NCBI RefSeq assembly: GCF_044647545.1 | Contig: NZ_CP172818.1 | DNA from: Escherichia coli | GTDB taxonomy: Bacteria > Pseudomonadota > Gammaproteobacteria > Enterobacterales > Enterobacteriaceae | Reading direction: 5' to 3' (one strand) | Length of the DNA: 64,000 nt | Part shown: positions 1 through 64,000 of the stretch, one piece after another | How positions within the stretch are numbered: the stretch's first letter is position 1 | How the letters are laid out: every line of letters begins with the position of its first letter | Position numbers and translations under genes: made by a program | The notes under the pieces: model-generated | Told to the model about the DNA's origin: nothing | The model's input: only the letters and a program-made list of their open reading frames with translations | Databases searched by the model: none

Positions 1-10784: not shown

Positions 10785-11278
10785 TAAGCCCCCACGTAAT
10801 TCCCTGACAGATACCACTCATCACCCGATACAGCGCGCTTGCTGCTTTTCCGTAAACACTGCTCACGACGCGCCAGAAAATTGTTTCGTTCTGGCTGGGA
10901 GTGGCTTTCACGGAATGCCGCCATCCACACCGTTGCAGCACGACGGTATAAGCCCCTGGACTCCAGTTCTTCCGCCTGGCGGGTCAGGCACAAAATCACC
11001 CGGGGATCGTTAGTGCCGACATAGAAATTGCGCACAGGTCTGGTTTCACGAACTGGTTGTGGTTCCGGCTCCTGCGCTCTCTCAGTCAGGCGTGGGAAAT
11101 GTCTGCGTGTATCTCCTTCACAACGGTGAGCCACACGCCCACTCTGACGTAACTTGCTTGCTGACTGCAGAACGCGCTGCCGTGAGTAACCTGCAAAAGC
11201 ATCCGCAATGTCTCCGGAAGTACACCCCGGATGGGCTTCAATGAATTTCTGAACGTCATTTAACAGACTCATGATCAC
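10784..11278 (-). CDS. yfdN: Prophage PerC-family protein (putative transcriptional activator homolog)
   Basis: 164 aa ORF; C-terminal AEELESRGLYRRAATVW matches the PerC/Pch signature; ATGA overlap with upstream yfdO. Confidence 0.7.
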   Translation of the reverse strand: MIMSLLNDVQKFIEAHPGCTSGDIADAFAGYSRQRVLQSASKLRQSGRVAHRCEGDTRRHFPRLTERAQEPEPQPVRETRPVRNFYVGTNDPRVILCLTRQAEELESRGLYRRAATVWMAAFRESHSQPERNNFLARREQCLRKSSKRAVSGDEWYLSGNYVGA

Positions 11279-11643
11279 CCCCTGAATCCTGCCGGGATCT
11301 GGCTGTAGTCCACGTTGTCGTAACTGGATTTGAAGTACGGGTCTTCGCGTTTTTCGGTGTACGTGCTTACGGACGGCGATAAGCGCAGGGAAAGCTCATC
11401 CCATTTTTCCCGCAGCTTCGACGGGCTGAGCACGTTACGGCACCAGAACGGATCGCGGCTGACGCGGCTGTACATCTCGCAGATTTGTTTGTGAGTACGA
11501 CCATCCTGCACACACATCAGGCGAATTTCGTTTGCCCAGGCTGTCCAGTTCGGTTCTTTGGGACGAACCACCTCGCCGTCACATTCGGCGGCTTGCTCGT
11601 ACAGGGCGATGATTTTTTTCCAGAGCCACTGTGCGCAGGTCAA
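11275..11643 (-). CDS. yfdO: Defective phage replication protein O-like fragment (C-terminal domain only)
   Basis: Conserved-looking C-terminal ~145 aa of the 292 aa ORF; no ATG before it, putative TTG start gives about 122 aa; the N-terminal part of the long ORF is antisense to yfdP and looks non-coding. Confidence 0.5.
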   Translation of the reverse strand: MTCAQWLWKKIIALYEQAAECDGEVVRPKEPNWTAWANEIRLMCVQDGRTHKQICEMYSRVSRDPFWCRNVLSPSKLREKWDELSLRLSPSVSTYTEKREDPYFKSSYDNVDYSQIPAGFRG

Positions 11644-11964
11644 ATCATCCTGCGTTCCCCACTGGCGCTTTTTAGGGCTGAATACAACCGCATCAGGATG
11701 GCGAGTTAAAAACTCCTGTTCAGCCGTTTGCGTGTCCGGTTGCGAAGCGTCCGGACGAGAAGAGGTTTTATTCTCTGCGCTTTTGATTTTACGACGTCCG
11801 GACTTCACGGTAAACCCGTTGTTTCCCCCACAATGACCTGACGGGCAGATTTGATGCGCAGATTTTGACGGGTCTGAGTGTGACGGTTGAGAAAAGGAGG
11901 CTGCCGGGAGCTTCCAACGTTTTGCGGAGAAACATCGGCCTGCAATATGATGAGGAGCAGCAAA

Positions 11965-12327
11965 ATGGCTAGCGAACGCAGTACTGATGTGCAGGCATTT
12001 ATTGGGGAGCTGGACGGCGGCGTATTTGAAACCAAAATCGGCGCAGTTCTCAGTGAAGTCGCTTCCGGTGTGATGAACACGAAAACCAAAGGTAAGGTCT
12101 CGCTCAACCTGGAAATCGAACCATTTGATGAGAACCGTGTGAAAATCAAACACAAACTCTCATATGTTCGCCCGACTAACCGCGGGAAAATTTCCGAAGA
12201 AGACACCACCGAAACGCCGATGTATGTCAATCGCGGTGGTCGCCTGACTATTCTGCAGGAAGACCAGGGACAATTACTGACTCTTGCCGGTGAACCTGAC
12301 GGAAAACTCCGCGCAGCAGGTCGTTAA
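11965..12327 (+). CDS. yfdP: Prophage protein YfdP (unknown function)
   Basis: ORF 11887-12327; start chosen at ATG 11965 preceded by GAGGAG, giving the 120 aa form. Confidence 0.65.
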   Translation: MASERSTDVQAFIGELDGGVFETKIGAVLSEVASGVMNTKTKGKVSLNLEIEPFDENRVKIKHKLSYVRPTNRGKISEEDTTETPMYVNRGGRLTILQEDQGQLLTLAGEPDGKLRAAGR

Positions 12328-12392
12328 TATCGCTTTTAATAAACTGATTATTTATCTCATCACTGAATATCTTTATATAGTGAGGACTTATT

Positions 12393-13217
12393 ATGTCTCA
12401 GAACTTAGACGCAACCGCAATTAATCAAATCCATGCCCTTATTTCTGCTCAGGGTGTTAATGAAATTATCAATAATATTGGTGCCGATGCTGTGGCATTG
12501 CCTGAGAATTTCCGCATTCATGATCTGGAAAAATTTAATTTAAATCGCTTCCGTTTCCGTGGTGCACTTTCCACTGCCAGCATCGATGACTTTACCCGTT
12601 ATTCTAAAGATCTTGCAGATGAAGGCACCCGCTGCTTTATCGATGCCGATAATATGCGAGCAGTCAGTGTGCTTAACCTGGGTACTATTGATGAACCAGG
12701 TCACGCAGATAACACCGCCACTCTCAAACTGAAAAAGACAGCACCGTTCTCTGCTCTGTTGTCTGTTAATGGCGAGCGTAACTCCCAGAAGTCACTGGCA
12801 GAATGGATTGAAGACTGGGCCGACTACCTTGTGGGCTTTGATGCTAATGGTGACGCCATTCAGGCAACCAAAGCGGCTGCGGCGATCCGTAAAATCACAA
12901 TTGAAGCGAACCAGACCGCTGATTTTGAAGACAATGACTTCAGCGGCAAACGCTCCCTGATGGAGTCTGTCGAAGCGAAGACCAAAGACATTATGCCAGT
13001 GGCATTTGAATTTAAATGCGTTCCGTTTGAAGGTCTGAAAGAACGTCCGTTTAAATTACGCCTCAGCATTATCACTGGCGATCGTCCTGTACTGGTTCTG
13101 CGCATTATTCAGCTGGAGGCGGTGCAGGAAGAAATGGCTAACGAATTTCGTGATCTGCTTGTTGAGAAATTCAAGGACAGCAAAGTAGAAACCTTTATTG
13201 GTACTTTCACCGCCTGA
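12393..13217 (+). CDS. yfdQ: Prophage protein YfdQ (DUF2303 family, unknown function)
   Basis: 274 aa ORF with good RBS context; same strand as yfdP/yfdR. Confidence 0.7.
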
Positions 13218-13344
13218 TTTCATTACTGCAAATGCCCCTGCGGGGGCATTTATGGAAACGTAATTTACTCAATAATCGCCGGATGGTGAGGGATTCTTTT
13301 TACCAGAATTCAGCGCGGTGCAGCGCATATACGTGGAGAACAAA

Positions 13345-13881
13345 ATGTCATTTATCAAAACTTTTTCTGGGAAGCATTTTTATTATGACAGGATAAATAA
13401 AGACGACATCGATATTAACGATATCGCGGTTTCCCTTTCAAATATCTGTCGCTTTGCCGGTCATCTTTCGCACTTCTACAGCGTCGCCCAACATGCGGTT
13501 CTTTGCAGCCAGTTGGTGCCGCAGGAATTTGCTTTTGAAGCGTTAATGCATGATGCAACAGAAGCGTATTGCCAGGACATTCCCGCACCACTGAAACGCC
13601 TTCTTCCTGACTATAAACAAATGGAAGAAAAAATAGACGCCGTAATCCGTGAGAAATACGGGTTACCCCCAGTTATGAGTACGCCCGTGAAATATGCCGA
13701 TCTCATCATGCTGGCAACCGAACGCCGCGATCTCGGGCTTGATGATGGCTCTTTCTGGCCTGTACTGGAAGGTATCCCGGCAACAGAGATGTTCAACGTG
13801 ATTCCACTGGCTCCAGGCCATGCCTACGGGATGTTTATGGAACGCTTTAACGAATTATCGGAGTTACGAAAATGCGCATGA
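13345..13881 (+). CDS. yfdR: HD-domain phosphohydrolase (5'-deoxynucleotidase-like) YfdR
   Basis: ORF 13318-13881; HD motif region (H..HD...E) around SVAQHAVL / LMHDATEAY; start chosen at MSFIKTF (178 aa). Confidence 0.75.
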   Translation: MSFIKTFSGKHFYYDRINKDDIDINDIAVSLSNICRFAGHLSHFYSVAQHAVLCSQLVPQEFAFEALMHDATEAYCQDIPAPLKRLLPDYKQMEEKIDAVIREKYGLPPVMSTPVKYADLIMLATERRDLGLDDGSFWPVLEGIPATEMFNVIPLAPGHAYGMFMERFNELSELRKCA

Positions 13882-14234
13882 ATGTTTTCGAAATGGAAGG
13901 ATTTCTTCGCGGGAAATGTGTACCGCGAGATCTGAAAGTGAATGAAACGGATGCTGAATACCTGGTGCGTAAATTTGATGCGCTTGAAGCTAAATGTGCA
14001 GCACTGGAAAACAAAGTAATACCAGTGTCAGCTGAACTGCCGCCAGCGAATGAAAGTGTTCTGTTATTTGATGCTAATGGAGAAGGCTGGCTGATTGGCT
14101 GGCGTTCTCTCTGGTATACATGGGGGCAAAAAGAAACCGGAGAATGGCAGTGGACATTTCAGGTCGGGGACCTTGAAAACGTCAACATCACTCACTGGGC
14201 AGTAATGCCAAAAGCACCGGAGGCTGGAGCATAA
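13872..14234 (+). CDS. yfdS: Prophage protein YfdS (unknown function)
   Basis: 120 aa ORF overlapping the yfdR stop (translational coupling). Confidence 0.7.
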   Translation: MRMNVFEMEGFLRGKCVPRDLKVNETDAEYLVRKFDALEAKCAALENKVIPVSAELPPANESVLLFDANGEGWLIGWRSLWYTWGQKETGEWQWTFQVGDLENVNITHWAVMPKAPEAGA

Positions 14235-14389
14235 TGACCACTTTACCGATAAAGAACTGATTAAAGAAATCAAAGAGCGAATCAGCAGCATGGACGTGCG
14301 AGACAATGTTGAGCGCCGTGCTTATGAAATTGCTCGCACCGCTGCAGGGGACACCATCCTTGTGTTTATCCCTAAAACCACATAAAAAC
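14234..14389 (+). pseudogene. yfdT-like small phage ORF with lost start (1-nt frame change after the ATG); spans the attR core
   Basis: ATG at 14234 overlaps yfdS stop (TAATG) but reads only MTTLPIKN*; the adjacent frame encodes a start-less 48-codon ORF (HFTDKELIKEIKERISS...IPKTT*). Confidence 0.4.
14342..14356 (+). repeat. 15-nt copy of the argW 3' end (CTGCAGGGGACACCA): prophage attR core
   Basis: Exact match to the last 15 nt of tRNA-Arg(CCU), including CCA, about 3.9 kb from the truncated argW. Confidence 0.6.
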
Positions 14390-14455
14390 CGTAAATTATT
14401 AAATTCGCACTAGCAGTGCCGAATAAGGCACACCAGGAACTCGTGGTCTTATTCA

Positions 14456-15391
14456 TTATGAAGTGGTTTTTACCTGTTCTCTTAACCAAGTAATAAATGC
14501 CTCAATTTTTGGCCACTGCCTGCCCGGTAATGTGGTGATGTAATAATGCTGATGGCATTTCACCGTCATATCGCCAAACGGCGCGACGAGCTCACCACTG
14601 GCAAGCCTTTTTTGTACCAGGCGTTTTCTTCCCATCGCTACCCCAATATGATTCATCGCAGCGATAACAGCTAAATCAGAACGATCAAAGCCAATCCCAG
14701 AAGATGTCGGCAAATTAACCGCATAATGTTGCGCCCAACTATGCCATTCATCCGTACCGGAGTCGTTGCTCCATGCCTGTCTGTCATGGAGCAACGAACA
14801 GTGGCGCAGGTTAATTACCTGGTTGGTTAAAGCATGTCTTTGAGCGTATTCCGGGCTACATACAGGCAAGATTTCTTCATCCATCAGAAAGTGATGAGCC
14901 AATTGCGCTGACGGCGCATCATCAAAGTAGATCGCCAAATCGATTCCGGCACGTTGCAAATTGACATTGTCATTACCAGTGAGCACGGTGAGCGAAATAG
15001 ACGGATATCGGCGTGTAAAGTCACCTAATGCGGGCACCAACCAGCATTGGGCGATAGAGGGCCGGGAATACAGCGTTAACGTTCCCGATAATTCCTGATT
15101 TTTGATATCAAGAATTTCCTGGTTCAGGGTATCCAGCGACGATTTTAGCGCCCAATAAACGCGTTTCCCCTCGTGCGTTAATTCCACTTTGCGATGGGAA
15201 CGAACAAACAACTGAATACCTAATTCTTCTTCCAGATGATTGATACGGTGACTTACCGCACTGGGGCTCAGCGACAATTCCTCTGCCGCAAGGGCGAAGG
15301 ACTGATGCCTGGCAGCCACTTCAAAAGTATGCAGTTTTGATAGTTGCCAGCCGTTAAGCAGTCGATTTCTTATTTCACGAAGGGGTTCCAT
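14456..15391 (-). CDS. dsdC: LysR-family activator of D-serine detoxification DsdC
   Basis: ORF 14456-15397; N-terminal HTH (LSKLHTFEVAARHQSFALAAEELSLSPSAVSHRI); divergent from dsdXA; start chosen at MEPLREI. Confidence 0.85.
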   Translation of the reverse strand: MEPLREIRNRLLNGWQLSKLHTFEVAARHQSFALAAEELSLSPSAVSHRINHLEEELGIQLFVRSHRKVELTHEGKRVYWALKSSLDTLNQEILDIKNQELSGTLTLYSRPSIAQCWLVPALGDFTRRYPSISLTVLTGNDNVNLQRAGIDLAIYFDDAPSAQLAHHFLMDEEILPVCSPEYAQRHALTNQVINLRHCSLLHDRQAWSNDSGTDEWHSWAQHYAVNLPTSSGIGFDRSDLAVIAAMNHIGVAMGRKRLVQKRLASGELVAPFGDMTVKCHQHYYITTLPGRQWPKIEAFITWLREQVKTTS

Positions 15392-15608
15392 AATCACCTC
15401 ATTTTTCTCTTAAGTGTAAAAAAATAGCGGCAAAATTTCAGCTGCAAGGTGAACTAAAGTGAACCATATCTCAATTCACCTTCATTTTTAGATGTAAATC
15501 ACTCCCTTGATGCAATTTAGCTCACGTGAAAGGCAAATTTTATCGTTTGTCAGCCTGCGTTGTTTTTTTGTCCAATATCATCAGGTTAATCACAGGGGAA
15601 GGTGAGAT

Positions 15609-16946
15609 ATGCACTCTCAAATCTGGGTTGTGAGCACGCTGCTTATCAGCATCGTGTTAATTGTACTGACCATCGTGAAGTTCAAATTCCACCCGTTTCT
15701 GGCGCTGTTGCTGGCCAGCTTCTTCGTGGGAACGATGATGGGTATGGGACCACTGGATATGGTAAATGCTATTGAAAGTGGAATTGGCGGAACGCTGGGG
15801 TTCCTTGCTGCGGTTATCGGCCTGGGCACGATACTGGGAAAAATGATGGAAGTATCCGGGGCCGCAGAAAGAATTGGTCTGACACTTCAACGCTGTCGCT
15901 GGCTTTCAGCTGATGTCATTATGGTGCTGGTTGGCCTGATTTGCGGCATCACGCTGTTTGTTGAAGTGGGCGTCGTGCTATTGATTCCTCTGGCTTTTTC
16001 AATTGCAAAAAAAACCAATACCTCATTGTTAAAGCTGGCCATTCCGCTGTGTACCGCATTGATGGCAGTGCACTGCGTGGTTCCCCCACATCCGGCTGCT
16101 TTATATGTTGCCAATAAGCTTGGCGCAGATATCGGTTCGGTGATCGTCTACGGTTTGCTGGTTGGGCTGATGGCATCACTGATCGGTGGCCCACTTTTCC
16201 TTAAATTTCTGGGTCAACGACTGCCCTTTAAACCTGTACCCACAGAGTTTGCCGATCTCAAAGTTCGCGATGAAAAAACACTACCGTCATTAGGCGCAAC
16301 GTTATTCACCATACTGCTACCCATTGCGCTGATGTTGGTTAAAACGATTGCCGAATTGAATATGGCGCGTGAGAGTGGTTTGTATACCTTGCTTGAGTTT
16401 ATTGGCAACCCTATTACTGCCATGTTTATCGCCGTGTTTGTCGCCTATTATGTGTTGGGTATACGCCAGCATATGAGCATGGGGACGATGCTCACACATA
16501 CGGAAAATGGCTTCGGTTCTATTGCTAATATTTTGCTGATTATCGGGGCCGGAGGCGCATTCAACGCCATTTTAAAAAGCAGCAGTCTCGCTGATACGCT
16601 GGCAGTTATTCTCTCCAATATGCATATGCACCCGATTCTTCTGGCCTGGTTGGTGGCACTTATTCTGCATGCTGCAGTGGGCTCCGCTACGGTGGCAATG
16701 ATGGGGGCAACGGCAATTGTTGCACCCATGCTGCCGCTGTATCCCGACATCAGCCCGGAAATTATTGCGATTGCTATCGGTTCAGGTGCGATTGGCTGCA
16801 CGATCGTTACGGACTCGCTTTTCTGGCTGGTGAAGCAATATTGCGGCGCTACGCTCAATGAAACATTTAAATACTATACGACAGCGACATTTATCGCTTC
16901 AGTCATCGCTCTGGCGGGCACATTCCTGCTGTCATTTATCATCTAA
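15609..16946 (+). CDS. dsdX: D-serine transporter DsdX (GntP family)
   Basis: 445 aa polytopic membrane protein, GntP-like; immediately upstream of dsdA. Confidence 0.9.
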
Positions 16947-16963
16947 GCGCAAAGAGACGTACT

Positions 16964-18295
16964 ATGGAAAACGCTAAAATGAACTCGCTCATCGCCCAGT
17001 ATCCGTTGGTCAAGGATCTGGTTGCTCTTAAAGAAACCACCTGGTTTAATCCTGGCACGACCTCATTGGCTGAAGGTTTACCTTATGTTGGCCTGACCGA
17101 ACAGGATGTTCAGGACGCCCATGCGCGCCTGTCTCGTTTTGCACCCTATCTGGCAAAAGCATTTCCTGAAACTGCTGCTACTGGGGGGATTATTGAATCA
17201 GAACTGGTTGCCATTCCGGCTATGCAAAAACGGCTGGAAAAGGAATATCAACAACCGATCAGCGGGCAACTGCTACTGAAAAAAGATAGCCATTTGCCCA
17301 TTTCCGGCTCCATAAAAGCACGCGGCGGGATTTATGAAGTCCTGGCACATGCAGAAAAACTGGCTCTGGAAGCGGGGTTGCTGACGCTTGAAGATGACTA
17401 CAGCAAACTGCTTTCCCCGGAGTTTAAACAGTTCTTTAGTCAATACAGCATTGCTGTGGGCTCAACCGGAAATCTGGGGTTATCAATCGGCATTATGAGC
17501 GCCCGCATTGGCTTTAAGGTGACAGTGCATATGTCTGCTGATGCCCGGGCGTGGAAAAAAGCGAAACTGCGCAGCCATGGCGTTACGGTCGTGGAATATG
17601 AGCAAGATTATGGTGTTGCCGTCGAGGAAGGACGTAAAGCAGCGCAGTCTGACCCGAACTGTTTCTTTATTGATGACGAGAATTCCCGCACGTTGTTCCT
17701 TGGGTATTCCGTCGCTGGCCAGCGTCTTAAAGCGCAATTTGCCCAGCAAGGTCGTATCGTCGATGCTGATAACCCTCTGTTTGTCTATCTGCCGTGTGGT
17801 GTTGGTGGTGGTCCTGGTGGCGTCGCATTCGGACTTAAACTGGCGTTTGGCGATCATGTTCACTGCTTTTTTGCCGAACCAACGCACTCCCCTTGTATGT
17901 TGTTAGGCGTCCATACAGGATTACACGATCAGATTTCTGTTCAGGATATTGGTATCGACAACCTTACCGCAGCGGATGGCCTTGCAGTTGGTCGCGCATC
18001 AGGCTTTGTCGGGCGGGCGATGGAGCGTCTGCTGGATGGCTTTTATACCCTTAGCGATCAAACCATGTATGACATGCTTGGCTGGCTGGCGCAGGAAGAA
18101 GGTATTCGTCTTGAACCATCGGCACTGGCGGGTATGGCCGGGCCTCAGCGCGTGTGCGCATCAGTAAGTTACCAACAGATGCACGGTTTCAGCGCAGAAC
18201 AACTGCGTAATGCCACTCATCTGGTGTGGGCGACGGGAGGTGGAATGGTGCCGGAAGAAGAGATGGAGCAATATCTGGCAAAAGGCCGTTCATAA
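16964..18295 (+). CDS. dsdA: D-serine dehydratase (D-serine ammonia-lyase) DsdA
   Basis: ORF with PLP-lysine region (SGSIKARGG) typical of D-serine dehydratase. Confidence 0.9.
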
Positions 18296-18399
18296 CGTTT
18301 CAACGCAGCATCGCCATCCTTTCCCTGGGTGAGCGATGCTGCCGATGGCGCAGACTTAAGATCCCCGGTCTTACCCGCTATAACCCCTTGCTTTTACCA

Positions 18400-19938
18400 T
18401 CACCCAACGCCTTTCGCTGTAAACGGCGGTTTCGCAAACCAAACCAAAACCGTAAGTAAGATAAAAGCAATAGCCGCCATACGGAAAATCTCATTTGCAG
18501 AAATAGAAAGTGACTGCTGGGTTATTTCATTATTAATTTCATTAAGAACTCCTGAAAGCGAACCATAGTATTTATCCATAATTTGTGACGATGAATTAAA
18601 CACGGGGTTAAATTGATCGATGGTTGCTGTCAACTGACTATGGTGTAACGATTCGCGGCGTCCCCACAGTGTCATTGTCAACGACGTACCAACTGATCCT
18701 GACAAGGTGCGAAAAAAATTACTCATACTCGAGGCATTGGCAAATTTATTATCTGGCAAGCCTGAAAACGAAATCGTTGTTAAGGGTAAAAAGAAACAGG
18801 CAACGGCGAATCCCTGGAAAAACTGTGGCAAAATGATGCCTGTAAAATCAATCGTTGGCATAAATGTCACAGAACGCCAGTAATAGCAAACCGCATACAT
18901 CAAAAAACTAAATGTCACCAACAACCGCATATCTATTTTGTTGCCATAACGCCCTATCAAAGGTGATATTAATAGCGGCATGATACCGATGGGCGCATAG
19001 GCAAGTCCGGCCCATATCGCATTATACCCCATCGTTTCCTGGAGTAACTGCGGCATAAGGACGATCGCTCCAGAGTAAAATAAATACGCGCATGTGATAC
19101 TCACAATACCAATGGTGAAATTACGGGACTTAAACAAACTGAGATCAAGAATCGGGTTCTCTGAGGTCGACTCCCAAATGACTAAAGAGATCAGAGAAAT
19201 AACTGATACTACTGTTAATATTATTATTGTACTCGAGTTGAACCAATCCAGATCGCGCCCTTTATCAAGCATAATTTGCAAGCCACCAACACCGAGCACT
19301 AACAGGGTCAGTCCTGGTAGATTCATTTTGACCGGTGAAGTCTCAGTTTCTCGTCCTTTAAGTAAGGTTAAGCATAATGTCAGGACGATAATCCCCATAG
19401 GGACATTGATTAAAAATATCCAACCCCAGCTAAAGTTATCACAAATATAACCGCCCAATATCGGCCCACATATCGGCGCGATAATCACGGTCATAGACCA
19501 TAATGCCAGAGCAAATGTTCTTTTTTCTGGTGGATAATTCCTTAATAATAAACTCTGTGACAGTGGAATTAACGGCCCCGCCATTAATCCCTGAACGACT
19601 CTAAAAAATATCAGCACATCAAGATTGGTCGATAAACTACACATTAAGGAAGACAGCGAAAAAAAAGTGACTGAAAGTAAAAATAACCTTAATTCGCCTA
19701 TTCTTTGTGCCAGCCTGCCGGTAACAGGGATCGCAATGGCATTTGCTACGCCAAACGAAGTGATAACCCAGGTGCCTTCGTCTGTTGATGCTCCCAGAAA
19801 GCCAGATATTGTCGGTATTGCGACGTTAGAAATAGTGGAATCCAACATTTGCATAAACGTCGCTAATGACAATGCAATAGTAACGCACCATAACGTCCCA
19901 CCGGTTAATGGTGCCGGAGTTGATTTAGTGATTGCCAT
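18400..19938 (-). CDS. emrY: MFS multidrug efflux transporter EmrY (EmrB paralog)
   Basis: 512 aa, 14-TMS MFS-type; start overlaps emrK stop. Confidence 0.9.
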   Translation of the reverse strand: MAITKSTPAPLTGGTLWCVTIALSLATFMQMLDSTISNVAIPTISGFLGASTDEGTWVITSFGVANAIAIPVTGRLAQRIGELRLFLLSVTFFSLSSLMCSLSTNLDVLIFFRVVQGLMAGPLIPLSQSLLLRNYPPEKRTFALALWSMTVIIAPICGPILGGYICDNFSWGWIFLINVPMGIIVLTLCLTLLKGRETETSPVKMNLPGLTLLVLGVGGLQIMLDKGRDLDWFNSSTIIILTVVSVISLISLVIWESTSENPILDLSLFKSRNFTIGIVSITCAYLFYSGAIVLMPQLLQETMGYNAIWAGLAYAPIGIMPLLISPLIGRYGNKIDMRLLVTFSFLMYAVCYYWRSVTFMPTIDFTGIILPQFFQGFAVACFFLPLTTISFSGLPDNKFANASSMSNFFRTLSGSVGTSLTMTLWGRRESLHHSQLTATIDQFNPVFNSSSQIMDKYYGSLSGVLNEINNEITQQSLSISANEIFRMAAIAFILLTVLVWFAKPPFTAKGVG

Positions 19939-21101
19939 TAAAGTTGTCCATTATGCGAAATAATGTTGCTAATTTCTTTTTCTATCGGACTGGTATCGAT
20001 AATTAAAGCCTTACTGGTATAAGCAGGCATGGACGTCACGGTTGAAGCCAGATCGGGCATATCGGCAATGTCTTCGTTCCTGGTATCAATAGTTGCAGTC
20101 ATCGATAAACCAATGCGCAAGGGATGTTCCATGAGTTCTTTTGGATCAAGAGAAACCTCAACCGGTACACGCTGAACGATTTTGATCCAATTCCCTGTCG
20201 CATTTTGTGCAGGTAATAAGGAGAACGCATTGCCGGTTCCCATATTGATCCCTGTCACCCGACCATGAAACACAACATTTTCACCATAAAGATCGCTAAT
20301 AATATTGACCGATTGACCAATCCGCACATCCGTGAGTTGTGTTTCTTTAAAGTTGGCATTAACCCACATTTGACGTGCCGGTACGACAGCCATTAACGAT
20401 TGTCCGGGACTCACTGTTTCGCCGACCTGAACACTTCGCTGGGCAATATAGCCGGTAACCGGACTCTTAATATCCGTACGTTTAAGCGCCAACCAGGCTT
20501 CTTTGGTTGCATCCGCCGCTTCAACGACTTGTGGCTGACGGTTTAATGGTGTGTTCATTACTAAAGCTTTATTCGCTTTATAAGCCTGAATAGCAGCATT
20601 CAATGCCGCTTTGCTACTTATTAACGTATCTTTGGTATGCTCCAGCGTTTCTTTTGAAATAACCCCCTGCTTCGCTAAAGGTACACGACGGTTATAATCT
20701 TCTAAAGATTGTTGATACTGAATACGAGCTGAAGCGACTTCGGCACTGTATTGTTTATCCTGTAAGTACAGTTTATTCGTTTGCCGAACAATATTGGCCA
20801 GATTATTTTTAGCTTTATTGAGTGCGATAGTGGCATCAGTCTTATCCAGTGAGACTAAAATGTCACCCTGTCGAACGTAGTTCGTATCTTTATGATTAAC
20901 GACAGTGACGCTGCCTGAAACTTGTGCAGAAATTGGATCTGCATTTCCCGTGACATAGGCGTCATCTGTACTAATCATGTCTTCTAATTCCATTGACCAA
21001 TAGGCATAGGCACCTGAAAACGCAATAAATAAAACTACCGCTAACAAAGCAAAATATTTTTTTCTGTCAGAATGTTTTTTATTTGAATTAATCTGTTCCA
21101 C
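19938..21101 (-). CDS. emrK: Membrane fusion protein EmrK (EmrA paralog)
   Basis: 387 aa, single N-terminal TM then coiled-coil/HlyD-like periplasmic domain. Confidence 0.9.
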   Translation of the reverse strand: MEQINSNKKHSDRKKYFALLAVVLFIAFSGAYAYWSMELEDMISTDDAYVTGNADPISAQVSGSVTVVNHKDTNYVRQGDILVSLDKTDATIALNKAKNNLANIVRQTNKLYLQDKQYSAEVASARIQYQQSLEDYNRRVPLAKQGVISKETLEHTKDTLISSKAALNAAIQAYKANKALVMNTPLNRQPQVVEAADATKEAWLALKRTDIKSPVTGYIAQRSVQVGETVSPGQSLMAVVPARQMWVNANFKETQLTDVRIGQSVNIISDLYGENVVFHGRVTGINMGTGNAFSLLPAQNATGNWIKIVQRVPVEVSLDPKELMEHPLRIGLSMTATIDTRNEDIADMPDLASTVTSMPAYTSKALIIDTSPIEKEISNIISHNGQL

Positions 21102-21274
21102 TTTTATCTCTCATTTCGCATAGATGAAATTTATGAATTGAATGAAAAGAGAATTCATTCTTCATATCAAACACAGTGCATGTGTTGCACATTATCCCAG
21201 GAACGTTGGAGGCCTAATTTAAATGAGGTGCAAAAAAAACAACAGAGGACTAAACCGTGGCTTTTGCAATACAA

Positions 21275-21303
21275 TTCTTACGCCTGTAGGATTAGTGAGA
21301 AGA
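21275..21303. promoter_or_regulatory. Candidate EvgA box in the emrK-evgA divergent promoter region
   Basis: TTCTTACGCCTGTAGGATTAGTGAGAAGA contains TTCYTAC / TGTARGA-like half-sites matching the EvgA inverted-repeat consensus. Confidence 0.45.
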
Positions 21304-21515
21304 CTTATAGTGCTAATGTGAAACTATAAATCATCGGTACAATCCCTGATTTTATTGTTGACATTTCATATATGCCGACTATTTATATGGTATACTTGTC
21401 GAATTATCTTAAAGGAAGCTCAAATTTTCTTATTTTTTTGAGAAAATGAGATGATGCCTTATGTCTGTATTACTACAGGGAGAAGGGAAATGCTTCATTG
21501 CAAAGGGAATAATCT

Positions 21516-22130
21516 ATGAACGCAATAATTATTGATGACCATCCTCTTGCTATCGCAGCAATTCGTAATTTATTGATCAAAAACGATATTGAAATCTTAG
21601 CAGAGTTGACTGAAGGCGGAAGTGCCGTTCAGCGGGTGGAAACACTTAAGCCTGATATCGTCATCATTGATGTCGATATCCCCGGAGTTAACGGTATCCA
21701 GGTGTTAGAAACGCTGAGGAAGCGCCAATATAGCGGAATTATTATTATCGTCTCCGCTAAAAATGACCATTTTTACGGGAAACATTGTGCTGATGCTGGC
21801 GCTAATGGTTTCGTGAGTAAAAAAGAAGGCATGAACAATATCATTGCGGCTATTGAAGCTGCAAAAAATGGCTACTGCTATTTCCCTTTCTCTCTCAACC
21901 GGTTTGTTGGAAGTTTAACGTCCGACCAGCAAAAACTCGACTCCTTATCGAAACAAGAAATTAGTGTCATGCGGTATATTCTTGATGGCAAGGATAATAA
22001 TGACATTGCTGAAAAAATGTTCATCAGCAACAAAACTGTCAGCACGTATAAAAGTCGCTTGATGGAAAAATTAGAATGCAAATCACTGATGGATCTTTAC
22101 ACATTCGCACAACGTAACAAAATCGGCTAA
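21516..22130 (+). CDS. evgA: Response regulator EvgA (NarL/FixJ family)
   Basis: 204 aa; receiver domain (IIIDDHP...D52-like) plus C-terminal LuxR-type HTH. Confidence 0.92.
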   Translation: MNAIIIDDHPLAIAAIRNLLIKNDIEILAELTEGGSAVQRVETLKPDIVIIDVDIPGVNGIQVLETLRKRQYSGIIIIVSAKNDHFYGKHCADAGANGFVSKKEGMNNIIAAIEAAKNGYCYFPFSLNRFVGSLTSDQQKLDSLSKQEISVMRYILDGKDNNDIAEKMFISNKTVSTYKSRLMEKLECKSLMDLYTFAQRNKIG

Positions 22131-22134
22131 CCAC

Positions 22135-25100
22135 ATGAAGTTTTTACCCTATATTTTTCTTCTCTGTTGTGGTCTTTGGTCGACCATAAGTTTCGCAGAC
22201 GGAGATTACATCGAATATCGTGGCATCAGTAGTAACAACCGTGTCACACTTGATCCACTACGTCTGAGCAACAAGGAATTACGTTGGCTCGCGAGCAAAA
22301 AAAATCTTGTGATTGCAGTACACAAGTCCCAAACAGCTACGTTGTTGCATACCGATTCGCAGCAACGGATTCGTGGTATTAATGCTGATTATTTAAATCT
22401 TTTAAAAAGAGCGTTAAATATCAAATTAACACTCCGGGAATACGCAGATCATCAAAAAGCAATGGACGCGCTGGAAGACGGTGAAGTTGATATAGTGTTA
22501 TCACATTTAGTTGCTTCGCCGCCTCTTAATGATGACATTGCTGCAACTAATCCTCTGATAATTACCTTTCCTGCGTTGGTCACTACCCTTCACGATTCAA
22601 TGCGACCGCTTACCTCATCAAAACCAGTAAATATTGCTCGAGTAGCAAATTATCCCCCAGACGAGGTAATTCATCAATCATTTCCAAAAGCAACAATTAT
22701 CTCTTTTACAAATTTATATCAGGCATTAGCATCCGTCTCAGCCGGACAGAATGATTACTTTATTGGTAGTAACATCATTACCAGCAGTATGATTTCCCGT
22801 TATTTTACTCACTCCTTAAATGTAGTGAAGTATTATAACTCACCGCGTCAATATAACTTTTTATTAACCAGAAAAGATTCAATCGTTCTTAATGAAGTAC
22901 TCAATCGATTTGTTGATGCTTTAACAAATGAAGTTCGCTATGAAGTATCACAAAATTGGCTTGATACAGGAAACCTGGCCTTTCTGAACAAACCATTAGA
23001 ACTCACTGAACATGAAAAACAGTGGATTAAGCAGCATCCCGATTTAAAGGTGCTAGAAAATCCTTACTCGCCACCCTATTCTATGACAGATGAAACTGGC
23101 TCAGTTCGGGGCGTGATGGGTGATATTCTTAATATTATTACCTTGCAAACAGGTTTAAATTTTTCTCCGATCACCGTTTCACACAATATTCATGCTGGGA
23201 CACAGCTTAACCCCGGTGGATGGGATATATTGCCCGCCGCTATTTATAGTGAAGATCGAGAAAATAATGTTTCATTTGCTGAAGCTTTCATAACAACGCC
23301 TTACGTTTTTGTCATGCAAAAAGCGCCTGACAGTGAACAAACATTAAAAAAAGGAATGAAAGTTGCCATTCCATATTATTATGAGCTTCATTCGCAATTA
23401 AAAGAGATGTATCCGGAGGTAGAGTGGATAAAAGTCGATAACGCCAGCGCTGCATTTCACAAGGTCAAGGAAGGTGAACTTGATGCTCTGGTCGCGACAC
23501 AGTTAAATTCGCGTTACATGATCGACCATTACTATCCTAATGAACTTTATCATTTTCTTATTCCCGGCGTTCAGAATGCATCACTTTCGTTCGCTTTTCC
23601 TCGCGGAGAACCGGAACTTAAGGATATTATTAATAAAGCACTGAATGCAATTCCCCCAAGCGAAGTTCTGCGCCTGACGGAAAAATGGATTAAAATGCCC
23701 AATGTGACCATTGACACATGGGACCTCTATAGCGAGCAATTTTATATTGTCACGACATTATCCGTTTTATTAGTTGGCAGTAGCCTTTTATGGGGATTCT
23801 ACCTGTTACGCTCAGTTCGTCGTCGTAAAGTCATTCAGGGTGATTTAGAAAACCAAATATCATTCCGAAAAGCACTCTCGGATTCCTTACCGAATCCAAC
23901 TTATGTTGTAAACTGGCAAGGTAATGTCATTAGTCATAATAGTGCTTTTGAACATTATTTCACTGCGGATTACTACAAAAATGCAATGTTACCATTAGAA
24001 AACAGTGACTCACCCTTTAAAGATGTTTTTTCTAATGCGCATGAAGTCACAGCAGAAACGAAAGAAAATCGAACAATATACACACAGGTATTTGAAATTG
24101 ATAATGGCATCGAGAAAAGATGCATTAATCACTGGCATACATTATGCAATCTGCCAGCAAGCGAACATGCTGTTTATATTTGTGGTTGGCAAGATATTAC
24201 CGAGACGCGTGATTTAATTCATGCACTCGAAGTAGAGAGAAATAAAGCGATCAATGCAACTGTCGCAAAAAGTCAGTTTCTGGCAACAATGAGTCACGAA
24301 ATAAGAACACCAATAAGCTCCATTATGGGCTTCCTGGAACTTCTGTCGGGTTCTGGTCTTAGCAAGGAGCAACGGGTGGAGGCGATTTCACTTGCCTACG
24401 CCACCGGACAATCACTCCTCGGCTTAATTGGTGAAATCCTTGATGTCGACAAAATTGAGTCGGGTAACTATCAACTTCAACCACAATGGGTCGATATCCC
24501 TACTTTAGTCCAGAACACTTGTCACTCTTTCGGTGCGATTGCTGCAAGCAAATCCATCGCATTAAGTTGCAGCAGTACGTTTCCTGAACGCTACCTGGTT
24601 AAGATCGACCCTCAGGCGTTTAAGCAGGTCTTATCTAATTTACTGAGTAATGCTCTCAAATTTACTACCGAGGGAGCAGTAAAAATTACGACCTCCCTGG
24701 GTCACATTGATGACAACCACGCTGTTATCAAAATGACGATTATGGATTCTGGAAGTGGATTATCGCAGGAAGAACAACAACAACTGTTTAAACGCTATAG
24801 CCAAACAAGTGCAGGTCGTCAGCAAACAGGTTCTGGTTTAGGCTTAATGATCTGCAAAGAATTAATAAAAAACATGCAGGGCGATTTGTCATTAGAAAGT
24901 CATCCAGGCATAGGAACGATATTTACGATCACAATCCCGGTAGAAATTACCCAACAAGTGGCGGCTATAGAGACAAAAGCAGAACAACCTATCACACTAC
25001 CTGAAAAGTTGAGCATATTAATCGCGGATGATCATCCGACCAACAGGCTATTACTCAAACGCCAGCTAAATCTATTAGGATATGATGTTGATGAAGCCAC

Positions 25101-25728
25101 TGATGGTGTGCAAGCGCTACACAAAATCAGTATGCAACATTATGATCTGCTTATTACTGACGTAAATATGCCGAATATGGATGGTTTTGAGTTGACTCGC
25201 AAACTCCGTGAGCAAAATTCTTCCTTACCCATCTGGGGGCTTACAGCCAACGCACAGGCTAACGAACGTGAAAAAGGGTTAAATTGCGGCATGAACTTAT
25301 GTTTGTTCAAACCGTTGACTCTGGATGTACTGAAAACACATTTAAGTCAGTTACACCAGGTTGCGCATATTGCACCTCAGTATCGCCACCTTGATATCGA
25401 GGCCCTGAAAAATAATACGGCGAACGATCTACAACTGATGCAGGAGATTCTCATGACTTTCCAGCATGAAACGCATAAAGATCTACCCGCTGCGTTTCAT
25501 GCACTAGAAGCTGGCGATAACAGAACTTTCCATCAGTGTATTCATCGCATCCACGGTGCGGCTAACATCCTGAATTTGCAAAAGTTGATTAATATTAGCC
25601 ATCAGTTAGAAATAACACCTGTTTCAGATGACAGTAAGCCTGAAATTCTTCAGTTGCTGAACTCTGTAAAAGAACACATTGCAGAGCTGGACCAGGAGAT
25701 TACTGCTTTCTGTCAGCAAAATGACTAA
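22135..25728 (+). CDS. evgS: Hybrid sensor histidine kinase EvgS (BvgS-like)
   Basis: 1197 aa; two periplasmic solute-binding-like domains, TM, HisKA (MSHEIRTP), HATPase, receiver and HPt domains. Confidence 0.92.
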   Translation: MKFLPYIFLLCCGLWSTISFADGDYIEYRGISSNNRVTLDPLRLSNKELRWLASKKNLVIAVHKSQTATLLHTDSQQRIRGINADYLNLLKRALNIKLTLREYADHQKAMDALEDGEVDIVLSHLVASPPLNDDIAATNPLIITFPALVTTLHDSMRPLTSSKPVNIARVANYPPDEVIHQSFPKATIISFTNLYQALASVSAGQNDYFIGSNIITSSMISRYFTHSLNVVKYYNSPRQYNFLLTRKDSIVLNEVLNRFVDALTNEVRYEVSQNWLDTGNLAFLNKPLELTEHEKQWIKQHPDLKVLENPYSPPYSMTDETGSVRGVMGDILNIITLQTGLNFSPITVSHNIHAGTQLNPGGWDILPAAIYSEDRENNVSFAEAFITTPYVFVMQKAPDSEQTLKKGMKVAIPYYYELHSQLKEMYPEVEWIKVDNASAAFHKVKEGELDALVATQLNSRYMIDHYYPNELYHFLIPGVQNASLSFAFPRGEPELKDIINKALNAIPPSEVLRLTEKWIKMPNVTIDTWDLYSEQFYIVTTLSVLLVGSSLLWGFYLLRSVRRRKVIQGDLENQISFRKALSDSLPNPTYVVNWQGNVISHNSAFEHYFTADYYKNAMLPLENSDSPFKDVFSNAHEVTAETKENRTIYTQVFEIDNGIEKRCINHWHTLCNLPASEHAVYICGWQDITETRDLIHALEVERNKAINATVAKSQFLATMSHEIRTPISSIMGFLELLSGSGLSKEQRVEAISLAYATGQSLLGLIGEILDVDKIESGNYQLQPQWVDIPTLVQNTCHSFGAIAASKSIALSCSSTFPERYLVKIDPQAFKQVLSNLLSNALKFTTEGAVKITTSLGHIDDNHAVIKMTIMDSGSGLSQEEQQQLFKRYSQTSAGRQQTGSGLGLMICKELIKNMQGDLSLESHPGIGTIFTITIPVEITQQVAAIETKAEQPITLPEKLSILIADDHPTNRLLLKRQLNLLGYDVDEATDGVQALHKISMQHYDLLITDVNMPNMDGFELTRKLREQNSSLPIWGLTANAQANEREKGLNCGMNLCLFKPLTLDVLKTHLSQLHQVAHIAPQYRHLDIEALKNNTANDLQLMQEILMTFQHETHKDLPAAFHALEAGDNRTFHQCIHRIHGAANILNLQKLINISHQLEITPVSDDSKPEILQLLNSVKEHIAELDQEITAFCQQND

Positions 25729-25766
25729 ATAGCGGCTCCCACAATGTTCAAATGTGGGAGCTATTT
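25729..25766. terminator. Bidirectional terminator hairpin between evgS and yfdE
   Basis: GCTCCCACA-N9-TGTGGGAGC inverted repeat followed by TATTT. Confidence 0.6.
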
Positions 25767-25783
25767 ACCAGCACATCTTACAT

Positions 25784-26929
25784 TTATGATGAGAACTCCT
25801 GGCGAATTTGTTCCCCATGCTGGTCGAGCGTTGCCGCTCCCGGCATAACATGCGGGTCCGCACAGCCGCTAATTTTTATCGGATTACCCGGCATCATTAT
25901 TCCCCCGGCTTCAATCAACATATTTCTTGCCTGAGTTTGTGGTAAATTAATGGCCTCAGCCACACTTAATAACGGCGCGACAGGCACACCAACTTCATGT
26001 ATTCTGGCTAACCAAACTTCAGCTGCCTGCGTTTTTAACGTCCGCTCAATATATTGTTTAAGAATAGCCTGGTTTTGTACGCGTAAAATATTGCTGATAA
26101 ATCGGGGATCATCAACCAGCTCCGTCAGATCCAGTGCCTGACATAACGCAGAAAAAAGCTTGTCATTACCACAACAAATCGTAATCGGCTTATCCTGAGT
26201 ATCGAAAACATCAAAAGGTGCCATGTAGGGATGGCGATTTCCCAGACGTTGTGGTGACTTCCCAGTCGCGATATATGCCATCAGTCCGTGCTCCAGAAAA
26301 CTCAGAGTGGCATCAAACATCGCTATATCGACATGCGCACCTCTCTGGCTCTTTTCGCGGCCATAAAGTGCACTCACTATTCCACTGAATAAATAAACAC
26401 CGCCACATAGATCCGCAAGAGAGGTACCAACGCGCACTGGCGGAGCATCAGGGTATCCTGTTTCCATCATTATCCCGCTCATTGCCTGAATGATGGTATC
26501 GTAGGCAGGAGCATCTTTTAGCGGACCGGTATGTCCGAAACCTGACGATGAAGCATATATAAGGCGCGGGTTGATTTCTTGTAACCTTTCCCATGAAAAC
26601 CCGAGTTTTTCCATTGTACCTGGGCGAAAATTCTCAGCTAATACATCAGCTTGTTTAAGCATATTTATAAATATACTTTTATCGTGATCATTCTTTAAAT
26701 CAAGAACCACACTCTCTTTGCCATGATTAATAAAACTGTAATAGAGTGACTGTCCATCCACATAGGGACCAAATGTGCGGGTATCATCACCATGGCCCGG
26801 CGGCTCAACTTTAATTACCCTTGCGCCCATATTACAAAGAAGTTGAGTTCCGAAAGGTCCATTAAGGACATGTGTCATATCGATAACTAATAAGCCTTCA
26901 AACGGCCCTTTGCTTTCATTATTTGTCAT
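25784..26929 (-). CDS. yfdE: Acetyl-CoA:oxalate CoA-transferase YfdE (family III CoA-transferase)
   Basis: ORF 25784-26968; CaiB/BaiF family features; start chosen at MTNNESKG (381 aa). Confidence 0.85.
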   Translation of the reverse strand: MTNNESKGPFEGLLVIDMTHVLNGPFGTQLLCNMGARVIKVEPPGHGDDTRTFGPYVDGQSLYYSFINHGKESVVLDLKNDHDKSIFINMLKQADVLAENFRPGTMEKLGFSWERLQEINPRLIYASSSGFGHTGPLKDAPAYDTIIQAMSGIMMETGYPDAPPVRVGTSLADLCGGVYLFSGIVSALYGREKSQRGAHVDIAMFDATLSFLEHGLMAYIATGKSPQRLGNRHPYMAPFDVFDTQDKPITICCGNDKLFSALCQALDLTELVDDPRFISNILRVQNQAILKQYIERTLKTQAAEVWLARIHEVGVPVAPLLSVAEAINLPQTQARNMLIEAGGIMMPGNPIKISGCADPHVMPGAATLDQHGEQIRQEFSS

Positions 26930-27002
26930 TTGCTTATGCCTTGAAAAAAGCCGAAGGTGAAAAGACACTTCGGCATTTATGTAAAATCAATAACATGATT
27001 AA

Positions 27003-27947
27003 TTATGAAACCAGTCGACTGACATAAATCCACAAGGGAGCCGTGACGACAAAACCCAGTACGCTCACAGCCAATGACGCTGTACCAGTGCGGGTGTAGA
27101 CATTAAACCGACTGGCAATAATGATTCCGGAGAATGCCGGCGGTAATGCGCCTGCCAGTACCATCATCTGCAAATGTTCGCTGTTCAAATGACATGCCAT
27201 ACCCACGAGAAGCAGCGCCAGTGGCATCAGAATCAGCTTCAGGAAGGTGTTATAAGCAATTTCGGCACTGAACTCGAATTTATGTGCAGCCAGAGTCAAC
27301 CCCGCAGCGAACACCGCTACCCCTGAGTTAGCCTTCGCAATCAGATTAAAGGTTGGGTCCCATGCTGCCGGAATTTTTACCCCAACCAACACCAGGATCG
27401 TTGCCAGAACAGGTGCCCATACTACTGGCTCCTTTGCCGCAGAAATTAATGCGCTCAGATTACTATTCTTCTTACCATCCGCTCCTGAGGAAGGATTCAG
27501 CAAATACAGACCAATAGGAATAGTAATTGCGTTAACAATAATAGAAATAATTGCTACCACTAAACCTGTTGATACGGAATCACCATAAATAGGATCGAGA
27601 ACTGCAAACCCCAGGAATCCGATGGTAGGTGAGCCTGCAATTAATGCACATACTGCTGCTTCTGCATGGGTACGTTTAAAAAATTTGTAGCAACCAAACC
27701 AGGAGAAAAAGAAACATCCGACAATAACCACAAGTGATACAAGGGTCAGGCGAGTGTCCGCAAAAATCATTTCCCTGTTTGCCCGGGTAATAGAAACAAA
27801 TAGGGCCGCAGGAAGAGCGTAGTTTAATACCAGTTTATTAAATGCCCGGGCTTGATCTTCTGAAAAAGTTTCTCGTCTGCCGCTAAAATAACCCAACAGC
27901 ATGATTACGATAATAGGCAATAAATCGCCAATAAAAAATGTTAGCAT
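27003..27947 (-). CDS. yfdV: AEC-family transporter YfdV
   Basis: 314 aa membrane protein of the auxin-efflux-carrier type, inside the oxc/frc cluster. Confidence 0.85.
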
Positions 27948-28015
27948 AATAGTATTTCCGATAAGGGTCCCCTCACCATCGATAATGAGTTGGCAAGAGG
28001 AGACGATGTCAGTAT

Positions 28016-29710
28016 TTAATTACCAGCGACTTGTTTTGGGTTAAGTTTGGTAATATGGCCACTTTCAGTTCCTGCTGCAGGGTCGATGACCACATTAATA
28101 ATGGTCGGTTTGCGCGACTGAATACCGGTGGTTAAAGCATGACGAAGTTCATCTGTCGTGGTGACGTTATAGCCAACGCCACGAAACGCATCCATTAATT
28201 TGTCATACCTTGCATGGTGCAACAGATCTGTTGGTGATGGTGCACCAGCGCCACTGAGATCAACACCGTCTCCTCTGTAGATGCCGCCATTATTAAAAAT
28301 AACGATCGTCACCGGCAGGTTATATCGACAAATCGTTTCAATCTCCATCCCACTGAAACCAAAAGCACTATCACCTTCAATGGCGACAACCGGAGAACCA
28401 GAGGTCACGCTAGCACCGATGGCATAGCCCATACCGATGCCCATGACACCCCAGGTGCCACAATCCAGACGACGACGTGGTTTATACATATCAATAATAT
28501 TTCGTGCATTATCCAGGGTATTTGCACCTTCATTAACTAAATAAATATCCTGGTTCTCGCGCAATACATCGCGCACAGCACTTAATGCATTAAAGTAATT
28601 TAATGGTTGAGTATCTGTACTTAATTTTTCATGCATTTTTTGCGCATTTTGCTGCTTGTGGATATTTAAAATATCGCGCCATACCAGTGGAGTCGTAAAT
28701 GTGTTTTGTTTCAGTTCTGCCAGCATACCTTGCATACTGGATGCAATATCGCCAACGACTGGCACAGCAATGGGGCGGTTGCTGTCAATTTCCTGCGGTT
28801 CAATATCCAGTTGAATAAACTGTGTATCTGCCGCCCATCCTTTTTTACCGTGTGCCAGTAACCAATTCAGTCGTGCGCCAACAAGCATGACAACGTCAGC
28901 ATTTGCCAGGGCAAACGAACGCGCAGCTGCCGCAGAAAGTGGATGCGTATCTTCGAGGATCCCTTTCGCCATAGACATTGGCAGGAATGGAATCTGGGCA
29001 CTTTCAATAAATTCACGAAGCTGTTCATCAGATTGTGAATACGCCGCGCCTTTGCCAAGGATAATTAATGGTCGTTCAGCTTTTGCTAAAAGCGAAATTG
29101 CGCTAGTGACTGACTTCGGGCATGGCAATAATGCTGGCGACGGATTTTCAACTTTAACAATCGTGGTTAACGCTTCGTCTTTTTCCATCGTCGCGGCCAG
29201 GACATTTGCTGGCAAATCAAGATAAACACCGCCAGGACGACCCGATACTGAGACCCGGATAGCACGTGCCAATGCAATGCCAAGATCCTGCGGCTGATTA
29301 ACGCGAAATGCTGCTTTGGCATACGGTTTTGCCGCATTCATTTGGTCCAGCTCTTCATAATCACCTTGCTGTAGGTCGACGATCGCGCGGTCGCTGGAGC
29401 CGCTAATCATGATCATCGGAAAACCATTTACCGTTGCATTGGCCAATGCGGTCAAACCGTTGAGGAATCCTGGCGCAGACACTGTCAGGCAGATCCCTGG
29501 TTTTTGGGTAAGAAAACCGCTTGCTGCAGCGGCATAGCCTGCCGACTGCTCATGACGAAAACCAATATAACGAATGCCTTCCGCCTGGGCATGGCGCGCC
29601 ATATCCGTCACAGGAATACCTACAACACCATAAATAGTGTCAATATTATTCTGTTTTAATGCTTCAACGATGATATGCATACCATCTGTCATTTGAAGTT
29701 GATCTGACAT
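28016..29710 (-). CDS. oxc: Oxalyl-CoA decarboxylase (ThDP-dependent)
   Basis: 564 aa; ThDP-binding motif region ([31 protein letters not shown]). Confidence 0.9.
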
Positions 29711-29763
29711 GATTAATAACCTCGAAATTTTTATAAATTGGGAGCCAGAAGCCCCCGTTAATA

Positions 29764-31014
29764 TCAGATGGCGTGGTTTTGCTTCATTGCAGCAATTTCA
29801 TCGTCGCTATAACCCAGCTCCTGCAATACAGCAGCGGTATGTTCACCTAATAGCGGCGCAGCTTTAATATCCGGCGTAAAGGCAGAGAATTTCATTGGAC
29901 AACCAACTGTCAGATATTTTCCACGCAACGGTTGTTCCACTTCGACAACACTGCCACTTTGGCGCAAAGAGGGATCAAGTGAAATTTCTTTCATACTTAA
30001 AACCGGTGCACAAGGAATATCAAACTGAGTCAAATAGGCCACAGCTTCATGTTTATCAATAGTGACAGTGTATTTTTCGATTTCAGCAAAAATATCGAAA
30101 ATATGTGGCTGTCGGGCATGGGCTGTACTGTATGCCGGATCGGTAATCCATTCTGGTTTGCCGATGGCTTTACAGGTGTTTTCCCAGTTTTGCTCCTGAA
30201 TAGTGAAATAAATATAGGCATTAGGATCGGTTTCCCAGCCTTTACATTTCAGGATCCAGCCAGGCTGACCACCACCCCCCGCATTACCACCGCGGGGAAC
30301 TGCATCACCAAATGTGCCATTCGGATACTGCGGGTATTCTTCCAGATAACCCAATTTATCGAGACGCTGCTGGTCGCGTAATTTCACGCGGCAAAGGTTC
30401 AACACGGCATCCTGCATTGACATGGTCACTCGTTGCCCACGCCCCGTTTTTTCGCGATGCAGCAAAGCAGCAAGTAAACCGATCAGTAAATGCATTCCGG
30501 TGTTGCTGTCACCCAACGCTGCAGCGCTTACCAGCGGCGGACCGTCCCAAAAACCCGTAGTAGATGCCGCGCCACCCGCTGCCTGAGCAACGTTTTCATA
30601 GGCTTTTACATTCACATAAGGCGAACACTCATCAAACCCTTTGATCGAACCAAAAATCAGACGTGGATTGATTTCTTGAATATGCTCCCAGGTGAAGCCC
30701 ATATGATCAATGGCCCCAGGATGAAAGTTCTCGACTAAGATATCAGCTTCGCGGATCAGCTTTTCCATTACCTCTTTGCCTTCCGCTGTTTTGGTATTTA
30801 ATTCAATAGAACGTTTGTTACTGTTAAGCATGGTGAAGTAAAGCGCATCGATATCAGGAATATCTCGCAGCTGGTGACGCGTTACGTCACCAACACCGGG
30901 ACGTTCAATTTTAATGACGTCAGCGCCAAACCAGGCCAGCATTTGAGTACAAGATGGGCCAGATTGCACACCGGTGAAATCGAGAACTTTAATTCCTTGA
31001 AGTGGAGTTGACAT
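29764..31014 (-). CDS. frc: Formyl-CoA:oxalate CoA-transferase Frc (YfdW)
   Basis: 416 aa, family III CoA-transferase, adjacent to oxc. Confidence 0.9.
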
Positions 31015-31264
31015 AGCAATACCTATTAGTTAATTAAATATGTGTTAATTTAGCGTTTATTTAAGACATAACGCCTCTATAAATAATCCGCAAAATATCG
31101 TCGTAGCTGCACTCGATATTTTTAAATTCCTGTATCAAGTACTGAAAATCATTTCATCGCTACTTCCAATTCCTTTCTGCATGGTAAGTAGTGAGGACGA
31201 AAAGAAGAATATGATAAATATTGGTTCGCGGTAATCAGAGAGAGCCGCGACATTTGTGATGTTA

Positions 31265-31282
31265 TTCTTACAACTGTAAGAA
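31265..31282. promoter_or_regulatory. Near-perfect EvgA box upstream of frc
   Basis: TTCTTACAACTGTAAGAA: 18-bp inverted repeat matching the TTCYTACA-N2-TGTARGAA EvgA consensus, about 250 bp upstream of the frc start. Confidence 0.6.
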
Positions 31283-31525
31283 GCGCCAGTGATTTACAAG
31301 TAAGGGTATGATTACGCTTTTTAAAGCGTACCATAAAACATAACATAATAAATGATTTGTGATAACACGGGATTATTGCGGTTTACTTTGAGGAAGATAA
31401 AATTCGAGTTTATAGAACCGCGAGCGCCAAATAATTTTATGGCCACAACCTGTCGTATTGTGGCCATAAAAAATTGTCGGCTGGAGGGAGTAAAATCCTT
31501 TACCTCAATATATTGCCTGTCAGCT

Positions 31526-32158
31526 TTAGTTCACAAACAGTGCTTCGCTATCGACGATGATTCCATCTTCCGCACCTTTAAGCGCCAGGTTTGCCTCGTA
31601 GTATTGCTTTTTATCAAGCAGTTTCTGCGCATCAGCAAGTGCATTACGAGTCTGTTTAAGCGGCATCAGATATTGGTTTTCCATTACACCAACACCGGCC
31701 AGGCGAAGCTCTTCCATTGCGCCCTTTTTATCCCCTTTCGCCATTTTTTCGTTGGCAATTTTTATCGCGGCTTCTTTTTCGGGTGTCGCTACATAACTCT
31801 CAGAAATTCCGACAGATGCATTAATGACAATATATTGGTCATCATTGACATTGGTCTTTTTACCTGGCTTTGCGAACTTTGCCCATTCGGTACTATCATC
31901 AGACAGCAAAGCGGAAGCTTCGTTGGTCAGTTCTTTTGCCTTTTCCGGATCGCCATGAAACAGAGCCAGGCGCGCTACCTGCACGTCACGCATCGCATAT
32001 AAACCTTGTTCAGAGATACGCTCTGCTGCTGCCGTTTTCTGGGTTTGCTTAACTTGCTGAGTTTGCTGTTGTGCCGCTACCGGTGCATTATCAGCAGCCC
32101 ATACAGTTGAAGATGCCAGAACTGCTGTGACCATCGTAGCCATAATTAAACGTTTCAT
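31526..32158 (-). CDS. yfdX: Periplasmic protein YfdX (EvgA-regulated, unknown function)
   Basis: 210 aa with signal peptide ([21 protein letters not shown]). Confidence 0.85.
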
Positions 32159-32256
32159 ACTTACCTCATTCTTTAACAGTTTTAGAAAACACCGCCATCA
32201 TATTGGGTGAGCATGAAATGAGAAATCAGAGAGCAACGGTCATTTTGAAAGGGTTA

Positions 32257-32311
32257 TCTTACAGTTGTAGTTATTATCGCAAGAAGTATTTTAGTCTTAC
32301 AATTGTAGGAA
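32257..32311. promoter_or_regulatory. Two EvgA-box-like repeats in the yfdX promoter
   Basis: TCTTACAGTTGTAG (32257-32270) and TCTTACAATTGTAGGAA (32295-32311), about 100-150 bp upstream of the yfdX start. Confidence 0.55.
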
Positions 32312-32453
32312 TATGCTTCCTGTCACAGAGAACTATTCTTATATACCAAAAAGAGATGTCATTTATTATATCGATGTAAATACTGATTAATTATATGTAA
32401 ATACAGCAATAACGTCGTAGGTTTTCAGTGAACCATTTTCAGGATAACTTTCT

Positions 32454-32729
32454 ATGAAAGTAAACTTAATGCTTTTTAGCTTATTTTTATTGGTCTCTAT
32501 TATGGCATGCAATGTTTTTGCATTTTCTATTTCTGGTGGTGGTAGTGAGGCGAGCTATAAAGAGACAGAAAAAACGTCAGCGATGACGACAACTCACTCT
32601 ACAAAATTTCAGCCATCACAGGCGATTTTGTTAAAAATGAGAGAAGATGCGCCACCATTAAACCTCACAGAAGAAATTCCGCCCCCTTTTCCGACAAAGG
32701 CGAATTATCTTATCCATCCTGTGCGATAG
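32454..32729 (+). CDS. ypdI: Small lipoprotein YpdI
   Basis: 91 aa with signal/lipobox-like N-terminus (LVSIMAC). Confidence 0.75.
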   Translation: MKVNLMLFSLFLLVSIMACNVFAFSISGGGSEASYKETEKTSAMTTTHSTKFQPSQAILLKMREDAPPLNLTEEIPPPFPTKANYLIHPVR

Positions 32730-32805
32730 CGTCTGTCACACGGCAGGTGAACAATCATGTCTGATGCTGATGTGAACACCTGCCCAAATGATCCATCCTG
32801 AACTA

Positions 32806-33048
32806 CTACCGCCTGCCATACCCCACCATAAAGCGAATCATCAAGCCACAAGCCGGGGCAAGAAACATAAATATCCCCGTCACTAGTTCATTACCGCCAG
32901 TTAACCACATGGTGAAGTAGTAAATGAGTGCAGCGAGGATCACCATGCCGAAGAAAGAAGAGACCGCCGAGACCACGTTCAGTACCTGACCGATGTATCC
33001 GCTTACGCAGACAATACACAGGGCGAGAAACATCCATAAATAAATCAT
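32806..33048 (-). CDS. yfdY: Small inner-membrane protein YfdY
   Basis: 80 aa, two predicted TM helices. Confidence 0.75.
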   Translation of the reverse strand: MIYLWMFLALCIVCVSGYIGQVLNVVSAVSSFFGMVILAALIYYFTMWLTGGNELVTGIFMFLAPACGLMIRFMVGYGRR

Positions 33049-33400
33049 AGCTCAACCTCCTGCCGCGCTAAAAAACCTGTAACTTCAGTCACTTTAATAG
33101 TAAGACAATCCTTAACCTCTGGCAATTTTTGCTAAGCATCAATGAAAACAGCACGTTAAATGCAACGCTATTGCGTGCGGAAAACTTTTTACTTTGCACG
33201 ATTAATAATCAGTAGCTGAAAGCAGTCAGCCAGTGATAAAGTAGAGCCACCGCATTCATGCTCCTCGTGGTTATGTCCTGACTAGTCTTTACACTCTTTA
33301 CAGGAACCATTGTCGTACATGATGGCCCAACCAATTGAGTGTACCGCTGTCGACATGGAATCTTCTGCGATACAACAATTCGTATCTACAGAAGGTAACT

Positions 33401-34321
33401 ATGTTTCCACAATGCAAATTTTCCCGCGAGTTTCTGCATCCTCGCTACTGGCTCACGTGGTTTGGGCTTGGTGTACTCTGGCTTTGGGTACAGCTTCCTT
33501 ATCCTGTTCTCTGCTTTCTCGGCACGCGTATCGGCACAATGGCGCGACCATTCCTGAAACGTCGTGAATCTATCGCCCGTAAAAACCTGGAACTTTGCTT
33601 CCCACAGCATTCTGCGGAAGAACGCGAGAAGATGATTGCCGAAAACTTTCGTTCACTCGGCATGGCGCTGGTAGAAACCGGCATGGCATGGTTCTGGCCC
33701 GACAGTCGCGTACGTAAATGGTTTGATGTTGAAGGGTTGGATAACCTTAAACGCGCACAAATGCAAAATCGCGGCGTAATGGTTGTCGGCGTCCATTTTA
33801 TGTCGCTGGAACTGGGCGGCCGCGTGATGGGACTGTGCCAACCAATGATGGCCACCTATCGTCCACATAATAATCAGCTGATGGAATGGGTGCAGACCCG
33901 TGGTCGCATGCGCTCTAACAAAGCGATGATCGGCAGAAATAATCTGCGCGGCATTGTCGGTGCACTGAAGAAAGGTGAAGCGGTATGGTTTGCTCCCGAT
34001 CAGGATTATGGTCGTAAAGGCAGCTCCTTCGCGCCGTTCTTTGCGGTGGAAAATGTCGCCACAACCAATGGCACCTATGTCCTCTCTCGTCTCTCTGGCG
34101 CAGCCATGTTGACCGTAACGATGGTAAGAAAAGCGGATTACAGCGGATATCGTTTGTACATCACCCCAGAGATGGAAGGCTACCCGGCAGATGAAAATCA
34201 AGCCGCTGCCTATATGAACAAGATTATCGAAAAAGAGATCATGCGCGCACCGGAGCAGTACCTCTGGATCCACCGTCGCTTTAAAACGCGCCCGGTGGGA
34301 GAATCGTCGCTATACATTTAA
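33401..34321 (+). CDS. lpxP: Lipid A palmitoleoyl-ACP acyltransferase LpxP (cold-induced LpxL paralog)
   Basis: ORF 33335-34321; HtrB/MsbB late-acyltransferase family; start chosen at MFPQCKF (306 aa). Confidence 0.85.
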   Translation: MFPQCKFSREFLHPRYWLTWFGLGVLWLWVQLPYPVLCFLGTRIGTMARPFLKRRESIARKNLELCFPQHSAEEREKMIAENFRSLGMALVETGMAWFWPDSRVRKWFDVEGLDNLKRAQMQNRGVMVVGVHFMSLELGGRVMGLCQPMMATYRPHNNQLMEWVQTRGRMRSNKAMIGRNNLRGIVGALKKGEAVWFAPDQDYGRKGSSFAPFFAVENVATTNGTYVLSRLSGAAMLTVTMVRKADYSGYRLYITPEMEGYPADENQAAAYMNKIIEKEIMRAPEQYLWIHRRFKTRPVGESSLYI

Positions 34322-34676
34322 CAAACTGCTCTTACTCTTTCCCTCCTCAAATCAGCCATAATAACCTCATGGTTTTTATGGCTTTTTTCTTAAGGTTTTT
34401 TCCTTCGCTGAATCTCTAATTATTACCGTCAGAAATTAAACTGTCGCCGATATGAGACACCTGTAAGTTACTAAAAGTAAATAAGAAAATGCCTCTTGTC
34501 TCGTTTCAGTTTTAGGCGTACATTAGCGCCGTCTGGAGCAGTTTAGCTCAGAATTCTGGGGTGATGCCCACGGTAAAATACAGGACTTTTAAGGTCGTTT
34601 TGCCCGGTGTCAACTCACTGTATCAGGTGTAATGAAGTCATTCAGGCGTAACAGTAATTACGCGGAGAGATGTAAA

Positions 34677-34748
34677 GTGAAATATTTCTTTATGGGCATT
34701 TCTTTTATGGTCATCGTTTGGGCCGGTACTTTTGCCCTGATGATCTAA
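34677..34748 (+). CDS. ypdK: 23-aa small membrane protein YpdK
   Basis: GTG start after GGAGAG RBS; VKYFFMGISFMVIVWAGTFALMI* is a single hydrophobic helix; below the ORF-track length cutoff. Confidence 0.6.
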   Translation: MKYFFMGISFMVIVWAGTFALMI

Positions 34749-34765
34749 AAGCAAACTGTGCAATG

Positions 34766-34800
34766 AAAAACAGGAGCCATCTGGCTCCTGTTTGCATTTC
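34766..34800. terminator. Bidirectional terminator between ypdK and alaC
   Basis: CAGGAGCC-ATCT-GGCTCCTG hairpin flanked by an A-run and a T-rich tail. Confidence 0.7.
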
Positions 34801-34812
34801 TGTCGATGGTGT

Positions 34813-36051
34813 TTATTCCGCGTTTTCGTGAATATGTTTGCTGCTGGCGGGTAGTAAACCGTCGGCACGGAACATCGCTTTAATTCCACGAATCGCCTGG
34901 CGAATACGATCGCGGTTTTCAATCAGTGCAAAGCGAACATGGGTGTCGCCGTAGTCGCCAAAGCCAATCCCTGGAGAGACACAGACCTTCGCTTCGTTAA
35001 GCATTTTCTTGGCAAATTCCAGTGAACCCATGGCCGCATACGGTTCCGGGATTTTCGCCCAGACATACATCGAAGCCTTCGGCATTTCGACCATCCAGCC
35101 CGCTTCATGCAGCCCTTTTACCAGTACATCACGGCGGCGTTTGTACTGTTCGGCAATGTCGCGCACGCACTGTTGATCGCCCTCCAGCGCCGCAATCGCT
35201 GCCACCTGCAACGGCGTAAAGGTGCCGTAATCGTGATAGCTTTTAATACGTGCCAACGCGCTGACCAGCGTTTTGTTACCGACCATAAAGCCGATACGCC
35301 AGCCCGCCATGTTGTAGCTTTTCGACAGCGTAAAGAACTCGACTGCCACATCGCGTGCACCTGGCACCTGCATGATTGACGGCGCTTTCCAGCCATCGTA
35401 GACGATGTCCGCATAGGCCAGGTCATGGACCACCAGCACATCGTAGCGTTTCGCCAGCGCCACTACTTTTTCGAAGAACTCCAGCTCCACGCATTGCGCG
35501 GTTGGGTTCGACGGGAAGCCGAGGATCATCATCTTCGGTTTTGGATAACTTTCGCGAATGGCGCGTTCCAGTTCGTTGAAGAAATCGACACCTTCCACCA
35601 GCGGCACTGAGCGTACCTGCGCCCCGGCAATCACCGCGCCGTAAATATGAATCGGGTAGCTTGGATTAGGCACCAGTACAGTGTCACCATGATCCAGCGT
35701 CGCCAGCATCAGATGCGCCAGGCCCTCTTTCGAACCAATAGTGACGATGGCTTCTGATTCCGGGTCGATTTCAACGTCGTAGCGATCCTGATACCAGCGG
35801 GAAATGGCGCGACGTAGCCGCGGAATGCCGCGTGAAGTGGAGTAACCATGCGTGTCCGGGCGCTGGGCCACCGTACATAATTTTTCGACGATATGCGGCG
35901 GAGTCGCACCGTCCGGGTTACCCATACTGAAATCGATAATATCTTCGCCGCGCCGACGCGCAGCCATTTTCAGTTCAGCGGTAATGTTAAAAACGTAGGG
36001 CGGGAGACGATCAATACGCGTAAAGCGACGTTCAGGGCGAGTGTCAGCCAT
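34813..36051 (-). CDS. alaC: Glutamate-pyruvate aminotransferase AlaC (YfdZ)
   Basis: 412 aa class I/II aminotransferase (PLP-lysine region [12 protein letters not shown]). Confidence 0.9.
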
Positions 36052-36427
36052 AATGTCCTCAGATTAACGTTAGCGCCCGGACCGTCCGAGCGACGCTGCC
36101 ACGATGGTGGCTGTTTTGAAAATAGCCTGATTAATTTCTGTCTGTCCAGCGTTTTAGAACATTTTTATCAATGGCTTTAAATGAGGAACTCCACTTCAAA
36201 AACAGGAAATTTATCTGCGCTAACAAGAAAATTACCACTCATTTTATTAACATTATAATTTCAATAAATTTACCAAGCAGATGTGCATTATCAAGAGATG
36301 CATTGCTAATACACCATTTATCCTTCAATCCCCTTTTAAAATTGTGGTTTTTCCTCAAAAACGGCCTGCTGGTCATCAGCCTTCAGGTTACCTATCATAG
36401 AGGTTTAATCCTTATTCAGAGTCACCC

Positions 36428-38125
36428 GTGCACGAAATATTCAACATGCTGCTGGCGGTCTTCGATCGGGCAGCGTTAATGCTTATCTGCCTGTTTTTTC
36501 TCATCCGTATCCGCCTGTTTCGCGAACTGTTGCACAAGTCGGCACACTCACCGAAAGAGCTGCTCGCCGTTACCGCCATTTTCTCGCTGTTCGCCCTGTT
36601 CAGCACCTGGTCCGGAGTTCCCGTAGAAGGCTCGCTGGTGAACGTACGTATTATCGCGGTGATGTCAGGCGGGATTCTGTTTGGCCCGTGGGTGGGCATC
36701 ATTACCGGCGTGATTGCGGGTATTCATCGTTATTTAATTGACATCGGCGGCGTGACGGCGATCCCCTGCTTTATCACCAGCATTCTGGCGGGTTGTATAT
36801 CGGGCTGGATCAACCTGAAAATCCCCAAAGCACAGCGCTGGCGCGTCGGTATTCTCGGCGGCATGTTATGTGAAACGTTGACCATGATTCTGGTGATTGT
36901 CTGGGCACCAACTACCGCGTTGGGGATCGATATCGTCTCTAAAATCGGCATTCCAATGATCCTCGGTAGCGTCTGTATCGGCTTTATTGTGCTGCTGGTG
37001 CAAAGCGTTGAGGGCGAAAAAGAGGCCAGCGCCGCGCGGCAGGCCAAGCTGGCGCTGGATATCGCCAACAAAACGCTGCCGCTGTTTCGCCATGTCAATA
37101 GCGAGTCATTACGCAAGGTCTGCGAAATTATCCGCGATGACATTCACGCCGATGCGGTGGCGATTACAAATACCGATCATGTGCTGGCCTATGTTGGCGT
37201 GGGTGAGCATAACTATCAGAATGGCGATGATTTCATTAGCCCGACTACCCGCCAGGCGATGAATTACGGAAAAATCATCATTAAAAACAATGATGAAGCC
37301 CACCGCACACCAGAGATTCATTCCATGCTGGTGATCCCATTGTGGGAGAAAGGCGTTGTGACCGGAACGCTGAAAATTTACTACTGCCACGCGCATCAGA
37401 TAACCTCGTCATTACAGGAAATGGCGGTCGGTCTGTCACAAATCATCTCCACGCAACTGGAGGTTTCGCGCGCTGAGCAGCTGCGTGAAATGGCAAATAA
37501 GGCAGAGCTTCGCGCCCTGCAAAGCAAAATTAATCCCCATTTCCTGTTTAACGCTTTGAACGCTATTTCATCGTCAATCCGCCTGAATCCGGATACTGCT
37601 CGCCAGCTGATCTTTAATTTGTCGCGCTATCTGCGCTATAACATTGAATTAAAAGATGATGAGCAAATCGATATCAAAAAAGAGCTGTATCAAATTAAAG
37701 ACTATATTGCCATTGAGCAGGCCCGCTTTGGCGACAAGCTGACGGTTATCTATGATATTGATGAAGAGGTGAATTGCTGCATTCCCAGCCTGCTGATCCA
37801 GCCGTTGGTGGAAAACGCCATTGTCCACGGTATCCAGCCTTGCAAAGGTAAAGGCGTTGTCACCATCAGCGTTGCAGAGTGCGGTAATCGGGTACGTATT
37901 GCGGTGCGAGATACCGGGCACGGCATCGATCCAAAGGTGATTGAGCGGGTCGAAGCGAATGAAATGCCGGGCAATAAAATTGGCCTGCTGAATGTCCATC
38001 ATCGCGTGAAGTTATTGTATGGCGAGGGGCTGCATATCCGCCGCCTGGAACCAGGAACGGAAATTGCGTTTTACATTCCTAACCAACGCACCCCAGTCGC
38101 CTCACAGGCTACCTTATTGCTTTGA
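36428..38125 (+). CDS. ypdA: LytS-type sensor histidine kinase YpdA
   Basis: 565 aa; 5TM-LytS N-terminus, GAF-like region, His_kinase motif ([10 protein letters not shown]), HATPase. Confidence 0.9.
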
Positions 38126-38139
38126 GCCGGAGTGATATT

Positions 38140-38874
38140 GTGAAAGTCATCATTGTTGAAGACGAATTCCTGGCACAACAGGAACTGAGCTGGCTAATTA
38201 AAGAGCACAGCCAGATGGAGATTGTCGGCACCTTTGACGACGGTCTGGACGTGTTGAAGTTTTTGCAGCATAACCGCGTCGACGCCATTTTTCTGGATAT
38301 CAATATTCCGTCGCTGGATGGTGTGTTGCTGGCACAAAACATCAGCCAGTTCGCCCATAAACCGTTTATTGTGTTTATCACCGCGTGGAAAGAACATGCG
38401 GTAGAAGCGTTTGAACTGGAGGCGTTTGACTACATTCTCAAACCGTATCAGGAGTCACGCATTACCGGGATGCTGCAAAAACTGGAAGCAGCCTGGCAAC
38501 AACAGCAGACCAGCAGTACGCCTGCCGCGACGGTAACGCGTGAGAATGACACCATTAATCTGGTGAAAGATGAGCGAATCATCGTCACGCCCATTAACGA
38601 TATCTATTACGCCGAAGCGCATGAGAAAATGACCTTTGTCTATACGCGGCGTGAATCCTACGTAATGCCGATGAACATTACCGAGTTTTGCAGCAAGCTG
38701 CCGCCGTCGCATTTTTTCCGCTGCCATCGCTCATTTTGTGTCAATCTGAACAAAATCCGCGAGATCGAACCGTGGTTTAATAACACCTATATTCTGCGGC
38801 TGAAAGATCTGGATTTTGAAGTGCCGGTCAGCCGCAGCAAAGTTAAAGAATTCCGCCAGTTAATGCATCTTTAA
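38140..38874 (+). CDS. ypdB: LytTR-family response regulator YpdB
   Basis: ORF from 38122 (TTG); probable GTG start at 38140 gives 244 aa; receiver plus LytTR DNA-binding domain. Confidence 0.85.
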   Translation: MKVIIVEDEFLAQQELSWLIKEHSQMEIVGTFDDGLDVLKFLQHNRVDAIFLDINIPSLDGVLLAQNISQFAHKPFIVFITAWKEHAVEAFELEAFDYILKPYQESRITGMLQKLEAAWQQQQTSSTPAATVTRENDTINLVKDERIIVTPINDIYYAEAHEKMTFVYTRRESYVMPMNITEFCSKLPPSHFFRCHRSFCVNLNKIREIEPWFNNTYILRLKDLDFEVPVSRSKVKEFRQLMHL

Positions 38875-38886
38875 TCGGGAACTTTC

Positions 38887-39744
38887 ATGAAAGCACCAGG
38901 CTTGCCCGCCGATCAACAATTTTTCGCCGATCTGTTCAGCGGCCTGGTGCTTAACCCGCAACTACTGGGGCGCGTCTGGTTTGCCAGCCAGCCTGCCTCA
39001 TTGCCAGTGGGCAGTTTATGTATTGATTTTCCCCGTCTGGATATCGTGCTACGCGGCGAATACGGCAACCTGCTGGAAGCAAAGCAGCAGCGAATGGTGG
39101 AAGGAGAAATGCTGTTTATTCCGGCGCGCGCGGCTAATTTACCGGTCAACAACAAACCGGTGATGCTGTTAAGCCTGGTGTTCGCACCGACCTGGCTTGG
39201 GTTATCGTTTTACGATAGCCGCACCACGTCGTTGTTGCATCCTGCCCGCCAGATCCAGCTTCCCAGCCTGCAACGCGGTGAAGGTGAAGCGATGCTTACC
39301 GCCCTCACCCATCTTAGCCGTTCGCCGCTGGAGCAGAATATCATTCAGCCACTGGTGTTAAGTTTGCTGCATCTTTGCCGTAACGTGGTGAATATGCCGC
39401 CGGGCAATTCGCAGCCGCGCGGCGATTTTCTCTATCACAGCATTTGTAACTGGGTTCAGGATAATTATGCCCAGCCGCTCACCCGCGAGAGCGTGGCGCA
39501 GTTTTTTAATATCACGCCCAATCATCTGTCAAAACTGTTTGCTCAGCATGGAACAATGCGTTTTATCGAGTATGTTCGCTGGGTACGAATGGCAAAGGCA
39601 AGGATGATTTTGCAGAAATATCATCTGTCGATTCATGATGTGGCACAGCGTTGCGGTTTTCCGGACAGCGACTATTTTTGTCGCGTTTTCCGGCGTCAGT
39701 TTGGCCTGACGCCGGGAGAGTACAGCGCCCGTTTTCAGGGCTAA
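38887..39744 (+). CDS. ypdC: AraC-family transcriptional regulator YpdC
   Basis: 285 aa with C-terminal AraC-type HTH. Confidence 0.85.
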   Translation: MKAPGLPADQQFFADLFSGLVLNPQLLGRVWFASQPASLPVGSLCIDFPRLDIVLRGEYGNLLEAKQQRMVEGEMLFIPARAANLPVNNKPVMLLSLVFAPTWLGLSFYDSRTTSLLHPARQIQLPSLQRGEGEAMLTALTHLSRSPLEQNIIQPLVLSLLHLCRNVVNMPPGNSQPRGDFLYHSICNWVQDNYAQPLTRESVAQFFNITPNHLSKLFAQHGTMRFIEYVRWVRMAKARMILQKYHLSIHDVAQRCGFPDSDYFCRVFRRQFGLTPGEYSARFQG

Positions 39745-39746
39745 CG

Positions 39747-42242
39747 TCAGAAGGTTAATTCCGTTTCCAGCAGCGTCAGGATGCTTTGCGCATCTTGCGC
39801 GGCAAACAACGACTGGCGGAAGTTTTTATTCACCAGTTTGCGCGCCAGCTGCGAGAAGACTTTCACATGATTCATCCCTTCGTTAGCGCCCAGTGTCAGC
39901 ATGATCACCAGTTCGACTTCGCCCATTTCTGACTGCCAGTCAACCGGTTTCACCAGCCGGGCAATGCTGATACTGGAATGACGGATCCACTGAGATTTGG
40001 TGTGCGGGATCGCTACGCCAAAACCAACGCCGGTGGTAACAATCTCTTCCCGCTGCCAGACATCTTCTTCCAGCTCAAACGGATGTTCAGTACGCCCGTT
40101 AACACCAAGGTTGCCGCACAGGAACTGGATCGCCTGCTCTTTATTACTAAAGTCATGATCAACAAAGATATTCTCCAGCGCCAGCAGTGGGCGAACGTCT
40201 TCTTCCGGCGTAAAGGCGGTGAGTAACGCTTCAATCTCCTGCGCGCTGCGGCATTCACATGCCTGACGCGCCAGTTCCCGACACGCCTCGCTATCCAGTT
40301 GACGAAGCTGGCTTTTCACCGCCGGAATGCGCGGGCTACTCATACTCAGCTCGTCTAGGCCCAGCCCAAGCAGTAGCGGAAGATAACGGCTTTCACCGCC
40401 CAGTTCACCGCAAATACCTACCCATTTACCCCGCTGATGCGCAGTGGTAACAATCTGCTGCAACATGCGCAGGAACGATGGCGTAATCGGGTTATACAGC
40501 GGCGATACGCGCGGGTTATTACGATCGACCGCATACAGATACTGGGTCATATCGTTGGAGCCGATACTGAAGAAATCGACCTCATCGCAGAAGTGATCGA
40601 TGATGTAGCACACCGACGGCACTTCCACCATGATACCCAGCGTAATCGTCTCTGCATGACGCAGGCCATCGCGCTTAAGCTCAACGATCGCTTTTTGGAT
40701 CTCGCCCTTCACCCATAAGATCTGATCGAGGCTGTGAACCATCGGGATCATCAACTGGGCGTTGCCGAAACTGGCGGCGCGCAAAATGGCCCGCAGTTGA
40801 GTGCGAAACAGGCCAGCAAATTCCGGGTAAATACGTACCGCGCGATAGCCGAGGAACGGGTTCTCTTCCTGGGGAATATTCAGATAAGGAATGCTTTTAT
40901 CGCCGCCGATGTCCATCGTGCGGAAGATAATCGGCTTGTCGCCCGCCGCCAGTAGCACCTGCTGGTAGGCTTCAAATTGCTCCTGCTCGTCCGGCGCGCT
41001 GTCGCGATCCATATAGAGCATTTCGGTACGGAACAGCCCGACACCTTCCGCGCCGTTGGCAAACGCGCCTGGCGCTTCCAGAGCGGTGCCGATATTCGCC
41101 GCAATATCAATACGCTTGTTATCACGGGAATAGGCCAGCTGCGCGGCGGCCTGCGCCTGTTGTTTTTGGCGTTTATCCGCCAGCGTCTGCGCGACCTGAT
41201 AATAACCGCTCACCGCGTCATTCGGGTTAATCGCCAGCACGCCGCACTGGGCGTCAAGCACTGCCGGTTGCCCGGCATAGCGCGCGATCGCATCCAGCGG
41301 CAAGCCACTCAGTACCGGGATCGCCGAGGCACGGGCCAGAATCAGGGTATGCGAGGTGCGCCCGGTTTTCTCCAGAATCATGCCCGCAAGATTTTTTAAA
41401 TCGAGGCTCAAAAACTGGCTTGGGGTTAAATCTTCAGCCACCAGAATAGTCGGTTTTTCCAGCACCAGATTGTTGCGCGGTTTCAGTTCCGGCCAGGTGA
41501 TATGCAGCAACTGTTCGCTGATATCGCGAATGTCGCTGACCCGCTCGCGCAGATAATCACTGGCAGAAGCAGATAGTTTGGCGCAAACCTGCTCCATATT
41601 GCTGATGATCGCTGCACCCAGCCCCTGATGTTGTTCTGTCATCAGGCGACGGATATTGCCTGCAAATTCATCATCCTGAATCAGCGACAAATGGGCGCTG
41701 AGAATGGTTTTGCTTTCGCCGTCACGCTCGCGCAATTGCTGGTTCAGTTGCTCGGCAAGCGTTGCCAGGCTGTGCTCCAGCCGGGTGGAATCTTGCGCAC
41801 TGGCGGGGATCGCCCGGTAACTGTCGAGGCTGTCGCTCTGTAACAGGGTCAGCGTACCCACGCCAACGCCGCTTGCCAGCACGTTGCCGTACAGTAAATC
41901 CGGGTTCAGGCGGCTTAATGAACGCGGCAGCGGATGCGCCGTCAGTTCTGCCTGCGTTGGCTGGACGCTGTCGCTGTCGATAAAGCGCACCTGGATGTAC
42001 TCTTCCAGCACGCGCCGCGCCTGCTCTTCATCGCTGCCGCTAATGTTCAGGCTGCAACTGTCATTAAATAGGGTGCCGGTGCCAATCAGCGCCAGCGAGC
42101 TTTTGGCATCAGCCCTGGCGTTCTGGCGATGATTAATAAAGGTGACTTCACTTTGCCACTGGCTGCACTGCTCTTTAAGTTCCCACGCCGGACGAGCATG
42201 CAGACCGTTTGGCAAAGGACAGAGAAATTGAATCGTTAACAT
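39747..42242 (-). CDS. fryA: PTS multiphosphoryl transfer protein FryA (HPr-EI-IIA fusion)
   Basis: 831 aa with HPr-like N-terminus, enzyme I PEP-utilising domain and C-terminal IIA(Fru)-like domain. Confidence 0.9.
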   Translation of the reverse strand: MLTIQFLCPLPNGLHARPAWELKEQCSQWQSEVTFINHRQNARADAKSSLALIGTGTLFNDSCSLNISGSDEEQARRVLEEYIQVRFIDSDSVQPTQAELTAHPLPRSLSRLNPDLLYGNVLASGVGVGTLTLLQSDSLDSYRAIPASAQDSTRLEHSLATLAEQLNQQLRERDGESKTILSAHLSLIQDDEFAGNIRRLMTEQHQGLGAAIISNMEQVCAKLSASASDYLRERVSDIRDISEQLLHITWPELKPRNNLVLEKPTILVAEDLTPSQFLSLDLKNLAGMILEKTGRTSHTLILARASAIPVLSGLPLDAIARYAGQPAVLDAQCGVLAINPNDAVSGYYQVAQTLADKRQKQQAQAAAQLAYSRDNKRIDIAANIGTALEAPGAFANGAEGVGLFRTEMLYMDRDSAPDEQEQFEAYQQVLLAAGDKPIIFRTMDIGGDKSIPYLNIPQEENPFLGYRAVRIYPEFAGLFRTQLRAILRAASFGNAQLMIPMVHSLDQILWVKGEIQKAIVELKRDGLRHAETITLGIMVEVPSVCYIIDHFCDEVDFFSIGSNDMTQYLYAVDRNNPRVSPLYNPITPSFLRMLQQIVTTAHQRGKWVGICGELGGESRYLPLLLGLGLDELSMSSPRIPAVKSQLRQLDSEACRELARQACECRSAQEIEALLTAFTPEEDVRPLLALENIFVDHDFSNKEQAIQFLCGNLGVNGRTEHPFELEEDVWQREEIVTTGVGFGVAIPHTKSQWIRHSSISIARLVKPVDWQSEMGEVELVIMLTLGANEGMNHVKVFSQLARKLVNKNFRQSLFAAQDAQSILTLLETELTF

Positions 42243-42266
42243 AACCGCTCCGGGTTAATCAGGAGA

Positions 42267-43304
42267 TCATCTGAAATCCGTCAGTTGAACAACCGTCTCA
42301 CGGGTAAGACGTTGAATAAGGGCAGATAAAAGCTGCTGCATCTGCAAAATGTCGCGGCAGTCGGCAATCGATGCGGCGCAATGTCCGTGGCGGGTTGCTG
42401 GCCCCATCACCACTGTGGGTACGCCAGTGCCGGTTAAATGCACCGCCCCGCCGTCCGTTCCGCCGTTGCTGAACATATCGGCCTGCAACGGCACGCCAAT
42501 TTCTGCCGCCACGGTTTCAATCCACGCGGTAAGTTTTGGCGGCGCAATCAGCGACTTGTCGCTTAACACCAGCATCGGCCCGTTACCAATCTGGCGATGG
42601 TTAGCCGCGCCATAATCAAAGTTTTTCGCCCAGCAGGCGGTATCAAGCACAATGGCGACATCCGGCGACACCGCGCGGGTGGCAGTTTGCCCGCCGCGTA
42701 ATCCCACCTCTTCGCTGGAACTTGCCACCAGCCACACTTCCGCAGGCAGTTCGGCGTCGTGCAGCTCACGCAGTAACGTCACCAGCAGATAGCAACCGAG
42801 GCGGTCATCAAAGGCTTTCCCCATTACCCGCTGGTGAGGGAGAACCTGAAAAGTGGTATCAAAGGTGACGCGATCGCCTGGACGAATTCCCGCCTGCATC
42901 ACTTCGTCACACGAGCGCGCGCCAATGTCCACGCGCATGGTGCTGACGTCATTCCCCTGCCGGTCGCCGTCAAGCAGGCCTGGAATTTTGCACTCTTCAC
43001 GGGTAGTGATACGCACCGACTGAAGCTGGCGGGCAGCCATGCGTACATTGCCAACCGGCAACACATCGATCGCCCCTTCGCGGGAGATGCTGCGCACCAT
43101 AAATCCCACTTCGTCCATATGCGCACAGATCATCACCTTCGGACCTGTCGATTCATTGAGGCGGATCAGCACCGATCCCAGGCCGTCAAATCGCACTTCT
43201 TTTTGCAGGCGATCCGCTTCTTCCAGCAGGATCTGCCGTACTTCCTGTTCCGAGGAGGCGATCGCATCTGCCTCGCTCAACGCTTTTAATAACGATAAAT
43301 CCAT
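42267..43304 (-). CDS. ypdE: M42-family aminopeptidase YpdE
   Basis: 345 aa, FrvX/M42 peptidase-like. Confidence 0.85.
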
Positions 43305-44389
43305 TATGCCTCTCCCGTGAGCAACACTGTTTTCGGCATGGCGTAGAGCACTTCTGCGCCTTGCGGGGTGACCAGCACAACATCTTCGATGCGCACGCCC
43401 CCTTGCCCTGGCAAATAAATCCCCGGCTCCACGGTCAGTAACATGCCTGGCTGTAGCGTCGTGGTGTCCCGCGGTGAAAAACGCGGATCTTCATGGACTT
43501 CAATGCCGATAGCATGACCGGTGTTATGACCGAAATAGTCGCCAAATCCAGCCTCGGTAATCACCCGGCGCGCGGCGTCGTCAACCTGCTGGCAGCGCAC
43601 GCCGGGGCGAATCGCGGAGATTGCCGCCAGCTGTGCCTGCAAAACAATCTGATAGACGTCAAACAGCGGGTGAGATTCGGCGCTCACCCCTTCGCCATTC
43701 ACCAGCAAGGTGCGTGTCATATCAGAGCAGTAGCCCTGATAGAGCGCACCGAAATCGAGAGTGACAAACTCGCCCGCTGCAACAATCTTGTCGCTGGCTT
43801 TGCCGTGCGGCAGCGCCCCACGCCAGCCGCTGGCGACAATGGTATCGAAAGAGGCTTTTTCTGCGCCCTGCTGGCGCATAAACCACTCCAGTTCAGCGGC
43901 TATCTCGCGCTCGCTCATCCCCGCCTGAATAAAGCGGCGAATATGCTCAGCACCGCGATCGGCAATCCCACAGGCGAGGCGGATTTTCTCCACCTCCTCT
44001 GGCGTTTTGATTTGCCGCAGCACATCCGGCGTGGCGCTAACCAGTTTCGCATTGAGTTCAGACTGCCAGCGGTGCGCGGTTTCCCAACTCACCTGCTGGC
44101 CCTCAAAACCGAGCGTTTGCAACTGCTCATCGGCAATGATTTGCCTGGCGATGGTGGTCAGCGTGTGCGTCGCATCAAGCAAATGCAGTTGGTAGCCTTG
44201 CGTGCGGGCTTCTACATCTACGTAATAGCGCGAGTCCACCAGAATGTGCGCACTTTCACGGCTAATCAGCACATAGCCTGATCCGGTGGAGATCCCCAGA
44301 TGCGGCTGTTTGTTCTGCCGTGAGGAGAGAAGCACCGCATCCAGTTGTTGCGCCTTAAGCCAGTCGCGCAGCGAGGCAAGTAATGTCAT
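43304..44389 (-). CDS. ypdF: Xaa-Pro aminopeptidase YpdF (M24 family)
   Basis: 361 aa, M24 metallopeptidase motifs ([13 protein letters not shown]). Confidence 0.85.
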
Positions 44390-44403
44390 CAGGATTGTCC
44401 TTC

Positions 44404-45651
44404 TTACAGGCTATCGATTAACAATTTGCCTTTGCGGAACATCATCAGACGCAGGAACACCACCATCAGCGCAGTTATGACTGCCCCCAGCGCGATCCCC
44501 GCCATGTAGACGCCGAGGTTAGTGACCAGCGGCCATGCCCAGATAGCGGACTCCGGGAACCATTGCACTGCGCCCAGCCAGACTGCAGCGGTTGAGCCGA
44601 CAATCGCGCCAACCATATAGGACGGAATGGCGGTGATGGGACTTTCCAGTGCAAACGGAATCGCACCTTCACTGATCCCCATAAACGCCAGGAACATGGC
44701 GGTTTTACCCTGCGGATAAAGCTGAGCACTGAACAGACGTTTGCCGGTTAAACGGCGGTCGATAATGGTCGCCAGACCCAGACCAATCGGCGGAATAACA
44801 ATAGCGATGGAACGCGCGGTAACCGGTAATACGTGGTCAGTGGTAAAGCTGAAGGCAACGAAACCAGCTGCTTTGTTGATCGGGCCACCAAGGTCGATTG
44901 CTGTCGCCGCGGCGATCCCCATCGCGTACATCAGCGCGCCCTTCTCACCTGCGGCAGTCAGCACGGTACGGATACCGCCGTTGATCCAGCCGCCAAAGGG
45001 GGTGATGACGTAGTACATCGCCAGCATGACAAAAATGGCGGAAAGAATCGGTAGCAAAAATGTGGTTTTGAACGCTAACAGGAAATCCGGTAACTGGATT
45101 TTCTGGTTCATCCACTTCACAAGGTAACCGGCAACGATAGATATAATCAGGGCACCAATGAAGGTGGACGGTACCGGCGAAGAGGTCGCCCATTGCATAG
45201 TGCTGGGATCGAAGTTCAGCAGTTGCGTCGGCTGGGTAGACATCAACCCGCCGATAAAACCAGCCGGGAACGCCAGTTTGCCACCGATAGAGTTCGCCAC
45301 AAATGCAGCAAACATCGGAATGGCAAAACCAAACAACACGCCGCCGAAGGACTGCGACAACCAGGCAAATTTCAGTAAGGAGAGGTCGAAACCGGAGAAT
45401 TTCCCGCTATTAAGAGCATCCATGATGCCGATATCAGCAGGAATTTTAAGCCAGCTATAAGCAATCAGCTGGCTGAAAGCGAGGATCACACCGCCCATAA
45501 TTAAGGTCGGCACCATGCGTGAAATCCCTGACATCACATGCTGCGGGAGTTCACCCCAGAAGCTGCTTTTAGAGGCCTGCGGATTCTTAACTGCCGCTGC
45601 CGCACCGGATGCGCCAGGCACAACGGTTGCACTGCGTTTTTTAATGGCCAT
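44404..45651 (-). CDS. fryC: PTS fructose-like EIIC component FryC
   Basis: 415 aa polytopic membrane protein, fructose-family IIC. Confidence 0.9.
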
Positions 45652-45672
45652 AACAATTATCCCTGTCGAATA

Positions 45673-45999
45673 TTACTGTTGTTCAGAGGCAATCATCTCT
45701 TCGATTTCTTTGATGATGCCCGCAGCGTTTTTAATTGCGTCCTGCAAAGTGATTTCATAAACGTCGCGTGATTCGAAACGTTCGTTATCTTCCGGGGTAA
45801 CCGCCACGGAGTGGATGATGATGGTCGCTTCGGCGATATCCTGCGCGGTCAGGCGATTCTGGATACCGTCCGCGCCCTGAGTTTCAATTTTCACTTCATA
45901 GCCTGCTTCCACCGCCGCTTCTTCCAGCGCCTGGGCTGCCATAAAGGTGTGAGCCAGACCCATCGGGCAGGCACATAAAGCAATCAGTTTCTTACTCAT
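45673..45999 (-). CDS. fryB: PTS fructose-like EIIB component FryB
   Basis: ORF 45673-46050; start chosen at MSKKLIALCACPMG (108 aa), with the IIB active-site Cys motif. Confidence 0.85.
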   Translation of the reverse strand: MSKKLIALCACPMGLAHTFMAAQALEEAAVEAGYEVKIETQGADGIQNRLTAQDIAEATIIIHSVAVTPEDNERFESRDVYEITLQDAIKNAAGIIKEIEEMIASEQQ

Positions 46000-46217
46000 C
46001 GTTAATTCCTCGTTCAGTGATAGTTGACGAGTGAAATTATGAACGTGCAAAACAAATCGCCGTTACCAGACAAATAATGCATTTACTGGAGAATTAATCC
46101 CGCTGTACGGAAGTGTGACGCAGGTCGGCCTTGTGAGGTGACACAAAGAAAAATTGAATTAACTGTATGATTTAAAAGATTATCGGGAGAGTTATCTCCC
46201 GATTTGACAGGAAGGAT

Positions 46218-47183
46218 TTACAGAATGTGACCTAAGGTCTGGCGTAAATGTGCACCGGAACCGAGAAGACCCGGATTGTCATGGACGATGAGATATACCG
46301 GAATATCATGGACATATTCCTTAAAGCGCCCTTTATCTTCAAATGCGGCGCGGAAACCAGAGGCTTTGAAGAACTCAAGGAAGCGCGGCACGATACCACC
46401 CGCAATAAACACGCCGCCAAATGTCCCGAGATTGAGCGCCAGATTGCCGCCAAAACGGCCCATAATGACGCAAAACAGCGACAACGCGCGGCGGCAATCG
46501 GTGCAGCTGTCAGCCAGCGCGCGTTCGGTAATATCTTTTGGCTTGAGATTTTCTGGCAGGCGGTTGTCGGCTTTAACAATTGCGCGATACAAATTCACCA
46601 GCCCAGGGCCAGAAAGCACGCGCTCTGCCGAAACATGACCAATTTCTGCACGCAGTATTTCGAGGATAATGCCCTCTTCTTCACTATTCGGCGCAAAATC
46701 AACGTGACCGCCTTCGCCTGGCAAGCTTACCCAACGCTTATCGACATGGACCAGATGCGCAACCCCTAGCCCCGTTCCGGCACCGTAAACCGCAATAGGC
46801 TTACCTTCTACCGGTTCTGCGCCACCAAACTGAATCAGATGCTCTTTTTTCAGCATCGGGATCGCCATCGATACAGCAGTAAAATCGTTAATAATTTCCA
46901 GATGGCTAAAACCGAGATTCTTTTTCATTTCGGCAATTGAGAACGCCCAGGTATGGTTGGTCATTGCCACCCAGTCACCGGTAATTGGGCAAGCGATGGC
47001 AATACAGCCGTCTTTCACCTCGACCTTATGTTCTTCAAGATAAACGCGAATGACCGCTTCGAGGCTGGGGTAATCAAGCCCTGAATAGGTCTTAGCCTGC
47101 GAGATTTCACCACTGGCAATATCACACAGAGCAAGACGTGCGTTGGTGCCGCCCACATCACCGACTAATGCATACTTTGTCAT
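46218..47183 (-). CDS. glk: Glucokinase
   Basis: 321 aa, N-terminal [18 protein letters not shown]-binding motif. Confidence 0.92.
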
Positions 47184-47386
47184 TCTTCAACTGCTCCGCT
47201 AAAGTCAAAATAATTCTTTCTCACACTGTAAATACCTGGGGGCATAACAACAACGCCGGAAAGGCAGGCTCCCTGTAAATATCGATCTGGGTCACACAAT
47301 TACTTTATCGTTTCAGCACCAATTGCAGCGATGCCTTTTTGCAAGCTGGGCAAACTAAGTATCTGACCCCGCATAAGGAATAGAAC

Positions 47387-48643
47387 ATGCTCCATCCGCG
47401 AGCCAGAACCATGTTGTTATTATCGCTCCCCGCCGTGGCAATTGGGATTGCGTCCAGTCTTATTCTGATTGTGGTGATGAAAATCGCCTCGGTATTACAG
47501 AATTTGCTCTGGCTACGACTGCCGGGAACTCTGGGGATAGCCCAGGATTCACCTTTCTGGATCATCGCCATATTAACGCTAACAGGTATTGCGGTGGGGT
47601 TGGTTATCCGTTTCAGCCAGGGGCATGCTGGACCTGACCCCGCCTGTGAACCGCTGATCGGCGCACCAGTTCCGCCCTCTGCGCTACCAGGACTTATCGT
47701 AGCATTAATTCTCGGTCTTGCTGGCGGCGTCAGCCTGGGGCCGGAACATCCGATCATGACCGTCAATATCGCCCTTGCGGTTGCGATAGGTGCTCGTCTG
47801 TTACCGCGCGTCAACCGGATGGAGTGGACTATTTTAGCCTCTGCTGGAACTATCGGCGCGCTGTTTGGCACACCTGTTGCGGCGGCGTTGATATTTTCGC
47901 AAACCTTAAATGGCAGTAGTGAAGTCCCGCTATGGGATCGTCTCTTTGCGCCGTTAATGGCGGCGGCGGCTGGTGCGCTAACCACCGGATTGTTTTTCCA
48001 TCCTCATTTTTCACTGCCCATTGCGCATTATGGGCAGATGGAGATGACCGATATTCTCAGCGGTGCAATTGTGGCGGCGATTGCCATCGCAGCAGGGATG
48101 GTTGCCGTATGGTGTCTGCCACGGTTGCACGCGATGATGCATCAGATTAAAAATCCGGTGCTAATGCTGGGAGTGGGCGGATTTATTCTCGGTATTCTGG
48201 GGGTTATTGCTGGACCAGTTTCGCTATTTAAAGGGCTGGATGAGATGCAGCAGATGGTGGCAAATCAGGCTTTCAGCACCAGCGATTACTTTTTGCTGGC
48301 CGTGATTAAACTTGCCGCTCTCGTGGTTGCTGCCGCCAGTGGCTTTCGCGGTGGGCGAATCTTCCCGGCAGTGTTTGTCGGGGTGGCATTAGGGTTGATG
48401 CTGCATGAGCACGTTCCCGCCGTTCCAGCGGCAATAACCGTTTCCTGCGCTATTCTCGGCATCGTGCTGGTGGTAACACGCGATGGCTGGTTAAGTCTTT
48501 TTATGGCGGCAGTCGTTGTACCCAATACCACATTGCTACCGCTGCTCTGTATCGTCATGCTTCCGGCATGGCTGTTATTAGCAGGTAAGCCGATGATGAT
48601 GGTCAATCGTCCGAAGCAACAGCCACCCCACGATAACGTTTAG
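47387..48643 (+). CDS. yfeO: ClC-related putative ion-transport membrane protein YfeO
   Basis: 418 aa polytopic membrane protein. Confidence 0.85.
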
Positions 48644-48757
48644 CAAAAAATGCTCTCCTTTATGATTTAAGAGTTATGGCGATGATACGGGGCTTTACCT
48701 CCCCGTAATATTGCGTTAACAGGCCGCTGACGGCTTCGATCGTGAAGGAGAATAACA

Positions 48758-49084
48758 ATGTTCAGGTCACTGTTTCTGGCGGCCGCCCTGATGGCATTTA
48801 CCCCGCTTGCGGCAAACGCAGGTGAAATCACCCTACTGCCATCAATCAAATTACAAATTGGCGATCGCGATCATTACGGTAATTACTGGGACGGTGGTCA
48901 CTGGCGCGACCGTGACTACTGGCATCGCAATTATGAATGGCGTAAGAACCGCTGGTGGCGTCATGATAATGGCTACCACCGTGGCTGGGATAAGCGTAAA
49001 GCCTATGAGCGTGGCTATCGTGAAGGCTGGCGCGATCGTGATGATCATCGCGGAAAAGGCCGCGGACATGGGCATCGCCATTAA
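48758..49084 (+). CDS. ypeC: Secreted DUF2502-type protein YpeC
   Basis: 108 aa: signal peptide then a strongly charged W/R/D/H-rich repetitive region. Confidence 0.8.
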
Positions 49085-49107
49085 ACACATTTGCCAATGG
49101 AGCACAA

Positions 49108-49197
49108 TGCCTGATGCGACGCTAGCGCGTCTTATCAGGCCTACAAACCAGCTCTTTAACGCGTAGGGCGGATAAAGCATTTACGCCGCATCCGCCA
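49108..49197. repeat. REP/BIME element (two inverted REP units) between ypeC and mntH
   Basis: TGCCTGATGCGACGCTAGCGCGTCTTATCAGGCCTAC and inverted GGCGGATGCGGCGTAAATGCTTTATCCGCCCTAC match REP palindromic-unit consensus. Confidence 0.75.
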
Positions 49198-49224
49198 ATG
49201 GTGCCAAATGCGACGCTCATTCAA

Positions 49225-50472
<1,248 letters not shown>

Positions 50473-50475
50473 CTA

Positions 50476-50497
50476 AAACATAGCCTTTGCTATGTTT
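50476..50497. promoter_or_regulatory. MntR operator palindrome upstream of mntH
   Basis: AAACATAGCCTTTGCTATGTTT, perfect 9-bp arms, matching the MntR box as I recall it. Confidence 0.6.
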
Positions 50498-50513
50498 CAT
50501 GCTATGTCAAACG

Positions 50514-50532
50514 AGAATGATTATCAAATTCA
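50514..50532. promoter_or_regulatory. Candidate Fur box upstream of mntH
   Basis: GAGAATGATTATCAAATTC resembles the GATAATGATAATCATTATC Fur consensus. Confidence 0.45.
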
Positions 50533-50798
50533 TTTAAGTGGATTGTGATGATTTCTTTGATAGACCAGAATTATGACGACGAAAAGATTGATGACTTGAA
50601 TGTTGTGATTATGTTTAATGTTAGCACATTTACATAACTTTCAGCTTCCATACACAACATAGCAGAAATGTATGACAGCTCACTATTTTTGAAGCTTGTC
50701 ACAGGACGTCATTATAGTGTGTGTCAGATCTCGTTTTCCTTAACCATGTTACATAGAATGTGCACGGAAATTTAACCTGCCTCATATTTGGAGCAAAT

Positions 50799-52001
50799 AT
50801 GGACCGCGTCCTTCATTTTGTACTGGCACTTGCCGTTGTTGCGATTCTCGCACTGCTGGTAAGCAGCGACCGCAAAAAAATTCGTATCCGTTATGTTATT
50901 CAACTGCTTGTTATCGAAGTGTTACTGGCGTGGTTCTTCCTGAACTCCGACGTTGGTTTGGGCTTCGTGAAAGGCTTCTCCGAAATGTTTGAGAAACTGC
51001 TCGGATTTGCCAACGAAGGGACTAACTTCGTCTTTGGTAGCATGAATGATCAAGGCCTGGCATTCTTCTTCCTGAAAGTGCTGTGCCCAATCGTCTTTAT
51101 CTCTGCGCTGATCGGTATTCTCCAGCACATTCGCGTGCTGCCAGTGATTATCCGCGCAATTGGTTTCCTGCTCTCCAAAGTCAACGGTATGGGCAAACTG
51201 GAATCCTTTAACGCCGTCAGCTCTCTGATTCTGGGTCAGTCTGAAAACTTTATTGCCTATAAAGATATCCTCGGCAAAATCTCCCGCAATCGTATGTACA
51301 CCATGGCAGCCACGGCGATGTCCACCGTGTCGATGTCCATCGTTGGTGCATACATGACCATGCTGGAGCCGAAATACGTCGTTGCGGCGCTGGTACTGAA
51401 CATGTTCAGCACCTTTATCGTGCTGTCGCTGATCAACCCTTACCGTGTTGATGCCAGTGAAGAAAATATTCAGATGTCCAACCTGCACGAAGGTCAGAGC
51501 TTCTTCGAAATGCTGGGTGAATACATTCTGGCAGGTTTCAAAGTTGCCATTATCGTTGCCGCAATGCTGATCGGCTTTATCGCCCTGATCGCCGCGCTGA
51601 ACGCACTGTTTGCCACCGTGACTGGCTGGTTTGGCTACAGCATCTCCTTCCAGGGCATCCTGGGCTACATCTTCTATCCGATTGCATGGGTGATGGGTGT
51701 TCCTTCCAGTGAAGCACTGCAAGTGGGCAGTATCATGGCGACCAAACTGGTTTCCAACGAGTTCGTTGCGATGATGGATCTGCAGAAAATTGCTTCCACG
51801 CTCTCTCCGCGTGCTGAAGGCATCATCTCTGTGTTCCTGGTTTCCTTCGCTAACTTCTCATCAATCGGGATTATCGCAGGTGCAGTTAAAGGCCTGAATG
51901 AAGAGCAAGGTAACGTGGTTTCTCGCTTCGGTCTGAAACTGGTTTACGGCTCTACCCTGGTGAGTGTGCTGTCTGCGTCAATCGCAGCACTGGTGCTGTA
52001 A
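50799..52001 (+). CDS. nupC: Nucleoside:H+ symporter NupC (CNT family)
   Basis: ORF 50760-52001; start chosen at MDRVLHF (400 aa). Confidence 0.9.
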
Positions 52002-52038
52002 GACCATACAGGGATAATTCCCCGGTTTTTTACGCCTG

Positions 52039-54228
52039 TTAATCAGCTAATGGCTGCGGGCGACCAATCAAATACCCTTGCAGATATTGCACCCCGAGCT
52101 TATGCAATAGCGCCTGCTGCTGTTGCGTCTCGACAAACTCAGCGACCACACTCAATGACTTCGCTTTCGCCAGATCGGTAATTGATCTCACAATCATCGC
52201 ATCCAGCGTATTCGTGACGATATCTTTCACAAAGACGCCATCAATTTTGATGATATCAGCCTGCAAACGTTTTAACCGTTCGTAGTTGGCATAGCCGGTG
52301 CCAAAGTCATCAATCGCAATCCGGAAACCAAACTTATGCAGTTGCTCGATGTTGTACATGCTGCTTTCTGCGTTAGAAAACGCCTGCTCCTCGGTGATCT
52401 CAAGAATGACCGCCTGCGGGGAGATGTGATAACGCTTAAACAGACGAATAATCCGCCCGGCAATATTCTTTTGCAGCAGCGTGAGCGGCATTAAATTGAC
52501 TGAAAAGCGCGGGCCTTTTTTGTCGCAAGGATGTGTTGCCAGCCACTTCAACAGGGATTCCAGCACTTGCAAATCAAAACGCGCGCTAAGGTTAAACTGA
52601 GCAATAAGGGGCAGAAACTTATCCGGGGTCATAATGCCGCCGTCATATTTCAGTCGCGCGAGGATCTCATCATAACCTTCACCCTCTTTGTTGCGAATTG
52701 GCTGGGCGTAGAGCAGCAAATCACCCTGATCTAACGCCGTACGAATGGTATTCAGCAATAGCACCTGTTTAGTGGTCTGCCCGGAAACCATCTCCTCTCT
52801 GCTATCCAGCGCCAGCACATGGTGATGTGCGCAGGATTGCTCCGCCAGCCAGCTTAACTGCCCCAACAAGGGTTGCAGGGTTTCCTGATTTCCATCAAAA
52901 CGCCCCCAGGCAGCACCATAGCCCATATCCAGCCCGGTATTGTTCCAGTGAATTTGCCGACTATTCAGGATGTTAACCATATGCTGGAGTCGCCCTTCCG
53001 TTTCCGGCCCGCTCAGCACTAACAGCAGTTCACTACCCGGCAATTGATACAACTTTTCGTTTTCCTGCATCAACGGCAGCAGCGTACGGTAAATTGAGCG
53101 GATACAGTGAACGCGCATCATTAAGCCGTAATGACGACTCATAAACTCAAGATTATCAATGCGCAGGCAACAAAAACTCTTGCCCGCCTCTTGCTCCGGC
53201 GCTTGCTCCAACGCACGAAAGTTGGGTAGGAGCGTTAACGGATCGGTCAGCGCCTGCAAATGCCAGCGGCGGTTAAGCCATTCACTACGATGATAAATAC
53301 GCACCATATAGAGCAGGCAAACACTAAAGGAAATCAGTACTGCGAGAATAAATGCCAGCGAATATTCGGTTAGTACCCCTTGCAAAAAGTTCTGGTTATA
53401 ATTCAGAAGGCAAAGCGTTGAAACAGCCCAGGTGAGATTTAAAAACGGATAGCGAAGCTTACCGACACCGAGGGTAAAGATGATAAAGAAAACAGGTACC
53501 AGGTAACCGGCAATAAAGTCATTTTCATACGGTGTGCACATCAGAAGTAGCAGCACGCTAAGAGCTGCCAGCCAGCTTAAGGTAAATGCGCGTTTCTCTT
53601 TGCTCAACGACGGAGCGATATCCCTGCGCCACAATATCTGTGCAAAGTGGGGACTTACAATCATGCGGGTGAGATAGTAAAAAAGCATGTTGTAAATCAG
53701 CACTGCGGTGAAAAGGCTTAGCAAATCAACGACCGTGAAAATGGCATCCGCATCGCCGAAAAAGGTGGATATCTTTAGCGGGAAATCAAAAAAGCTCCCC
53801 ACAAGATACATGCTGCATTTGATGCCGATCGGCGTCACCAAACCAAGCCAGAAAAGACGTTGCCAGACATATCGGCTGGTCAATCCATATCGCCAACGCG
53901 TCCCCAGCTGCCAGCGTAATATTGCGCAGGCACACAACACAACAAACGTCTGGCTGCCGAGCATGACCGCGGTCTGTAAAAAAGAGAGATGAAAGTTCCA
54001 CAGATTGGTGCAAAACATCCCGCATAAAATGGGAACGACACCGCGCCAGCCAAAGATAAACAAGATTGACAGCATTACGCACAGTGGCATCCACGCCAGA
54101 AAGATATAACTGGAATGGATAACAGCAAGTGGCGAAATAAAACGGGATAGCTGAATAAGTACCACGGTGAGCGTAAACGCTAGTGTGAATATCTTGATAT
54201 TTTTTATCAGGTTATGCTCCACAAACAT
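52039..54228 (-). CDS. pdeA: Membrane c-di-GMP phosphodiesterase YfeA/PdeA (MASE1 + degenerate GGDEF + EAL)
   Basis: ORF 52039-54402; start chosen at MFVEHNLIK (729 aa); C-terminal EAL domain. Confidence 0.85.
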   Translation of the reverse strand: MFVEHNLIKNIKIFTLAFTLTVVLIQLSRFISPLAVIHSSYIFLAWMPLCVMLSILFIFGWRGVVPILCGMFCTNLWNFHLSFLQTAVMLGSQTFVVLCACAILRWQLGTRWRYGLTSRYVWQRLFWLGLVTPIGIKCSMYLVGSFFDFPLKISTFFGDADAIFTVVDLLSLFTAVLIYNMLFYYLTRMIVSPHFAQILWRRDIAPSLSKEKRAFTLSWLAALSVLLLLMCTPYENDFIAGYLVPVFFIIFTLGVGKLRYPFLNLTWAVSTLCLLNYNQNFLQGVLTEYSLAFILAVLISFSVCLLYMVRIYHRSEWLNRRWHLQALTDPLTLLPNFRALEQAPEQEAGKSFCCLRIDNLEFMSRHYGLMMRVHCIRSIYRTLLPLMQENEKLYQLPGSELLLVLSGPETEGRLQHMVNILNSRQIHWNNTGLDMGYGAAWGRFDGNQETLQPLLGQLSWLAEQSCAHHHVLALDSREEMVSGQTTKQVLLLNTIRTALDQGDLLLYAQPIRNKEGEGYDEILARLKYDGGIMTPDKFLPLIAQFNLSARFDLQVLESLLKWLATHPCDKKGPRFSVNLMPLTLLQKNIAGRIIRLFKRYHISPQAVILEITEEQAFSNAESSMYNIEQLHKFGFRIAIDDFGTGYANYERLKRLQADIIKIDGVFVKDIVTNTLDAMIVRSITDLAKAKSLSVVAEFVETQQQQALLHKLGVQYLQGYLIGRPQPLAD

Positions 54229-54435
54229 GAGTACACTACTCTCACTGATCGGGGTTTTCAGGCACACAAATAATAAGTTTATTCGCATCGCGAAGCAAAC
54301 AGGGGCCAGCCTGTTGCCGATTTTCCATCCAATGATGCTTTCACCAGGCGGCGCTAACCCGGACGTAGACTGTATTACAAAAGCGGCAAAAAGCAGAGAC
54401 AAAAAAACCCCGCTTTACAGCGAGGGTTTGAAATT

Positions 54436-54511
<76 letters not shown>

Positions 54512-54550
54512 ACGAGGCGTTTACGTACCAAATTTGCTGGGTGCAAAATT

Positions 54551-54626
<76 letters not shown>

Positions 54627-54861
54627 GTCACGTAAAGCTTGTCGAGTTGACGGGCGGCATCATATGAATTCCGCCCGAATGTGTCAACGGCAAATTGCAA
54701 CCTGTAGTTTCAATCGCTGAAAAATCAGGCAAATGAACAATTTTGGAAAACCGCTCGCATTCAGTAGTTATTCATGTCACGGTTTCCTGTAAAGTGGTGT
54801 TATAAAATGAACTACTAATAGACCCACATACATTCAGGGAATTGTTATGTTCAAGGAGAGG

Positions 54862-55206
54862 ATGACGCCAGATGAACTTGCCAGACTGACCGGCTATAGC
54901 CGCCAGACCATTAATAAATGGGTACGCAAGGAAGGCTGGACAACGTCACCAAAACCAGGCGTCCAGGGTGGCAAAGCTCGACTGGTTCACGTCAATGAAC
55001 AGGTTCGTGAATATATTCGCAATGCTGAACGTCCGGAAAGTCAGGGAGAAGCGCCAGCCCTTTCTGGTGATGCGCCGCTTGAAGTATTGCTGGTGACACT
55101 GGCGAAAGAGATGACGCCAGTTGAACAAAAACAGTTTACATCCTTGCTTCTGCGGGAAGGGATTATCGGATTGTTACAACGCTTAGGGATTCGCGATAGC
55201 AAATAA
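54862..55206 (+). CDS. yfeC: Small putative DNA-binding protein YfeC
   Basis: ORF 54847-55206; HTH-like LARLTGYSRQTINKWVRKEGW; paralogous to downstream YfeD. Confidence 0.75.
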   Translation: MTPDELARLTGYSRQTINKWVRKEGWTTSPKPGVQGGKARLVHVNEQVREYIRNAERPESQGEAPALSGDAPLEVLLVTLAKEMTPVEQKQFTSLLLREGIIGLLQRLGIRDSK

Positions 55207-55207
55207 T

Positions 55208-55600
55208 ATGAAAAGATTACGCAATAAAATGACCACCGAAGAACTGGCTGAATGCCTCGGTGTGGCTAAACAAACTGTTAACCGTTGGATCAGAGAAAAA
55301 GGCTGGAAAACGGAAAAATTTCCCGGCGTGAAAGGAGGTCGTGCCAGACTTATTCTGGTCGATACGCAAGTTTGCGAGTTTATTCAGAACACGCCAGCCT
55401 TCCATAACACGCCGATGCTTCTGGAAGCCGAAGAACCCCTTGCCGAATACGCACCGGGGATTCGCACTCCTGCTTATCGGCAAATCATCAGCGCAATAGA
55501 CAACATGACTCACAGTGAGCAGGAAAAAGTTGCGCAATTTTTGTCACGCGAAGGAATTCGTAATTTCCTTGCTCGTCTCGATATTGACGAATCAGCATAA
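55208..55600 (+). CDS. yfeD: Small putative DNA-binding protein YfeD (YfeC paralog)
   Basis: 130 aa; LAECLGVAKQTVNRWIREKGW parallels the YfeC HTH. Confidence 0.75.
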   Translation: MKRLRNKMTTEELAECLGVAKQTVNRWIREKGWKTEKFPGVKGGRARLILVDTQVCEFIQNTPAFHNTPMLLEAEEPLAEYAPGIRTPAYRQIISAIDNMTHSEQEKVAQFLSREGIRNFLARLDIDESA

Positions 55601-55652
55601 ATAAAAAAACGGCAGGATATTATCTCCTGCCGTTTATCTTTTTATACGCTAA

Positions 55653-64000: not shown

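Follow-up and report, generated by a model that had tools for sequence, protein, structure and literature searches.

A start-less yfdT-like reading frame beside the argW attachment core of an Escherichia coli ST648 assembly, probably created by a reference-guided chimera

Introduction

What is the small open reading frame that follows the yfdS homologue at the argW-dsdC locus of Escherichia coli contig NZ_CP172818.1: a gene silenced by one missing base, the remains of a decayed prophage, or a construct of the assembly? The sequence considered here, referred to as the window, is the whole stretch of 64,000 nucleotides taken from this contig, and all positions are counted from its first letter. 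We address the reading frame itself, then the attachment site in which it ends, the insert that contains it and the surrounding backbone, before weighing the possible origins.

The reading frame and its homologues

The yfdS stop and the next start overlap as TAATG (14232-14236). Reading from the ATG at 14234 yields MTTLPIKN*, 8 codons, with the TGA ending at 14260. Another frame, 14239-14385, stays open for 48 codons as HFTDKELIKEIKERISSMDVRDNVERRAYEIARTAAGDTILVFIPKTT* and runs through the att core; its sole start codon is ATG 14290, which opens an ORF of 31 aa. Both the eight-codon reading and the frame crossing the core had been described correctly in the initial annotation, and the TAATG overlap reflects the native yfdS/yfdT arrangement. 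As 5 kb contain 79 ORFs of 20 aa or longer, a 48-codon open frame is in itself unremarkable. For the last 16 residues of the peptide, the coding sequence consists of junction, tRNA core and bacterial DNA. The features of this part of the window are the following.

13872-14234, plus strand: yfdS homologue, 120 aa, with a weak DUF551 match; its stop TAA (14232-14234) overlaps the yfdT start
14234-14260, plus strand: native yfdT start, 7 more codons and TGA (MTTLPIKN*); position identical to that of the K-12 yfdT start
14239-14335, plus strand: remnant of yfdT-family coding sequence (codons 3-35), shifted in frame (BLASTP and PHROG N-terminal matches)
14241-14242, no strand: missing-A site; homologues ACC ACA TTT, window ACC AC- TTT, private to this assembly
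14290-14385, plus strand: only start-bearing ORF of the shifted frame, 31 aa, MDVRDN...PKTT (ORF list)
14336-14341, no strand: junction hexamer GCACCG; compared with the sister prophage allele GCTCTGGCATCGCTGG, 2 nt are lost and there is one T>C change, with CTG in common with the core
14342-14357, no strand: KplE1/CPS-53 core, which is the 3' end of argW, a tRNA-Arg gene (sequence match)
14358-14455, no strand: bacterial DNA, the argW-dsdC spacer; from 14342 on the sequence is 100% identical to empty-site ST648 genomes
14456-15397, minus strand: dsdC, LysR-type regulator, intact (ORF and comparison)

The peptide is indeed yfdT-like, as had been proposed. BLASTP aligns its residues 2-32 with residues 4-34 of K-12 YfdT (26/31 identical, 84%, E=2e-17) and with residues 4-34 of a 276-aa protein of the MINF_9A dusA prophage, the latter at complete identity (31/31, 100%, E=1e-19). 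Four PHROG families of unknown function (phrog_5117, phrog_660, phrog_60 and phrog_3323) match the N-terminal part only, phrog_5117 with E=1.3e-10 over residues 2-32; no Pfam family was found for the YfdT-like protein. Sequence homology thus places the peptide in the YfdT family. The other attributes of a member are missing: the ATG at 14234 stops after 8 codons and provides no in-frame start, and the homology ends at residue 34-35, short of the full length of both the short form (101 aa) and the long form (269-276 aa).

Two lesions distinguish the window from its homologues. In the DNA alignment, which took in K-12, BS-04, H10407, MINF_9A and WP4-S18-ESBL-09, the homologues read ATG ACC ACA TTT ACC and the window ATG ACC AC- TTT ACC. 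Every one of the 16 homologous loci fetched reads ACCACATTTACC / TAATGACCACATTTACC, the window form occurring in 0/16, and an exact DNA scan of JGI metagenome contigs did not find the missing-A allele. The initial annotation was right that one base is missing just after the ATG, but placed it in the TTT run; what codon 3 (ACA) has lost is its A between C and T, outside any homopolymer. At all of these homologous loci start and body are in frame.

The second lesion is a truncation. Homology stops at ~14335-14344 and gives way to GCACCG and the att core. Approximately 613 bp of K-12 sequence are absent after yfdT codon 35, comprising the 3' part of yfdT, torI and the attR phage arm; the K-12 stretch without a window counterpart corresponds to L001 1983-2595, arm and torI included.

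The attachment core and argW

The core, CTGCAGGGGACACCAT, measures 16 nt (14342-14357) rather than the 15 nt initially assigned to it, and is present in a single copy in the window; the 16-nt duplicated KplE1/CPS-53 core sequence is given in PMC2951348. Of the parts that constitute an attR, the core and the dsdC-side flank are present, with an exact match at 14342-14357, and the phage arm from torI to the core is absent. The partner elements are missing as well: there is one core and hence no attL core, and neither intS nor torI has any homology in the window. The locus had been taken for a genuine prophage attR, but the evidence presented below suggests that the entire insert is an assembly construct.

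At the opposite end of the insert, argW is reduced to its 5' 41 nt and a garbled remainder, in which the 3' half reads GG-CTA-TTG-----TCGATTAAGGAGG. ARAGORN detected no tRNA-Arg in the window, and the sister genomes have the intact gene. As a separate observation, K-12 carries upstream of torI (L001 2283-2300) the sequence TTGCAGGTTCGATTCC, a 16-nt exact copy of the argW T-arm region that is distinct from the attR core and may be the trace of an older or longer att sequence.

Composition of the insert

The window is ordered fadJ-fadI-fadL-yfdF-mlaA-yfdC, a 3.8-kb insert, and dsdC-dsdX-dsdA. Collinear at ~95% identity with K-12 CPS-53 from yfdM' to yfdT, the insert is composed of two blocks separated by a patch:

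10459-10517, plus strand: argW 5' 41 nt with garbled remainder; no functional tRNA-Arg(CCU)
10518-11777, minus strand: block 1, a methyltransferase fragment, yfdN and part of a yfdO-like gene; 1260 nt, 100% identical to a dusA-site prophage
11778-11945, no strand: private garbled patch of 168 nt with many small gaps, replacing 207 nt of K-12-only CPS-53 sequence
11946-14335, plus strand: block 2, yfdP-yfdQ-yfdR-yfdS-yfdT'; 99.9% identical to the dusA-site prophage of ST648-type genomes

This structure appears to be confined to one assembly. Nothing similar was found among 5,426 complete E. coli genomes, and exact DNA scans of GTDB representative genomes and JGI metagenomes did not find the junction. 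Exact-protein look-ups of the YfdS homologue and of DsdC, both of them too widespread to discriminate, revealed the window structure at none of the places shown, the junction-spanning ORFs were not found in a collection of 15 billion proteins, and two window-specific proteins occur on exactly one NCBI contig, of 4,499,902 bp.

The sequence of the blocks matches that of a prophage residing elsewhere. WP4-S18-ESBL-09 and MINF_9A carry at dusA a lambdoid prophage that has yfdN, yfdP-yfdQ-yfdR-yfdS and, after these, a long yfdT-family gene in intact form, and the exact YfdS-homologue protein is widespread among dusA-site prophages. Block 2 differs from the MINF_9A copy only at 14242, where a base is missing, and at 14277 (A>G), and from the WP4-S18-ESBL-09 dusA prophage by 1 mismatch and 1 gap (99.9%). 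Identity of 99.9% over block 2 is reached in only 5 of the 5,426 genomes, the next best value being 99.1%. The divergence from the sister prophage allele is concentrated at the end: four differences (losses of 1 nt and of 2 nt, A>G and T>C) lie in the last 103 nt of the block, and the preceding 2,296 nt contain none.

K-12 CPS-53 can be aligned to the dusA prophage only at K-12 7003-8259 and 8467-10881, and the perfect blocks of the window map to K-12 7003-8259 and resume at 8467. Both ends of block 1 lie exactly on K-12/prophage homology limits, and three of the four block ends overall coincide with such limits to the nucleotide. Where the patch lies, the dusA prophage has a 3.4-kb immunity region; for segment 11770-11925 the best match in the 5,426 genomes is 86% over half its length. 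The K-12-only stretches, from intS to yfdL and from the yfdT 3' part through torI to the attR arm, are absent from the insert.

Backbone and sister genomes

The backbone outside the insert is that of an ST648 clone. Against FDAARGOS_497, positions 14342-64000 show 0 substitutions and one 11-bp loss, and both this genome and WP4-S18-ESBL-09 have an intact tRNA-Arg gene ~100 bp from dsdC, that is, an empty att site. The 11-bp loss (TAAAAAAGCCG, 52010-52011) is a private allele in the nupC/pdeA terminator hairpin, adjoining the site of IS186 in K-12. In the yfdF-like gene (7164-8223), an 8-nt A-run at 7516-7531 stands where the sister has 196 nt, one 189-nt repeat copy among them; K-12 is without the 189-nt repeat copy, and the window combines the K-12 structure with ST648 sequence and 7 extra A at the join. 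This change had been interpreted as a single-base homopolymer event, a reading that the comparison with the sister contradicts. A jumbled patch at 293-421, in the AT-rich yfcV-sixA spacer downstream of sixA, displays ~25 small indels and substitutions relative to an otherwise identical sister; K-12 is collinear in this spacer and too diverged to align, and the patch allele occurs in 0 of the 5,426 complete E. coli genomes, its best match (90.5%) being the sister allele. The only clean substitution is CCAGG>CCAAG at 8636 in mlaA, at a Dcm site, which is a classic hot spot of 5-methylcytosine deamination and a context prone to basecalling errors.

With the exception of 8636, all differences from the sister fall where K-12 differs structurally from ST648 or is too diverged to align. 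The source contig, at 4.50 Mb, is 0.4-0.8 Mb smaller than the ST648 complete genomes examined (4.94-5.31 Mb). The concern about assembly quality voiced in the initial annotation was justified, and more broadly than its author suspected. As a side observation, BS-04 shows a different garbled sequence at the same IS186 spot (L028 370-400).

Origin of the insert and of the reading frame

What process could have joined dusA-prophage sequence to the argW site along boundaries that largely coincide with limits of homology to K-12? The homologies, breakpoints, sister-genome states and private patches described above are direct observations, whereas how the assembly was made and what the strain really looks like is what we infer. 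In our judgement the insert, and with it the yfdT ORF, is probably a chimera generated by K-12-guided assembly of an ST648 isolate. As expected of such a product, the blocks are bounded by the limits of homology to the reference and accessory DNA is missing.

We hypothesize that an ST648 isolate was assembled on a K-12-type skeleton, its own sequence showing up at every place that could be aligned to the reference. In the real strain argW would probably be intact beside dsdC, as it is in the sister genomes, and the yfdN to yfdT sequence would belong to the lambdoid prophage at dusA, where the yfdT-family gene would be intact (269-276 aa). Reads of this prophage may have been laid on the homologous parts of K-12 CPS-53, with the K-12-only stretches that received no coverage (intS-yfdL, and the yfdT 3' part through torI to the attR arm) being dropped or garbled, insertions relative to the reference being lost, and the sequence near some coverage edges becoming error-rich. 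The missing A at 14242, situated in the error-rich last 100 nt of the block, would then probably be an edge error, and the yfdT ORF would be a composite whose 5' ~100 nt derive from the gene of the dusA prophage, the remainder being the right half of the empty argW site.

Several observations complicate this explanation. Positions 1-481 of the window are ST648 sequence that BLAST cannot align to K-12 (MG1655); to account for them, another K-12-like reference or reads with anchors in sixA and yfcV would be needed. The loci concerned are natural hot spots (the yfdF tandem repeat, the IS186 target and the argW att site), so that their coincidence with K-12 differences is weaker evidence than it appears at first sight. 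The CTG microhomology at the junction is a trait that real deletions also show, and clipping at the attL core does not readily predict the garbled 3' half of argW.

Two other technical scenarios were considered and set aside. Pure short-read mapping onto MG1655 fails to explain the ST648-specific positions 1-481. A long-read assembly with unpolished patches but a real structure explains the error-dense patches, but not the K-12-defined block limits or the size of 4.50 Mb.

A biological alternative sees in the insert a CPS-53/KplE1 relic that really exists at argW and has decayed heavily, and in the reading frame a pseudogene fragment without function. One deletion would have removed the sequence from the argW 3' half through yfdL, and another that from yfdT codon 36 through torI to the attR core; gene conversion from a co-resident dusA prophage would have homogenised the shared blocks, and a neutral 1-nt deletion in yfdT would have followed. 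Such a history accords with the architecture, which is collinear with K-12 CPS-53 from yfdM' to yfdT at the canonical argW/dsdC site, with the CTG microhomology of the junction and the 9/16 similarity between the yfdT sequence and the core, with the high base accuracy of the flanks, and with deletion being a common form of decay in prophage relics. Nevertheless, we regard it as unlikely. In sisters that show 0 SNPs over 50 kb the site is empty and argW intact, which would make the acquisition, both deletions and both conversions of a full block very recent events. Nor would one expect conversion tracts to stop, at three block ends, on the last nucleotide of homology, and the deletion end points likewise coincide with homology limits. 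The CPS-53-only patch, which is private, is far more diverged than the coding blocks (~80%, with numerous small gaps), none of the 5,426 complete genomes has the structure and its proteins are known from a single assembly, and the 4.50-Mb contig is abnormally small. The full biological consequence, namely that an ST648 strain lost a functional argW (tRNA-Arg CCU) and retains a 3.8-kb CPS-53 relic repeatedly converted by its own dusA prophage as far as the homology borders, with deletions then trimming the rest, strikes us as rather improbable; if true, it would document natural inter-prophage homogenisation together with the loss of a tRNA gene. A deletion mediated by IntS at the yfdT pseudo-core was also considered and rejected; the similarity to the core is the 9/16 mentioned above, and the event is unnecessary if the insert is an assembly chimera.

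In principle, the reading frame could be a small yfdT-like gene that is intact apart from one wrongly sequenced base, so that one added base would restore its function. A base supplied after ATG ACC AC does fuse start and body, as the initial annotation anticipated, and the resulting MTTFTDKEL... matches the homologues at the protein level. What is restored is a frame rather than a gene: the product has 50 aa, with just 34 YfdT residues out of the 101 (K-12) or 269-276 (prophage) before the junction, and junction, tRNA core and bacterial DNA supply its C-terminal 16 residues. Since the gene breaks off after codon 35, where it is joined to the core, repairing the base would not recover it. The position of the missing base outside any homopolymer also speaks against such an error, and among the homologues none was seen that naturally ends near residue 50. 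The alignments contradict this explanation, which we consider very improbable.

A functional product, either a 31-aa micropeptide started at ATG 14290 or the outcome of a programmed frameshift that leads from ATG 14234 into the long frame, is scarcely credible despite the open frame and the available ATG 14290, given that all 16 homologous loci are in frame and none needs a frameshift, that 14237-14260 contains no X XXY YYZ slippery site, that the exact 31-aa sequence is absent among 15 billion proteins, and that scans for promoter- and terminator-like signals gave nothing above chance and Rfam no match at the locus.

Implications

Whether it arose as an assembly chimera or as a relic, the 48-codon ORF is a non-functional fragment and not a gene. 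The main import of the locus is a warning about data quality; the fragment is dead either way and reveals no new biology. If the assembly is indeed chimeric, a public genome misplaces dusA-prophage genes at argW, shows a destroyed tRNA-Arg gene along with false yfdT and yfdF frameshifts, and is missing several hundred kb of accessory genome. Inferences about pseudogenes, prophages and gene content drawn from it would then be misleading, and the same caution may apply to other 4.5-Mb K-12-like assemblies.

Comparison with known systems

The yfdT gene of K-12 (CPS-53/KplE1, 101 aa, WP_000206809.1) resembles that of the window in lying directly after yfdS with the TAATG overlap; it differs in that the window has no counterpart of residues 36-101, whereas K-12 continues with torI and the attR arm. 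With the long-form YfdT of dusA prophages (269-276 aa; WP_201519818.1, WP_000206745.1; phrog_60, phrog_5117) the window shares residues 4-34 at 100% and the upstream DNA at 99.9% over 2.39 kb. In those prophages, however, the gene is intact, and genes for a 3'-5' exonuclease and a PrtN-like protein come after it, while the window holds its first 12%, frameshifted.

The attR of KplE1 (Panis et al., PLoS Genet 2010, PMC2951348; Viruses 2012, PMC3509656) has the same 16-nt core and dsdC flank as the window. The 135-bp attR substrate for in vitro excision includes the phage arm between torI and the core (PMC2951348, PMC3509656); in contrast to KplE1 attR, the window is without the phage arm, torI, intS and a second core.

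A further parallel is offered by BS-04 (NZ_CP172819.1, 4.52 Mb, K-12-like), which like the window has a prophage-type yfdT 5' part extending to the homology limit, private garbled sequence at the K-12 IS186 site and a comparable genome size, but which keeps the K-12-type yfdT 3' part, torI and attR that the window drops. Its yfdT (L002 1523-2189) is a hybrid, prophage-type at first and then the K-12 allele, and its yfdS is frameshifted. BS-01 and HS-01 are similar in size to BS-04, and all three may share the suspected reference-guided origin.

Follow-up and report, generated by a model that had tools for sequence, protein, structure and literature searches.

An intact dsdCXA locus beside a fossil attR core and a KplE1-type prophage remnant at the argW site of Escherichia coli

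The window, the whole stretch of 64,000 nucleotides of an E. coli chromosome that was analysed, holds the D-serine genes dsdC, dsdX and dsdA at the right-hand end of a short prophage remnant, with a truncated argW at its left. The features of this region, where no strand is given if none applies, are as follows.

10458-10498, plus strand: argW', the 5' part of tRNA-Arg(CCU), approximately nt 1-39/41, through the anticodon loop
10499-10517: left junction filler, scrambled, between argW' and yfdM'
10505-14341: KplE1/CPS-53-type cryptic prophage remnant, 3.8 kb, one alignment to K-12 CPS-53
10509-10784, minus strand: yfdM', remnant gene
10784-11278, minus strand: yfdN, remnant gene
11275 to about 11980, minus strand: yfdO', remnant gene
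11965-12327, plus strand: yfdP, remnant gene
12393-13217, plus strand: yfdQ, remnant gene
13345-13881, plus strand: yfdR, remnant gene
13872-14234, plus strand: yfdS, remnant gene
14234 to about 14337, plus strand: yfdT', frameshifted and truncated
14342-14357: attR core of the KplE1 type, CTGCAGGGGACACCAT, 16 nt, single copy in the window
14358-14455: host spacer from the core to the dsdC stop, 98 bp, 100% identical to empty-site ST648 genomes
14456-15391, minus strand: dsdC, intact, 311 aa, LysR-type activator of dsdXA (NCBIfam equivalogs NF007491 and TIGR02036)
15392-15608: control region between the divergent dsdC and dsdXA, 217 bp
15609-16946, plus strand: dsdX, intact, 445 aa, D-serine transporter of the GntP family (equivalog NF007395)
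16964-18295, plus strand: dsdA, intact, 443 aa, PLP-dependent D-serine ammonia-lyase (equivalogs TIGR02035 and NF002823)

Matches to the family models were well above the cut-offs for all three dsd products, with 596 bits for DsdC against NF007491 (cut-off 316; residues 1-309/311), 940 bits for DsdX against NF007395 (cut-off 618; positions 1-445/445) and 814 bits for DsdA against TIGR02035 (cut-off 368; full-length match). The proteins are 98-99% identical to those of K-12 (DsdC 305/311, DsdX 442/445, DsdA 440/442), and DsdA has one additional C-terminal residue relative to K-12. dsdC, whose stop codon reads TTA on the plus strand at 14456-14458, is divergent from dsdX and dsdA, which follow each other on the plus strand 17 bp apart. 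The control region is identical in ST648 genomes and is presumably regulatory, a role that we take to be established for the dsd locus; a consensus promoter and terminator scan of this region and the spacer found nothing exceeding shuffled expectation. In all likelihood this is the normal chromosomal dsdCXA locus for D-serine detoxification and utilisation, in its ancestral position just 3' of argW. DsdC together with D-serine would activate dsdXA, DsdX would import D-serine, and DsdA would convert it to pyruvate and ammonia.

The boundary of the prophage is defined by the core. CTGCAGGGGACACCAT occurs once in the window (chance expectation 3e-5), is identical to the 16-nt sequence reported as the duplicated core of KplE1/CPS-53 (PMC2951348), and begins with 15 nt that equal the 3' end of argW. 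When the window is compared with genomes in which argW is unoccupied, homology restarts exactly at 14342 and continues at 100% identity over 12,954 bp. To the left of the core, 10516-14330 is prophage DNA, as it aligns to the interior of K-12 CPS-53 (yfdM' to yfdT') at 94.9% identity. A preliminary description of this DNA had placed dsdCXA directly beside attR at argW, with host sequence restarting approximately 100 bp before the dsdC stop, and both statements are borne out by the position of the core, the full length of the three genes and a measured distance of 98 bp. The coordinate at which that description began, 14357, is the final base of the core. The spacer forms stable hairpins on both strands (fold z-scores of -3.1 on the plus and -2.1 on the minus strand) and gave no match in a consensus terminator scan; judging from its sequence, it is probably a convergent terminator region for argW and dsdC.

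What is left of attR is a fossil: the arm is lost, as are torI, intS and the attL copy of the core. Where the phage arm should be there are only 6 nt of unrelated filler, next to the core, and approximately 600 bp of the K-12 sequence are absent; the arm that would hold IntS arm-type and TorI binding sites in a functional attR is thus missing. A second copy of the core (attL), of which K-12 has one in addition to attR, was sought throughout the window and not found.

The closeness of dsdC to attR is not due to the prophage. In FDAARGOS_497, a genome with an unoccupied site, the order is yfdC, argW, 99 bp and then dsdC, and because argW stands 99 bp from dsdC at unoccupied sites, the adjacency is ancestral and nothing special to this prophage. 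Phages of the KplE1/HK620/Sf6 type integrate by tyrosine-integrase (IntS) recombination at the final 15-16 nt of argW, so that the attR core always falls on the same spot, 98 bp from dsdC. FDAARGOS_497 matches the window at 100.000% identity over 14342-27295 and 1707-7524, and with 0 mismatches over 26826-64000. From 14342 on, the best 40 dsdC matches, all to ST648-type genomes, are identical to the window, with a tRNA-Arg under nearly all of them. The same boundaries recur in EM10-18-28, a member of the same clone family with a 40-kb prophage whose intS adjoins argW and whose torI adjoins dsdC, and in K-12, where CPS-53 is located between the same two core copies. The dsd genes and the 3' flank are thus untouched, being identical to those of empty-site relatives. 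No evidence contradicts the identity of the locus or its boundary, and an intact D-serine cluster beside a prophage end is an ordinary arrangement.

The remnant, situated between argW' and the core with dsdC, forms a single 3.8-kb alignment at 94.9% identity to internal positions 9001-12852 of K-12 CPS-53 (L001), and its gene set from yfdM' through N, O', P, Q, R and S to T is collinear with that of K-12. Five ORFs are intact, with protein identities to K-12 of 97-99%. Two scars are common to the remnant and K-12, namely yfdM' cut after its NPPY codons and the junction of yfdO' with yfdP. Absent from the remnant are intS, gtrABS, the tail-fibre genes and torI of K-12, and nothing in the window corresponds to K-12 positions 3239-9000 (including intS) and 12853-13465 (including torI). 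Phages SfIV and SfV match the right part of the remnant at 97.3% identity. An intact phage-like element was rejected, since no more than 63% of the remnant is covered by phage genomes. Derivation from the 40-kb ST648 prophage of EM10-18-28 was likewise rejected, as that element is P22-like and differs in gene content. The remnant is approximately 5% diverged from every KplE1 sampled, the best match being 95.8%. At the left end the element has lost the 3' half of argW, which holds the attL core, together with intS, gtrABS and tail-fibre fragments; at the right end it has lost the terminal part of yfdT, torI and the arm of attR, up to 6 nt from the core. With both recombination ends lost, the element can no longer excise. 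We infer that site-specific gain or loss at the core came first and that the end deletions followed.

At the left junction, argW' matches argW of K-12 and of FDAARGOS_497 up to the anticodon arm and diverges after approximately nt 39-41. ARAGORN, which detected argW in K-12 and FDAARGOS_497, found none in the window, and Rfam returned no tRNA match at 10300-10700 even at E<=10. argW' is no longer a tRNA gene, since a complete cloverleaf with a CCU anticodon is missing. The filler that follows contains TCGATT, the T-loop motif of argW, and AGGAGGG, the inverse of CCCTCCT in the anticodon stem; a search for its source in K-12 CPS-53 and other loci gave only 9-11-mers, consistent with chance. The left junction string was absent from 5,426 E. 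coli genomes, metagenome contigs, viral contigs and genome contigs, and exact-protein look-ups of the yfdM' ORF spanning it gave no match. A probe for the right junction gave only two-piece matches, which contain torI, and both prophage junctions are thus absent from all collections searched. The left deletion ends within a few nucleotides of the old scar of K-12 between yfdL and yfdM'. Separately, GGGGGATTACCA resembles GGGGACACCA, which hints at an IntS-mediated exchange of the attL core with a pseudo-core in yfdM; this is no more than a lead, as the retained, scrambled 3' half of argW does not fit a clean exchange of this kind.

Perhaps the window represents an ST648-type E. coli that naturally has no argW, in which two end deletions trapped a core fragment of KplE1 and destroyed tRNA-Arg(CCU) along with most of the attB/attL context, a reading that we put forward tentatively. 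If it is true, AGG would be decoded only via argU, the argW site, a frequent target of integration, would be partly closed to phages of the HK620/Sf6/CUS-3/KplE1 type, and dsdCXA would stay fixed beside a non-excisable remnant. Should reads confirm it, the naturally lost argW tRNA and the locked integration site would be the point of wider interest.

How the remnant came to lie here can be approached through its surroundings. Relative to FDAARGOS_497 the flanking frame has one SNP (8636) in approximately 60 kb, and a remnant diverged by approximately 5% within a single-SNP frame rules out in-situ decay since integration. Alternatively, the remnant and the truncated argW could have come in one piece from an unsampled donor with KplE1, by homologous recombination after transduction or conjugation, into an empty-site ST648 genome; both end deletions would then be old and made in the donor lineage. 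This origin is conceivable, though we hold it to be rather doubtful. It would account for the old scars shared with K-12 and for divergence from all sampled copies within a frame that is clonal with empty-site ST648, and the SNP at 8636 could be a donor marker. However, there are no donor SNPs in the 50 kb to the right of the core and none at 8637-10498 to its left, and the donor junctions are missing from every collection searched. A K-12-like donor moreover differs from the window in the spacer right of the core (an ATTATT/ATT indel and the substitutions that follow), so that the right crossover would need to lie no more than a few tens of bp from the core.

It is less probable still, and on balance improbable, that errors of assembly or consensus, for instance from mis-joined reads of a mixed culture or long-read homopolymers, gave rise to the junctions of the remnant and the other private indels, and that the real genome has an empty site or a complete KplE1. 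The window has four private structural differences from FDAARGOS_497 against the one SNP, two of which, the A7 filler at 7523-7529 and an 11-bp deletion of TAAAAAAGCCG near 52010, involve A-runs or a hairpin, and the uniqueness of both prophage junctions across the collections would also agree with an artefact. Yet chimeric joins fall at shared repeats and do not make fillers of 6-20 nt, the divergence of the remnant is coherent with ORFs intact at 97-99% protein identity, and the right boundary coincides exactly with a biological core.

The variability of the site was surveyed in 5,426 complete E. coli genomes, with a threshold of at least 80% of the segment from attR to dsdA, which 2,717 of them reached. 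In an evenly spaced listing of the genomes with lower coverage, 19 of 20 match only from window position 16729 on, and these sampled rows indicate that most of the remaining genomes keep only the final 218 bp of dsdX together with dsdA. Position 16729, inside dsdX, is a fixed breakpoint, with homology beyond it lost in roughly half of the complete genomes. One such genome, that of O157 strain Xuzhou21, was inspected, and there cscB-K-A-R takes the place of dsdC and the greater part of dsdX. The unoccupied argW-dsdC junction is present in 911/5,426 complete genomes, and with 5,685 matching places spread over 5,400 genomes, a second copy is implied for some strains. Such second dsdCXA copies elsewhere (PMC9659370) and the literature term 'argW-dsdCXA genetic island' would be in line with a mobile island that brought dsdCXA along with the prophage, but this is very improbable, given that dsdCXA of identical sequence is present without an argW insert in those 911 genomes and at 100% identity in empty-site ST648 genomes, that the att core, to the left of dsdC, marks the border between phage and host DNA, that divergence from K-12 is similar in the dsd genes and in the flanking host genes (97.6%), and that none of the phage matches was seen to carry dsdCXA.

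Within the clone family of the window the argW site is mostly empty in ST648-type genomes, holds the 40-kb P22/HK620-like prophage with intS and torI in EM10-18-28, and holds the 3.8-kb remnant here. The site has been published as a variable locus and a hotspot of recombination, and the survey agrees with the preliminary description in finding it variable and recombination-prone, far from invariant across the 5,426 genomes. The suggestion made there that presence and integrity of the dsd genes inform strain typing is also supported, as the state of the site differs even inside the ST648 clone family, where whatever lies between argW and dsdC is useful as a high-resolution marker. The variability as such is already known, and no new biology is added in this respect.

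Among the known arrangements closest to that of the window are the empty-site ST648 genomes (such as FDAARGOS_497, strain ST648 and IMT16316), which are 100% identical in both flanks and share the dsdCXA alleles and the spacer, but have an intact argW, no prophage DNA, and a 189-bp repeat unit in a yfdF-like gene that the window lacks. The argW-CPS-53(KplE1)-dsdCXA locus of K-12 (PMC2951348) has the same 16-nt core abutting dsdC, the host flank and the collinear yfdM'-yfdT genes. Unlike the window, K-12 has kept 10.2 kb, including an intact argW, the attL core, intS, gtrABS, tail-fibre fragments, a full-length yfdT and torI, and can still excise, whereas the window, with 3.8 kb at 94.9% nucleotide identity, has a single core, a truncated argW and no intS or torI. 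Degraded argW prophages beside dsdC are also found in K1 (NMEC) strains such as CE10, in which progressive loss of content from the argW-dsdC interval has been documented (PMC9659370). CUS-3 of K1/CE10, however, is P22-like and carries neuO, regulated by DsdC, while the remnant in the window is of the KplE1 type and has no neuO.

In EHEC O157:H7, E. coli W and many others, a csc-substituted locus occupies the same position and retains dsdA with the last 218 bp of dsdX (PMC4366372, PMC3032704). In those strains cscB-K-A-R has displaced dsdC and the bulk of dsdX and makes them sucrose-positive and D-serine-sensitive, whereas in the window dsdCXA is complete and csc genes are absent. The strain is therefore predicted from its gene content to utilise D-serine and to be negative for csc-dependent sucrose use, which is of modest practical value. 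A D-serine-positive, csc-negative profile is tied in the literature to extraintestinal and commensal lineages and not to LEE-positive intestinal pathogens.

Across the window the gene order is sixA-fadJI-fadL-yfdF-mlaA-yfdC ... dsdCXA-emrYK-evgAS ... alaXW ... valUXY-lysV, and the D-serine genes adjoin a prophage attR, as the preliminary description had proposed. The 16-mer CTGCAGGGGACACCAT, which is the published duplicated att core of the cryptic K-12 prophage KplE1/CPS-53 and whose first 15 nt form the 3' end of argW, lies at 14342-14357 as a single copy in the window (3e-5 expected by chance). To its left, 10516-14330 forms one alignment block with the K-12 CPS-53 interior (94.9% identity), and to its right 14342-22000 aligns with K-12 host DNA (97.6%). 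The core ends 98 bp before the dsdC stop codon, so the previously given start at 14357 and distance of "about 100 bp" were accurate.

Features at the argW-dsdCXA locus (window coordinates)
10505-14341, prophage remnant, yfdM'-yfdN-yfdO'-yfdP-yfdQ-yfdR-yfdS-yfdT'
14456-15391, minus strand, dsdC (stop codon 14456-14458)
15609-16946, plus strand, dsdX
16964-18295, plus strand, dsdA

The dsdCXA cluster is intact, since NCBIfam equivalog models match DsdC, DsdX and DsdA end to end, far over their curated cut-offs, and the proteins resemble those of K-12 (305/311, 442/445 and 440/442 identical residues, respectively) without internal stops. As the attR junction lies downstream of dsdC, on the side away from the dsdC promoter, and the 98-bp spacer is unchanged, the prophage end would not be expected to affect dsd expression. 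Both strands of the spacer form stable hairpins (z-scores -3.1 and -2.1), which fits a putative convergent terminator region; a consensus scan called no terminator in it. After its 1-nt frameshift, the yfdT'/ea22-like frame would cross the att core into host DNA (14234-14386), giving a chimeric phage-host pseudo-ORF that ends at the stop codon at 14384-14386.

The closeness of dsdC and attR reflects ancestral chromosome geometry, because relatives with an empty site already carry argW 99 bp from dsdC. In FDAARGOS_497, the order is yfdC, argW, 99 bp, dsdC, and any element integrating at the 3' end of argW places attR 98 bp from dsdC. This genome is 100.000% identical to the window over 14342-27295 (12,954 bp) and over 1707-7524, shows 0 mismatches over 26826-64000, and differs over 7537-10498 by one SNP at 8636 in mlaA. 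Across the ~60 kb that the two sequences share, that SNP is the sole base substitution; the differences are mostly indels and structural changes, which is an unusual pattern. Among matches to the dsdC region, the best 40 are all identical from 14342 on and nearly all have a tRNA-Arg under the match; the strains ST648, IMT16316 and MS6198 are among them. These names indicate that the best relatives belong to the ST648 lineage, which has been assigned to phylogroup F (PMC12736214).

Variability of the argW-dsdCXA locus, also put forward in the preliminary description, is borne out among 5,426 complete E. coli genomes. The attR-to-dsdA segment (14342-18295) has some match in 5,400 genomes and none in 26, and at least 80% of it is covered in only 2,717. 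In an evenly spaced listing, 19 of 20 lower-coverage rows match only 16729-18295, which covers dsdA and the final 218 bp of dsdX; in Xuzhou21 (O157), the sole low-coverage genome examined, cscB-K-A-R lies left of the 16729 breakpoint. A probe of attR, dsdC and 5' dsdX is present in 2,817 genomes, while the empty yfdC-argW-dsdC junction is contiguous in 911, the remainder breaking at the core or without dsdC. The 5,400 genomes hold 5,685 matching places (up to three per genome), implying second dsd copies in a minority of strains, consistent with the dsd duplication reported for K1 strains. Within the ST648 family the argW site is mostly empty, contains the remnant in the window, and in EM10-18-28 (NZ_CP063476.1, 2612-42889) has the argW-dsdC interval filled by a complete P22/HK620-like prophage of 40 kb, whose intS lies on the argW side and whose torI lies on the dsdC side; the site is therefore in active use in this lineage. 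In ERL06-2503 (~6141-6168) and MB07152 (~6141-6162), other elements split argW after nt 22-27, with no tRNA annotated or predicted on the yfdC side; argW is thus targeted at more than one position. The literature agrees, describing the hotspot, csc/dsd exclusivity and its distribution over phylogroups and pathotypes, and the decay of prophages at this site (PMC4366372, PMC11251922, PMC3032704, PMC9659370). A D-serine locus beside a relic attR is therefore ordinary, already published biology, and the sole point of wider note is that argW and both att arms seem to have been lost naturally, if the junctions hold in raw reads.

Relative to the K-12 comparison locus (L001), two blocks are absent: 3239-9000, with the argW 3' end, intS, gtrABS, yodE, tfaS, yfdK and yfdL, and 12853-13465, with the 3' part of yfdT, torI and the attR arm. 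The remnant has internal scars in common with K-12 CPS-53, namely yfdM' cut directly after its NPPY codons and the same yfdO'|yfdP junction, and on this basis descends from the same defective element. Only the iteron-like block in yfdO' (11716-11885; GATTTTGACGGGTC-type repeats) has diverged, being ~64% alignable with K-12 and having fewer repeats; elsewhere the remnant is 94-99% identical. Genes yfdN, yfdP, yfdQ, yfdR and yfdS are intact (proteins 97-99% identical to K-12), whereas yfdT' lacks 1 nt at codon 3-4 and breaks off after about codon 33, where 6 nt (GCACCG) lead into the att core. Left with a single core copy and lacking both intS and torI, the remnant cannot excise.

At the left junction (10458-10517), argW is kept only to about nt 39-41 and is followed by a ~20-nt scrambled stretch fused to yfdM'; the attL core copy is missing, and neither ARAGORN nor Rfam detected a tRNA at argW'. 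Loss of argW should be tolerable, as it is reported to be dispensable since argU also reads AGG (PMC4652775). On this side the deletion stops a few nt or less from the old yfdL|yfdM' scar of K-12. Here yfdM' starts at the same nucleotide as the K-12 pseudogene (10516-10518 vs L001 9001-9003), although the DNA to its left is wholly different, argW' in the window and yfdL in K-12. The yfdM side, GGGGGATTACCA, is similar to the att core GGGGACACCA.

The remnant is ~5% diverged from every sampled copy (best match 95.8%; at least 80% of it in 362 genomes), while the surrounding chromosome is essentially clonal with empty-site ST648 genomes. The best explanation for such perfect flanks is a site-specific event at the core, either a gain, in which a KplE1-type element would have integrated, or a loss, in which the relatives would have excised theirs precisely; later end deletions would have trapped the remnant. 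The K-12 KplE1 prophage is excisable (PMC2951348). Alternatively, the whole block could have been imported by homologous recombination, for which the identical flanks would place the crossovers very near the insert. Another alternative is that the remnant junctions are an assembly error; searches of the 5,426 complete genomes, of metagenome and viral contigs and of species-representative genomes found neither junction.

Two further differences are private to the window. Around 52010, between nupC and pdeA, the window lacks 11 bp (TAAAAAAGCCG) that FDAARGOS_497 has, in an otherwise mismatch-free 37-kb alignment; this deletion probably lies within a terminator hairpin, and may be either genuine or a consensus error. 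The yfdF-like gene (7164-8223) is split into two ORFs at a junction (7523-7529) shared by no complete E. coli genome, where AAAAAAA replaces a 189-bp repeat unit of the ST648 relatives; this exchange leaves the gene 1 nt over the 1059 nt of a standard yfdF.

Follow-up and report, generated by a model that had tools for sequence, protein, structure and literature searches.

The 414-bp spacer between the divergent emrK(Y) and evgL-evgA-evgS operons of E. coli (21102-21515) raises the question of which bases EvgA recognizes there and which of the two operons it controls from them. The first-pass annotation of this locus had placed an EvgA-box-like motif in a 29-mer, TTCTTACGCCTGTAGGATTAGTGAGAAGA, at 21275-21303, and had ascribed to it both the activation of emrKY and the autoregulation of evgAS. 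From the analysis of a 64-kb window (the whole stretch of DNA that was analysed, to which the coordinates refer unless another reference is given), we consider it likely, with a probability of about 0.85, that 21275-21292 is an operator for the neighbour-encoded EvgA, a regulator of the NarL/LuxR family, and that it activates the leftward emrKY promoter.

The emrK-evgA locus

The spacer is bordered by the following genes, leader and promoter.

18400-19938, minus strand: emrY, 512-aa ORF, downstream of emrK
19938..21101, minus strand: emrK, first gene of emrKY, 387-aa ORF (ORF list and RefSeq annotation)
21391..21403, plus strand: evgA promoter, with the -10 element TATACT (21391-21396) behind TGg and the start at 21403 (K-12 2483641)
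21490..21519, plus strand: evgL leader ORF (MLHCKGNNL), overlapping the evgA ATG with its stop codon (K-12 b4781; PMC11210196; identity to K-12)
21516-22130, plus strand: evgA, 204-aa ORF, response regulator
22135-25728, plus strand: evgS, 1197-aa ORF (RefSeq annotation); evgA and evgS together span 21516..25728

In the RefSeq annotation of identical E. coli DNA, the flanking genes are emrK/emrY and evgA/evgS. The EvgA product carries the Response_reg and GerE (LuxR-type helix-turn-helix) domains (Pfam), and the EvgA chains of PDB entries 5F64, 8ZWN and 3F6C are identical or near-identical to the 204-aa product. Given the flanking annotation, the domains and the PDB identity, the assignment to the emrK-evgA locus is correct, and the position of the motif within the divergent spacer, as annotated in the first pass, is confirmed by the window sequence together with the RefSeq annotation.

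An 801-bp query across the spacer (20900-21700) matched 5,398 of the 5,426 complete E. coli genomes, and 20 of the matching places fall on plasmid-labelled records. A degenerate scan of the genome contigs for the 5'-pattern of evgA returned four loci only, with none from E. albertii or E. fergusonii. Contig NZ_JAEUAT010000078.1 (398 bp, labelled 'Rhizobium cauense') carries the coding sequence for EvgA residues 1-114, which match E. coli EvgA exactly, and is almost certainly E. coli contamination of that assembly.

The transcription start of evgA was placed at 21403 by mapping the leader figures of PMC11210196 (a leader of 114 nt, with the evgL ATG at +89) onto the K-12 and window sequences. 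The same paper mentions a second (sigma-70) evgA promoter, and reports that evgL couples evgA translation under CsrA control. On the other side of the spacer, a plus-strand transcription start was mapped at ~20903 inside emrK, antisense to the gene, 613 nt upstream of the evgA ATG and behind TATGAT (Kim et al. 2012), and a strong RpoS-holoenzyme SELEX peak lies in emrK adjoining evgA (Shimada 2017). A transcript starting at ~20903 would traverse the EvgA box.

An 18-bp inverted repeat as the probable operator unit

The EvgA motif is reportedly an 18-bp inverted repeat, TTCYTACA-NN-TGTARGAA, described by Masuda and Church in 2003, who are also said to have found EvgA boxes upstream of ydeP, safA(b1500)-ydeO, yegR, yfdX, yfdW(frc)UVE and emrKY/evgAS. 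A full-text literature search for the consensus string or for 'EvgA box' found no paper quoting the sequence. The consensus is a real recurring motif, as its recurrence at EvgA targets demonstrates. Searched at up to 3 mismatches, it has 4 matches in the 64-kb window against 0.54 expected from shuffles, a count reached by none of 100 shuffles. Besides the match in the emrK-evgA spacer, the other three lie upstream of frc and yfdX.

31265-31282, unstranded: EvgA box, perfect consensus TTCTTACAACTGTAAGAA, 250 bp upstream of frc (yfdW)
32294-32311, unstranded: EvgA box with 1 mismatch, in the yfdX-ypdI spacer
32256-32273, unstranded: EvgA box with 3 mismatches, in the yfdX-ypdI spacer

In K-12, the consensus additionally gives one strong site each upstream of safA, ydeP and yegR. 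The presence of the frc and yfdX boxes in the same window agrees with what has been published on the control of yfdX and yfdWUVE by EvgA, which binds inverted repeats there (PMC3720670). The operons marked by the consensus are those that PMC3720670 and PMC4283999 name as direct EvgA targets, and every directly regulated gene has an EvgA binding site according to the latter.

Within the emrK-evgA spacer, the match resolves into the following elements.

21275..21292, unstranded: EvgA box, TTCTTACG-CC-TGTAGGAT, 8-2-8 inverted repeat (K-12 NC_000913.3 2483513-2483530)
21275..21282, plus strand: left half-site TTCTTACG, emrK-proximal, 7/8 to TTCYTACA, 8.4 bits, second best in the spacer
21285..21292, minus strand: right half-site ATCCTACA, 7/8, 10.0 bits by the half-site matrix, top in the spacer
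21294..21301, minus strand: putative weak third half-site-like element TTCTCACT (TTCTTACT in K-12), 5.6 bits

The 18-mer at 21275-21292 has 2 mismatches to the consensus, TTCYTACANNTGTARGAA, a G at position 8 and a T at position 18 of the box. Its arms are self-complementary at only 5/8, and the box was for this reason not reported by a repeat finder. The last 11 bp of the 29-mer (21293-21303) contain only the weak third half-site, which has no counterpart at the other five EvgA-target boxes when the promoters are aligned on them. The real unit is the first 18 bp and not the 29-mer: of the extent proposed in the first pass, 21275-21292 stands, and the remaining 11 bp are reduced to a weak, polymorphic third half-site.

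For an independent score, we derived a symmetrised weight matrix from five EvgA-target sites, leaving out the one in the emrK-evgA spacer. By this matrix, the box scores 18.3 bits, ranking third in the 64-kb window and best among the matches outside the training set, while the next match away from EvgA targets has 13.0 bits. In 5 Mb of Markov-1 random sequence, 2 matches reached the score of the box, and ~2e-4 equally good matches are expected per 414-bp spacer. The weight-matrix scan that the first-pass annotation had called for thus bears out its description of the motif as EvgA-box-like. A second full-site match at 21427-21444 was dismissed, as its 9.3 bits correspond to background (~217 matches at >=10 bits per 5 Mb). 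Consensus-independent k-mer sharing among the six upstream regions of EvgA targets was dominated by AT-rich words and uninformative.

Since half-sites within the NarL/LuxR family look alike, the site might instead belong to, or be shared with, another regulator of this family, such as RcsB, GadE or NarL. Part of the box and its right flank, TAGGATTA (21287-21294), has what we take by eye to be a resemblance to part of the RcsAB box, and this would favour such a regulator. The 18-bp pattern, however, is specific to the six upstream regions of operons under direct EvgA control, with the next non-target matches of the 64-kb window at 13 bits or below. Furthermore, EcoCyc, as cited in PMC8174306, gives emrKY and ydeP no common regulator except EvgA, and the induction of emrKY is reported to be lost in an evgA deletion, with no rescue by other regulators (PMC6393483, PMC5706723). 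We therefore regard a site for another family member as very unlikely, and treat 21275-21292 as an EvgA operator in what follows.

Promoter geometry and probable activation of emrKY

The operon activated by the box is most likely emrKY. According to PMC9496106 and PMC8174306, which cite Kato 2000 for it, EvgA regulates emrKY directly and binds its promoter region. In addition, the induction of PemrK reporters by acid or evgS1 requires EvgA and EvgS (PMC5706723, PMC6393483). The activation of emrKY assigned to this motif in the first pass is supported by both lines of evidence.

The emrK start codon follows 173 bp downstream of the box. We aligned the six EvgA-target promoters (emrK, safA, ydeP, yegR, frc and yfdX) on their boxes, oriented toward the regulated gene, and found several bases at fixed offsets on the target side: CA at +9/+10, TC at +26/+27 and T at +31, each in all six promoters, and A at +30 and T at +32, each in five of them. 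Because safA/ydeP and frc/yfdX look paralogous, each pair was counted as one lineage, leaving four lineages, in which the best 7-column block has a shuffle P of ~2e-4 (it exceeds all but 0.02% of shuffles). The distal side of the six aligned boxes shows nothing comparable to these target-side elements. The fixed geometry is a criterion derived in this analysis rather than a published definition, and by it the emrK side of the box belongs with the safA, ydeP, yegR, frc and yfdX boxes. This arrangement looks like a weak core promoter common to the six EvgA targets, which at emrK would consist of the following elements.

21265..21270, minus strand: candidate -35-like hexamer ATTGCA of the emrK promoter, +5..+10 after the box, including the CA at +9/+10 (6/6)
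21246-21241, minus strand: candidate weak -10 element TCTGTT, within the conserved block 21241..21249
21241..21249, minus strand: conserved block in the GTCCTCTGTT region, which runs from +25; +26..+34 after the box, invariant in the sampled E. coli

The candidate -10 element is poor and does not have the conserved A at position 2, and the start-site table of Kim 2012 contains no emrK start. A generic sigma-70 site at 21378-21349 (minus strand) was the sole match in the region, fewer than in shuffles, and lies upstream of the box; we regard it as uninformative.

On this layout, activation of emrKY could proceed as follows. The EvgS kinase would be activated by mild acid, high K+/Na+ and aerobic growth, and the phosphorylated EvgA dimer would then bind the 8-2-8 repeat, presumably with one helix-turn-helix per half-site. 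The bound EvgA would in turn activate leftward transcription from the emrKY promoter. The weak core elements of this promoter appear to lie directly downstream of the box, the -35-like hexamer 4 bp and the weak -10 element ~28 bp from it. Transcription of emrK would then start near 21234, which would put the box centre near -50.

Conservation of the box and its flanks

The 18-mer is invariant in the 11 sampled E. coli spacers, which are 95.6-100% identical. On a larger scale, 5,397 of the 5,426 complete E. coli genomes gave a match, in 5,417 matching records; 4889 of these hold an exact copy of a 34-mer that includes the box, and 374 others have C replaced by A at 21284, which belongs to the unspecified central dinucleotide. 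The box is thus unchanged, or changed only in the central NN, in at least 5263 of the 5417 records (~97%), leaving out the remaining ~154. It lies within 21259-21296, the second-longest invariant run of the spacer.

The divergent Escherichia strain SCPM-O-B-8794 is more informative. At the same distance from evgA, it has a perfect consensus, TTCTTACACCTGTAGGAA (24.9 bits), in which consensus bases replace both off-consensus bases of the box. Once this strain joins the alignment, ~19% of the spacer columns are variable. The region next to the box is less constant: position 21297 is G or A among E. coli, as is 21302 just outside the third half-site, and the outer GTGAGAA arm reads GTAAGAA in K-12 and ATGAGAA in the divergent lineage. 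The K-12-like A at 21297 creates a perfect outer repeat, TTCTTAC-N13-GTAAGAA.

Two strains have rearranged spacers. In NCTC10444, only 21338-21515 of the spacer was matched, so the emrK side including the box appears to be deleted or rearranged. In MS6198, an IS1 insertion adds 777 bp with a 9-bp duplication of CTATAAATC (21324-21332), 32 bp from the right-hand end of the box.

These data bear on whether the resemblance to the consensus is a chance one and has no function. The two mismatches and the weak self-complementarity of the arms would fit such a reading, as would the conservation within the species, which alone is not significant (P ~0.26), given that ~93% of the spacer is invariant. 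Against it, so good a match is scarcely expected in a spacer of this length (see above), the site falls exactly in the promoter region of an EvgA-dependent operon, the divergent lineage has both mismatches shifted to the consensus, and the downstream geometry is common to the other EvgA targets. We consider a chance resemblance extremely improbable, and retain 21275-21292 as the likely EvgA operator of emrKY.

Proposed autoregulation of evgAS

The box could also act as a shared bidirectional operator that mediates positive autoregulation of evgAS, which we regard as possible but doubtful. In its favour, Masuda and Church reportedly counted evgAS in 2003 among the directly regulated operons. 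The shared spacer has no strong EvgA site besides the box, and the kvgA-like genes of Klebsiella and Buttiauxella retain an identical related 18-mer upstream of themselves (see below). Moreover, Table 1 of PMC3219618 enters EvgA as a regulator of itself with one site, and PMC11210196 describes it as 'reported to be autoregulatory', with Tanabe 1998 and Eguchi 2003 given as the basis.

However, several observations on the evgA side point the other way. First, the mapped evgA start (21403) is 119.5 bp downstream of the centre of the box. Second, the evgA side does not have the fixed-offset elements of the six EvgA-activated promoters, and nowhere is the spacer more variable than at the matching positions on that side, 21314-21318. 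Third, the IS1 copy of strain MS6198 lies between the box and the evgA promoter, with the emrK side undisturbed. Finally, three papers describe no rise of evgA or EvgS: EvgS levels were constant and the operon was 'not autoregulated' (PMC8174306), evgA fusions were unresponsive to acid (PMC11210196), and macrophages, in which emrK is induced, gave no induction of evgA (PMC6393483). Because of the -119.5 distance, the evgA side without the shared elements and the absence of an evgA or EvgS rise on activation, the autoregulation of evgAS that the first-pass annotation had proposed is left in doubt.

For activation of emrKY through the 18-bp operator, the target-side bases suggest a speculative and rather unlikely extension: TCYKATT (+26..+32) and CA (+9/+10), present on the target side only, may form an extended signature of all six promoters that sets the direction in which the box fires, and the G/A variation at 21297 could also tune EvgA occupancy between lineages. 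If true, such a signature would explain why emrKY responds to EvgS activation and evgAS does not.

Comparison with known systems

Through this site, the EvgS/EvgA acid-sensing phosphorelay is connected to the EmrKY multidrug/bile efflux pump, as had already been established in E. coli and Shigella. The regulon is well studied and the site is already known in it, so that it is nothing new in kind. What the present analysis refines is the extent of the operator, an 18-mer instead of a 29-mer, its apparent wiring to emrK rather than to evgA, and the presence of the frc and yfdX boxes in the same window.

The emrK-evgA box is like the other E. coli EvgA boxes in its 8-2-8 layout, its half-site TTCYTACA, the EvgA-dependent operon it precedes and its spacing to promoter-like elements. 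Compared with the other primary EvgA boxes, it is the weakest (18.3 bits versus 21-26), with no difference in kind, and it is the only one of them that lies between two divergent operons.

Outside E. coli, the nearest comparison is BvgA of Bordetella, an EvgA homologue of the NarL/FixJ family that is governed by an unorthodox phosphorelay kinase, binds a primary site of inverted heptads and spreads cooperatively over secondary sites towards the -35 element. The emrK-evgA box resembles BvgA sites in having a NarL/FixJ-family regulator, an unorthodox phosphorelay kinase and a primary site that is an inverted repeat and precedes the activated promoter. Unlike BvgA sites, it has no array of secondary sites, only the weak half-site, which is on the side away from emrK. 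It also shares with the LuxR lux box and the NarL 7-2-7 site a GerE/LuxR-type dimer and an inverted repeat of ~16-20 bp that adjoins or covers the -35 region. Its half-sites differ from theirs in sequence, and whereas the lux box is centred at -42.5, the emrK-evgA box would be centred further upstream, near -50.

Meanwhile, an identical 18-mer, TTCCTACAGCTGTCATCC, occurs upstream of the kvgA-like genes of Klebsiella pneumoniae ATCC 13883 and Buttiauxella sp. B2. The two copies (L006 203-220, in reverse orientation, and L007 4244-4261) lie 161 and 287 bp from the ATG, and the Klebsiella and Buttiauxella spacers around them are otherwise unalignable. Judged from these sequences, the 18-mer is probably a KvgA operator composed of one EvgA-type half-site and a different half. 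This putative KvgA-type site shares with the emrK-evgA box the half-site TTCCTACA, the 8-2-8 frame and the place upstream of an evgA homologue, and differs from it in its second half, which is TGTCATCC instead of TGTARGAA and gives the site 13.5-13.8 bits.

Follow-up and report, generated by a model that had tools for sequence, protein, structure and literature searches.

The question raised by this locus is whether frc and yfdX, two neighbouring genes of Escherichia coli that are read in the same direction, are each switched on by the response regulator EvgA from a promoter of their own, or whether they are transcribed together from a single promoter upstream of yfdX. The sequence analysed, referred to below as the window, is a stretch of 64 kb (64,000 nucleotides) that shows 95–100% identity to E. 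coli chromosomes and 100% identity to that of strain FDAARGOS_497 and others, and it contains the region in the gene order evgAS / yfdE-yfdV-oxc-frc / yfdX / ypdI. According to the list of open reading frames and the K-12 annotation, evgA (21516–22130) and evgS (22135–25728) are located on the plus strand, so that the cognate two-component system (21516–25728) is present in the same window, 5–10 kb from the target boxes described below. The formyl-CoA transferase gene frc (also named yfdW; 29764–31014), the first gene of frc-oxc-yfdV-yfdE, and yfdX (31526–32158) were assigned from their open reading frames and the RefSeq annotation of genomes with 100% identity; both are on the minus strand, as are yfdE, yfdV and oxc, and ypdI (32454–32729, plus strand) is divergent from yfdX. 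The frc ATG at 31014 and the yfdX stop codon at 31526, with the yfdX ATG at 32158, all on the minus strand, delimit a spacer of 511 bp (31015–31525), the length given in the first-pass annotation. A 9-codon open reading frame, MLHCKGNNL (21490–21519, plus strand), overlaps the evgA start codon and corresponds to evgL (b4781) of the K-12 annotation.

Candidate EvgA sites were found upstream of both genes. The pattern used for scanning was TTCYTACANNTGTARGAA, which we take to be the published EvgA consensus; in K-12 it finds single sites upstream of safA, ydeP and yegR, which supports the consensus, and a text search of the literature for the consensus string found nothing. As a family, the sites follow an 18-bp inverted repeat, TTCYTACA-NN-TGTARGAA, from which the frc box deviates at 0, the distal yfdX box at 1 and the proximal yfdX box at 3 positions. 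The frc box TTCTTACAACTGTAAGAA (31265–31282) consists of perfect 8-bp arms around a 2-bp centre and has 0 mismatches to TTCYTACANNTGTARGAA, at the position given in the first-pass annotation; its end is separated from the frc ATG by 251 nt. Upstream of yfdX, the proximal box ATCTTACAGTTGTAGTTA (32256–32273) has 3 mismatches and the distal box GTCTTACAATTGTAGGAA (32294–32311), centred 38 bp further upstream, has 1 mismatch, both being located 98–153 bp upstream of the yfdX ATG. The two copies noted earlier in this promoter at 32257–32270 and 32295–32311 are the cores of these 18-mers. The box between emrK and evgA (21275–21292; 2 mismatches) served as a positive control within the window.

With up to 3 mismatches allowed, TTCYTACANNTGTARGAA has four matches in the 64 kb, as opposed to 0.54 expected, and none of 100 shuffled sequences reached four. 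The only match beyond the frc and yfdX boxes is the known emrK/evgA box, and all four are located upstream of EvgA-induced genes, which speaks against the palindromes being chance matches of no function, as does the fact that, by our own estimate from base frequencies, a perfect match over 16 positions is expected only about 1e-4 times per 64 kb. The motif scan that had been suggested as a check was carried out with a PWM trained on the four K-12 EvgA sites outside the cluster (safA, ydeP, yegR and emrK/evgA). The frc box reached 21.4 bits, the best value in the window for a site that was not used in training, and none of 200 shuffles attained it; of the yfdX boxes, the distal one reached 15.5 bits (attained in 19 of 200 shuffles) and the proximal one 13.1 bits (102 of 200), which on sequence alone is no better than chance. 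As a motif, the frc box therefore appears unambiguous and the distal yfdX box good; the proximal box draws its support from its position and conservation, not from its score, and this chance-level score is what can be said for the explanation by chance. For the three palindromes taken together that explanation is hardly credible, and for the frc and distal yfdX boxes it is effectively refuted.

The conservation of the boxes leads in the same direction, as their arms are under purifying selection and their centres free, which chance matches would not be expected to show. K-12 MG1655 has the same sequence at each of the three boxes, although its frc-yfdX spacer is only 95.5% identical (4.5% different). 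A 30-mer centred on the frc box gave alignments of 100% identity in at least 5,403 of the 5,407 E. coli records that it matched, and the shorter alignments among those listed still span the whole box. For the 30-mer of the proximal yfdX box, 4,076 records have no difference and 1,260 have two, which in the one record sampled from this class are the central bases; for that of the distal yfdX box, 2,297 records have none, 2,161 have one and 911 have two. Examples of each variant class were compared together with L002, a GTDB representative whose identity to complete E. coli genomes in this region is no higher than 89%; no sequence like it was found among them. In the variant examples and in L002, the changes affect either the two central bases or positions beyond the box, with the centres GT/GC for frc, AC/GT for the proximal and AT/AC for the distal yfdX box, and in L002 the centre alone of the frc box is altered. 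When six Escherichia sequences were aligned, variation was seen at 1 of 48 arm positions and at 4 of 6 central positions, compared to 20% of the intergenic columns; since three of the six had been picked for variation near the boxes, this is a conservative test. Our own binomial estimate, with the 20% as background, gives P of about 3e-4 for one or fewer variable positions among 48. Constrained arms around a free centre, as seen in these alignments, are what would be expected of an operator whose centre is left uncontacted by the bound dimer, and we read them as purifying selection on the half-sites that leaves the central dinucleotide free. A substitution of TTCTTACA by TTCTTCAA is given here as an example of how an arm of the EvgA box could be altered, as a design only.

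A related possibility is that the palindromes are bound mainly by another regulator of the NarL/FixJ family, above all RcsB. In Klebsiella pneumoniae, yfdX is orthologous, acid-induced and adjoins kvhAS, which resembles evgAS, and its promoter is activated by RcsB (PMC6394985); the regulator and its motif KMRGAWTMWYCTGS are thus different from those considered here. In the window, one weak match to the RcsB motif (32306–32319, 2 mismatches) extends into the outer arm of the distal yfdX box, but the frc box and the proximal yfdX box are free of such matches, and KMRGAWTMWYCTGS is not enriched, its 60 matches as against 44.5 ± 6.7 expected being roughly the number due to chance. Moreover, the boxes fit the pattern common to safA, ydeP, yegR and emrK/evgA, and in the literature binding is credited to EvgA. 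We therefore regard RcsB or another relative as the main binder as very improbable, and EvgA as the regulator to which the boxes belong.

If the frc box is an EvgA operator, it should stand in front of a promoter in the same way as other EvgA boxes. The six promoters of safA, ydeP, yegR, emrK, frc and yfdX were aligned on the end of the box, and all of them have a common layout, in which the box is followed by 24 nt, a pyrimidine-rich hexamer, a further 20–22 nt or so and an A/T-rich -10-like element, the core promoters being predicted. The hexamer and the -10-like element are GTCCTA and TATATT for safA, GTCTTA and TAATTT for ydeP, ATCCTA and TTATTA for yegR, GTCCTC and TTAAAT for emrK, CTCTGA and TATCAT or CATATT for frc, and CTCTGA and TATGAT for yfdX when counted from its proximal box. 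The CTCTGA element at frc (31235–31240, minus strand) lies 25–30 nt downstream of the box and probably falls within the -35 region or immediately precedes it; CTCTGATT is also found at yfdX, where the element (32226–32231, minus strand) lies 25–30 nt after the proximal box. In this respect frc and yfdX differ from safA, ydeP, yegR and emrK, which carry (G/A)TCYT(A/C) at the same place. The predicted -10 region of frc, TATCATATTCTT (31205–31216, minus strand; TATCAT or CATATT), is located 49–60 nt after the box, at the same offset as in safA, ydeP, yegR and emrK, and a TATCAT/TATTAT polymorphism at this position leaves a good -10 element in both forms.

From this geometry we infer a transcription start of frc near 31200 ± 3, which would place the centre of the box near -73. 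For yfdX, the predicted -10 element TATGAT (32197–32202, minus strand), found by the same comparison, would give a start near 32191 ± 3 and a leader of about 33 nt. It should be noted that the predicted -35 regions are poor and that the -10 assignments are ambiguous by 1–3 nt. At yfdX the canonical place is taken by the weak proximal box, with the better one, the distal box, 38 bp farther from the gene. Both promoters were reportedly mapped by Itou et al. in 2009. The supplements of the Cappable-seq, SMRT-Cappable-seq and acid-stress Ribo-seq studies contain no entry for frc, yfdX or their coordinates; we assume that these genes are poorly expressed when EvgA is not activated. Besides the hexamer, frc and yfdX have GCTCTCTGATT in common at an equal offset from the box (31226–31240 and 32217–32231, minus strand), a position at which the other four EvgA promoters have a (G/A)TCYTATT-like sequence resembling an EvgA half-site. 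The shared GCTCTCTGATT could be a promoter-proximal contact of EvgA or RNA polymerase, or could reflect paralogy of the frc and yfdX promoters.

A terminator-like hairpin (31435–31471, minus strand) begins 55 nt beyond the stop codon of yfdX, with a stem of 15 bp, a loop of 7 nt and the tail UUAUUUGG. Its folding energy of -23.1 kcal/mol corresponds to a z-score of -5.7, which none of 200 shuffles reached, and it combines the two features by which an intrinsic terminator is recognised, namely a stable stem-loop and a U-rich tract downstream of the stop codon. In addition, a two-sided change in the stem, which is G-C in this strain and A-T in K-12, CFSAN051542 (L086), L087 and L002, is compensatory and argues for a functional hairpin, which, as far as its structure and covariation indicate, is very probably the terminator of yfdX. 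The tail has 5 U in 8 positions and the U-tract is interrupted, which makes read-through plausible, and transcription from the yfdX promoter may possibly pass into frc. We propose that the hairpin separates the yfdX and frc units, at least partly.

The imperfect U-tract also lends some support to the main competing explanation, according to which a single transcript yfdXWUVE starts at yfdX, frc is reached by read-through from this promoter, and the frc box is redundant, weak, vestigial or an aid to enhancement or anti-termination. The designation yfdXWUVE operon is frequent in the literature, and all five genes are co-induced. On the other hand, the frc box matches the consensus perfectly, is fixed in about 5,400 genomes and has the same geometry as independent EvgA promoters, and a strong hairpin with a compensatory change stands after yfdX. 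The strain OkiPb01677 (L089, 17863–19833), in which yfdX is split by ISVsa5, keeps the annotated genes frc-oxc-yfdV-yfdE intact, an observation that concerns retention of the genes, not their expression. In CFSAN051542 (L086, 1–26), frc is annotated as a truncated pseudogene. Unequal induction of yfdX and yfdWUVE and the binding of EvgA before both units, which are described in the secondary literature, likewise speak against one transcript. Overall, we judge the single transcript to be an improbable explanation of the locus; as a contributor it is possible, and it leaves a perfect, fixed and canonically placed frc box, with a conserved terminator ahead of it, without explanation.

According to the legend of Figure 2 in Mullins et al. 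(2013; PMC3720670), inverted repeats bound by EvgA are present before both yfdX and yfdWUVE, and Masuda and Church (2003), as cited there, had already described these sites, with EvgA as their regulator, and concluded that there are two promoters, as reportedly had Itou et al. (2009), cited in PMC4222967. A review from 2021 lists yfdX and frc separately among the promoters strongly bound by EvgA (PMC8147483). In constitutive evgS mutants, the genes with the strongest induction include frc and oxc, and EvgA sites were found only at targets already known (Johnson et al., 2014; PMC4283999). Overproduction of EvgA raises yfdX about 1000-fold (PMC6339873), yfdX and frc are both induced at pH 5.8 (PMC10746267), and the induction of yfdX exceeds that of yfdWUVE by orders of magnitude (PMC4759549), which is consistent with separate units. 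A literature search for EvgA ChIP data found none. EvgA binding and the induction of yfdX and yfdWUVE are here taken from the literature; what was computed is the position of the boxes, which lie upstream of genes that rise on activation of EvgA/EvgS, as is required of members of the EvgA regulon. The two EvgA-dependent promoters claimed in the first-pass annotation, one for yfdX and one for frc, are supported by the invariant and perfect frc box, the shared geometry, the hairpin and these reports. This conclusion is already known, having been published and established in K-12 about twenty years ago, and compared to the published K-12 locus there is no substantive difference; the window comes from a non-K-12 strain in which the boxes are unchanged.

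The predicted start of frc implies a long leader of about 186–190 nt (31015–31204, minus strand), which follows from the promoter geometry. A long leader is not unique to frc, since the distance from box to ATG is 243 nt in ydeP. A strongly conserved block CTTCTTTTCGTCCTCACTACTTACCATGCAGAAAGGAATTGGAAGTAGCGATGAAAT (about 31109–31142, minus strand; columns 65–98 of alignment A7) is present in the leader, and in the region 31150–31200 a hairpin formed by ACUUGAUA and UAUCGAGU keeps its pairing despite five one-sided changes in other strains. No Rfam family matched the leader, its folding z-score is -1.8 and no double compensatory pairs were found among the strains compared, and a structured RNA is probably not present here. 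Two open reading frames were likewise discarded: a leader frame of 15 codons, MQKGIGSSDEMIFST (about 31130–31177, minus strand), is without a Shine-Dalgarno sequence and its C-terminus is not kept in L002, and a frame of 65 amino acids across the frc box (31149–31346, minus strand) is unannotated in K-12 and frameshifted in L002 by a deletion of 1 nt. On the yfdX side of the frc box, at a distance of 31 bp, lies a second perfect 18-bp palindrome with 8-2-8 architecture, TACGCTTTTTAAAGCGTA (31313–31330), the sequence of which bears no relation to the EvgA box. K-12 has the identical palindrome, and L087 and L002 have altered forms with one compensatory change; a binding site and a small hairpin are both conceivable roles for it.

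The yfdX boxes differ from those of the other promoters in their number. Most E. coli yfdX promoters have two boxes, which behave as a repeat unit of 38 bp, and the window (32256–32311) carries such a two-box allele. In OkiPb01677 (L089, 19932–20021), three boxes are present, for which Tandem Repeats Finder reports a period of 38, 2.4 copies and 98% match; a tandem duplication of 38 bp has produced a third, hybrid box in the middle, TAACTACAATTGTAAGAC. The 32-mer diagnostic of this hybrid box occurs in 414 of the 5,426 complete genomes of E. coli, among them that of IAI1, at up to 3 places per genome. Extra copies of the yfdX-promoter 30-mer were also considered as an insertion sequence or a paralogue; a plasmid search returned chromosome-like records only, and the copies were traced to the 38-bp tandem duplication. 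The three-box allele exists. That the boxes form an array with a period of 38 bp, the copy number of which shifts by unequal recombination between box cores and thereby tunes how strongly EvgS/EvgA drives yfdX relative to the single-box frc, is a tentative idea that we consider rather doubtful. In ETEC6 (L088, 2531–2793), an insertion of about 263 bp lies between the two yfdX boxes, between the equivalents of window positions 32273 and 32294, so that the distance to the distal box is increased by about 270 bp; it has IS5-like ends, contains an annotated truncated IS5/IS1182 transposase and is flanked by duplicated GTTATTATC.

Among the matches listed, the locus was found in one other Escherichia lineage (L002) and then in Moellerella and Providencia, and the closest Frc sequences outside Escherichia are, again among the matches listed, those of Moellerella (87%), Providencia (86%) and Paraburkholderia (78%). 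Within the 21-kb stretches examined around frc in Moellerella wisconsensis (L003) and Providencia stuartii (L004), no EvgA box was found. The frc-oxc module appears to be patchily distributed in Enterobacterales, and its wiring to EvgA looks specific to Escherichia.

The boxes at frc and yfdX resemble those of safA-ydeO, ydeP, yegR and emrKY/evgAS in K-12, all being 18-bp repeats of 8-2-8 architecture with 0–3 mismatches and the same promoter spacing. Within this set the frc box alone is a perfect palindrome, whereas the other EvgA boxes have a degenerate promoter-distal arm, and yfdX is the only promoter examined with two boxes, or three in some strains, at a period of 38 bp. Operators of the NarL/FixJ family, such as the 7-2-7 sites of NarL and the inverted heptads of Bordetella BvgA, the latter presumably the closest homologue of EvgA, are likewise bound by a dimer on an inverted repeat with an uncontacted centre at a weak sigma-70 promoter. 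Compared to these, the half-site described here differs in sequence and length (8-2-8, TTCYTACA), and tandem phased sites like those at BvgA promoters are found here only at yfdX.

Taken as a whole explanation of the locus, EvgA operators that serve two EvgA promoters, one for yfdX and one for frc, are in our opinion very likely. The three inverted repeats would be operators of EvgA as a response regulator of NarL/FixJ type. Activated by acid, EvgS would phosphorylate EvgA, a dimer of which would occupy each 18-bp palindrome, with one monomer per TTCYTACA half-site and the central 2 bp uncontacted. From about -73, EvgA would then recruit RNA polymerase to weak sigma-70 core promoters, presumably in a class I-type manner. 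At yfdX, the weak proximal box in the canonical position and the stronger box 38 bp upstream would together drive yfdX, and at frc the one perfect box would drive frc-oxc-yfdV-yfdE through the leader of about 190 nt.

To the published picture, the present analysis adds selection on the half-sites at the scale of the population, the argument from shared geometry and a minor polymorphism with three boxes in the yfdX promoter. The sites account for the way in which frc, oxc, yfdV and yfdE, the genes of oxalate-dependent acid tolerance, and YfdX, a periplasmic protein, are connected to the neighbouring acid sensor EvgS/EvgA, and also for the ability of the yfdX and frc units to differ in the extent of their induction.

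Follow-up and report, generated by a model that had tools for sequence, protein, structure and literature searches.

The small gene ypdK of Escherichia coli, its putative promoter and its conserved, partly covarying 5' leader

Precedent for very small membrane proteins acting on larger ones comes from MgrB, AcrZ and CydX, which are described as single-helix proteins that modulate PhoQ, AcrB and CydAB, respectively; the insertion of another such protein, YohP, is described as SRP-dependent. YpdK of E. coli belongs to the size class of these proteins and of MgtS, which is paired with MgtA, and like them it would form a single hydrophobic helix. It also shares with the MgrB/AcrZ/MgtS/CydX class its conservation in the Enterobacteriaceae and a small transcription unit of its own. 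Unlike the members of this class, however, YpdK has no soluble tail, its 23 amino acids being essentially helix only; its conserved residues surround the helix instead of marking one face; and no partner, phenotype or regulon has been assigned to it.

Small hydrophobic peptides are also found among the type I toxins, such as TisB, DinQ, Ibs and Ldr, and their likeness to YpdK extends to a modest induction by UV and to a long structured 5' UTR in which the Shine-Dalgarno sequence (SD) is predicted to be occluded. Toxin genes of this type are typically patchy in distribution and multi-copy. ypdK, unlike them, is single-copy, syntenic and strongly conserved across families, and no cognate antisense RNA was found for it.

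Closest of all is YpdK of E. coli K-12 (NCBIfam NF033437), with which the gene studied here agrees in amino-acid sequence, in RefSeq coordinates and in the synteny lpxP - ypdK -> <- alaC; we find no difference between the two, and this is one gene seen in another E. coli strain. The protein has reportedly been detected by chromosomal epitope tagging. In PMC3009722, Hemm et al. (2008) are credited with ypdK as one of 18 new small membrane proteins. In what follows, the window is the whole 64,000-nt stretch of E. coli DNA that was analysed, and the features of the locus are collected in Table 1.

Table 1. Features in and around ypdK, with their positions in the window and the basis of each assignment
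Feature	Position	Strand	Description and basis
lpxP CDS	33401..34321	+	Upstream neighbour, outside the ypdK unit; RefSeq annotation
lpxP intrinsic-terminator hairpin	34354..34383	+	Followed by UUUUUU; 89-nt stretch 34322-34410 folds at -18.4 kcal/mol, z = -5.2
Putative -35 hexamer of ypdK promoter	34496..34501	+	TTGTCT; conserved motif
Putative -10 hexamer of ypdK promoter	34519..34524	+	TACATT, inside near-invariant GTACATTAG; conserved motif
ypdK 5' leader	34531..34676	+	About 146 nt, predicted transcription start site to GTG; structure model
H1, 5'-terminal hairpin	34532..34552	+	In the window MFE structure; weak support
H2, long-range helix	34558..34616	+	Apical part variable and deletable; RNAalifold core and covariation
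H3, SD-abutting hairpin	34646..34663	+	GCGUAA-cagtaa-UUACGC, 34646-34651 with 34658-34663; covariation
Shine-Dalgarno sequence	34664..34669	+	GGAGAG; 7 nt between SD and GTG
ypdK CDS	34677..34748	+	23 codons plus TAA, GTG start, product fMet-KYFFMGISFMVIVWAGTFALMI; RefSeq WP_010723117.1
Bidirectional intrinsic terminator	34768..34793	.	Common to ypdK (+) and alaC (-); folding and sequence features
alaC CDS	34813..36051	-	Convergent neighbour, the only gene with conserved ypdK pairing; RefSeq annotation

Identity and coding conservation of ypdK

A first-pass annotation of the window had reported, from the letters alone, a 23-codon hydrophobic "ypdK-like" micro-ORF with a GTG start and a GGAGAG ribosome-binding site, lying between lpxP and alaC. 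The ORF, its start codon, the ribosome-binding site and, according to RefSeq, both neighbours are all where that annotation had placed them. Read on the plus strand, 34677-34748 begins GTG AAA TAT TTC, ends ATC TAA and translates to VKYFFMGISFMVIVWAGTFALMI. The relationship to ypdK was correctly seen and only the word "like" has to go: the RefSeq CDS for "membrane protein YpdK" (WP_010723117.1) has identical coordinates and the peptide matches the YpdK equivalog model NF033437 with 57.5 bits (cutoff 30; E = 9.4e-16) over positions 1-23 of 23, so that the ORF is ypdK itself. RefSeq CDS annotation was transferred to the window one-to-one from NZ_CP033850.1, and the RefSeq ypdK CDS of E. coli FDAARGOS_497, which is 100% identical, maps exactly onto the window ORF. 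A 501-nt query spanning the ORF found a match in 5422 of 5426 complete E. coli genomes, at a median of one place per genome, and the annotation under the match reads "ypdK: membrane protein YpdK" in all records listed. As to the accompanying remark that the ORF is easy to miss, PGAP annotates ypdK in this many genomes, and current pipelines do not overlook it.

On at least 1000 contigs a peptide of exactly this sequence carries the catalogue name "Uncharacterized membrane protein YpdK", and it is entered as ypdK/TRANSMEMBRANE in the supplementary tables of PMC11188072, where ypdK clusters are given for Citrobacter, Escherichia, Kosakonia, Pantoea, Erwinia and Yersinia. The most divergent forms of YpdK, those of Pantoea and Cedecea, also score above the NF033437 cutoff. 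Pfam holds no family for the peptide, and it is absent from all PDB chains of solved structures. We regard it as almost certain, from sequence and annotation, that the 23-codon ORF is the E. coli gene already annotated as ypdK, known and not new; as both an annotation and a curated family model exist for the gene, nothing is changed as far as the gene call is concerned.

For the comparison across species we used AlaC-anchored syntenic regions from 80 species, one genome each, ranging from Escherichia to Pantoea, Mixta and Mangrovibacter. Two of the 80 loci stop at a contig edge just beyond alaC and were left unscored, so that 78 were assessable. A YpdK-homologous ORF of 23 or 24 codons, convergent with alaC, is present at 77 of these 78 species loci, the sole exception being Candidatus Pantoea haifensis, where ypdK is frameshifted. 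Conservation had been proposed as a check in the first-pass annotation, and the ORF has come through it, being intact in nearly all assessable species and having a median pairwise dN/dS of 0.13 (pooled pN/pS 0.25). Furthermore, we found that: (i) GTG serves as the start codon in all 79 sequences; (ii) TAA, TAG and TGA are all in use as stop codons across species, and length changes by one whole codon only; (iii) mean entropy at codon positions 1, 2 and 3 is 0.51, 0.14 and 1.09 bits, respectively, across 68 distinct ypdK DNA sequences; and (iv) G7, S9, G17 and T18 are invariant, with all four bases seen at their third positions. The codon-position entropies and the dN/dS point to selection at the level of the protein. 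Judged by these comparisons, the substitution pattern is that of a protein-coding gene and rules out an explanation at the RNA level alone, and the 23-codon ORF is under strong purifying selection on its protein.

The residues that are invariant or nearly so are K2, Y3, M6, G7, S9, W15, G17, T18, F19 and M22, and at the variable positions hydrophobic residues are swapped only for hydrophobic ones. With a GRAVY of 1.73, YpdK stands at the top of the 361 window ORFs of 20-30 codons (mean -0.06, sd 0.70). Both observations are consistent with the single hydrophobic helix that had been suggested for the product, and the hydropathy also agrees with a place in the membrane.

These data bear on two other accounts of the ORF. 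According to the first, the ORF would be untranslated and its conservation would derive from the 3' region of a non-coding RNA or from constraint imposed by the alaC terminator. The existence of a transcript with a conserved structured leader would be in line with this account, as would the fact that the intergenic region once gave an sRNA candidate, but the account sits badly with the three-base periodicity of substitutions, the low dN/dS, the scrambling of four-fold-degenerate sites at invariant residues, the interchange of stop codons and the confinement of indels to whole codons; moreover, the annotated sRNA candidate, Tpke70, lies on the other strand, 290 nt off. We find this account hardly credible. 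Tpke70 was also considered as the ypdK transcript itself and was rejected, as its published sequence aligns to the minus strand at 34385->33987, where it is antisense to the 3' end of lpxP.

According to the second account, the true product would be a 38-aa protein from ATG 34632 (MKSFRRNSNYAERCKVKYFF...) and the 23-aa form would be mis-annotated. No stop codon interrupts this longer frame in the window or in a second E. coli strain, and several annotation pipelines have deposited the 38-aa form for E. coli and Shigella. The frame is open only in Escherichia/Shigella, however: in Citrobacter, Salmonella, Klebsiella, Enterobacter and others it meets a stop codon 0-2 codons before the GTG. The extension would also overlap the covarying leader hairpin H3, the SD-like AGGTG is only 2 nt from the ATG, and RefSeq and NCBIfam both use the 23-aa form. 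A 38-aa product is in our view very improbable. Comparative data contradict both this and the non-coding account, and by the same data the conserved gene is the 23-aa GTG form.

Two further candidate frames were rejected. One is a leader uORF headed by GAGGTGATG (34561/34564-34632), which had been considered as a conserved element; its ATG does not keep its position, other genera having GAGCTGGAGT and GAGATGGAGC, and indels as well as a natural 33-nt deletion occur there. The other is an ATG located 7 nt before the GTG, considered as the start of an overlapping gene; it is found at -7 in 39 sequences and at -6 in 9, is absent in 21, and the length of the ensuing ORF ranges from 1 to 50 codons.

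Transcription unit and genomic neighbourhood

Given that lpxP has a terminator hairpin of its own, ypdK is insulated from lpxP transcription and constitutes an autonomous transcription unit. Upstream of ypdK, 75 of 79 sequences, ranging from Escherichia to Pantoea, share the arrangement cTTGT(C/T/A) - 17 nt - TAnATT, and we propose that the gene has its own conserved sigma-70-like promoter, putatively formed in the window by TTGTCT and TACATT at a spacing of 17 nt. Our promoter scan did not list this promoter because only 8 of its 12 consensus positions match, which is under the threshold of the scan. The predicted transcription start site is at about 34531, 146 nt upstream of the GTG. A published tiling-array study (PMC3009722) reports a plus-strand transcript at K-12 coordinates 2494795-2494997, ypdK being located at 2494943-2495014, and the 5' edge of this transcript is thus 148 nt upstream of the ypdK start codon. 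In the same study the transcript changed by log2 +1.06 after UV, an induction of about two-fold. The closeness of the published edge at -148 to the predicted one at -146 provides independent support for the promoter and for the expression of ypdK.

The first-pass annotation had also described a strong bidirectional terminator behind the ORF. The hairpin in question, AAACAGGAGCC-ATCT-GGCTCCTGTTT, has an 11-bp stem and is stable on both strands, with centroid energies of -19.2 kcal/mol (plus strand) and -17.9 kcal/mol (minus strand); for the 64-nt inter-stop spacers the folding energies on the two strands are -22.6 and -21.5 kcal/mol (z = -3.8 and -3.3 versus dinucleotide shuffles). To this extent the description stands, but the E. 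coli T-tract is interrupted on the ypdK side (TTTGCATTTCTG), whereas GAAAAA on the alaC side gives a UUUUU tract, and from this comparison the terminator looks better in the alaC direction, though it is bidirectional by its sequence features. A GC core with at least 5 A in the 8 nt upstream and at least 5 T in the 8 nt downstream occurs in 52 of 78 species, the window terminator having 6 A and 5 T within 8 nt of its core. The stems vary by genus and stay complementary (CAGGAGCC/GGCTCCTG, CAGGCGCC/GGCGCCTG, GGGAGCC/GGCTCCC and GGGGCGAC/GTCGCCCC), and in the Pantoea group the inter-stop hairpins lack U-tracts. The bidirectional reading is supported by these sequence features.

The place of ypdK between lpxP and alaC holds across species on one side only. 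Convergent pairing with alaC is found at every assessable species locus, the two stop codons usually being 41-154 nt apart, whereas lpxP precedes ypdK in Escherichia, Citrobacter, Salmonella, Enterobacter and Leclercia only. Elsewhere the upstream genes are unrelated, and they include those for an amidohydrolase-like protein, MFS transporters, a beta-lactamase, an EAL-domain protein, an ammonia-lyase, an HlyD-like adaptor and a chemoreceptor. On the far side of alaC, ypdA follows in most loci; it does not do so in the Salmonella loci, and since these keep an identical YpdK, the link to ypdA is weakened. Naming a partner from genomic context was given up, the upstream genes varying by genus and linkage to lpxP being limited to few genera; as far as gene order can tell, context indicates nothing past alaC and ypdA as a partner.

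The 5' leader and predicted access to the Shine-Dalgarno sequence

The leader together with the start of the ORF folds at -48.7 kcal/mol (z = -2.5). When 49 Enterobacteriaceae leaders were aligned by sequence only, RNAalifold found only the SD-abutting hairpin, H3, and with 41 leaders of similar length it also recovered the core of H2. A five-helix model of the leader is 85.8% paired versus 79.5 +/- 0.5 in shuffles and contains 98 compensatory cells versus 45 +/- 5, with slid registers being 35-51% paired; related sequences may beat shuffles without any structure and the model was built from the same sequences, so we treat H2 and H3 as supported and the other helices as tentative.

In H3, 88% of cells are paired in the 49 leaders and 91.5% in the five-helix model. 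Five of its 6 pairs changed on both sides, and compensatory cells number 36, shuffles having 14 +/- 4 and 0 of 500 being as high; slid registers were 6-65% paired. The 5' strand of H2 (34558-34569) reads GGGGUGAUGCCC and in most genera GAGGUGAUGC, a conserved SD-like block with which the 3' strand, GCAUCAGCUC (34605-34616), pairs. Paired cells amount to 90% in this helix, and changes on both sides are seen in 5 of its 11 pairs; in another E. coli strain the apical part of H2 is lost through a natural deletion of about 33 nt that leaves the stem in place. Covariation thus lends support, at the level of sequence comparison, to both of these helices. H1 is formed from different stem sequences in different genera, with changes on both sides in all 7 pairs, and its pairing reaches only 72% of cells because of register shifts in the alignment; its stability is no greater than that of shuffles (median z -0.3). 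The leader as a whole varies or is shortened in Klebsiella, Cedecea and Pantoea. Rfam has no family for it, the only match in 33000-36500 being a chance one to Plastid-psbJ-2 over the 3' end of the ORF and the terminator (24 bits, the gathering score being 65.6; E = 0.14). The conserved, partly covarying leader may be the one element of this locus that is new.

In the 79 sequences, as read from their listing, a GGAG or GAGG core is found at most about 10 nt before the GTG, and all 49 of the aligned Enterobacteriaceae leaders have GGAG. For E. coli, folding predicts that most of the SD zone is paired, its probability of being unpaired being 0.04 versus a median of 0.43 for other window genes; this ranks second of 38 window genes, and second of 28 when only controls with verified starts are used. 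The start codon itself is predicted to be open. The corresponding SD value differs between species, from 0.05 to 0.81. A helix of four pairs, UUCU (34554-34557) with GGAG, is 91% paired and shows no covariation, and in the window MFE structure the SD pairs with codons 3-6 instead of UUCU. The folding models thus leave the partner of the SD ambiguous between UUCU and codons 3-6. Taken with the invariant GTG, the predicted occlusion of the SD suggests that translation of ypdK is kept low or gated.

There is some resemblance here to SD-occluding 5' UTR elements and RNA thermometers of the fourU and ROSE kinds, in that UUCU is predicted to pair with GGAG and to close a three-way junction. The resemblance ends with the lack of covariation in that helix and the alternative partner in the window MFE structure, and the predicted accessibility of the SD is nearly flat from 15 to 45 C, unlike that of a thermometer: the probability that the SD zone is unpaired is, in silico, 0.01 at 15 C and 0.08 at 45 C, with a control median of 0.39-0.44. 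An RNA thermometer acting through UUCU:GGAG was rejected on these grounds.

It is conceivable, though we doubt it, that the leader of about 146 nt is an undescribed conserved cis-regulatory RNA that gates the translation of YpdK on some signal. Such an element would comprise the 5' hairpin, the long-range helix with its SD-like GAGGUGAUGC, the SD-abutting hairpin and the occluded SD. Occlusion would be brought about by UUCU or by codons 3-6, and the same control would include the invariant GTG and the second codon, AAA.

The conservation of the leader could also be indicative of a dual-function transcript, that is, a YpdK mRNA whose leader, with its invariant AGAAUUCUGAGGUGAUGC and CUCUCUAUACUCAG, base-pairs with a target or sequesters a protein. 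The primary sequence of the leader is conserved beyond what its helices need, two of these helices have covariation support, and an Rfam match is lacking. However, cis control of translation or stability would explain the conservation equally well, the leader is variable or shorter in the three genera named above, and no target and no evidence of Hfq, ProQ or CsrA involvement was found. We see only a slim chance that the transcript has such a second role.

Possible function of YpdK

We favor the interpretation, which we think probable, that the known gene ypdK is an autonomous unit whose single-helix inner-membrane product would modulate a larger membrane protein and whose translation would be low or gated. 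A different interpretation is that YpdK is a type I toxin-like peptide which, like TisB, DinQ or Ibs, would perturb or depolarise the inner membrane, its synthesis being restrained by the long structured 5' UTR and a weak start codon. A very hydrophobic helix of 23 amino acids would suit such a peptide, as would the predicted occlusion of the SD in a long, structured leader, the use of GTG in all species and the roughly two-fold rise of the transcript with UV (PMC3009722). What this interpretation clashes with is that ypdK, strongly constrained by purifying selection, is a single gene in strict synteny in 77 of 78 species, where a patchy multi-copy distribution was looked for. In the sequence, no antisense RNA gene overlapping ypdK was found, the only source of antisense RNA that would be left being read-through of the alaC terminator, and the promoter scan gave no minus-strand promoter-like site facing the ypdK ORF. 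In addition, no LexA box was seen by eye, and the sRNA candidate Tpke70 maps elsewhere. We consider a toxin-like role improbable.

Returning to the interpretation that we favor, the accessory-subunit mechanism that we have in mind is a tentative proposal, argued largely by analogy with the MgrB/AcrZ/MgtS/CydX class and, in our estimate, falling somewhat short of an even chance. Residues of about 4-23 of YpdK would form a single transmembrane helix. Lys2 is the only charged residue, from which an N-in/C-out orientation with Lys2 in the cytoplasm is predicted. The peptide would be inserted post-translationally into the inner membrane, as is shown for YohP, would pack against transmembrane helices of a larger membrane protein or complex, and would in this way tune the activity, assembly or stability of its partner. 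The invariant residues, both small (G7, S9, G17 and T18) and aromatic (Y3, W15 and F19), fit tight packing.

A single conserved helical face was considered as an interaction surface and is unsupported: the invariant residues do not fall on one side of the helix (R = 0.13, P = 0.75), and with these residues spread round the helix there is no obvious single surface of interaction. Such an arrangement would suit burial in a groove or in an oligomer.

The recovery of ypdK serves as a positive control, in that genuine micro-genes can be found from raw sequence by a first-stage reader. The invariant residues, the universal GTG, the conserved promoter and the covarying leader with its predicted occluded SD may aid work on the function of YpdK.

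Initiation region and upstream reading frames of ypdK

At the 5' end of ypdK (34677-34691), synonymous codon choice is frozen across the sequences compared: the start codon is GTG in 79 of 79, codon 2 is AAA in all 68 and never AAG, and codon 5, where it encodes Phe, is TTT in 39 of 39. In the predicted minimum free energy structure of the window, codons 3-6 are paired with the SD. These frozen choices may reflect selection on initiation or, alternatively, on RNA structure.

Of the unique sequences, 39 also carry an ATG ahead of the GTG at -7 and nine carry one at -6, where it is in frame with ypdK (product MNVKYF...); the remaining 21 lack it. Because the ORF that opens at this ATG varies from 1 to 50 codons across sequences, the ATG is not conserved as a coding start. 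SD pairing may be extended by the conserved GAT(G) before the GTG, or this element may participate in SD occlusion. A second reading frame, located inside the leader, was considered as a conserved uORF and rejected since both the position of its ATG and its frame are unconserved in other genera.

Features in and around the ypdK region and at the tRNA-Arg gene
Feature	Position	Strand	Remarks
tRNA-Arg gene	14282-14356		annotated
Tpke70 alignment	33950-34385	-	436 nt, 98% identity to published sequence
Promoter-like site GCGACA-17-AATAAT	34447->34419	-	within block 34419-34490
Inverted repeat TGTCGCC...GACA	34442-34459		within block 34419-34490; most genera: TGTCGCCGAATCACGACA
Leader-internal 23-codon ORF	34561-34632	+	GTG/ATG inside SD-like GGGGTGATG
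Out-of-frame ATG-TAA 'start-stop'	34670-34675		between SD and GTG of ypdK

Variation among loci

The leader of a second E. coli strain (L002) carries a natural deletion of ~33 nt relative to window 34571-34603, and leader length is therefore polymorphic within E. coli; the apical part of the long-range helix H2 is lost in this strain and the stem is kept. In Candidatus Pantoea haifensis (L072, ~4793-4866) the ypdK homologue is frameshifted past codon 10 (VKYALMGISFSCCFGSAPLC*), the sole disrupted copy in the 78 assessable species. Two further loci (L019 and L031) have an additional ~100-nt insert between the ypdK terminator and alaC, which is REP-like with a very strong fold (~-70 kcal/mol for the region) and widens the inter-stop spacer to ~150 nt.

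Neighboring features

Tpke70, regarded as an uncharacterised sRNA (PMC6172242), lies opposite the 3' end of lpxP in antisense orientation, with its start within the lpxP terminator hairpin; as placed by alignment of its published sequence to the window, it does not overlap ypdK.

At a distance from this region, annotation from the E. coli record NZ_CP033850.1 transferred exactly from 14.4 kb on, and before 14.2 kb 10 of 10 transferred CDS starts had no start codon in the window. This pattern indicates an indel at 13274-15391 of the window relative to that record, probably located near the tRNA-Arg gene.

Upstream of the ypdK promoter is a block (34419-34490) conserved across genera, including those without lpxP at this position. 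It holds an inverted repeat centred ~80 nt upstream of the predicted ypdK transcription start as well as a promoter-like site. The block might bind a transcription factor or act as a divergent promoter.

Follow-up and report, generated by a model that had tools for sequence, protein, structure and literature searches.

What would a small exported protein of extreme amino acid composition, encoded beside the gene of an Nramp metal importer, do in the envelope of Escherichia coli? The locus in question lies at 48758-49084 on the plus strand of a 64,000-nt stretch of E. coli DNA (contig NZ_CP172818.1 of RefSeq assembly GCF_044647545.1), which was analysed as a whole and is referred to below as the window. 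An earlier note on this DNA had named the product YpeC, described it as secreted and built of W/R/D/H-rich repeats with a His-rich tail, and suggested that it binds metal or an envelope polymer.

The name agrees with both the annotation and the profile search. The ORF (108 codons and a stop, giving 108 aa) is the annotated E. coli ypeC, labelled "DUF2502 domain-containing protein YpeC" in RefSeq, with yfeO on one side and convergent mntH on the other. Pfam PF10697 (DUF2502) matched residues 23-106 over its whole 90-position profile with 85.4 bits (E=3.1e-24; gathering score 27 bits), and in YpeC the signal peptide is followed by the core motif GDRDxxGxYWDGxxWR, the combination that defines membership of DUF2502. 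Of 5426 complete E. coli genomes, at least 5322 contain the whole region. We are practically certain that the locus is ypeC and that this monocistronic gene, part of the Enterobacteriaceae core, encodes a small soluble DUF2502 protein exported to the periplasm. Since gene, family and regulation had all been described before, finding it in a genome scan adds little; as to function, the papers commenting on DUF2502 proteins describe the family as uncharacterised.

When 1.84 billion proteins were searched with a DUF2502 profile, only 117 clusters were recovered. The members sampled came mostly from Enterobacterales, with a few from Betaproteobacteria (Jeongeupia, Azonexus), and no secondary Pfam family recurred among 96 of them. 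Searches of Pfam, NCBIfam and PDB sequences with YpeC gave DUF2502 as the sole match, and no similarity to carbohydrate-binding, lipid-binding or other characterised families was detectable, either by sequence or by fold. The gene neighbourhoods of distant members are unrelated to one another, for which reason their neighbours were rejected as a functional clue. One distant member is located near a bufferin/ECF-sigma operon, at a single genomic locus seen in two contigs of the same organism. About 20 distant members carry two true copies of the core, with units 29 residues apart.

The coding sequence and the parts of its product are listed here by position:

48758..49084, plus strand: ypeC coding sequence, the only frame open in all orthologues, with dN/dS of 0.00-0.24
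48758..48820, plus strand: predicted Sec-type signal peptide, residues 1-21, read from the sequence, with A-x-A and h-region conserved in the family
48824..48967, plus strand: DUF2502 core, residues 23-70, a short hydrophobic strand and then the motif region, drawn from Pfam, family conservation and AlphaFold
48968..49045, plus strand: Enterobacteriaceae-specific conserved C-half, residues 71-96, tetrads x-[G/A]-[Y/W]-x and then DRDD, drawn from the orthologue alignment and dN/dS
49046..49081, plus strand: His/Gly/Arg tail, residues 97-108, drawn from orthologue and family comparison

The signal peptide has a basic n-region, a hydrophobic h-region and A-x-A at -3/-1, with a predicted cut between ANA and GE, and this layout is kept across the family; neither a lipobox nor a Cys is present in the YpeC sequence. 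Signal-peptide removal would leave 87 aa, made up of a compact aromatic/Asp/Gly core of ~40 residues, a tetrad segment and a His/Gly/Arg tail. The composition proved as extreme as had been claimed: W, R, D, H, Y and G make up 63 of the 87 mature residues (72% vs 25% expected; binomial P~1e-20), with R at 18%, G at 15%, D at 11.5%, H at 10%, W at 9% and Y at 8%, and only 10 residue types occur from residue 35 to the C-terminus. The mature protein has a pI of ~10, a net charge of +7 and a GRAVY of -2.1. This is not drifting low-complexity sequence, as purifying selection is very strong, with dN/dS of 0.00-0.24 in comparisons of ypeC with 11 genera (dS near saturation).

In the core, G35, G41, Y43, W44, D45 and G46 are invariant among 96 DUF2502 members, and conservation reaches 90% or more at P28, D36, D38, W49, R50 and W55; the conserved columns contain neither His nor Cys. 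The core of ~40 residues (GDRDxxGxYWDGxxWRD..W) is modelled confidently by AlphaFold, with pLDDT at residues ~31-70 of 84-91 in the first model and 75-86 in the second (two independent alignments) and with a predicted helix at 52-58 and hairpin at 59-68. PDB and fold comparison of the core gave no match.

The C-half shows dN/dS of 0.00-0.09 at residues 71-96, and at the same locus C-halves are wholly different between enterobacterial families. Its genuine repeat is the tetrad x-[G/A]-[Y/W]-x (NGYH RGWD ..) at residues 71-92, whose copy number differs between species, extra RGWD or KGWY units being inserted in this region of YpeC orthologues. The RD/GW/HR repeats of the earlier note did not hold up: their counts are within or barely above those of composition-preserving shuffles (RD 5 vs 2.2, p=0.03; GW p=0.39; HR p=0.09). 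Residues 73-108 have an AlphaFold pLDDT below 50, and only the orthologue-only model showed a helix at 79-91, with low confidence. The confidently modelled core and the purifying selection speak against a protein that is simply disordered or repetitive. A long internal repeat (best self-alignment 37 vs 36±6.8 in shuffles) and an origin of the C-half as a diverged second core copy (hhalign probability 4%, with WRDRD alone aligned) were rejected. The tail is indeed His-rich, with His at 5 of 12 residues.

When is this protein made? In published data, the gene is up 42-60x with the Rcs regulon under LolCDE inhibition (PMC5105897) and 24x lower in an rcsB-disrupted O157 strain (PMC5343319). MarA was found at ypeC in ETEC by ChIP-seq and by in-vitro binding at 0.3 uM, the site sequence being GCATTTTTTGCTAAA (PMC5684230), and the SoxS ChIP-seq site for ypeC in Salmonella has the same sequence (PMC10268841). 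Moreover, YaaX, the product of a ypeC paralogue, is a member of the RcsB regulon (PMC2731931, PMC3599342), and the promoter of a Serratia homologue has been used as an Rcs reporter (PMC8470065). The regulators of ypeC documented in the literature found all belong to envelope or antibiotic stress, with no metal sensor among them. On the published evidence, ypeC is a MarA/SoxS target and a strongly Rcs-dependent gene; its putative cis-elements were checked here in the window:

48639..48653, minus strand (reverse relative to ypeC): marbox GCATTTTTTGCTAAA, MarA/SoxS/Rob site, an exact match that overlaps the yfeO stop codon
48664..48675, plus strand: block GATTTAAGAGTT, conserved in 18 genera and holding a TA(A/G)GA half-site at 48668-48672
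48682..48711, plus strand: predicted sigma-70 core promoter, with -35-like ATGATA at 48682-48687, an 18-nt spacer and -10 TAATAT at 48706-48711
48718..48757, plus strand: predicted 40-nt 5' UTR, containing a hairpin (48721-48736) and then AAGGAG (48745-48750) as the Shine-Dalgarno sequence

Nowhere else in the 64-kb window does the marbox sequence occur exactly (0.01 occurrences expected by chance), and most of 79 scanned Enterobacteriaceae loci have a match with up to three mismatches between about -119 and -104 relative to the ATG. The marbox of the window is reversed with respect to ypeC, and its centre would lie at about -72 if transcription starts at A48718, a position itself predicted from the conserved -10 TAATAT. 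Class I marboxes are defined by reverse orientation and a location 53-73 bp upstream of the start (PMC10268841). TAAGA at 48668-48672, just upstream of the -35, may be an RcsB half-site. The canonical RcsB box is TN(G/A)GAN4TC(T/C)NA (PMC7913699); a scan of 36168-49631 that allowed up to one mismatch gave no match to it, so that Rcs control of ypeC may be indirect.

The promoter segment GTAATATT is nearly invariant in 18 genera, and so is CGATCGTGAAGGAGA in the 5' UTR. An inverted repeat, ACGGGG-N8-CCCCGT (48686-48707), occupies the spacer region, its hairpin being kept in about 11 of the 18 genera; that of the 5' UTR is kept in 16 of 18, with differing stems and loops. The Shine-Dalgarno sequence ends 7 nt before the ATG. 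An automatic consensus scan for promoters and terminators near ypeC returned nothing useful and did not call the predicted promoter, as is expected of an activator-dependent one. From the literature and these cis-elements, ypeC has a predicted weak sigma-70 promoter of its own, MarA/SoxS-type activators bind the marbox upstream of it, in what would be a class I position, and expression depends strongly on the Rcs envelope-stress phosphorelay; ypeC is expressed neither from nor with the mntH promoter.

The second E. coli DUF2502 protein, YaaX (b0005), is like YpeC in its signal peptide and core (62% identity over residues 2-66), in its Rcs regulation and in having a His-rich tail. The two promoters are also alike, with TA(A/G)GA 38 nt before a GTAAT(A/C)T -10; upstream of yaaX, it is GATTAGGATT that holds TAGGA, 38 nt before the -10-like GTAATCT. 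However, after the core YaaX carries a PPPPP/His/Lys tail and has neither tetrad repeat nor WRDRDD segment, yaaX adjoins thrC and yaaA where ypeC adjoins mntH, and no marbox was recognised by eye upstream of yaaX. A looser likeness links YpeC to OsmB, YcfJ, YmgD/YmgG, Ivy, Spy and YpfG, which are co-induced with it in the same data sets and are likewise small, exported and mostly monocistronic, most of them having no assigned function. None has a sequence relationship to YpeC, which matches DUF2502 alone, and compared with other Rcs-induced envelope proteins YpeC is no lipoprotein and has no hydrophobic glycine zipper.

Taking these data together, we tentatively favour the reading that YpeC works on its own in the periplasm and binds a glycan or an anionic component of the envelope, which is possible rather than probable. 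The envelope half of the binding idea in the earlier note fits the published regulation. YpeC would act alone, with no operon partner, and bind a common polar component of the envelope; the unrelated neighbourhoods of distant DUF2502 members were counted for such stand-alone action. Residues W, Y, H, R, D and N are generally over-represented at protein-carbohydrate interfaces, and their enrichment in YpeC leads us to infer the type of ligand. The likeliest would be a glycan or anionic polymer, for example peptidoglycan, LPS core, enterobacterial common antigen, periplasmic glucans or colanic acid, bound via Trp/Tyr stacking and hydrogen bonds from Arg, Asp, Asn and His, while the His-rich tail might give this binding pH or metal sensitivity. 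The role served would be protection or repair of the envelope while the Rcs or Mar/Sox responses are active. A membrane-binding amphipathic helix at 79-92 was rejected (hydrophobic moment p=0.16; unfavourable Wimley-White interfacial energies), a result also counted for a glycan or anionic ligand.

The family distribution bears on the envelope-binder reading in both directions. To our knowledge, Enterobacterales is the only order with Rcs, and the predominance of this order among sampled DUF2502 members counts for it. The members from Jeongeupia and Azonexus count against it, as we know of no Rcs and no enterobacterial common antigen in Betaproteobacteria. The same holds for the missing similarity to any carbohydrate- or lipid-binding family. 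Net charge ranges from -14 to +12 across DUF2502, so that simple attraction between polycation and polyanion cannot be the conserved mechanism. It is also important to note that carbohydrate- and choline-binding 'YG' cell-wall repeats resemble DUF2502 in a short G-x-aromatic-aromatic-D-G unit, present once or twice per protein; YpeC gave no Pfam, PDB sequence or fold match to them and should not be filed among 'YG' cell-wall-binding repeat proteins.

The main rival, which we regard as unlikely, is that Zn, Ni, Cu or Mn is bound by the His/Asp-rich tail, perhaps together with the invariant Asp residues of the core, and that YpeC serves periplasmic buffering or hand-over of metal, perhaps for MntH. 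His-rich tails recur family-wide, including GHGHGHH and HHDHHHDHHHH types, and His enrichment is the one property common to the otherwise unrelated tails of distant members (16-17%, about 7 times the proteome frequency), which gives indirect support to metal binding. UniRef names one Pantoea member a 'zinc ABC transporter substrate-binding protein' (a name taken from the source, not a test), and yaaX is one of the genes that change in cusS mutants (PMC10920338). Against this, no His or Cys position is conserved in the DUF2502 core, the tail in E. coli is degenerate as well as short, tail length and sequence vary among YpeC orthologues, and metal binding would leave 9% Trp unexplained. ZraP, ZinT, RcnB and histatin-like His/Arg/Gly/Tyr peptides are comparable in that an exported protein carries a short low-complexity His/Gly/Arg/Asp-rich tail; there is no homology between YpeC and ZraP, ZinT or RcnB, and ypeC has no metal-responsive cis-elements. 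More generally, no characterised metal-binding family came up as a homologue in searches of Pfam, NCBIfam and PDB. When the C-half and a tail of the CPPGQAKKGxC type, a Cys motif that presumably also occurs in RcnB-like proteins, were used in word-based searches, these returned YpeC fragments or nothing.

The neighbourhood provides the remaining argument for a role in metal handling. As the earlier note had it, a REP/BIME element and mntH lie downstream of ypeC, mntH being at 49225-50463 on the minus strand and the element between the two genes:

49109..49217, no strand assigned: REP pair (BIME-like) and a partial third, with REPs at 49109-49144 (plus) and 49163-49196 (minus) and the partial unit at 49203-49217 (plus)

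A pattern scan found the two REP palindromes as inverted repeats in alternating orientation, the arrangement expected of a BIME, with Rfam naRNA4 (REP-derived) matches that, at 51 and 41 bits, stay under the gathering score (59.5). A consensus scan found no intrinsic terminator between ypeC and mntH, and both mRNAs probably have the REP pair as their 3' end. Of 80 Enterobacteriaceae loci, 70 keep the convergent order of ypeC and mntH, as do the positional orthologues in Pantoea and Chimaeribacter. However, this synteny belongs to a whole conserved block, ipdC-gpr-ypeC-mntH-nupC, whereas DUF2502 paralogues and distant members do not adjoin mntH. The mntH promoter contains a perfect MntR palindrome (50477-50496) and a Fur-like box (50513-50531), which are 1.4-1.8 kb from ypeC on the far side of mntH, and the scan for MntR/Fur boxes upstream of ypeC gave nothing better than chance-level matches. 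Since the two genes are convergent, a shared promoter is impossible, and the main text of both papers reporting the 24-60x changes in ypeC (PMC5105897, PMC5343319) does not list mntH. The suggested link between ypeC and mntH, for which the earlier note had proposed co-regulation as a check, is not supported.

It is distinctly improbable that YpeC is a hydrophilin-like protein, that is, a very hydrophilic and partly disordered periplasmic protectant or chaperone acting non-specifically under osmotic, desiccation or acid stress. Hydrophilins are usually recognised by Gly above 6% and a mean hydrophilicity above 1, and YpeC, with its Gly content and GRAVY, falls within these limits of composition; the low pLDDT of residues 73-108 and the induction of ypeC alongside osmotic and RpoS-type stress genes point the same way. 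The R-, G-, Y- and W-rich composition might even permit self-association through Arg-Tyr/Trp 'stickers'. Yet conservation is position-specific and very strong even in the part predicted to be disordered, the confidently modelled core is at odds with a largely unstructured protein, and the invariant motif positions across the family argue for specific recognition over bulk physical chemistry.

Still less probable, in our opinion, is a feedback role in which YpeC and YaaX modulate RcsF, IgaA or another sensor in the periplasm, as CpxP does for Cpx. The rank of YpeC among the most strongly Rcs-induced periplasmic proteins, the Rcs regulation of both paralogues and the mostly Enterobacterales membership, similar to the distribution of Rcs as we know it, would suit such a loop; the betaproteobacterial members do not, and C-halves so different between enterobacterial families are hard to square with a conserved protein partner. 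Finally, there is practically no chance that YpeC is no real protein, whether as a chance ORF in skewed DNA or because the true product lies in another frame: three other frames across the stretch do hold ORFs of 83-119 aa, but these alternatives were rejected as not conserved (2.4-9.6 stops on average), the annotated frame is the sole one open in 74 of 74 orthologues, and this test and a dN/dS far below 1 refute the idea, next to the Pfam match and the strong conserved Shine-Dalgarno sequence.

Overall, few genes are induced through Rcs as strongly as ypeC, which is also conserved as a target of MarA/SoxS and occurs in practically every E. coli; this makes it a clean small target within the 'y-ome'. 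A defined ligand of YpeC would add an effector to two clinically relevant responses, those to envelope damage and of multiple antibiotic resistance, and would also give DUF2502 a function.

The open reading frame at window 48758-49084 (plus strand) comprises 108 codons from an ATG start, 7 nt downstream of the Shine-Dalgarno sequence AAGGAG, and lies between yfeO (plus strand) and the convergent mntH (minus strand). RefSeq labels it 'DUF2502 domain-containing protein YpeC', and its product matches PF10697 (DUF2502) in Pfam at 85.4 bits against a cut-off of 27 (E=3e-24); NCBIfam holds no model for it. The earlier note therefore named the gene correctly, and both ypeC and the DUF2502 family are already annotated and do not represent a novel type of element. 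Over 661 bp around ypeC, several complete E. coli chromosomes are 100% identical, and 5322 of 5426 complete E. coli genomes contain at least 80% of this stretch.

The N-terminus of YpeC shows the n/h/c layout and A-x-A site of signal-peptidase-I substrates (cleavage |GE), a layout kept throughout the DUF2502 family. With no lipobox and no Cys, a soluble periplasmic protein is predicted, and at the sequence level the proposed secretion holds. So does the extreme composition: six residue types (R 18%, G 15%, D 11.5%, H 10%, W 9%, Y 8%) account for 63 of the 87 positions of the mature chain, where average E. coli frequencies would predict 25% (P~1e-20). Just ten residue types make up everything between residue 35 and the C-terminus; the mature chain has a pI of ~10 and a GRAVY of -2.1. 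The RD/GW/HR repeats claimed alongside were not recovered as such: in a shuffle test on the mature chain RD occurred 5 times vs 2.2 expected (p=0.03), while GW and HR gave p=0.39 and p=0.09. A long internal repeat was rejected, the best self-alignment equalling the shuffle mean, and so was a reading of the C-half as a diverged copy of the core, since profile-profile comparison of the two halves aligned WRDRD alone at 4% probability. What is real is a short repeat, x-[G/A]-[Y/W]-x, in five copies at residues 71-92; orthologues carry extra RGWD or KGWY units inserted in this segment.

YpeC is a constrained protein and not drifting low complexity. Comparisons with eleven other genera gave dN/dS values, read with dS near saturation, of 0.01-0.24 for the DUF2502 core (residues 22-68) and 0.00-0.09 for residues 69-96, and the annotated frame is the sole one of six open in all 74 orthologous genes. 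Overlapping ORFs of 119, 109 and 83 aa occur in three other frames at window 48807-49180; none of these frames is conserved in the 74 orthologues, and the ORFs are by-products of the ypeC codon set. Protein databases also hold frameshifted translations of the region (e.g., P0143 and P0163).

The family is small. A profile of 23 YpeC orthologues retrieved only 117 clusters from 1.84 billion representative proteins, and a pattern scan across genomes of ~100,000 species yielded 466 confirmed relatives, the best 80 of which are all YpeC orthologues. Two of these 80 look like contaminated assemblies: a 398-bp contig filed as Rhizobium wenxiniae (L008) is 100% identical to E. coli ypeC, and one filed as Chryseobacterium sp. 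18061 (L061) carries an enterobacterial ypeC-mntH-nupC block. Named members outside Enterobacteriaceae come from Serratia, Chimaeribacter, Pantoea, an unclassified gammaproteobacterium and the betaproteobacteria Jeongeupia and Azonexus. As a hallmark, the signal peptide leads into a short hydrophobic strand, and the motif GDRDxxGxYWDGxxWRDxxWW follows; none of 96 sequences deviates at G35, G41, Y43, W44, D45 or G46, and ~20 clusters contain two motif copies 29 residues apart. Past the core, each lineage has its own sequence: only Enterobacteriaceae carry the E. coli-type C-half, and in Pantoea and Chimaeribacter the positional orthologues end in tails of unrelated sequence (Arg/Gln/Trp/His-rich or Pro/His/GYER-repeat); across unrelated tails His stays at 16-17%, with net charge from -14 to +12. 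About eight distant members, including those of Jeongeupia and Azonexus, end in CPPGQAKKGxC, a motif whose like presumably also occurs in RcnB-like proteins; the members with this ending (P0165, P0173, P0183, P0196, P0201, P0205, P0208, P0211) have few His. In a gammaproteobacterial MAG (L001 1-4904), the DUF2502 gene is preceded by three small unannotated genes and adjoins an ECF sigma/anti-sigma pair and a bufferin-type operon (BufA1, MbnB, HvfC, DoxX). This context may be coincidental, because it was found for one protein only (L001 and the short contig L002).

Downstream of ypeC, the expected REP/BIME element was confirmed, followed by mntH with its promoter on the far side:

window 49109-49144, plus strand: REP palindrome
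window 49163-49196, minus strand: REP palindrome
window 50477-50496: perfect MntR palindrome AACATAGCAAAGGCTATGTT in the mntH promoter
window 50513-50531: Fur-like box in the mntH promoter

A partial third REP copy lies beside the pair. Matches to the REP-derived Rfam family naRNA4 in this region score slightly under threshold. A 14-aa 'hypothetical protein' CDS in RefSeq overlaps the mntH start (window 50456-50500, minus strand; L007 4357-4401). The convergent ypeC-mntH-nupC arrangement is old: 70 of 80 Enterobacteriaceae loci share it, as do Pantoea and Chimaeribacter. It belongs to a wider conserved block, ipdC-gpr-ypeC-mntH-nupC; yaaX (the E. coli paralogue), a Serratia paralogue and the members from betaproteobacteria and MAGs are located elsewhere. 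Several Citrobacter loci (L015, L019-L021, L023, L082) keep a ypeC orthologue with the same marbox (MarA/SoxS/Rob site) variant, GCACTTTTTGTTAAT, and have no mntH within 3 kb downstream, which points to this junction having undergone an insertion or rearrangement in some members of Citrobacter. Neither an MntR nor a Fur box was found in the ypeC upstream region, and mntH is not mentioned in the main text of two studies in which ypeC changes 24-60-fold (PMC5105897, PMC5343319). Since the genes are convergent, the MntR/Fur boxes confined to the mntH side and the synteny part of a wider block, co-regulation of ypeC with mntH, which the earlier note wanted checked, is not supported; synteny is the sole positive evidence for a functional link, which is conceivable. 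The same synteny, together with family-wide His enrichment, would speak for metal binding by the YpeC tail, but the core has no conserved His or Cys and ypeC shows no metal-type regulation, so that we consider this reading doubtful.

AlphaFold was run with a whole-family alignment on the precursor and with an orthologue-only alignment on the mature chain. Both models share a compact unit at residues ~31-70 (short bridges, helix 52-58, hairpin 59-68), with pLDDT of 84-91 and 75-86, respectively, and both fall below 50 after residue ~73. A helix at 79-91, absent from the first run and of low confidence in the second, has no significant amphipathicity and unfavourable interfacial partitioning energies. 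Disorder is predicted for the C-terminal part; residues ~31-70 are modelled confidently. No solved structure resembled YpeC by sequence or by fold, which is weak evidence because the domain is so small. A hydrophilin-like protectant would suit the very hydrophilic, Gly-rich chain and its low-confidence part; it is less likely still than metal binding, given site-specific conservation and a core predicted to fold.

At the transcriptional level, ypeC is linked to both the Rcs and the Mar/Sox stress response. The gene is among 33 MarA ChIP-seq targets in enterotoxigenic E. coli, purified MarA binds its site gcattttttgctaaa at 0.3 uM, and the same paper states that it is also a SoxS ChIP-exo target (PMC5684230); a Salmonella SoxS peak covers an identical sequence (PMC10268841). 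Besides this marbox, an 18-genus alignment revealed conserved blocks upstream of the gene, listed here after the marbox:

window 48639-48653, minus strand: marbox gcattttttgctaaa, a 15-mer occurring once in the window and overlapping the yfeO stop codon
window 48664-48675: conserved block GATTTA(A/G)GAGTT
window 48668-48672 (yaaX locus: L091 248-252): TA(A/G)GA half-site
ATGATA: -35-like element of the predicted promoter
window 48686-48707: inverted repeat ACGGGG-N8-CCCCGT in the -35/-10 spacer
window 48706-48711: nearly invariant -10, TAATAT
window 48721-48736: 5'-UTR hairpin, 3-4 nt past the predicted TSS
Shine-Dalgarno region, conserved

In most of 79 Enterobacteriaceae loci, a marbox match (up to 3 mismatches) lies at ~-119 to -104 from the ATG, at a roughly constant distance whatever gene is upstream. 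Relative to the predicted TSS, A48718, the reverse-oriented marbox would have its centre at -72, which matches the definition of class I in PMC10268841. The spacer hairpin, kept in ~11 of 18 genera partly by base changes on both arms (ACAAAGC…GCTTCGT in Salmonella), may act as a terminator-like element for the gene upstream, or else as a regulatory structure. The 5'-UTR hairpin, present in 16 of 18 genera with differing stems and loops, resembles a 5' stabiliser; the UTR as a whole folds with unexceptional energy (z=-0.5).

As for Rcs, LolCDE inhibition raises ypeC 42-60-fold together with osmB, bdm and wca genes (PMC5105897), and in an rcsB-disrupted O157:H7 strain it falls 24-fold (PMC5343319). 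Published lists of the RcsB regulon include the paralogue yaaX (PMC2731931, PMC3599342), and a Serratia DUF2502 promoter serves as an Rcs reporter (PMC8470065). The full RcsB box, TN(G/A)GAN4TC(T/C)NA (PMC7913699), was found at neither ypeC nor yaaX; in both, TA(A/G)GA stands exactly 38 nt before a -10-like GTAAT(A/C)T, and we propose this half-site as a candidate non-canonical RcsB site. The two promoters apparently owe their shared geometry to the gene duplication. Such strong induction and a mostly Enterobacterales distribution might recall an Rcs feedback modulator, but lineage-specific C-halves and members beyond Enterobacterales make this the least likely reading.

On our results, YpeC is a small, conserved and exported protein that stands alone and has a folded aromatic/acidic core. 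No function is reported in the papers covered here, and those that comment on YpeC describe it as uncharacterised or of unknown function. W, Y, H, R, D and N are typical of carbohydrate-binding surfaces; this enrichment, with unfavourable membrane insertion, leads us to favour, tentatively, a glycan or an anionic polymer of the envelope as the ligand. The periplasmic target of YpeC would be a ubiquitous component of the envelope, not a dedicated partner, and the His-rich tail of YpeC may add pH or metal dependence. Of the metal or envelope-polymer binding first suggested, the envelope link stands through regulation, whereas the metal and mntH links do not. Overall, the value of ypeC is that of a well-defined uncharacterised stress protein.

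Follow-up and report, generated by a model that had tools for sequence, protein, structure and literature searches.

The region upstream of Escherichia coli mntH reads as a composite Fur, MntR and OxyR control region overlapped by the small ORF ypeD

What are the perfect palindrome and the Fur-like box that lie directly before the manganese transporter gene mntH, and can regulatory DNA at this locus be told apart from an RNA hairpin, a small-protein coding sequence or a chance repeat? We addressed this question in a stretch of 64,000 nucleotides of an E. coli genome (contig NZ_CP172818.1; hereafter the window), in which mntH is encoded on the minus strand. A 601-nt query over the region is 100% identical to strain FDAARGOS_497 and was matched in 5424 of 5426 complete E. 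coli genomes. On the identical DNA (NZ_CP033850.1) RefSeq labels the gene "mntH: Nramp family divalent metal transporter", and mntH is also annotated in K-12 (NC_000913.3). The ATG occupies 50463..50461, with its A at 50463, and the divergent neighbour nupC starts at 50799. We are highly confident that the DNA before mntH is a composite Fur/MntR/OxyR regulatory region with a σ70 promoter and a short leader. Dual control of mntH by Fur and MntR together with activation by OxyR has been known since 2001-2002, and the window carries the standard E. coli version of it. In the direction of mntH the elements are arranged as conserved block, Fur box with the −35, −10, palindrome, Shine-Dalgarno sequence and ATG:

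50538..50574, minus strand: candidate OxyR site, ATAA-N7-CTAT-N7-ATCA-N7-CCAC, in the conserved block just upstream of the −35 hexamer
50513..50531, both strands: Fur box, a 19-mer, from consensus match, conservation and published prediction
50522..50527, minus strand: −35 hexamer TTGATA, inside the Fur box, predicted by promoter scan
50499..50504, minus strand: −10 hexamer TAGCAT, predicted by promoter scan
50476..50497, both strands: MntR operator, a 22-bp perfect 9-4-9 palindrome, from sequence, conservation and recurrence in the regulon
50470..50474, minus strand: Shine-Dalgarno sequence AGAGG, read from the sequence, 6 nt before the ATG and 1 nt after the palindrome
49225..50463, minus strand: mntH coding sequence, a 412-aa Nramp-family Mn2+/H+ importer, from the ORF list and RefSeq annotation

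The window and K-12 agree at every base of the operator, the Shine-Dalgarno sequence, the −10, the −35 and the Fur core. The only K-12 difference within the promoter and operator stretch (50464..50533) is a G→A change at 50507, in the promoter spacer, and there is no functional difference between the two mntH operators. The change creates a TTGACA, which we considered as a new −35 and rejected: no −10-like hexamer lies 16 to 18 nt downstream of it.

The first-pass annotation of this DNA had described a perfect palindrome with 9-bp arms 13 to 34 bp before the mntH start. The sequence and the ORF coordinates agree with that description. On the plus strand the palindrome reads AAACATAGCCTTTGCTATGTTT, or AAACATAGC-CTTT-GCTATGTTT, and in mntH sense it reads AAACATAGC-AAAG-GCTATGTTT. 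The two 9-nt arms are 100% complementary, are separated by a 4-nt spacer and cannot be extended, the flanking bases being G and T.

A repeat of this length could be a functionless chance occurrence, and the counts of inverted repeats taken by themselves would allow it. When repeats are counted as hairpin-type (perfect arms of at least 9 nt, loops of 4-8 nt), shuffled windows contain about 1.9 of them by chance. The window contains ten. Against a chance origin, the specific pattern of the mntH palindrome, searched with up to 3 mismatches, is expected only 0.05 times per window, and the one match found is the mntH site itself. The nine other repeats with arms of at least 9 nt are at 6817, 8364, 13230, 34768, 39690, 46182, 55609, 57730 and 62140. 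Most of them look like intrinsic terminators, being mostly G+C-rich and adjoining gene ends. Unlike most of these, the mntH palindrome is A+T-rich, has 3 G:C pairs and is located at the 5′ end of a gene.

The palindrome motif also recurs at other MntR-regulated genes. The K-12 regions of other reported MntR targets, 20 kb in total, were scanned with the mntH palindrome at up to 4 mismatches. This identified a match 46-67 nt upstream of the dps ATG (3 mismatches), two matches upstream of mntP (3 mismatches each) and one at the 5′ end of rybA/mntS (4 mismatches); no further match was present in those 20 kb, in which 0.01 would be expected by chance. All four sites share with mntH an ATAGC-N4-GCTAT core with A/T-rich flanks, and this common core bears out the earlier reading of the palindrome as an MntR-type operator. 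The two mntP sites precede their start codon by about 360-420 nt, and published work describes them as activating. None of the four sites forms a perfect palindrome or lies as near to a start codon as the mntH site does. Of 5426 complete E. coli genomes, 5421 carry the regulator gene mntR; it is located outside the 64-kb window, about 1.7 Mb away in K-12.

Two extra copies of ACATAGCA in the neighbourhood were examined as added MntR sites and rejected, because neither has an inverted partner. The copy at 50500..50507 overlaps the −10 hexamer and is Escherichia-specific, with TGATAGCA in its place in other genera. The copy at 50656..50664 coincides with an extended −10 (TGcTATGTT) of a weak upstream start that is described below.

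For the phylogenetic comparison we assembled 80 Enterobacteriaceae mntH loci (one genome per species), to which the window and K-12 were added for a set of 82 sequences. The left arm of the operator, AAACATAGC, is invariant in all 82, and the AAAG spacer is present in 81. The right arm that completes the perfect palindrome, GCTATGTTT, was found in 22 of the 82, which belong only to Escherichia, Salmonella, Citrobacter and Kluyvera; Salmonella mntH has the same perfect palindrome as the window. The remaining sequences carry GCTATATTT or forms that diverge further in the final two bases, singly or together (GCTATATCT, ATTA, ATCA); in total, no more than three positions of the right arm are variable. 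The result is a clean phylogenetic footprint in which the left half-site and spacer are held constant and the perfect palindrome belongs to a single clade. Enterobacter, Klebsiella, Buttiauxella, Kosakonia and other genera arrange Fur box/−35, −10, operator and Shine-Dalgarno sequence in the E. coli order and at the same spacing, with an identical left arm and spacer. They differ in the right arm (GCTATATTT or GCTATATCT, matching at 8/9 or 7/9 positions) and in a promoter spacer of 16 rather than 17 nt.

Conservation is equally strong for the remaining elements. The −35 hexamer TTGATA is invariant (82/82) at a promoter spacer of 16 or 17 nt. The −10 keeps TAnnnT in every sequence while its interior bases vary, giving six variants, the pattern classically seen for a −10 hexamer. 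The Fur core TTGATAATCATTC(T/G)C, which contains the −35 hexamer, is nearly invariant, and GAGGCA, which includes the Shine-Dalgarno sequence, is conserved across the set. Conservation ends some 115 nt before the mntH ATG. Within E. coli, 5237 of 5385 records agree at every base over the 36 nt that run from the Shine-Dalgarno sequence through the operator into the end of the −10; polymorphism is much higher in the 43 nt that follow upstream. A chance origin of the palindrome, with its invariant or nearly invariant parts among the 82 sequences and its identity across E. coli records, is refuted by these conservation data, and we assign it a vanishingly small probability.

Some members of the set have local rearrangements near the start codon. 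Trabulsiella odontotermitis (L030) has a tandem duplication of 16 nt (ATATTTCAGAGGCAGA twice) some 45 nt before the mntH ATG; it spans the end of the right arm and the Shine-Dalgarno sequence, which increases the distance from operator to ATG from 12 to 28 nt and leaves two Shine-Dalgarno copies. In four species (L025, L048, L070 and L075) a small indel places an upstream ORF in frame with mntH, from a distal ATG in L025 and L048 and from an operator-adjacent ATG in L070 and L075. From the reading frames, an N-terminally extended MntH would be formally possible in these four species.

The promoter scan independently chose TTGATA, a 17-nt spacer and TAGCAT, the same hexamers that the conservation picks out. 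A single base (G, 50498) separates the −10 hexamer from the palindrome. Projected from this −10, transcription would start at about 50491..50493 on the minus strand, inside the left arm of the operator, and would produce a leader of about 30 nt. The operator would then cover roughly −5 to +17 of the predicted start, which is an ordinary position for a repressor site. The first-pass annotation had regarded the MntR site as unusually close to the translation start. That part of its account did not hold up: the gap is 9-13 nt in 81 of the 82 Enterobacteriaceae sequences and therefore not an anomaly. The operator is close to the ATG because the leader is short.

Kehres and colleagues reportedly described a Fur motif over the −35 of mntH, with an inverted repeat downstream of the likely −10 and ahead of the ribosome binding site. 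The layout of the window sequence matches this placement; that the footprinted sites would be identical to those of the window rests on secondary citations. In the full texts covered, the operator sequence was found only in unrelated primer lists, and phrases on MntR binding sites gave no match.

A palindrome that ends next to a Shine-Dalgarno sequence could also function in RNA, as a hairpin in the 5′ untranslated region that controls translation or attenuates transcription. The fold itself is compatible with this, since the palindrome forms a stable RNA hairpin (−11.3 kcal/mol, z = −5.0 against shuffles) that would end 1-2 nt before AGAGG, and transcripts from upstream starts would include it. 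However, with the predicted main start inside the left arm, the main mRNA would be unable to form the stem. The sequence variation also fails to follow RNA pairing: a G→A change in the right arm breaks a C-G pair in 60 of the 82 sequences, a further T→C change is present in 13, and the invariant left arm offers no compensation. Rfam contains no match for the hairpin even at E ≤ 1, and the terminator scan called none at the palindrome. We therefore consider an RNA function highly improbable and continue to read the palindrome as an MntR operator in DNA.

The second element is the Fur box. The 19-mer reads GAGAATGATTATCAAATTC on the plus strand and GAATTTGATAATCATTCTC in mntH sense, and it agrees with the classical consensus GATAATGATAATCATTATC at 14/19 positions on the plus strand and 15/19 on the minus (mntH) strand. 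A 7-1-7 core, TGATAATcATTCTCG, lies at 50512..50526 and matches the motif TGATAATnATTATCA at 12/14 positions. The Fur-like box that had been noted beside the palindrome is thus present, although its end had been placed one base too far, at 50532 instead of 50531. It had also been said to follow the MntR site, which is correct on the plus strand only; in the direction of mntH the Fur box is upstream of the MntR site.

As a match alone, the Fur box is statistically weak, and its credibility comes from position, conservation and the literature. There is the possibility that the 19-mer is conserved as the −35 region of the promoter only and does not bind Fur. Matches of at least 15/19 to the Fur consensus are only weakly enriched in the window (2, against 0.45 expected and a maximum of 3 in shuffles), the second of them is inside a coding region, and the invariant TTGATA could account for part of the conservation. 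But at least 15 bases in a row are conserved (TTGATAATCATTCTC), well past the −35 hexamer. In addition, a published, independent information-theory model predicts a Fur cluster centred 56 nt upstream of mntH, which corresponds to window position 50519, the centre of the 7-1-7 core, and so puts the cluster exactly at the 19-mer. Fur-dependent expression of an mntH-lacZ fusion has been found (Beauchene et al. 2015), and Fur-dependent repression of mntH promoter fusions is on record. A bare −35 without Fur binding is, in our judgement, very unlikely, and the 19-mer is best described as a Fur box that contains the −35 hexamer.

Only two other Fur-like matches of similar quality are present in the window, at 61457..61475 (15/19) and 54195..54209 (12/14 to the 7-1-7 core). 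The first falls within a 254-aa ORF and the second within the 5′ end of pdeA, and as matches in coding sequence they are probably due to chance.

The third element is the block just upstream of the −35, whose conserved core in the 82-sequence footprint is CTATCAaAGaAATCA at 50549..50563. The OxyR consensus is ATAG-N7-CTAT-N7-ATAG-N7-CTAT. By motif comparison we infer that the block at 50538..50574 is a candidate OxyR site. Activation of mntH by OxyR is described in the literature and is curated in RegulonDB.

Published regulation of mntH is consistent with this arrangement. Later literature, which cites Patzer and Hantke (2001) and Kehres et al. (2002), states that mntH is repressed by Fur and by MntR. 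According to such secondary sources, these two studies also reported that MntR binds this DNA in dependence on Mn2+ and that manganese repression is lost on its mutation. The dual repression by manganese and iron that the first-pass annotation had proposed fits these reports, and it had recognised the operator sites correctly from raw sequence. The Nramp manganese importer MntH of Yersinia pestis is, according to a review, likewise repressed by metal-loaded Fur. Unlike in E. coli, MntR is reported to be absent from Y. pestis, and Fur responds to both iron and manganese there.

A simple steric model would account for the layout. The σ70 promoter (TTGATA, 17-nt spacer, TAGCAT) would produce the short-leader mRNA of about 30 nt. 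Fe2+-Fur bound to the 19-bp box that contains the −35 would exclude RNA polymerase, while a Mn2+-MntR dimer on the 22-bp palindrome over the predicted start would block open-complex formation or promoter escape. Under peroxide stress, OxyR bound at the conserved block just upstream of the −35 would activate transcription. Fur and MntR would act independently, so that each metal alone could shut off manganese import. We infer these steric details, since the transcription start that they depend on is predicted rather than mapped.

Mapped starts near mntH are available from a shallow K-12 table (Kim et al. 2012; 5-13 reads per start), which contains no start at the main mntH promoter. The cells behind this table were probably metal-replete. 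The table does record two weak starts for the mntH strand, 147 and 186 nt before the ATG, at window positions 50610 and 50649. Each is preceded by an extended −10 (TGcTAnnnT) that we read from the sequence, TGcTAACAT at 50626..50618 and TGcTATGTT at 50664..50656, and the region of these starts shows no conservation outside Escherichia. The same table has a plus-strand start at 50451, 12 nt inside the mntH coding sequence, that was assigned to nupC. Transcription from it would be antisense to the 5′ end of mntH and would cross the MntR and Fur sites; TACTCT at 50439..50444 may be the −10 of this start.

The promoter and operator are also overlapped by an annotated small gene:

50456..50533, minus strand: footprint of ypeD (b4819, 29 aa), from the MG1655 annotation

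The equivalent of the K-12 ypeD start codon is at 50533..50531, 70 nt upstream of the mntH ATG and upstream of the −35. In K-12 the frame crosses every one of the elements from Fur box and −35 through −10 and operator to the Shine-Dalgarno sequence before it enters mntH. In the window it is interrupted by a premature TGA at codon 9 (50509..50507), which is created by the G→A change at 50507, and PGAP annotates a 14-aa remnant from an internal ATG (50500..50456). The stop allele is present in 288 of 5426 complete E. coli genomes (~5%) and the K-12 allele in 3363. The more likely reading is that the window strain carries a natural ypeD nonsense allele.

There are at least two ways in which ypeD could alter the interpretation of this region. 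The first is that the region is selected mainly as YpeD coding sequence, with the palindrome incidental to it. This has support in that ypeD is annotated in MG1655, that ribosome profiling of initiating and terminating ribosomes (Ribo-RET, Ribo-Api) identified it in E. coli BL21, and that homologues in Salmonella and Citrobacter koseri were cited as evidence of function (Stringer et al.). The frame itself is poorly maintained, however. The K-12 frame extends across the operator in 22 of the 82 sequences, and 12 more cross it in a different frame; in 37 the ORF ends before the operator is reached, 9 have no ATG for it, and in 2 it is joined to mntH. In the window, too, the ORF is broken. Codon positions 1, 2 and 3 have near-equal shares of variable columns (8/20, 7/20 and 8/19), with no periodicity. 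The residues of YpeD that are conserved coincide with cis-elements: LIIIL with the Fur box and −35, KHSKGY with the MntR operator and EA with the Shine-Dalgarno sequence. Finally, with the ypeD start upstream of the −35, the main mntH mRNA would be unable to encode YpeD. We give selection on the peptide as the main constraint very little credence. As judged from the alignment, the reported conservation of ypeD probably reflects the operator and promoter and not the peptide.

The second is that ypeD is, in addition, a translated upstream ORF. Because its start is upstream of the −35, only the weak −147 and −186 transcripts could encode YpeD, and translation from these, which would terminate at the mntH start region or within it, could modulate that of mntH or could be gated by MntR or Fur acting as roadblocks. 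We consider this unlikely, and a reading of ypeD conservation as the shadow of the underlying cis-elements is the more likely of the two. The point about ypeD is only mildly new and amounts to a small correction to the literature. It does carry a caution for the annotation of small proteins, in that overlapping regulatory DNA accounts for the conservation that was used to support ypeD.

The surroundings of the mntH-nupC region provided several minor observations. A mapped nupC start at 50766 (plus strand) is 33 nt upstream of the nupC ATG (50799) and is preceded by TAGAAT at 50754..50759, which we read from the sequence as the nupC −10. A simple promoter scan chose TTGAAG/18/TATAGT further upstream (50689..50718), which is probably not the main nupC promoter. 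In K-12 (NC_000913.3, 2514273..2515617) an IS186C element (insL3) is inserted between nupC and pdeA/yfeA; the window lacks this insertion at 52001..52039, and pdeA directly follows nupC. Two tRNA clusters are present in the window, at 54439..54626 (minus strand) and 57327..57721 (plus strand). One is a pair with equal scores that adjoins pdeA, and the other is a run of four tRNAs, three of which have an identical score.

Follow-up and report, generated by a model that had tools for sequence, protein, structure and literature searches.

An unoccupied IS186 hot spot with a probable 11-bp deletion between nupC and pdeA in a non-K-12 Escherichia coli

In the window, i.e. the whole 64-kb stretch of E. 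coli DNA analysed here, the convergent genes nupC and pdeA (yfeA) are separated by a spacer of 37 bp that does not contain the IS186 element found at this place in K-12. We consider it most probable (about 0.85) that this is a natural IS186 hot spot of a strain other than K-12, that it is unoccupied, and that it has additionally undergone one recent, private and spontaneous deletion of 11 bp. In the comparison with strain FDAARGOS_497 (NZ_CP033850.1), window positions 14342-64000 align over 49,659 bases with 0 mismatches, and the single 11-bp gap in the spacer is the only difference. The features of the locus are the following:

50799..52001, plus strand: nupC CDS (nucleoside:H+ symporter), stop codon TAA at 51999-52001; from the ORF list, TIGR00804 and the FDAARGOS_497 annotation
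52002..52038, no strand: nupC-pdeA intergenic spacer, 37 bp, IS-free; read from the sequence
52010..52011, no strand: junction of the 11-bp deletion, TAAAAAAGCCG missing, which is present in FDAARGOS_497 and in the left flank of MG1655; from alignment
52011..52031, no strand: remnant of the predicted terminator, GGG-ATAATT-CCCCGG followed by T6, with the 5' arm GCCG and the A-tract lost; from folding, terminator scan and motif counts
52012..52021, no strand: IS186 target GGATAATTCC, 10 bp, one copy in the window, duplicated by IS186 in other strains
52039..54228, minus strand: pdeA (yfeA) CDS, MASE1-EAL c-di-GMP phosphodiesterase, intact, stop codon at 52039-52041; from the ORF list, EAL-family matches and the FDAARGOS_497 annotation

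The nupC-pdeA spacer in the window and in K-12

The NupC protein scores 486.7 bits against the NupC/NupG model TIGR00804 (cutoff 442). The pdeA reading frame, which coincides with the position of the RefSeq-annotated pdeA (formerly yfeA), encodes a protein with EAL-family matches, and the identical protein in public assemblies carries the Pfam domains MASE1 and EAL. Coordinates of both genes were carried over from the annotation of the identical genes in FDAARGOS_497. The pdeA stop codon, TAA on the minus strand, appears as TTA on the plus strand, and the spacer enclosed by the two stops reads GACCATACAGGGATAATTCCCCGGTTTTTTACGCCTG. An initial sequence-only reading had placed these stops at 52001 and 52039 with a gap of 37 bp, which is borne out by the sequence together with the ORF list. 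The upstream neighbour in the window is mntH. Across the whole window, Rfam models matched tRNAs only, and none matched in the nupC-pdeA spacer.

The same reading had claimed that no IS186 lies between the two genes, and three marks of the element agree with this: the 23-bp terminal inverted repeat CATAAGCGCTAACTTAAGGGTTG has 0 matches in the 64-kb window with up to 3 mismatches allowed, there is neither an insL transposase gene nor any ORF in the 37-bp spacer, and the target GGATAATTCC is present in one direct copy versus two in the occupied genomes MG1655, 510016 and 08-00022. By repeats, transposase and target duplication alike, the window spacer is without IS186.

The copy that had been expected in MG1655 is indeed annotated there (NC_000913.3), as IS186C at 2514273-2515617 with insL3 (b2394) between nupC (b2393) and pdeA (b2395); an IS-free 37-bp spacer like that of the window is not present in this genome. 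Its element measures 1,339 bp, ends in CATAAGCGCTAACTTAAGGGTTG and the complement thereof, and is bordered by the 10-bp direct duplication GGATAATTCC. W3110 has the same nupC-IS186-pdeA arrangement, with the element annotated as an IS421-family transposase. In 510016 and 08-00022 the two IS186 ends are likewise 1,339 bp apart, and the same 10 bp are duplicated. The window and K-12 thus share the site, the convergent genes and the 10-bp target that K-12 has duplicated, whereas the window differs in lacking the element, in its single target copy and in flanks that are about 3% diverged. Public annotation already shows whether a strain carries IS186 at nupC-pdeA, and this IS polymorphism is known; our literature search on IS186 together with nupC found no paper.

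With respect to the origin of the DNA, identity to MG1655 is 96.7% in one flank of the site and 97.3% in the other, versus 0 mismatches to FDAARGOS_497; the window does not derive from K-12 (MG1655/W3110), as had been proposed from the missing element together with the reduced prophage. A K-12-derived, IS-free engineered strain of the MDS type is excluded as source by the approximately 3% divergence of the flanks. At least 15 complete genomes match the last 24 kb (40000-64000) as a single block with a rounded identity of 100.0%, 24,012 record bases being aligned to 24,001 query bases, among them IMT16316 (which we take to be ST648, phylogroup F), ECONIH1, MS6198 and Ecol_881. Publications dealing with lineages ST131 and ST648 mention IMT16316. 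Further upstream, the window contains a CPS-53-like prophage remnant at 10505-14341 with a broken argW gene, in agreement with the reduced prophage that had been noticed from the letters.

The intact spacer as predicted terminator and IS186 target

In the closest genomes, the canonical empty spacer measures 48 bp, equal to the CDS spacing, and 48 bp also separate the genes in both of two public loci inspected among the 5,500 collection blocks that list the exact PdeA protein. The core of the empty spacer, AAAAAAGCCGGGG-ATAATT-CCCCGGTTTTTT, forms a GC-rich hairpin with an A-tract on one side and a T-tract (T6-7) on the other, and this intact hairpin sequence is present in the IS-free FDAARGOS_497. 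For the intact allele, a terminator scan reports 2 sites, one per strand, and RNA folding yields -21.6 kcal/mol (z -5.1 versus shuffles) for the nupC strand and -24.0 kcal/mol (z -5.5) for the pdeA strand. The intact hairpin is thus predicted to be a bidirectional rho-independent terminator common to the convergent nupC and pdeA, and it resembles other bidirectional terminators of convergent bacterial genes in its GC-rich stem, in the combination of A-tract and T-tract and in scoring on both strands.

The same stem-loop, GGGG-ATAATT-CCCC (GGGGATAATTCCCC in FDAARGOS_497), is an exact match to the published IS186 motif, as the element targets 5'-GGGG(N6/N7)CCCC-3' and can be inserted either way round (Lee et al. 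2016, NAR, PMC5009759). FDAARGOS_497 has no second occurrence of this motif in the 69 kb homologous to the window. The intact allele is a perfect instance of this motif and is used in both orientations, like the other hot spots of that paper, which also cites, as does PMC4618355, the IS186 hot spot at the lon promoter of saiSree et al. 2001. In Lee et al. 2016 (PMC5009759), only 7 of the 59 recovered IS186 sites were off the motif, with one or two deviating bases.

Occupancy was surveyed in the 5,424 complete RefSeq genomes of E. coli in which the locus is present. The site is contiguous in 4,460 of them, the K-12-type nupC-IS186 junction is found in 472 and an inverted IS186 junction in 465. 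In sum, IS186 is present in 937/5,424 genomes, although this value of ~17% is not a natural frequency, since the complete-genome set is enriched in laboratory K-12 derivatives. The K-12-type junction also occurs in non-laboratory isolates, e.g. 510016 and BUCT2930, and in strain 08-00022 the element is inverted, with the transposase on the opposite strand and an identical 10-bp duplication. IS186 has thus reached the site at least two times independently. Most complete E. coli genomes (~83%) are IS-free here, and this is evidently also the ancestral condition. As it is the majority state, the absence of the element says little about the lineage beyond being non-occupied.

As a rule, then, nupC and pdeA have a common 48-bp spacer with a predicted bidirectional terminator, AAAAAAGCCGGGG-ATAATT-CCCCGG(T6-7), whose GGGG-N6-CCCC stem-loop is targeted by the IS186 transposase. 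Because the stem-loop equals the exact target motif, the element has inserted here repeatedly and in both orientations, with duplication of GGATAATTCC in all copies examined. K-12 represents one occupied lineage, and the window either never had the element or has since lost it.

Origin of the 11-bp gap

Set against the canonical 48-bp empty spacer (FDAARGOS_497, IMT16316, IAI39, CE10), the window is equally IS-free, has identical sides and shares the T6 of FDAARGOS_497, but it is without TAAAAAAGCCG, so that the spacer has 37 bp, the 5' arm of the hairpin and the A-tract are absent and no terminator is predicted. Removal of IS186 and one duplicate from MG1655 in silico leads to AAAAAAGCCGGGG-ATAATT-CCCCGGTTTTTTT, and this reconstructed K-12 site as well as real empty sites keep TAAAAAAGCCG, in contrast to the window. 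Hence, of the proposal that the window represents a lineage with the empty site, the unoccupied state and the presence of the target GGATAATTCC stand, whereas the site is not pristine.

The allele was found in none of the collections searched. When 121 bp across the window junction were compared by megablast with 5,426 complete E. coli genomes, none matched identically over the full length (best contiguous match 92.4%), and an exact scan with the junction 22-mer had 0 matches in GTDB species representatives and 0 in JGI metagenome contigs. The 11-bp deletion therefore has the appearance of a private minor variant. On inspection, the junction ACA-TAAAAAAGCCG-GGG shows no microhomology and no repeat, which excludes that the bases were lost through slippage or a microhomology-driven event. 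Most likely, a single recent spontaneous event would have removed TAAAAAAGCCG, and with it the left hairpin arm and the A-tract, from an empty site.

Alternatively, the gap could be the scar of a mobile element, with an ancestral IS186 or IS200C being lost together with 11 bp of flank, either through imprecise excision or through repair of a break. This proven hot spot carries IS186 in both orientations (937 genomes), IS200C is inserted in the spacer A-tract of pig ETEC O139:H1 strains, which is the very tract spanned by the deletion, and arithmetically the window equals MG1655 minus 1,360 bp, corresponding to IS186 (1,339), one 10-bp duplication and 11 bp; besides, the third G of GGGATAATT could just as well belong to IS186, as its terminal G. 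Nevertheless, this scenario requires two events where one suffices, there is no IS remnant in the window, and the surrounding 50 kb are identical to at least 15 IS-free genomes with the intact 48-bp spacer. Judged from the mechanism of the IS4 family, the junction, which is without microhomology and lies off the transposase cleavage points, would fit neither precise nor nearly precise excision by the host. The flanks of the IS200C strains are only 99.2% identical to the window and carry T7 instead of T6; being less similar than FDAARGOS_497 in this way, the pig ETEC lineage is excluded as ancestor. Altogether, we regard an element scar as very unlikely.

The gap could also be artificial, introduced at a strong hairpin during sequencing, assembly, consensus calling or editing, in which case the true sequence would be that of the ordinary empty spacer of 48 bp. 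Palindromes with homopolymer arms can trouble polymerases and consensus callers, and the gap lies within a perfect palindrome of this kind; the uniqueness of the allele among all collections searched points in the same direction. Typical long-read errors, however, are homopolymer indels of 1-2 bases and not clean losses of 11 bp, and the absence of any mismatch or other indel over the 49,659 bases aligned to an independent high-quality genome speaks against a poor assembly. An error of this type seems unlikely to us, and we infer that the deletion is real.

A more specific version of a real deletion would be that the 11 bp are the repair scar of a break induced at the hot spot by the IS186 transposase or by the hairpin itself, which we put forward as a highly improbable idea. 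If true, it would show that IS186 targets erode into immunity at the cost of a shared terminator, and it would provide a natural case of what Lee et al. 2016 (PMC5009759) raised as seemingly easy for the host, namely “escaping transposition by mutating these sites”.

Predicted effects of the deletion on terminator and target

Returning to the preferred reading of a spontaneous deletion at an empty site, its first predicted effect concerns transcription termination. For the window allele, the folding energies are -9.2 and -9.4 kcal/mol, with z values of -0.7 and -0.5, which is no better than shuffled sequences, and the terminator scan of window positions 51500-52500 finds 0 terminator-like sites on either strand. 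A terminator was defined by a GC-rich stem of at least 5 pairs, a loop of 3-8 bases and a subsequent T/U run, and the window allele falls short of this definition: unlike bidirectional terminators of other convergent genes, it keeps a stem of only 3-4 bp, which on the minus strand is not followed by a U-tract, and it receives no call in the scan. No terminator is predicted on either strand because the deletion takes one arm of the hairpin. Consequently, intrinsic termination of the nupC and pdeA transcripts would be lost at this point, and read-through, if any, would end elsewhere, probably through Rho. Since IS186 splits the same hairpin in the above 17% of genomes, loss of the terminator is evidently tolerated; the deletion may be without phenotype, and at most a mild one is expected.

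The second predicted effect concerns the target. An exact GGGG-N6/N7-CCCC does not occur in the window, where the motif at 52010-52023 is AGGGATAATTCCCC, i.e. AGGG(N6)CCCC compared with GGGG(N6)CCCC in the intact allele. With AGGG-ATAATT-CCCC, 7 of the 8 flanking bases still match the hot-spot motif, and the deleted site should be a poorer IS186 target.

In practical terms, the site can be used as a marker of non-K-12 origin and is otherwise a routine strain polymorphism of little import. It illustrates how the stem-loop of a bidirectional terminator doubles as an IS186 hot spot in both orientations (~17% of the complete E. coli genomes, with the K-12 bias mentioned). Should the deletion be real, it would be a natural allele with which to probe the role of the terminator in the convergent expression of nupC and pdeA, and likewise to probe whether the loss of one G from the motif confers protection from IS186. 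Further variation of the spacer exists in other strains, as 2013C-4282 has a REP-containing duplication, and the spacers of RM12579 and BS-04 carry indels of 1-3 bp.

A prophage remnant in argW

The tRNA gene argW is split in the window, with foreign DNA following its 5' part and its 3' fragment lying 3.8 kb away.

Features around argW
10459-10498: argW, tRNA-Arg(CCU), 5' part; first 40 nt, ending in ...CCTAAGG
10505-14341: CPS-53-like prophage remnant, 3.8 kb; counterpart of K-12 yfdM'-yfdN-yfdO-yfdP-yfdQ-yfdR-yfdS-yfdT'
14342-14356: argW 3' fragment CTGCAGGGGACACCA, 15 nt, pawZ-like attR copy; adjoins dsdC

This remnant is the "reduced prophage" that the sequence-only reading had correctly seen here. 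It shares ~94.7% identity with the yfdM'-yfdT' stretch of K-12. With intS, yfdGHI, the tail-fibre pseudogenes, ypdJ and torI all missing, it contains neither an integrase nor an excisionase. Among complete RefSeq E. coli genomes, none has the remnant at more than ~96% identity. In FDAARGOS_497, one of the closest complete genomes, argW is intact and free of prophage, whereas it is broken in the window; to the right of argW the two are otherwise identical. ARAGORN and Rfam scans found no tRNA-Arg in the window, and the strain would be without an AGG-specific tRNA if its genome has no second copy elsewhere.

Both scans also located two tRNA clusters to the right of pdeA, which are intact and arranged in the same order as in K-12.

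tRNA clusters
54436-54626: alaX-alaW, two tRNA-Ala (GGC)
57327-57724: valU-valX-valY-lysV, three tRNA-Val (UAC) and one tRNA-Lys (UUU)

Divergence to the left of argW

Left of argW (1-10504), identity to FDAARGOS_497 is no longer complete: small indels cluster at about 290-420, where the intergenic DNA upstream of sixA is AT-rich, the sequence at 7394-7530, within a hypothetical gene between fadL and mlaA, is highly diverged, and identity over 7394-10504 is 98.8%. To the right of the remnant, in contrast, there are 0 mismatches. This pattern points to recombination with another lineage as the likely source of the segment that holds the remnant.

The nupC-pdeA spacer in other strains

Structural variation of several kinds recurs in the small nupC-pdeA spacer, making it a general hot spot and not one for IS186 alone. 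In a group of ETEC and edema-disease strains from swine, an IS200C copy sits in the A-tract of the nupC-pdeA terminator, and in strain 2013C-4282 this terminator is duplicated, with a REP contained in the duplication.

IS200C insertion
1500-2230 of locus L003 (NZ_CP062203.1; pig ETEC and O139:H1 strains): corresponds to 52008-52012 of the window
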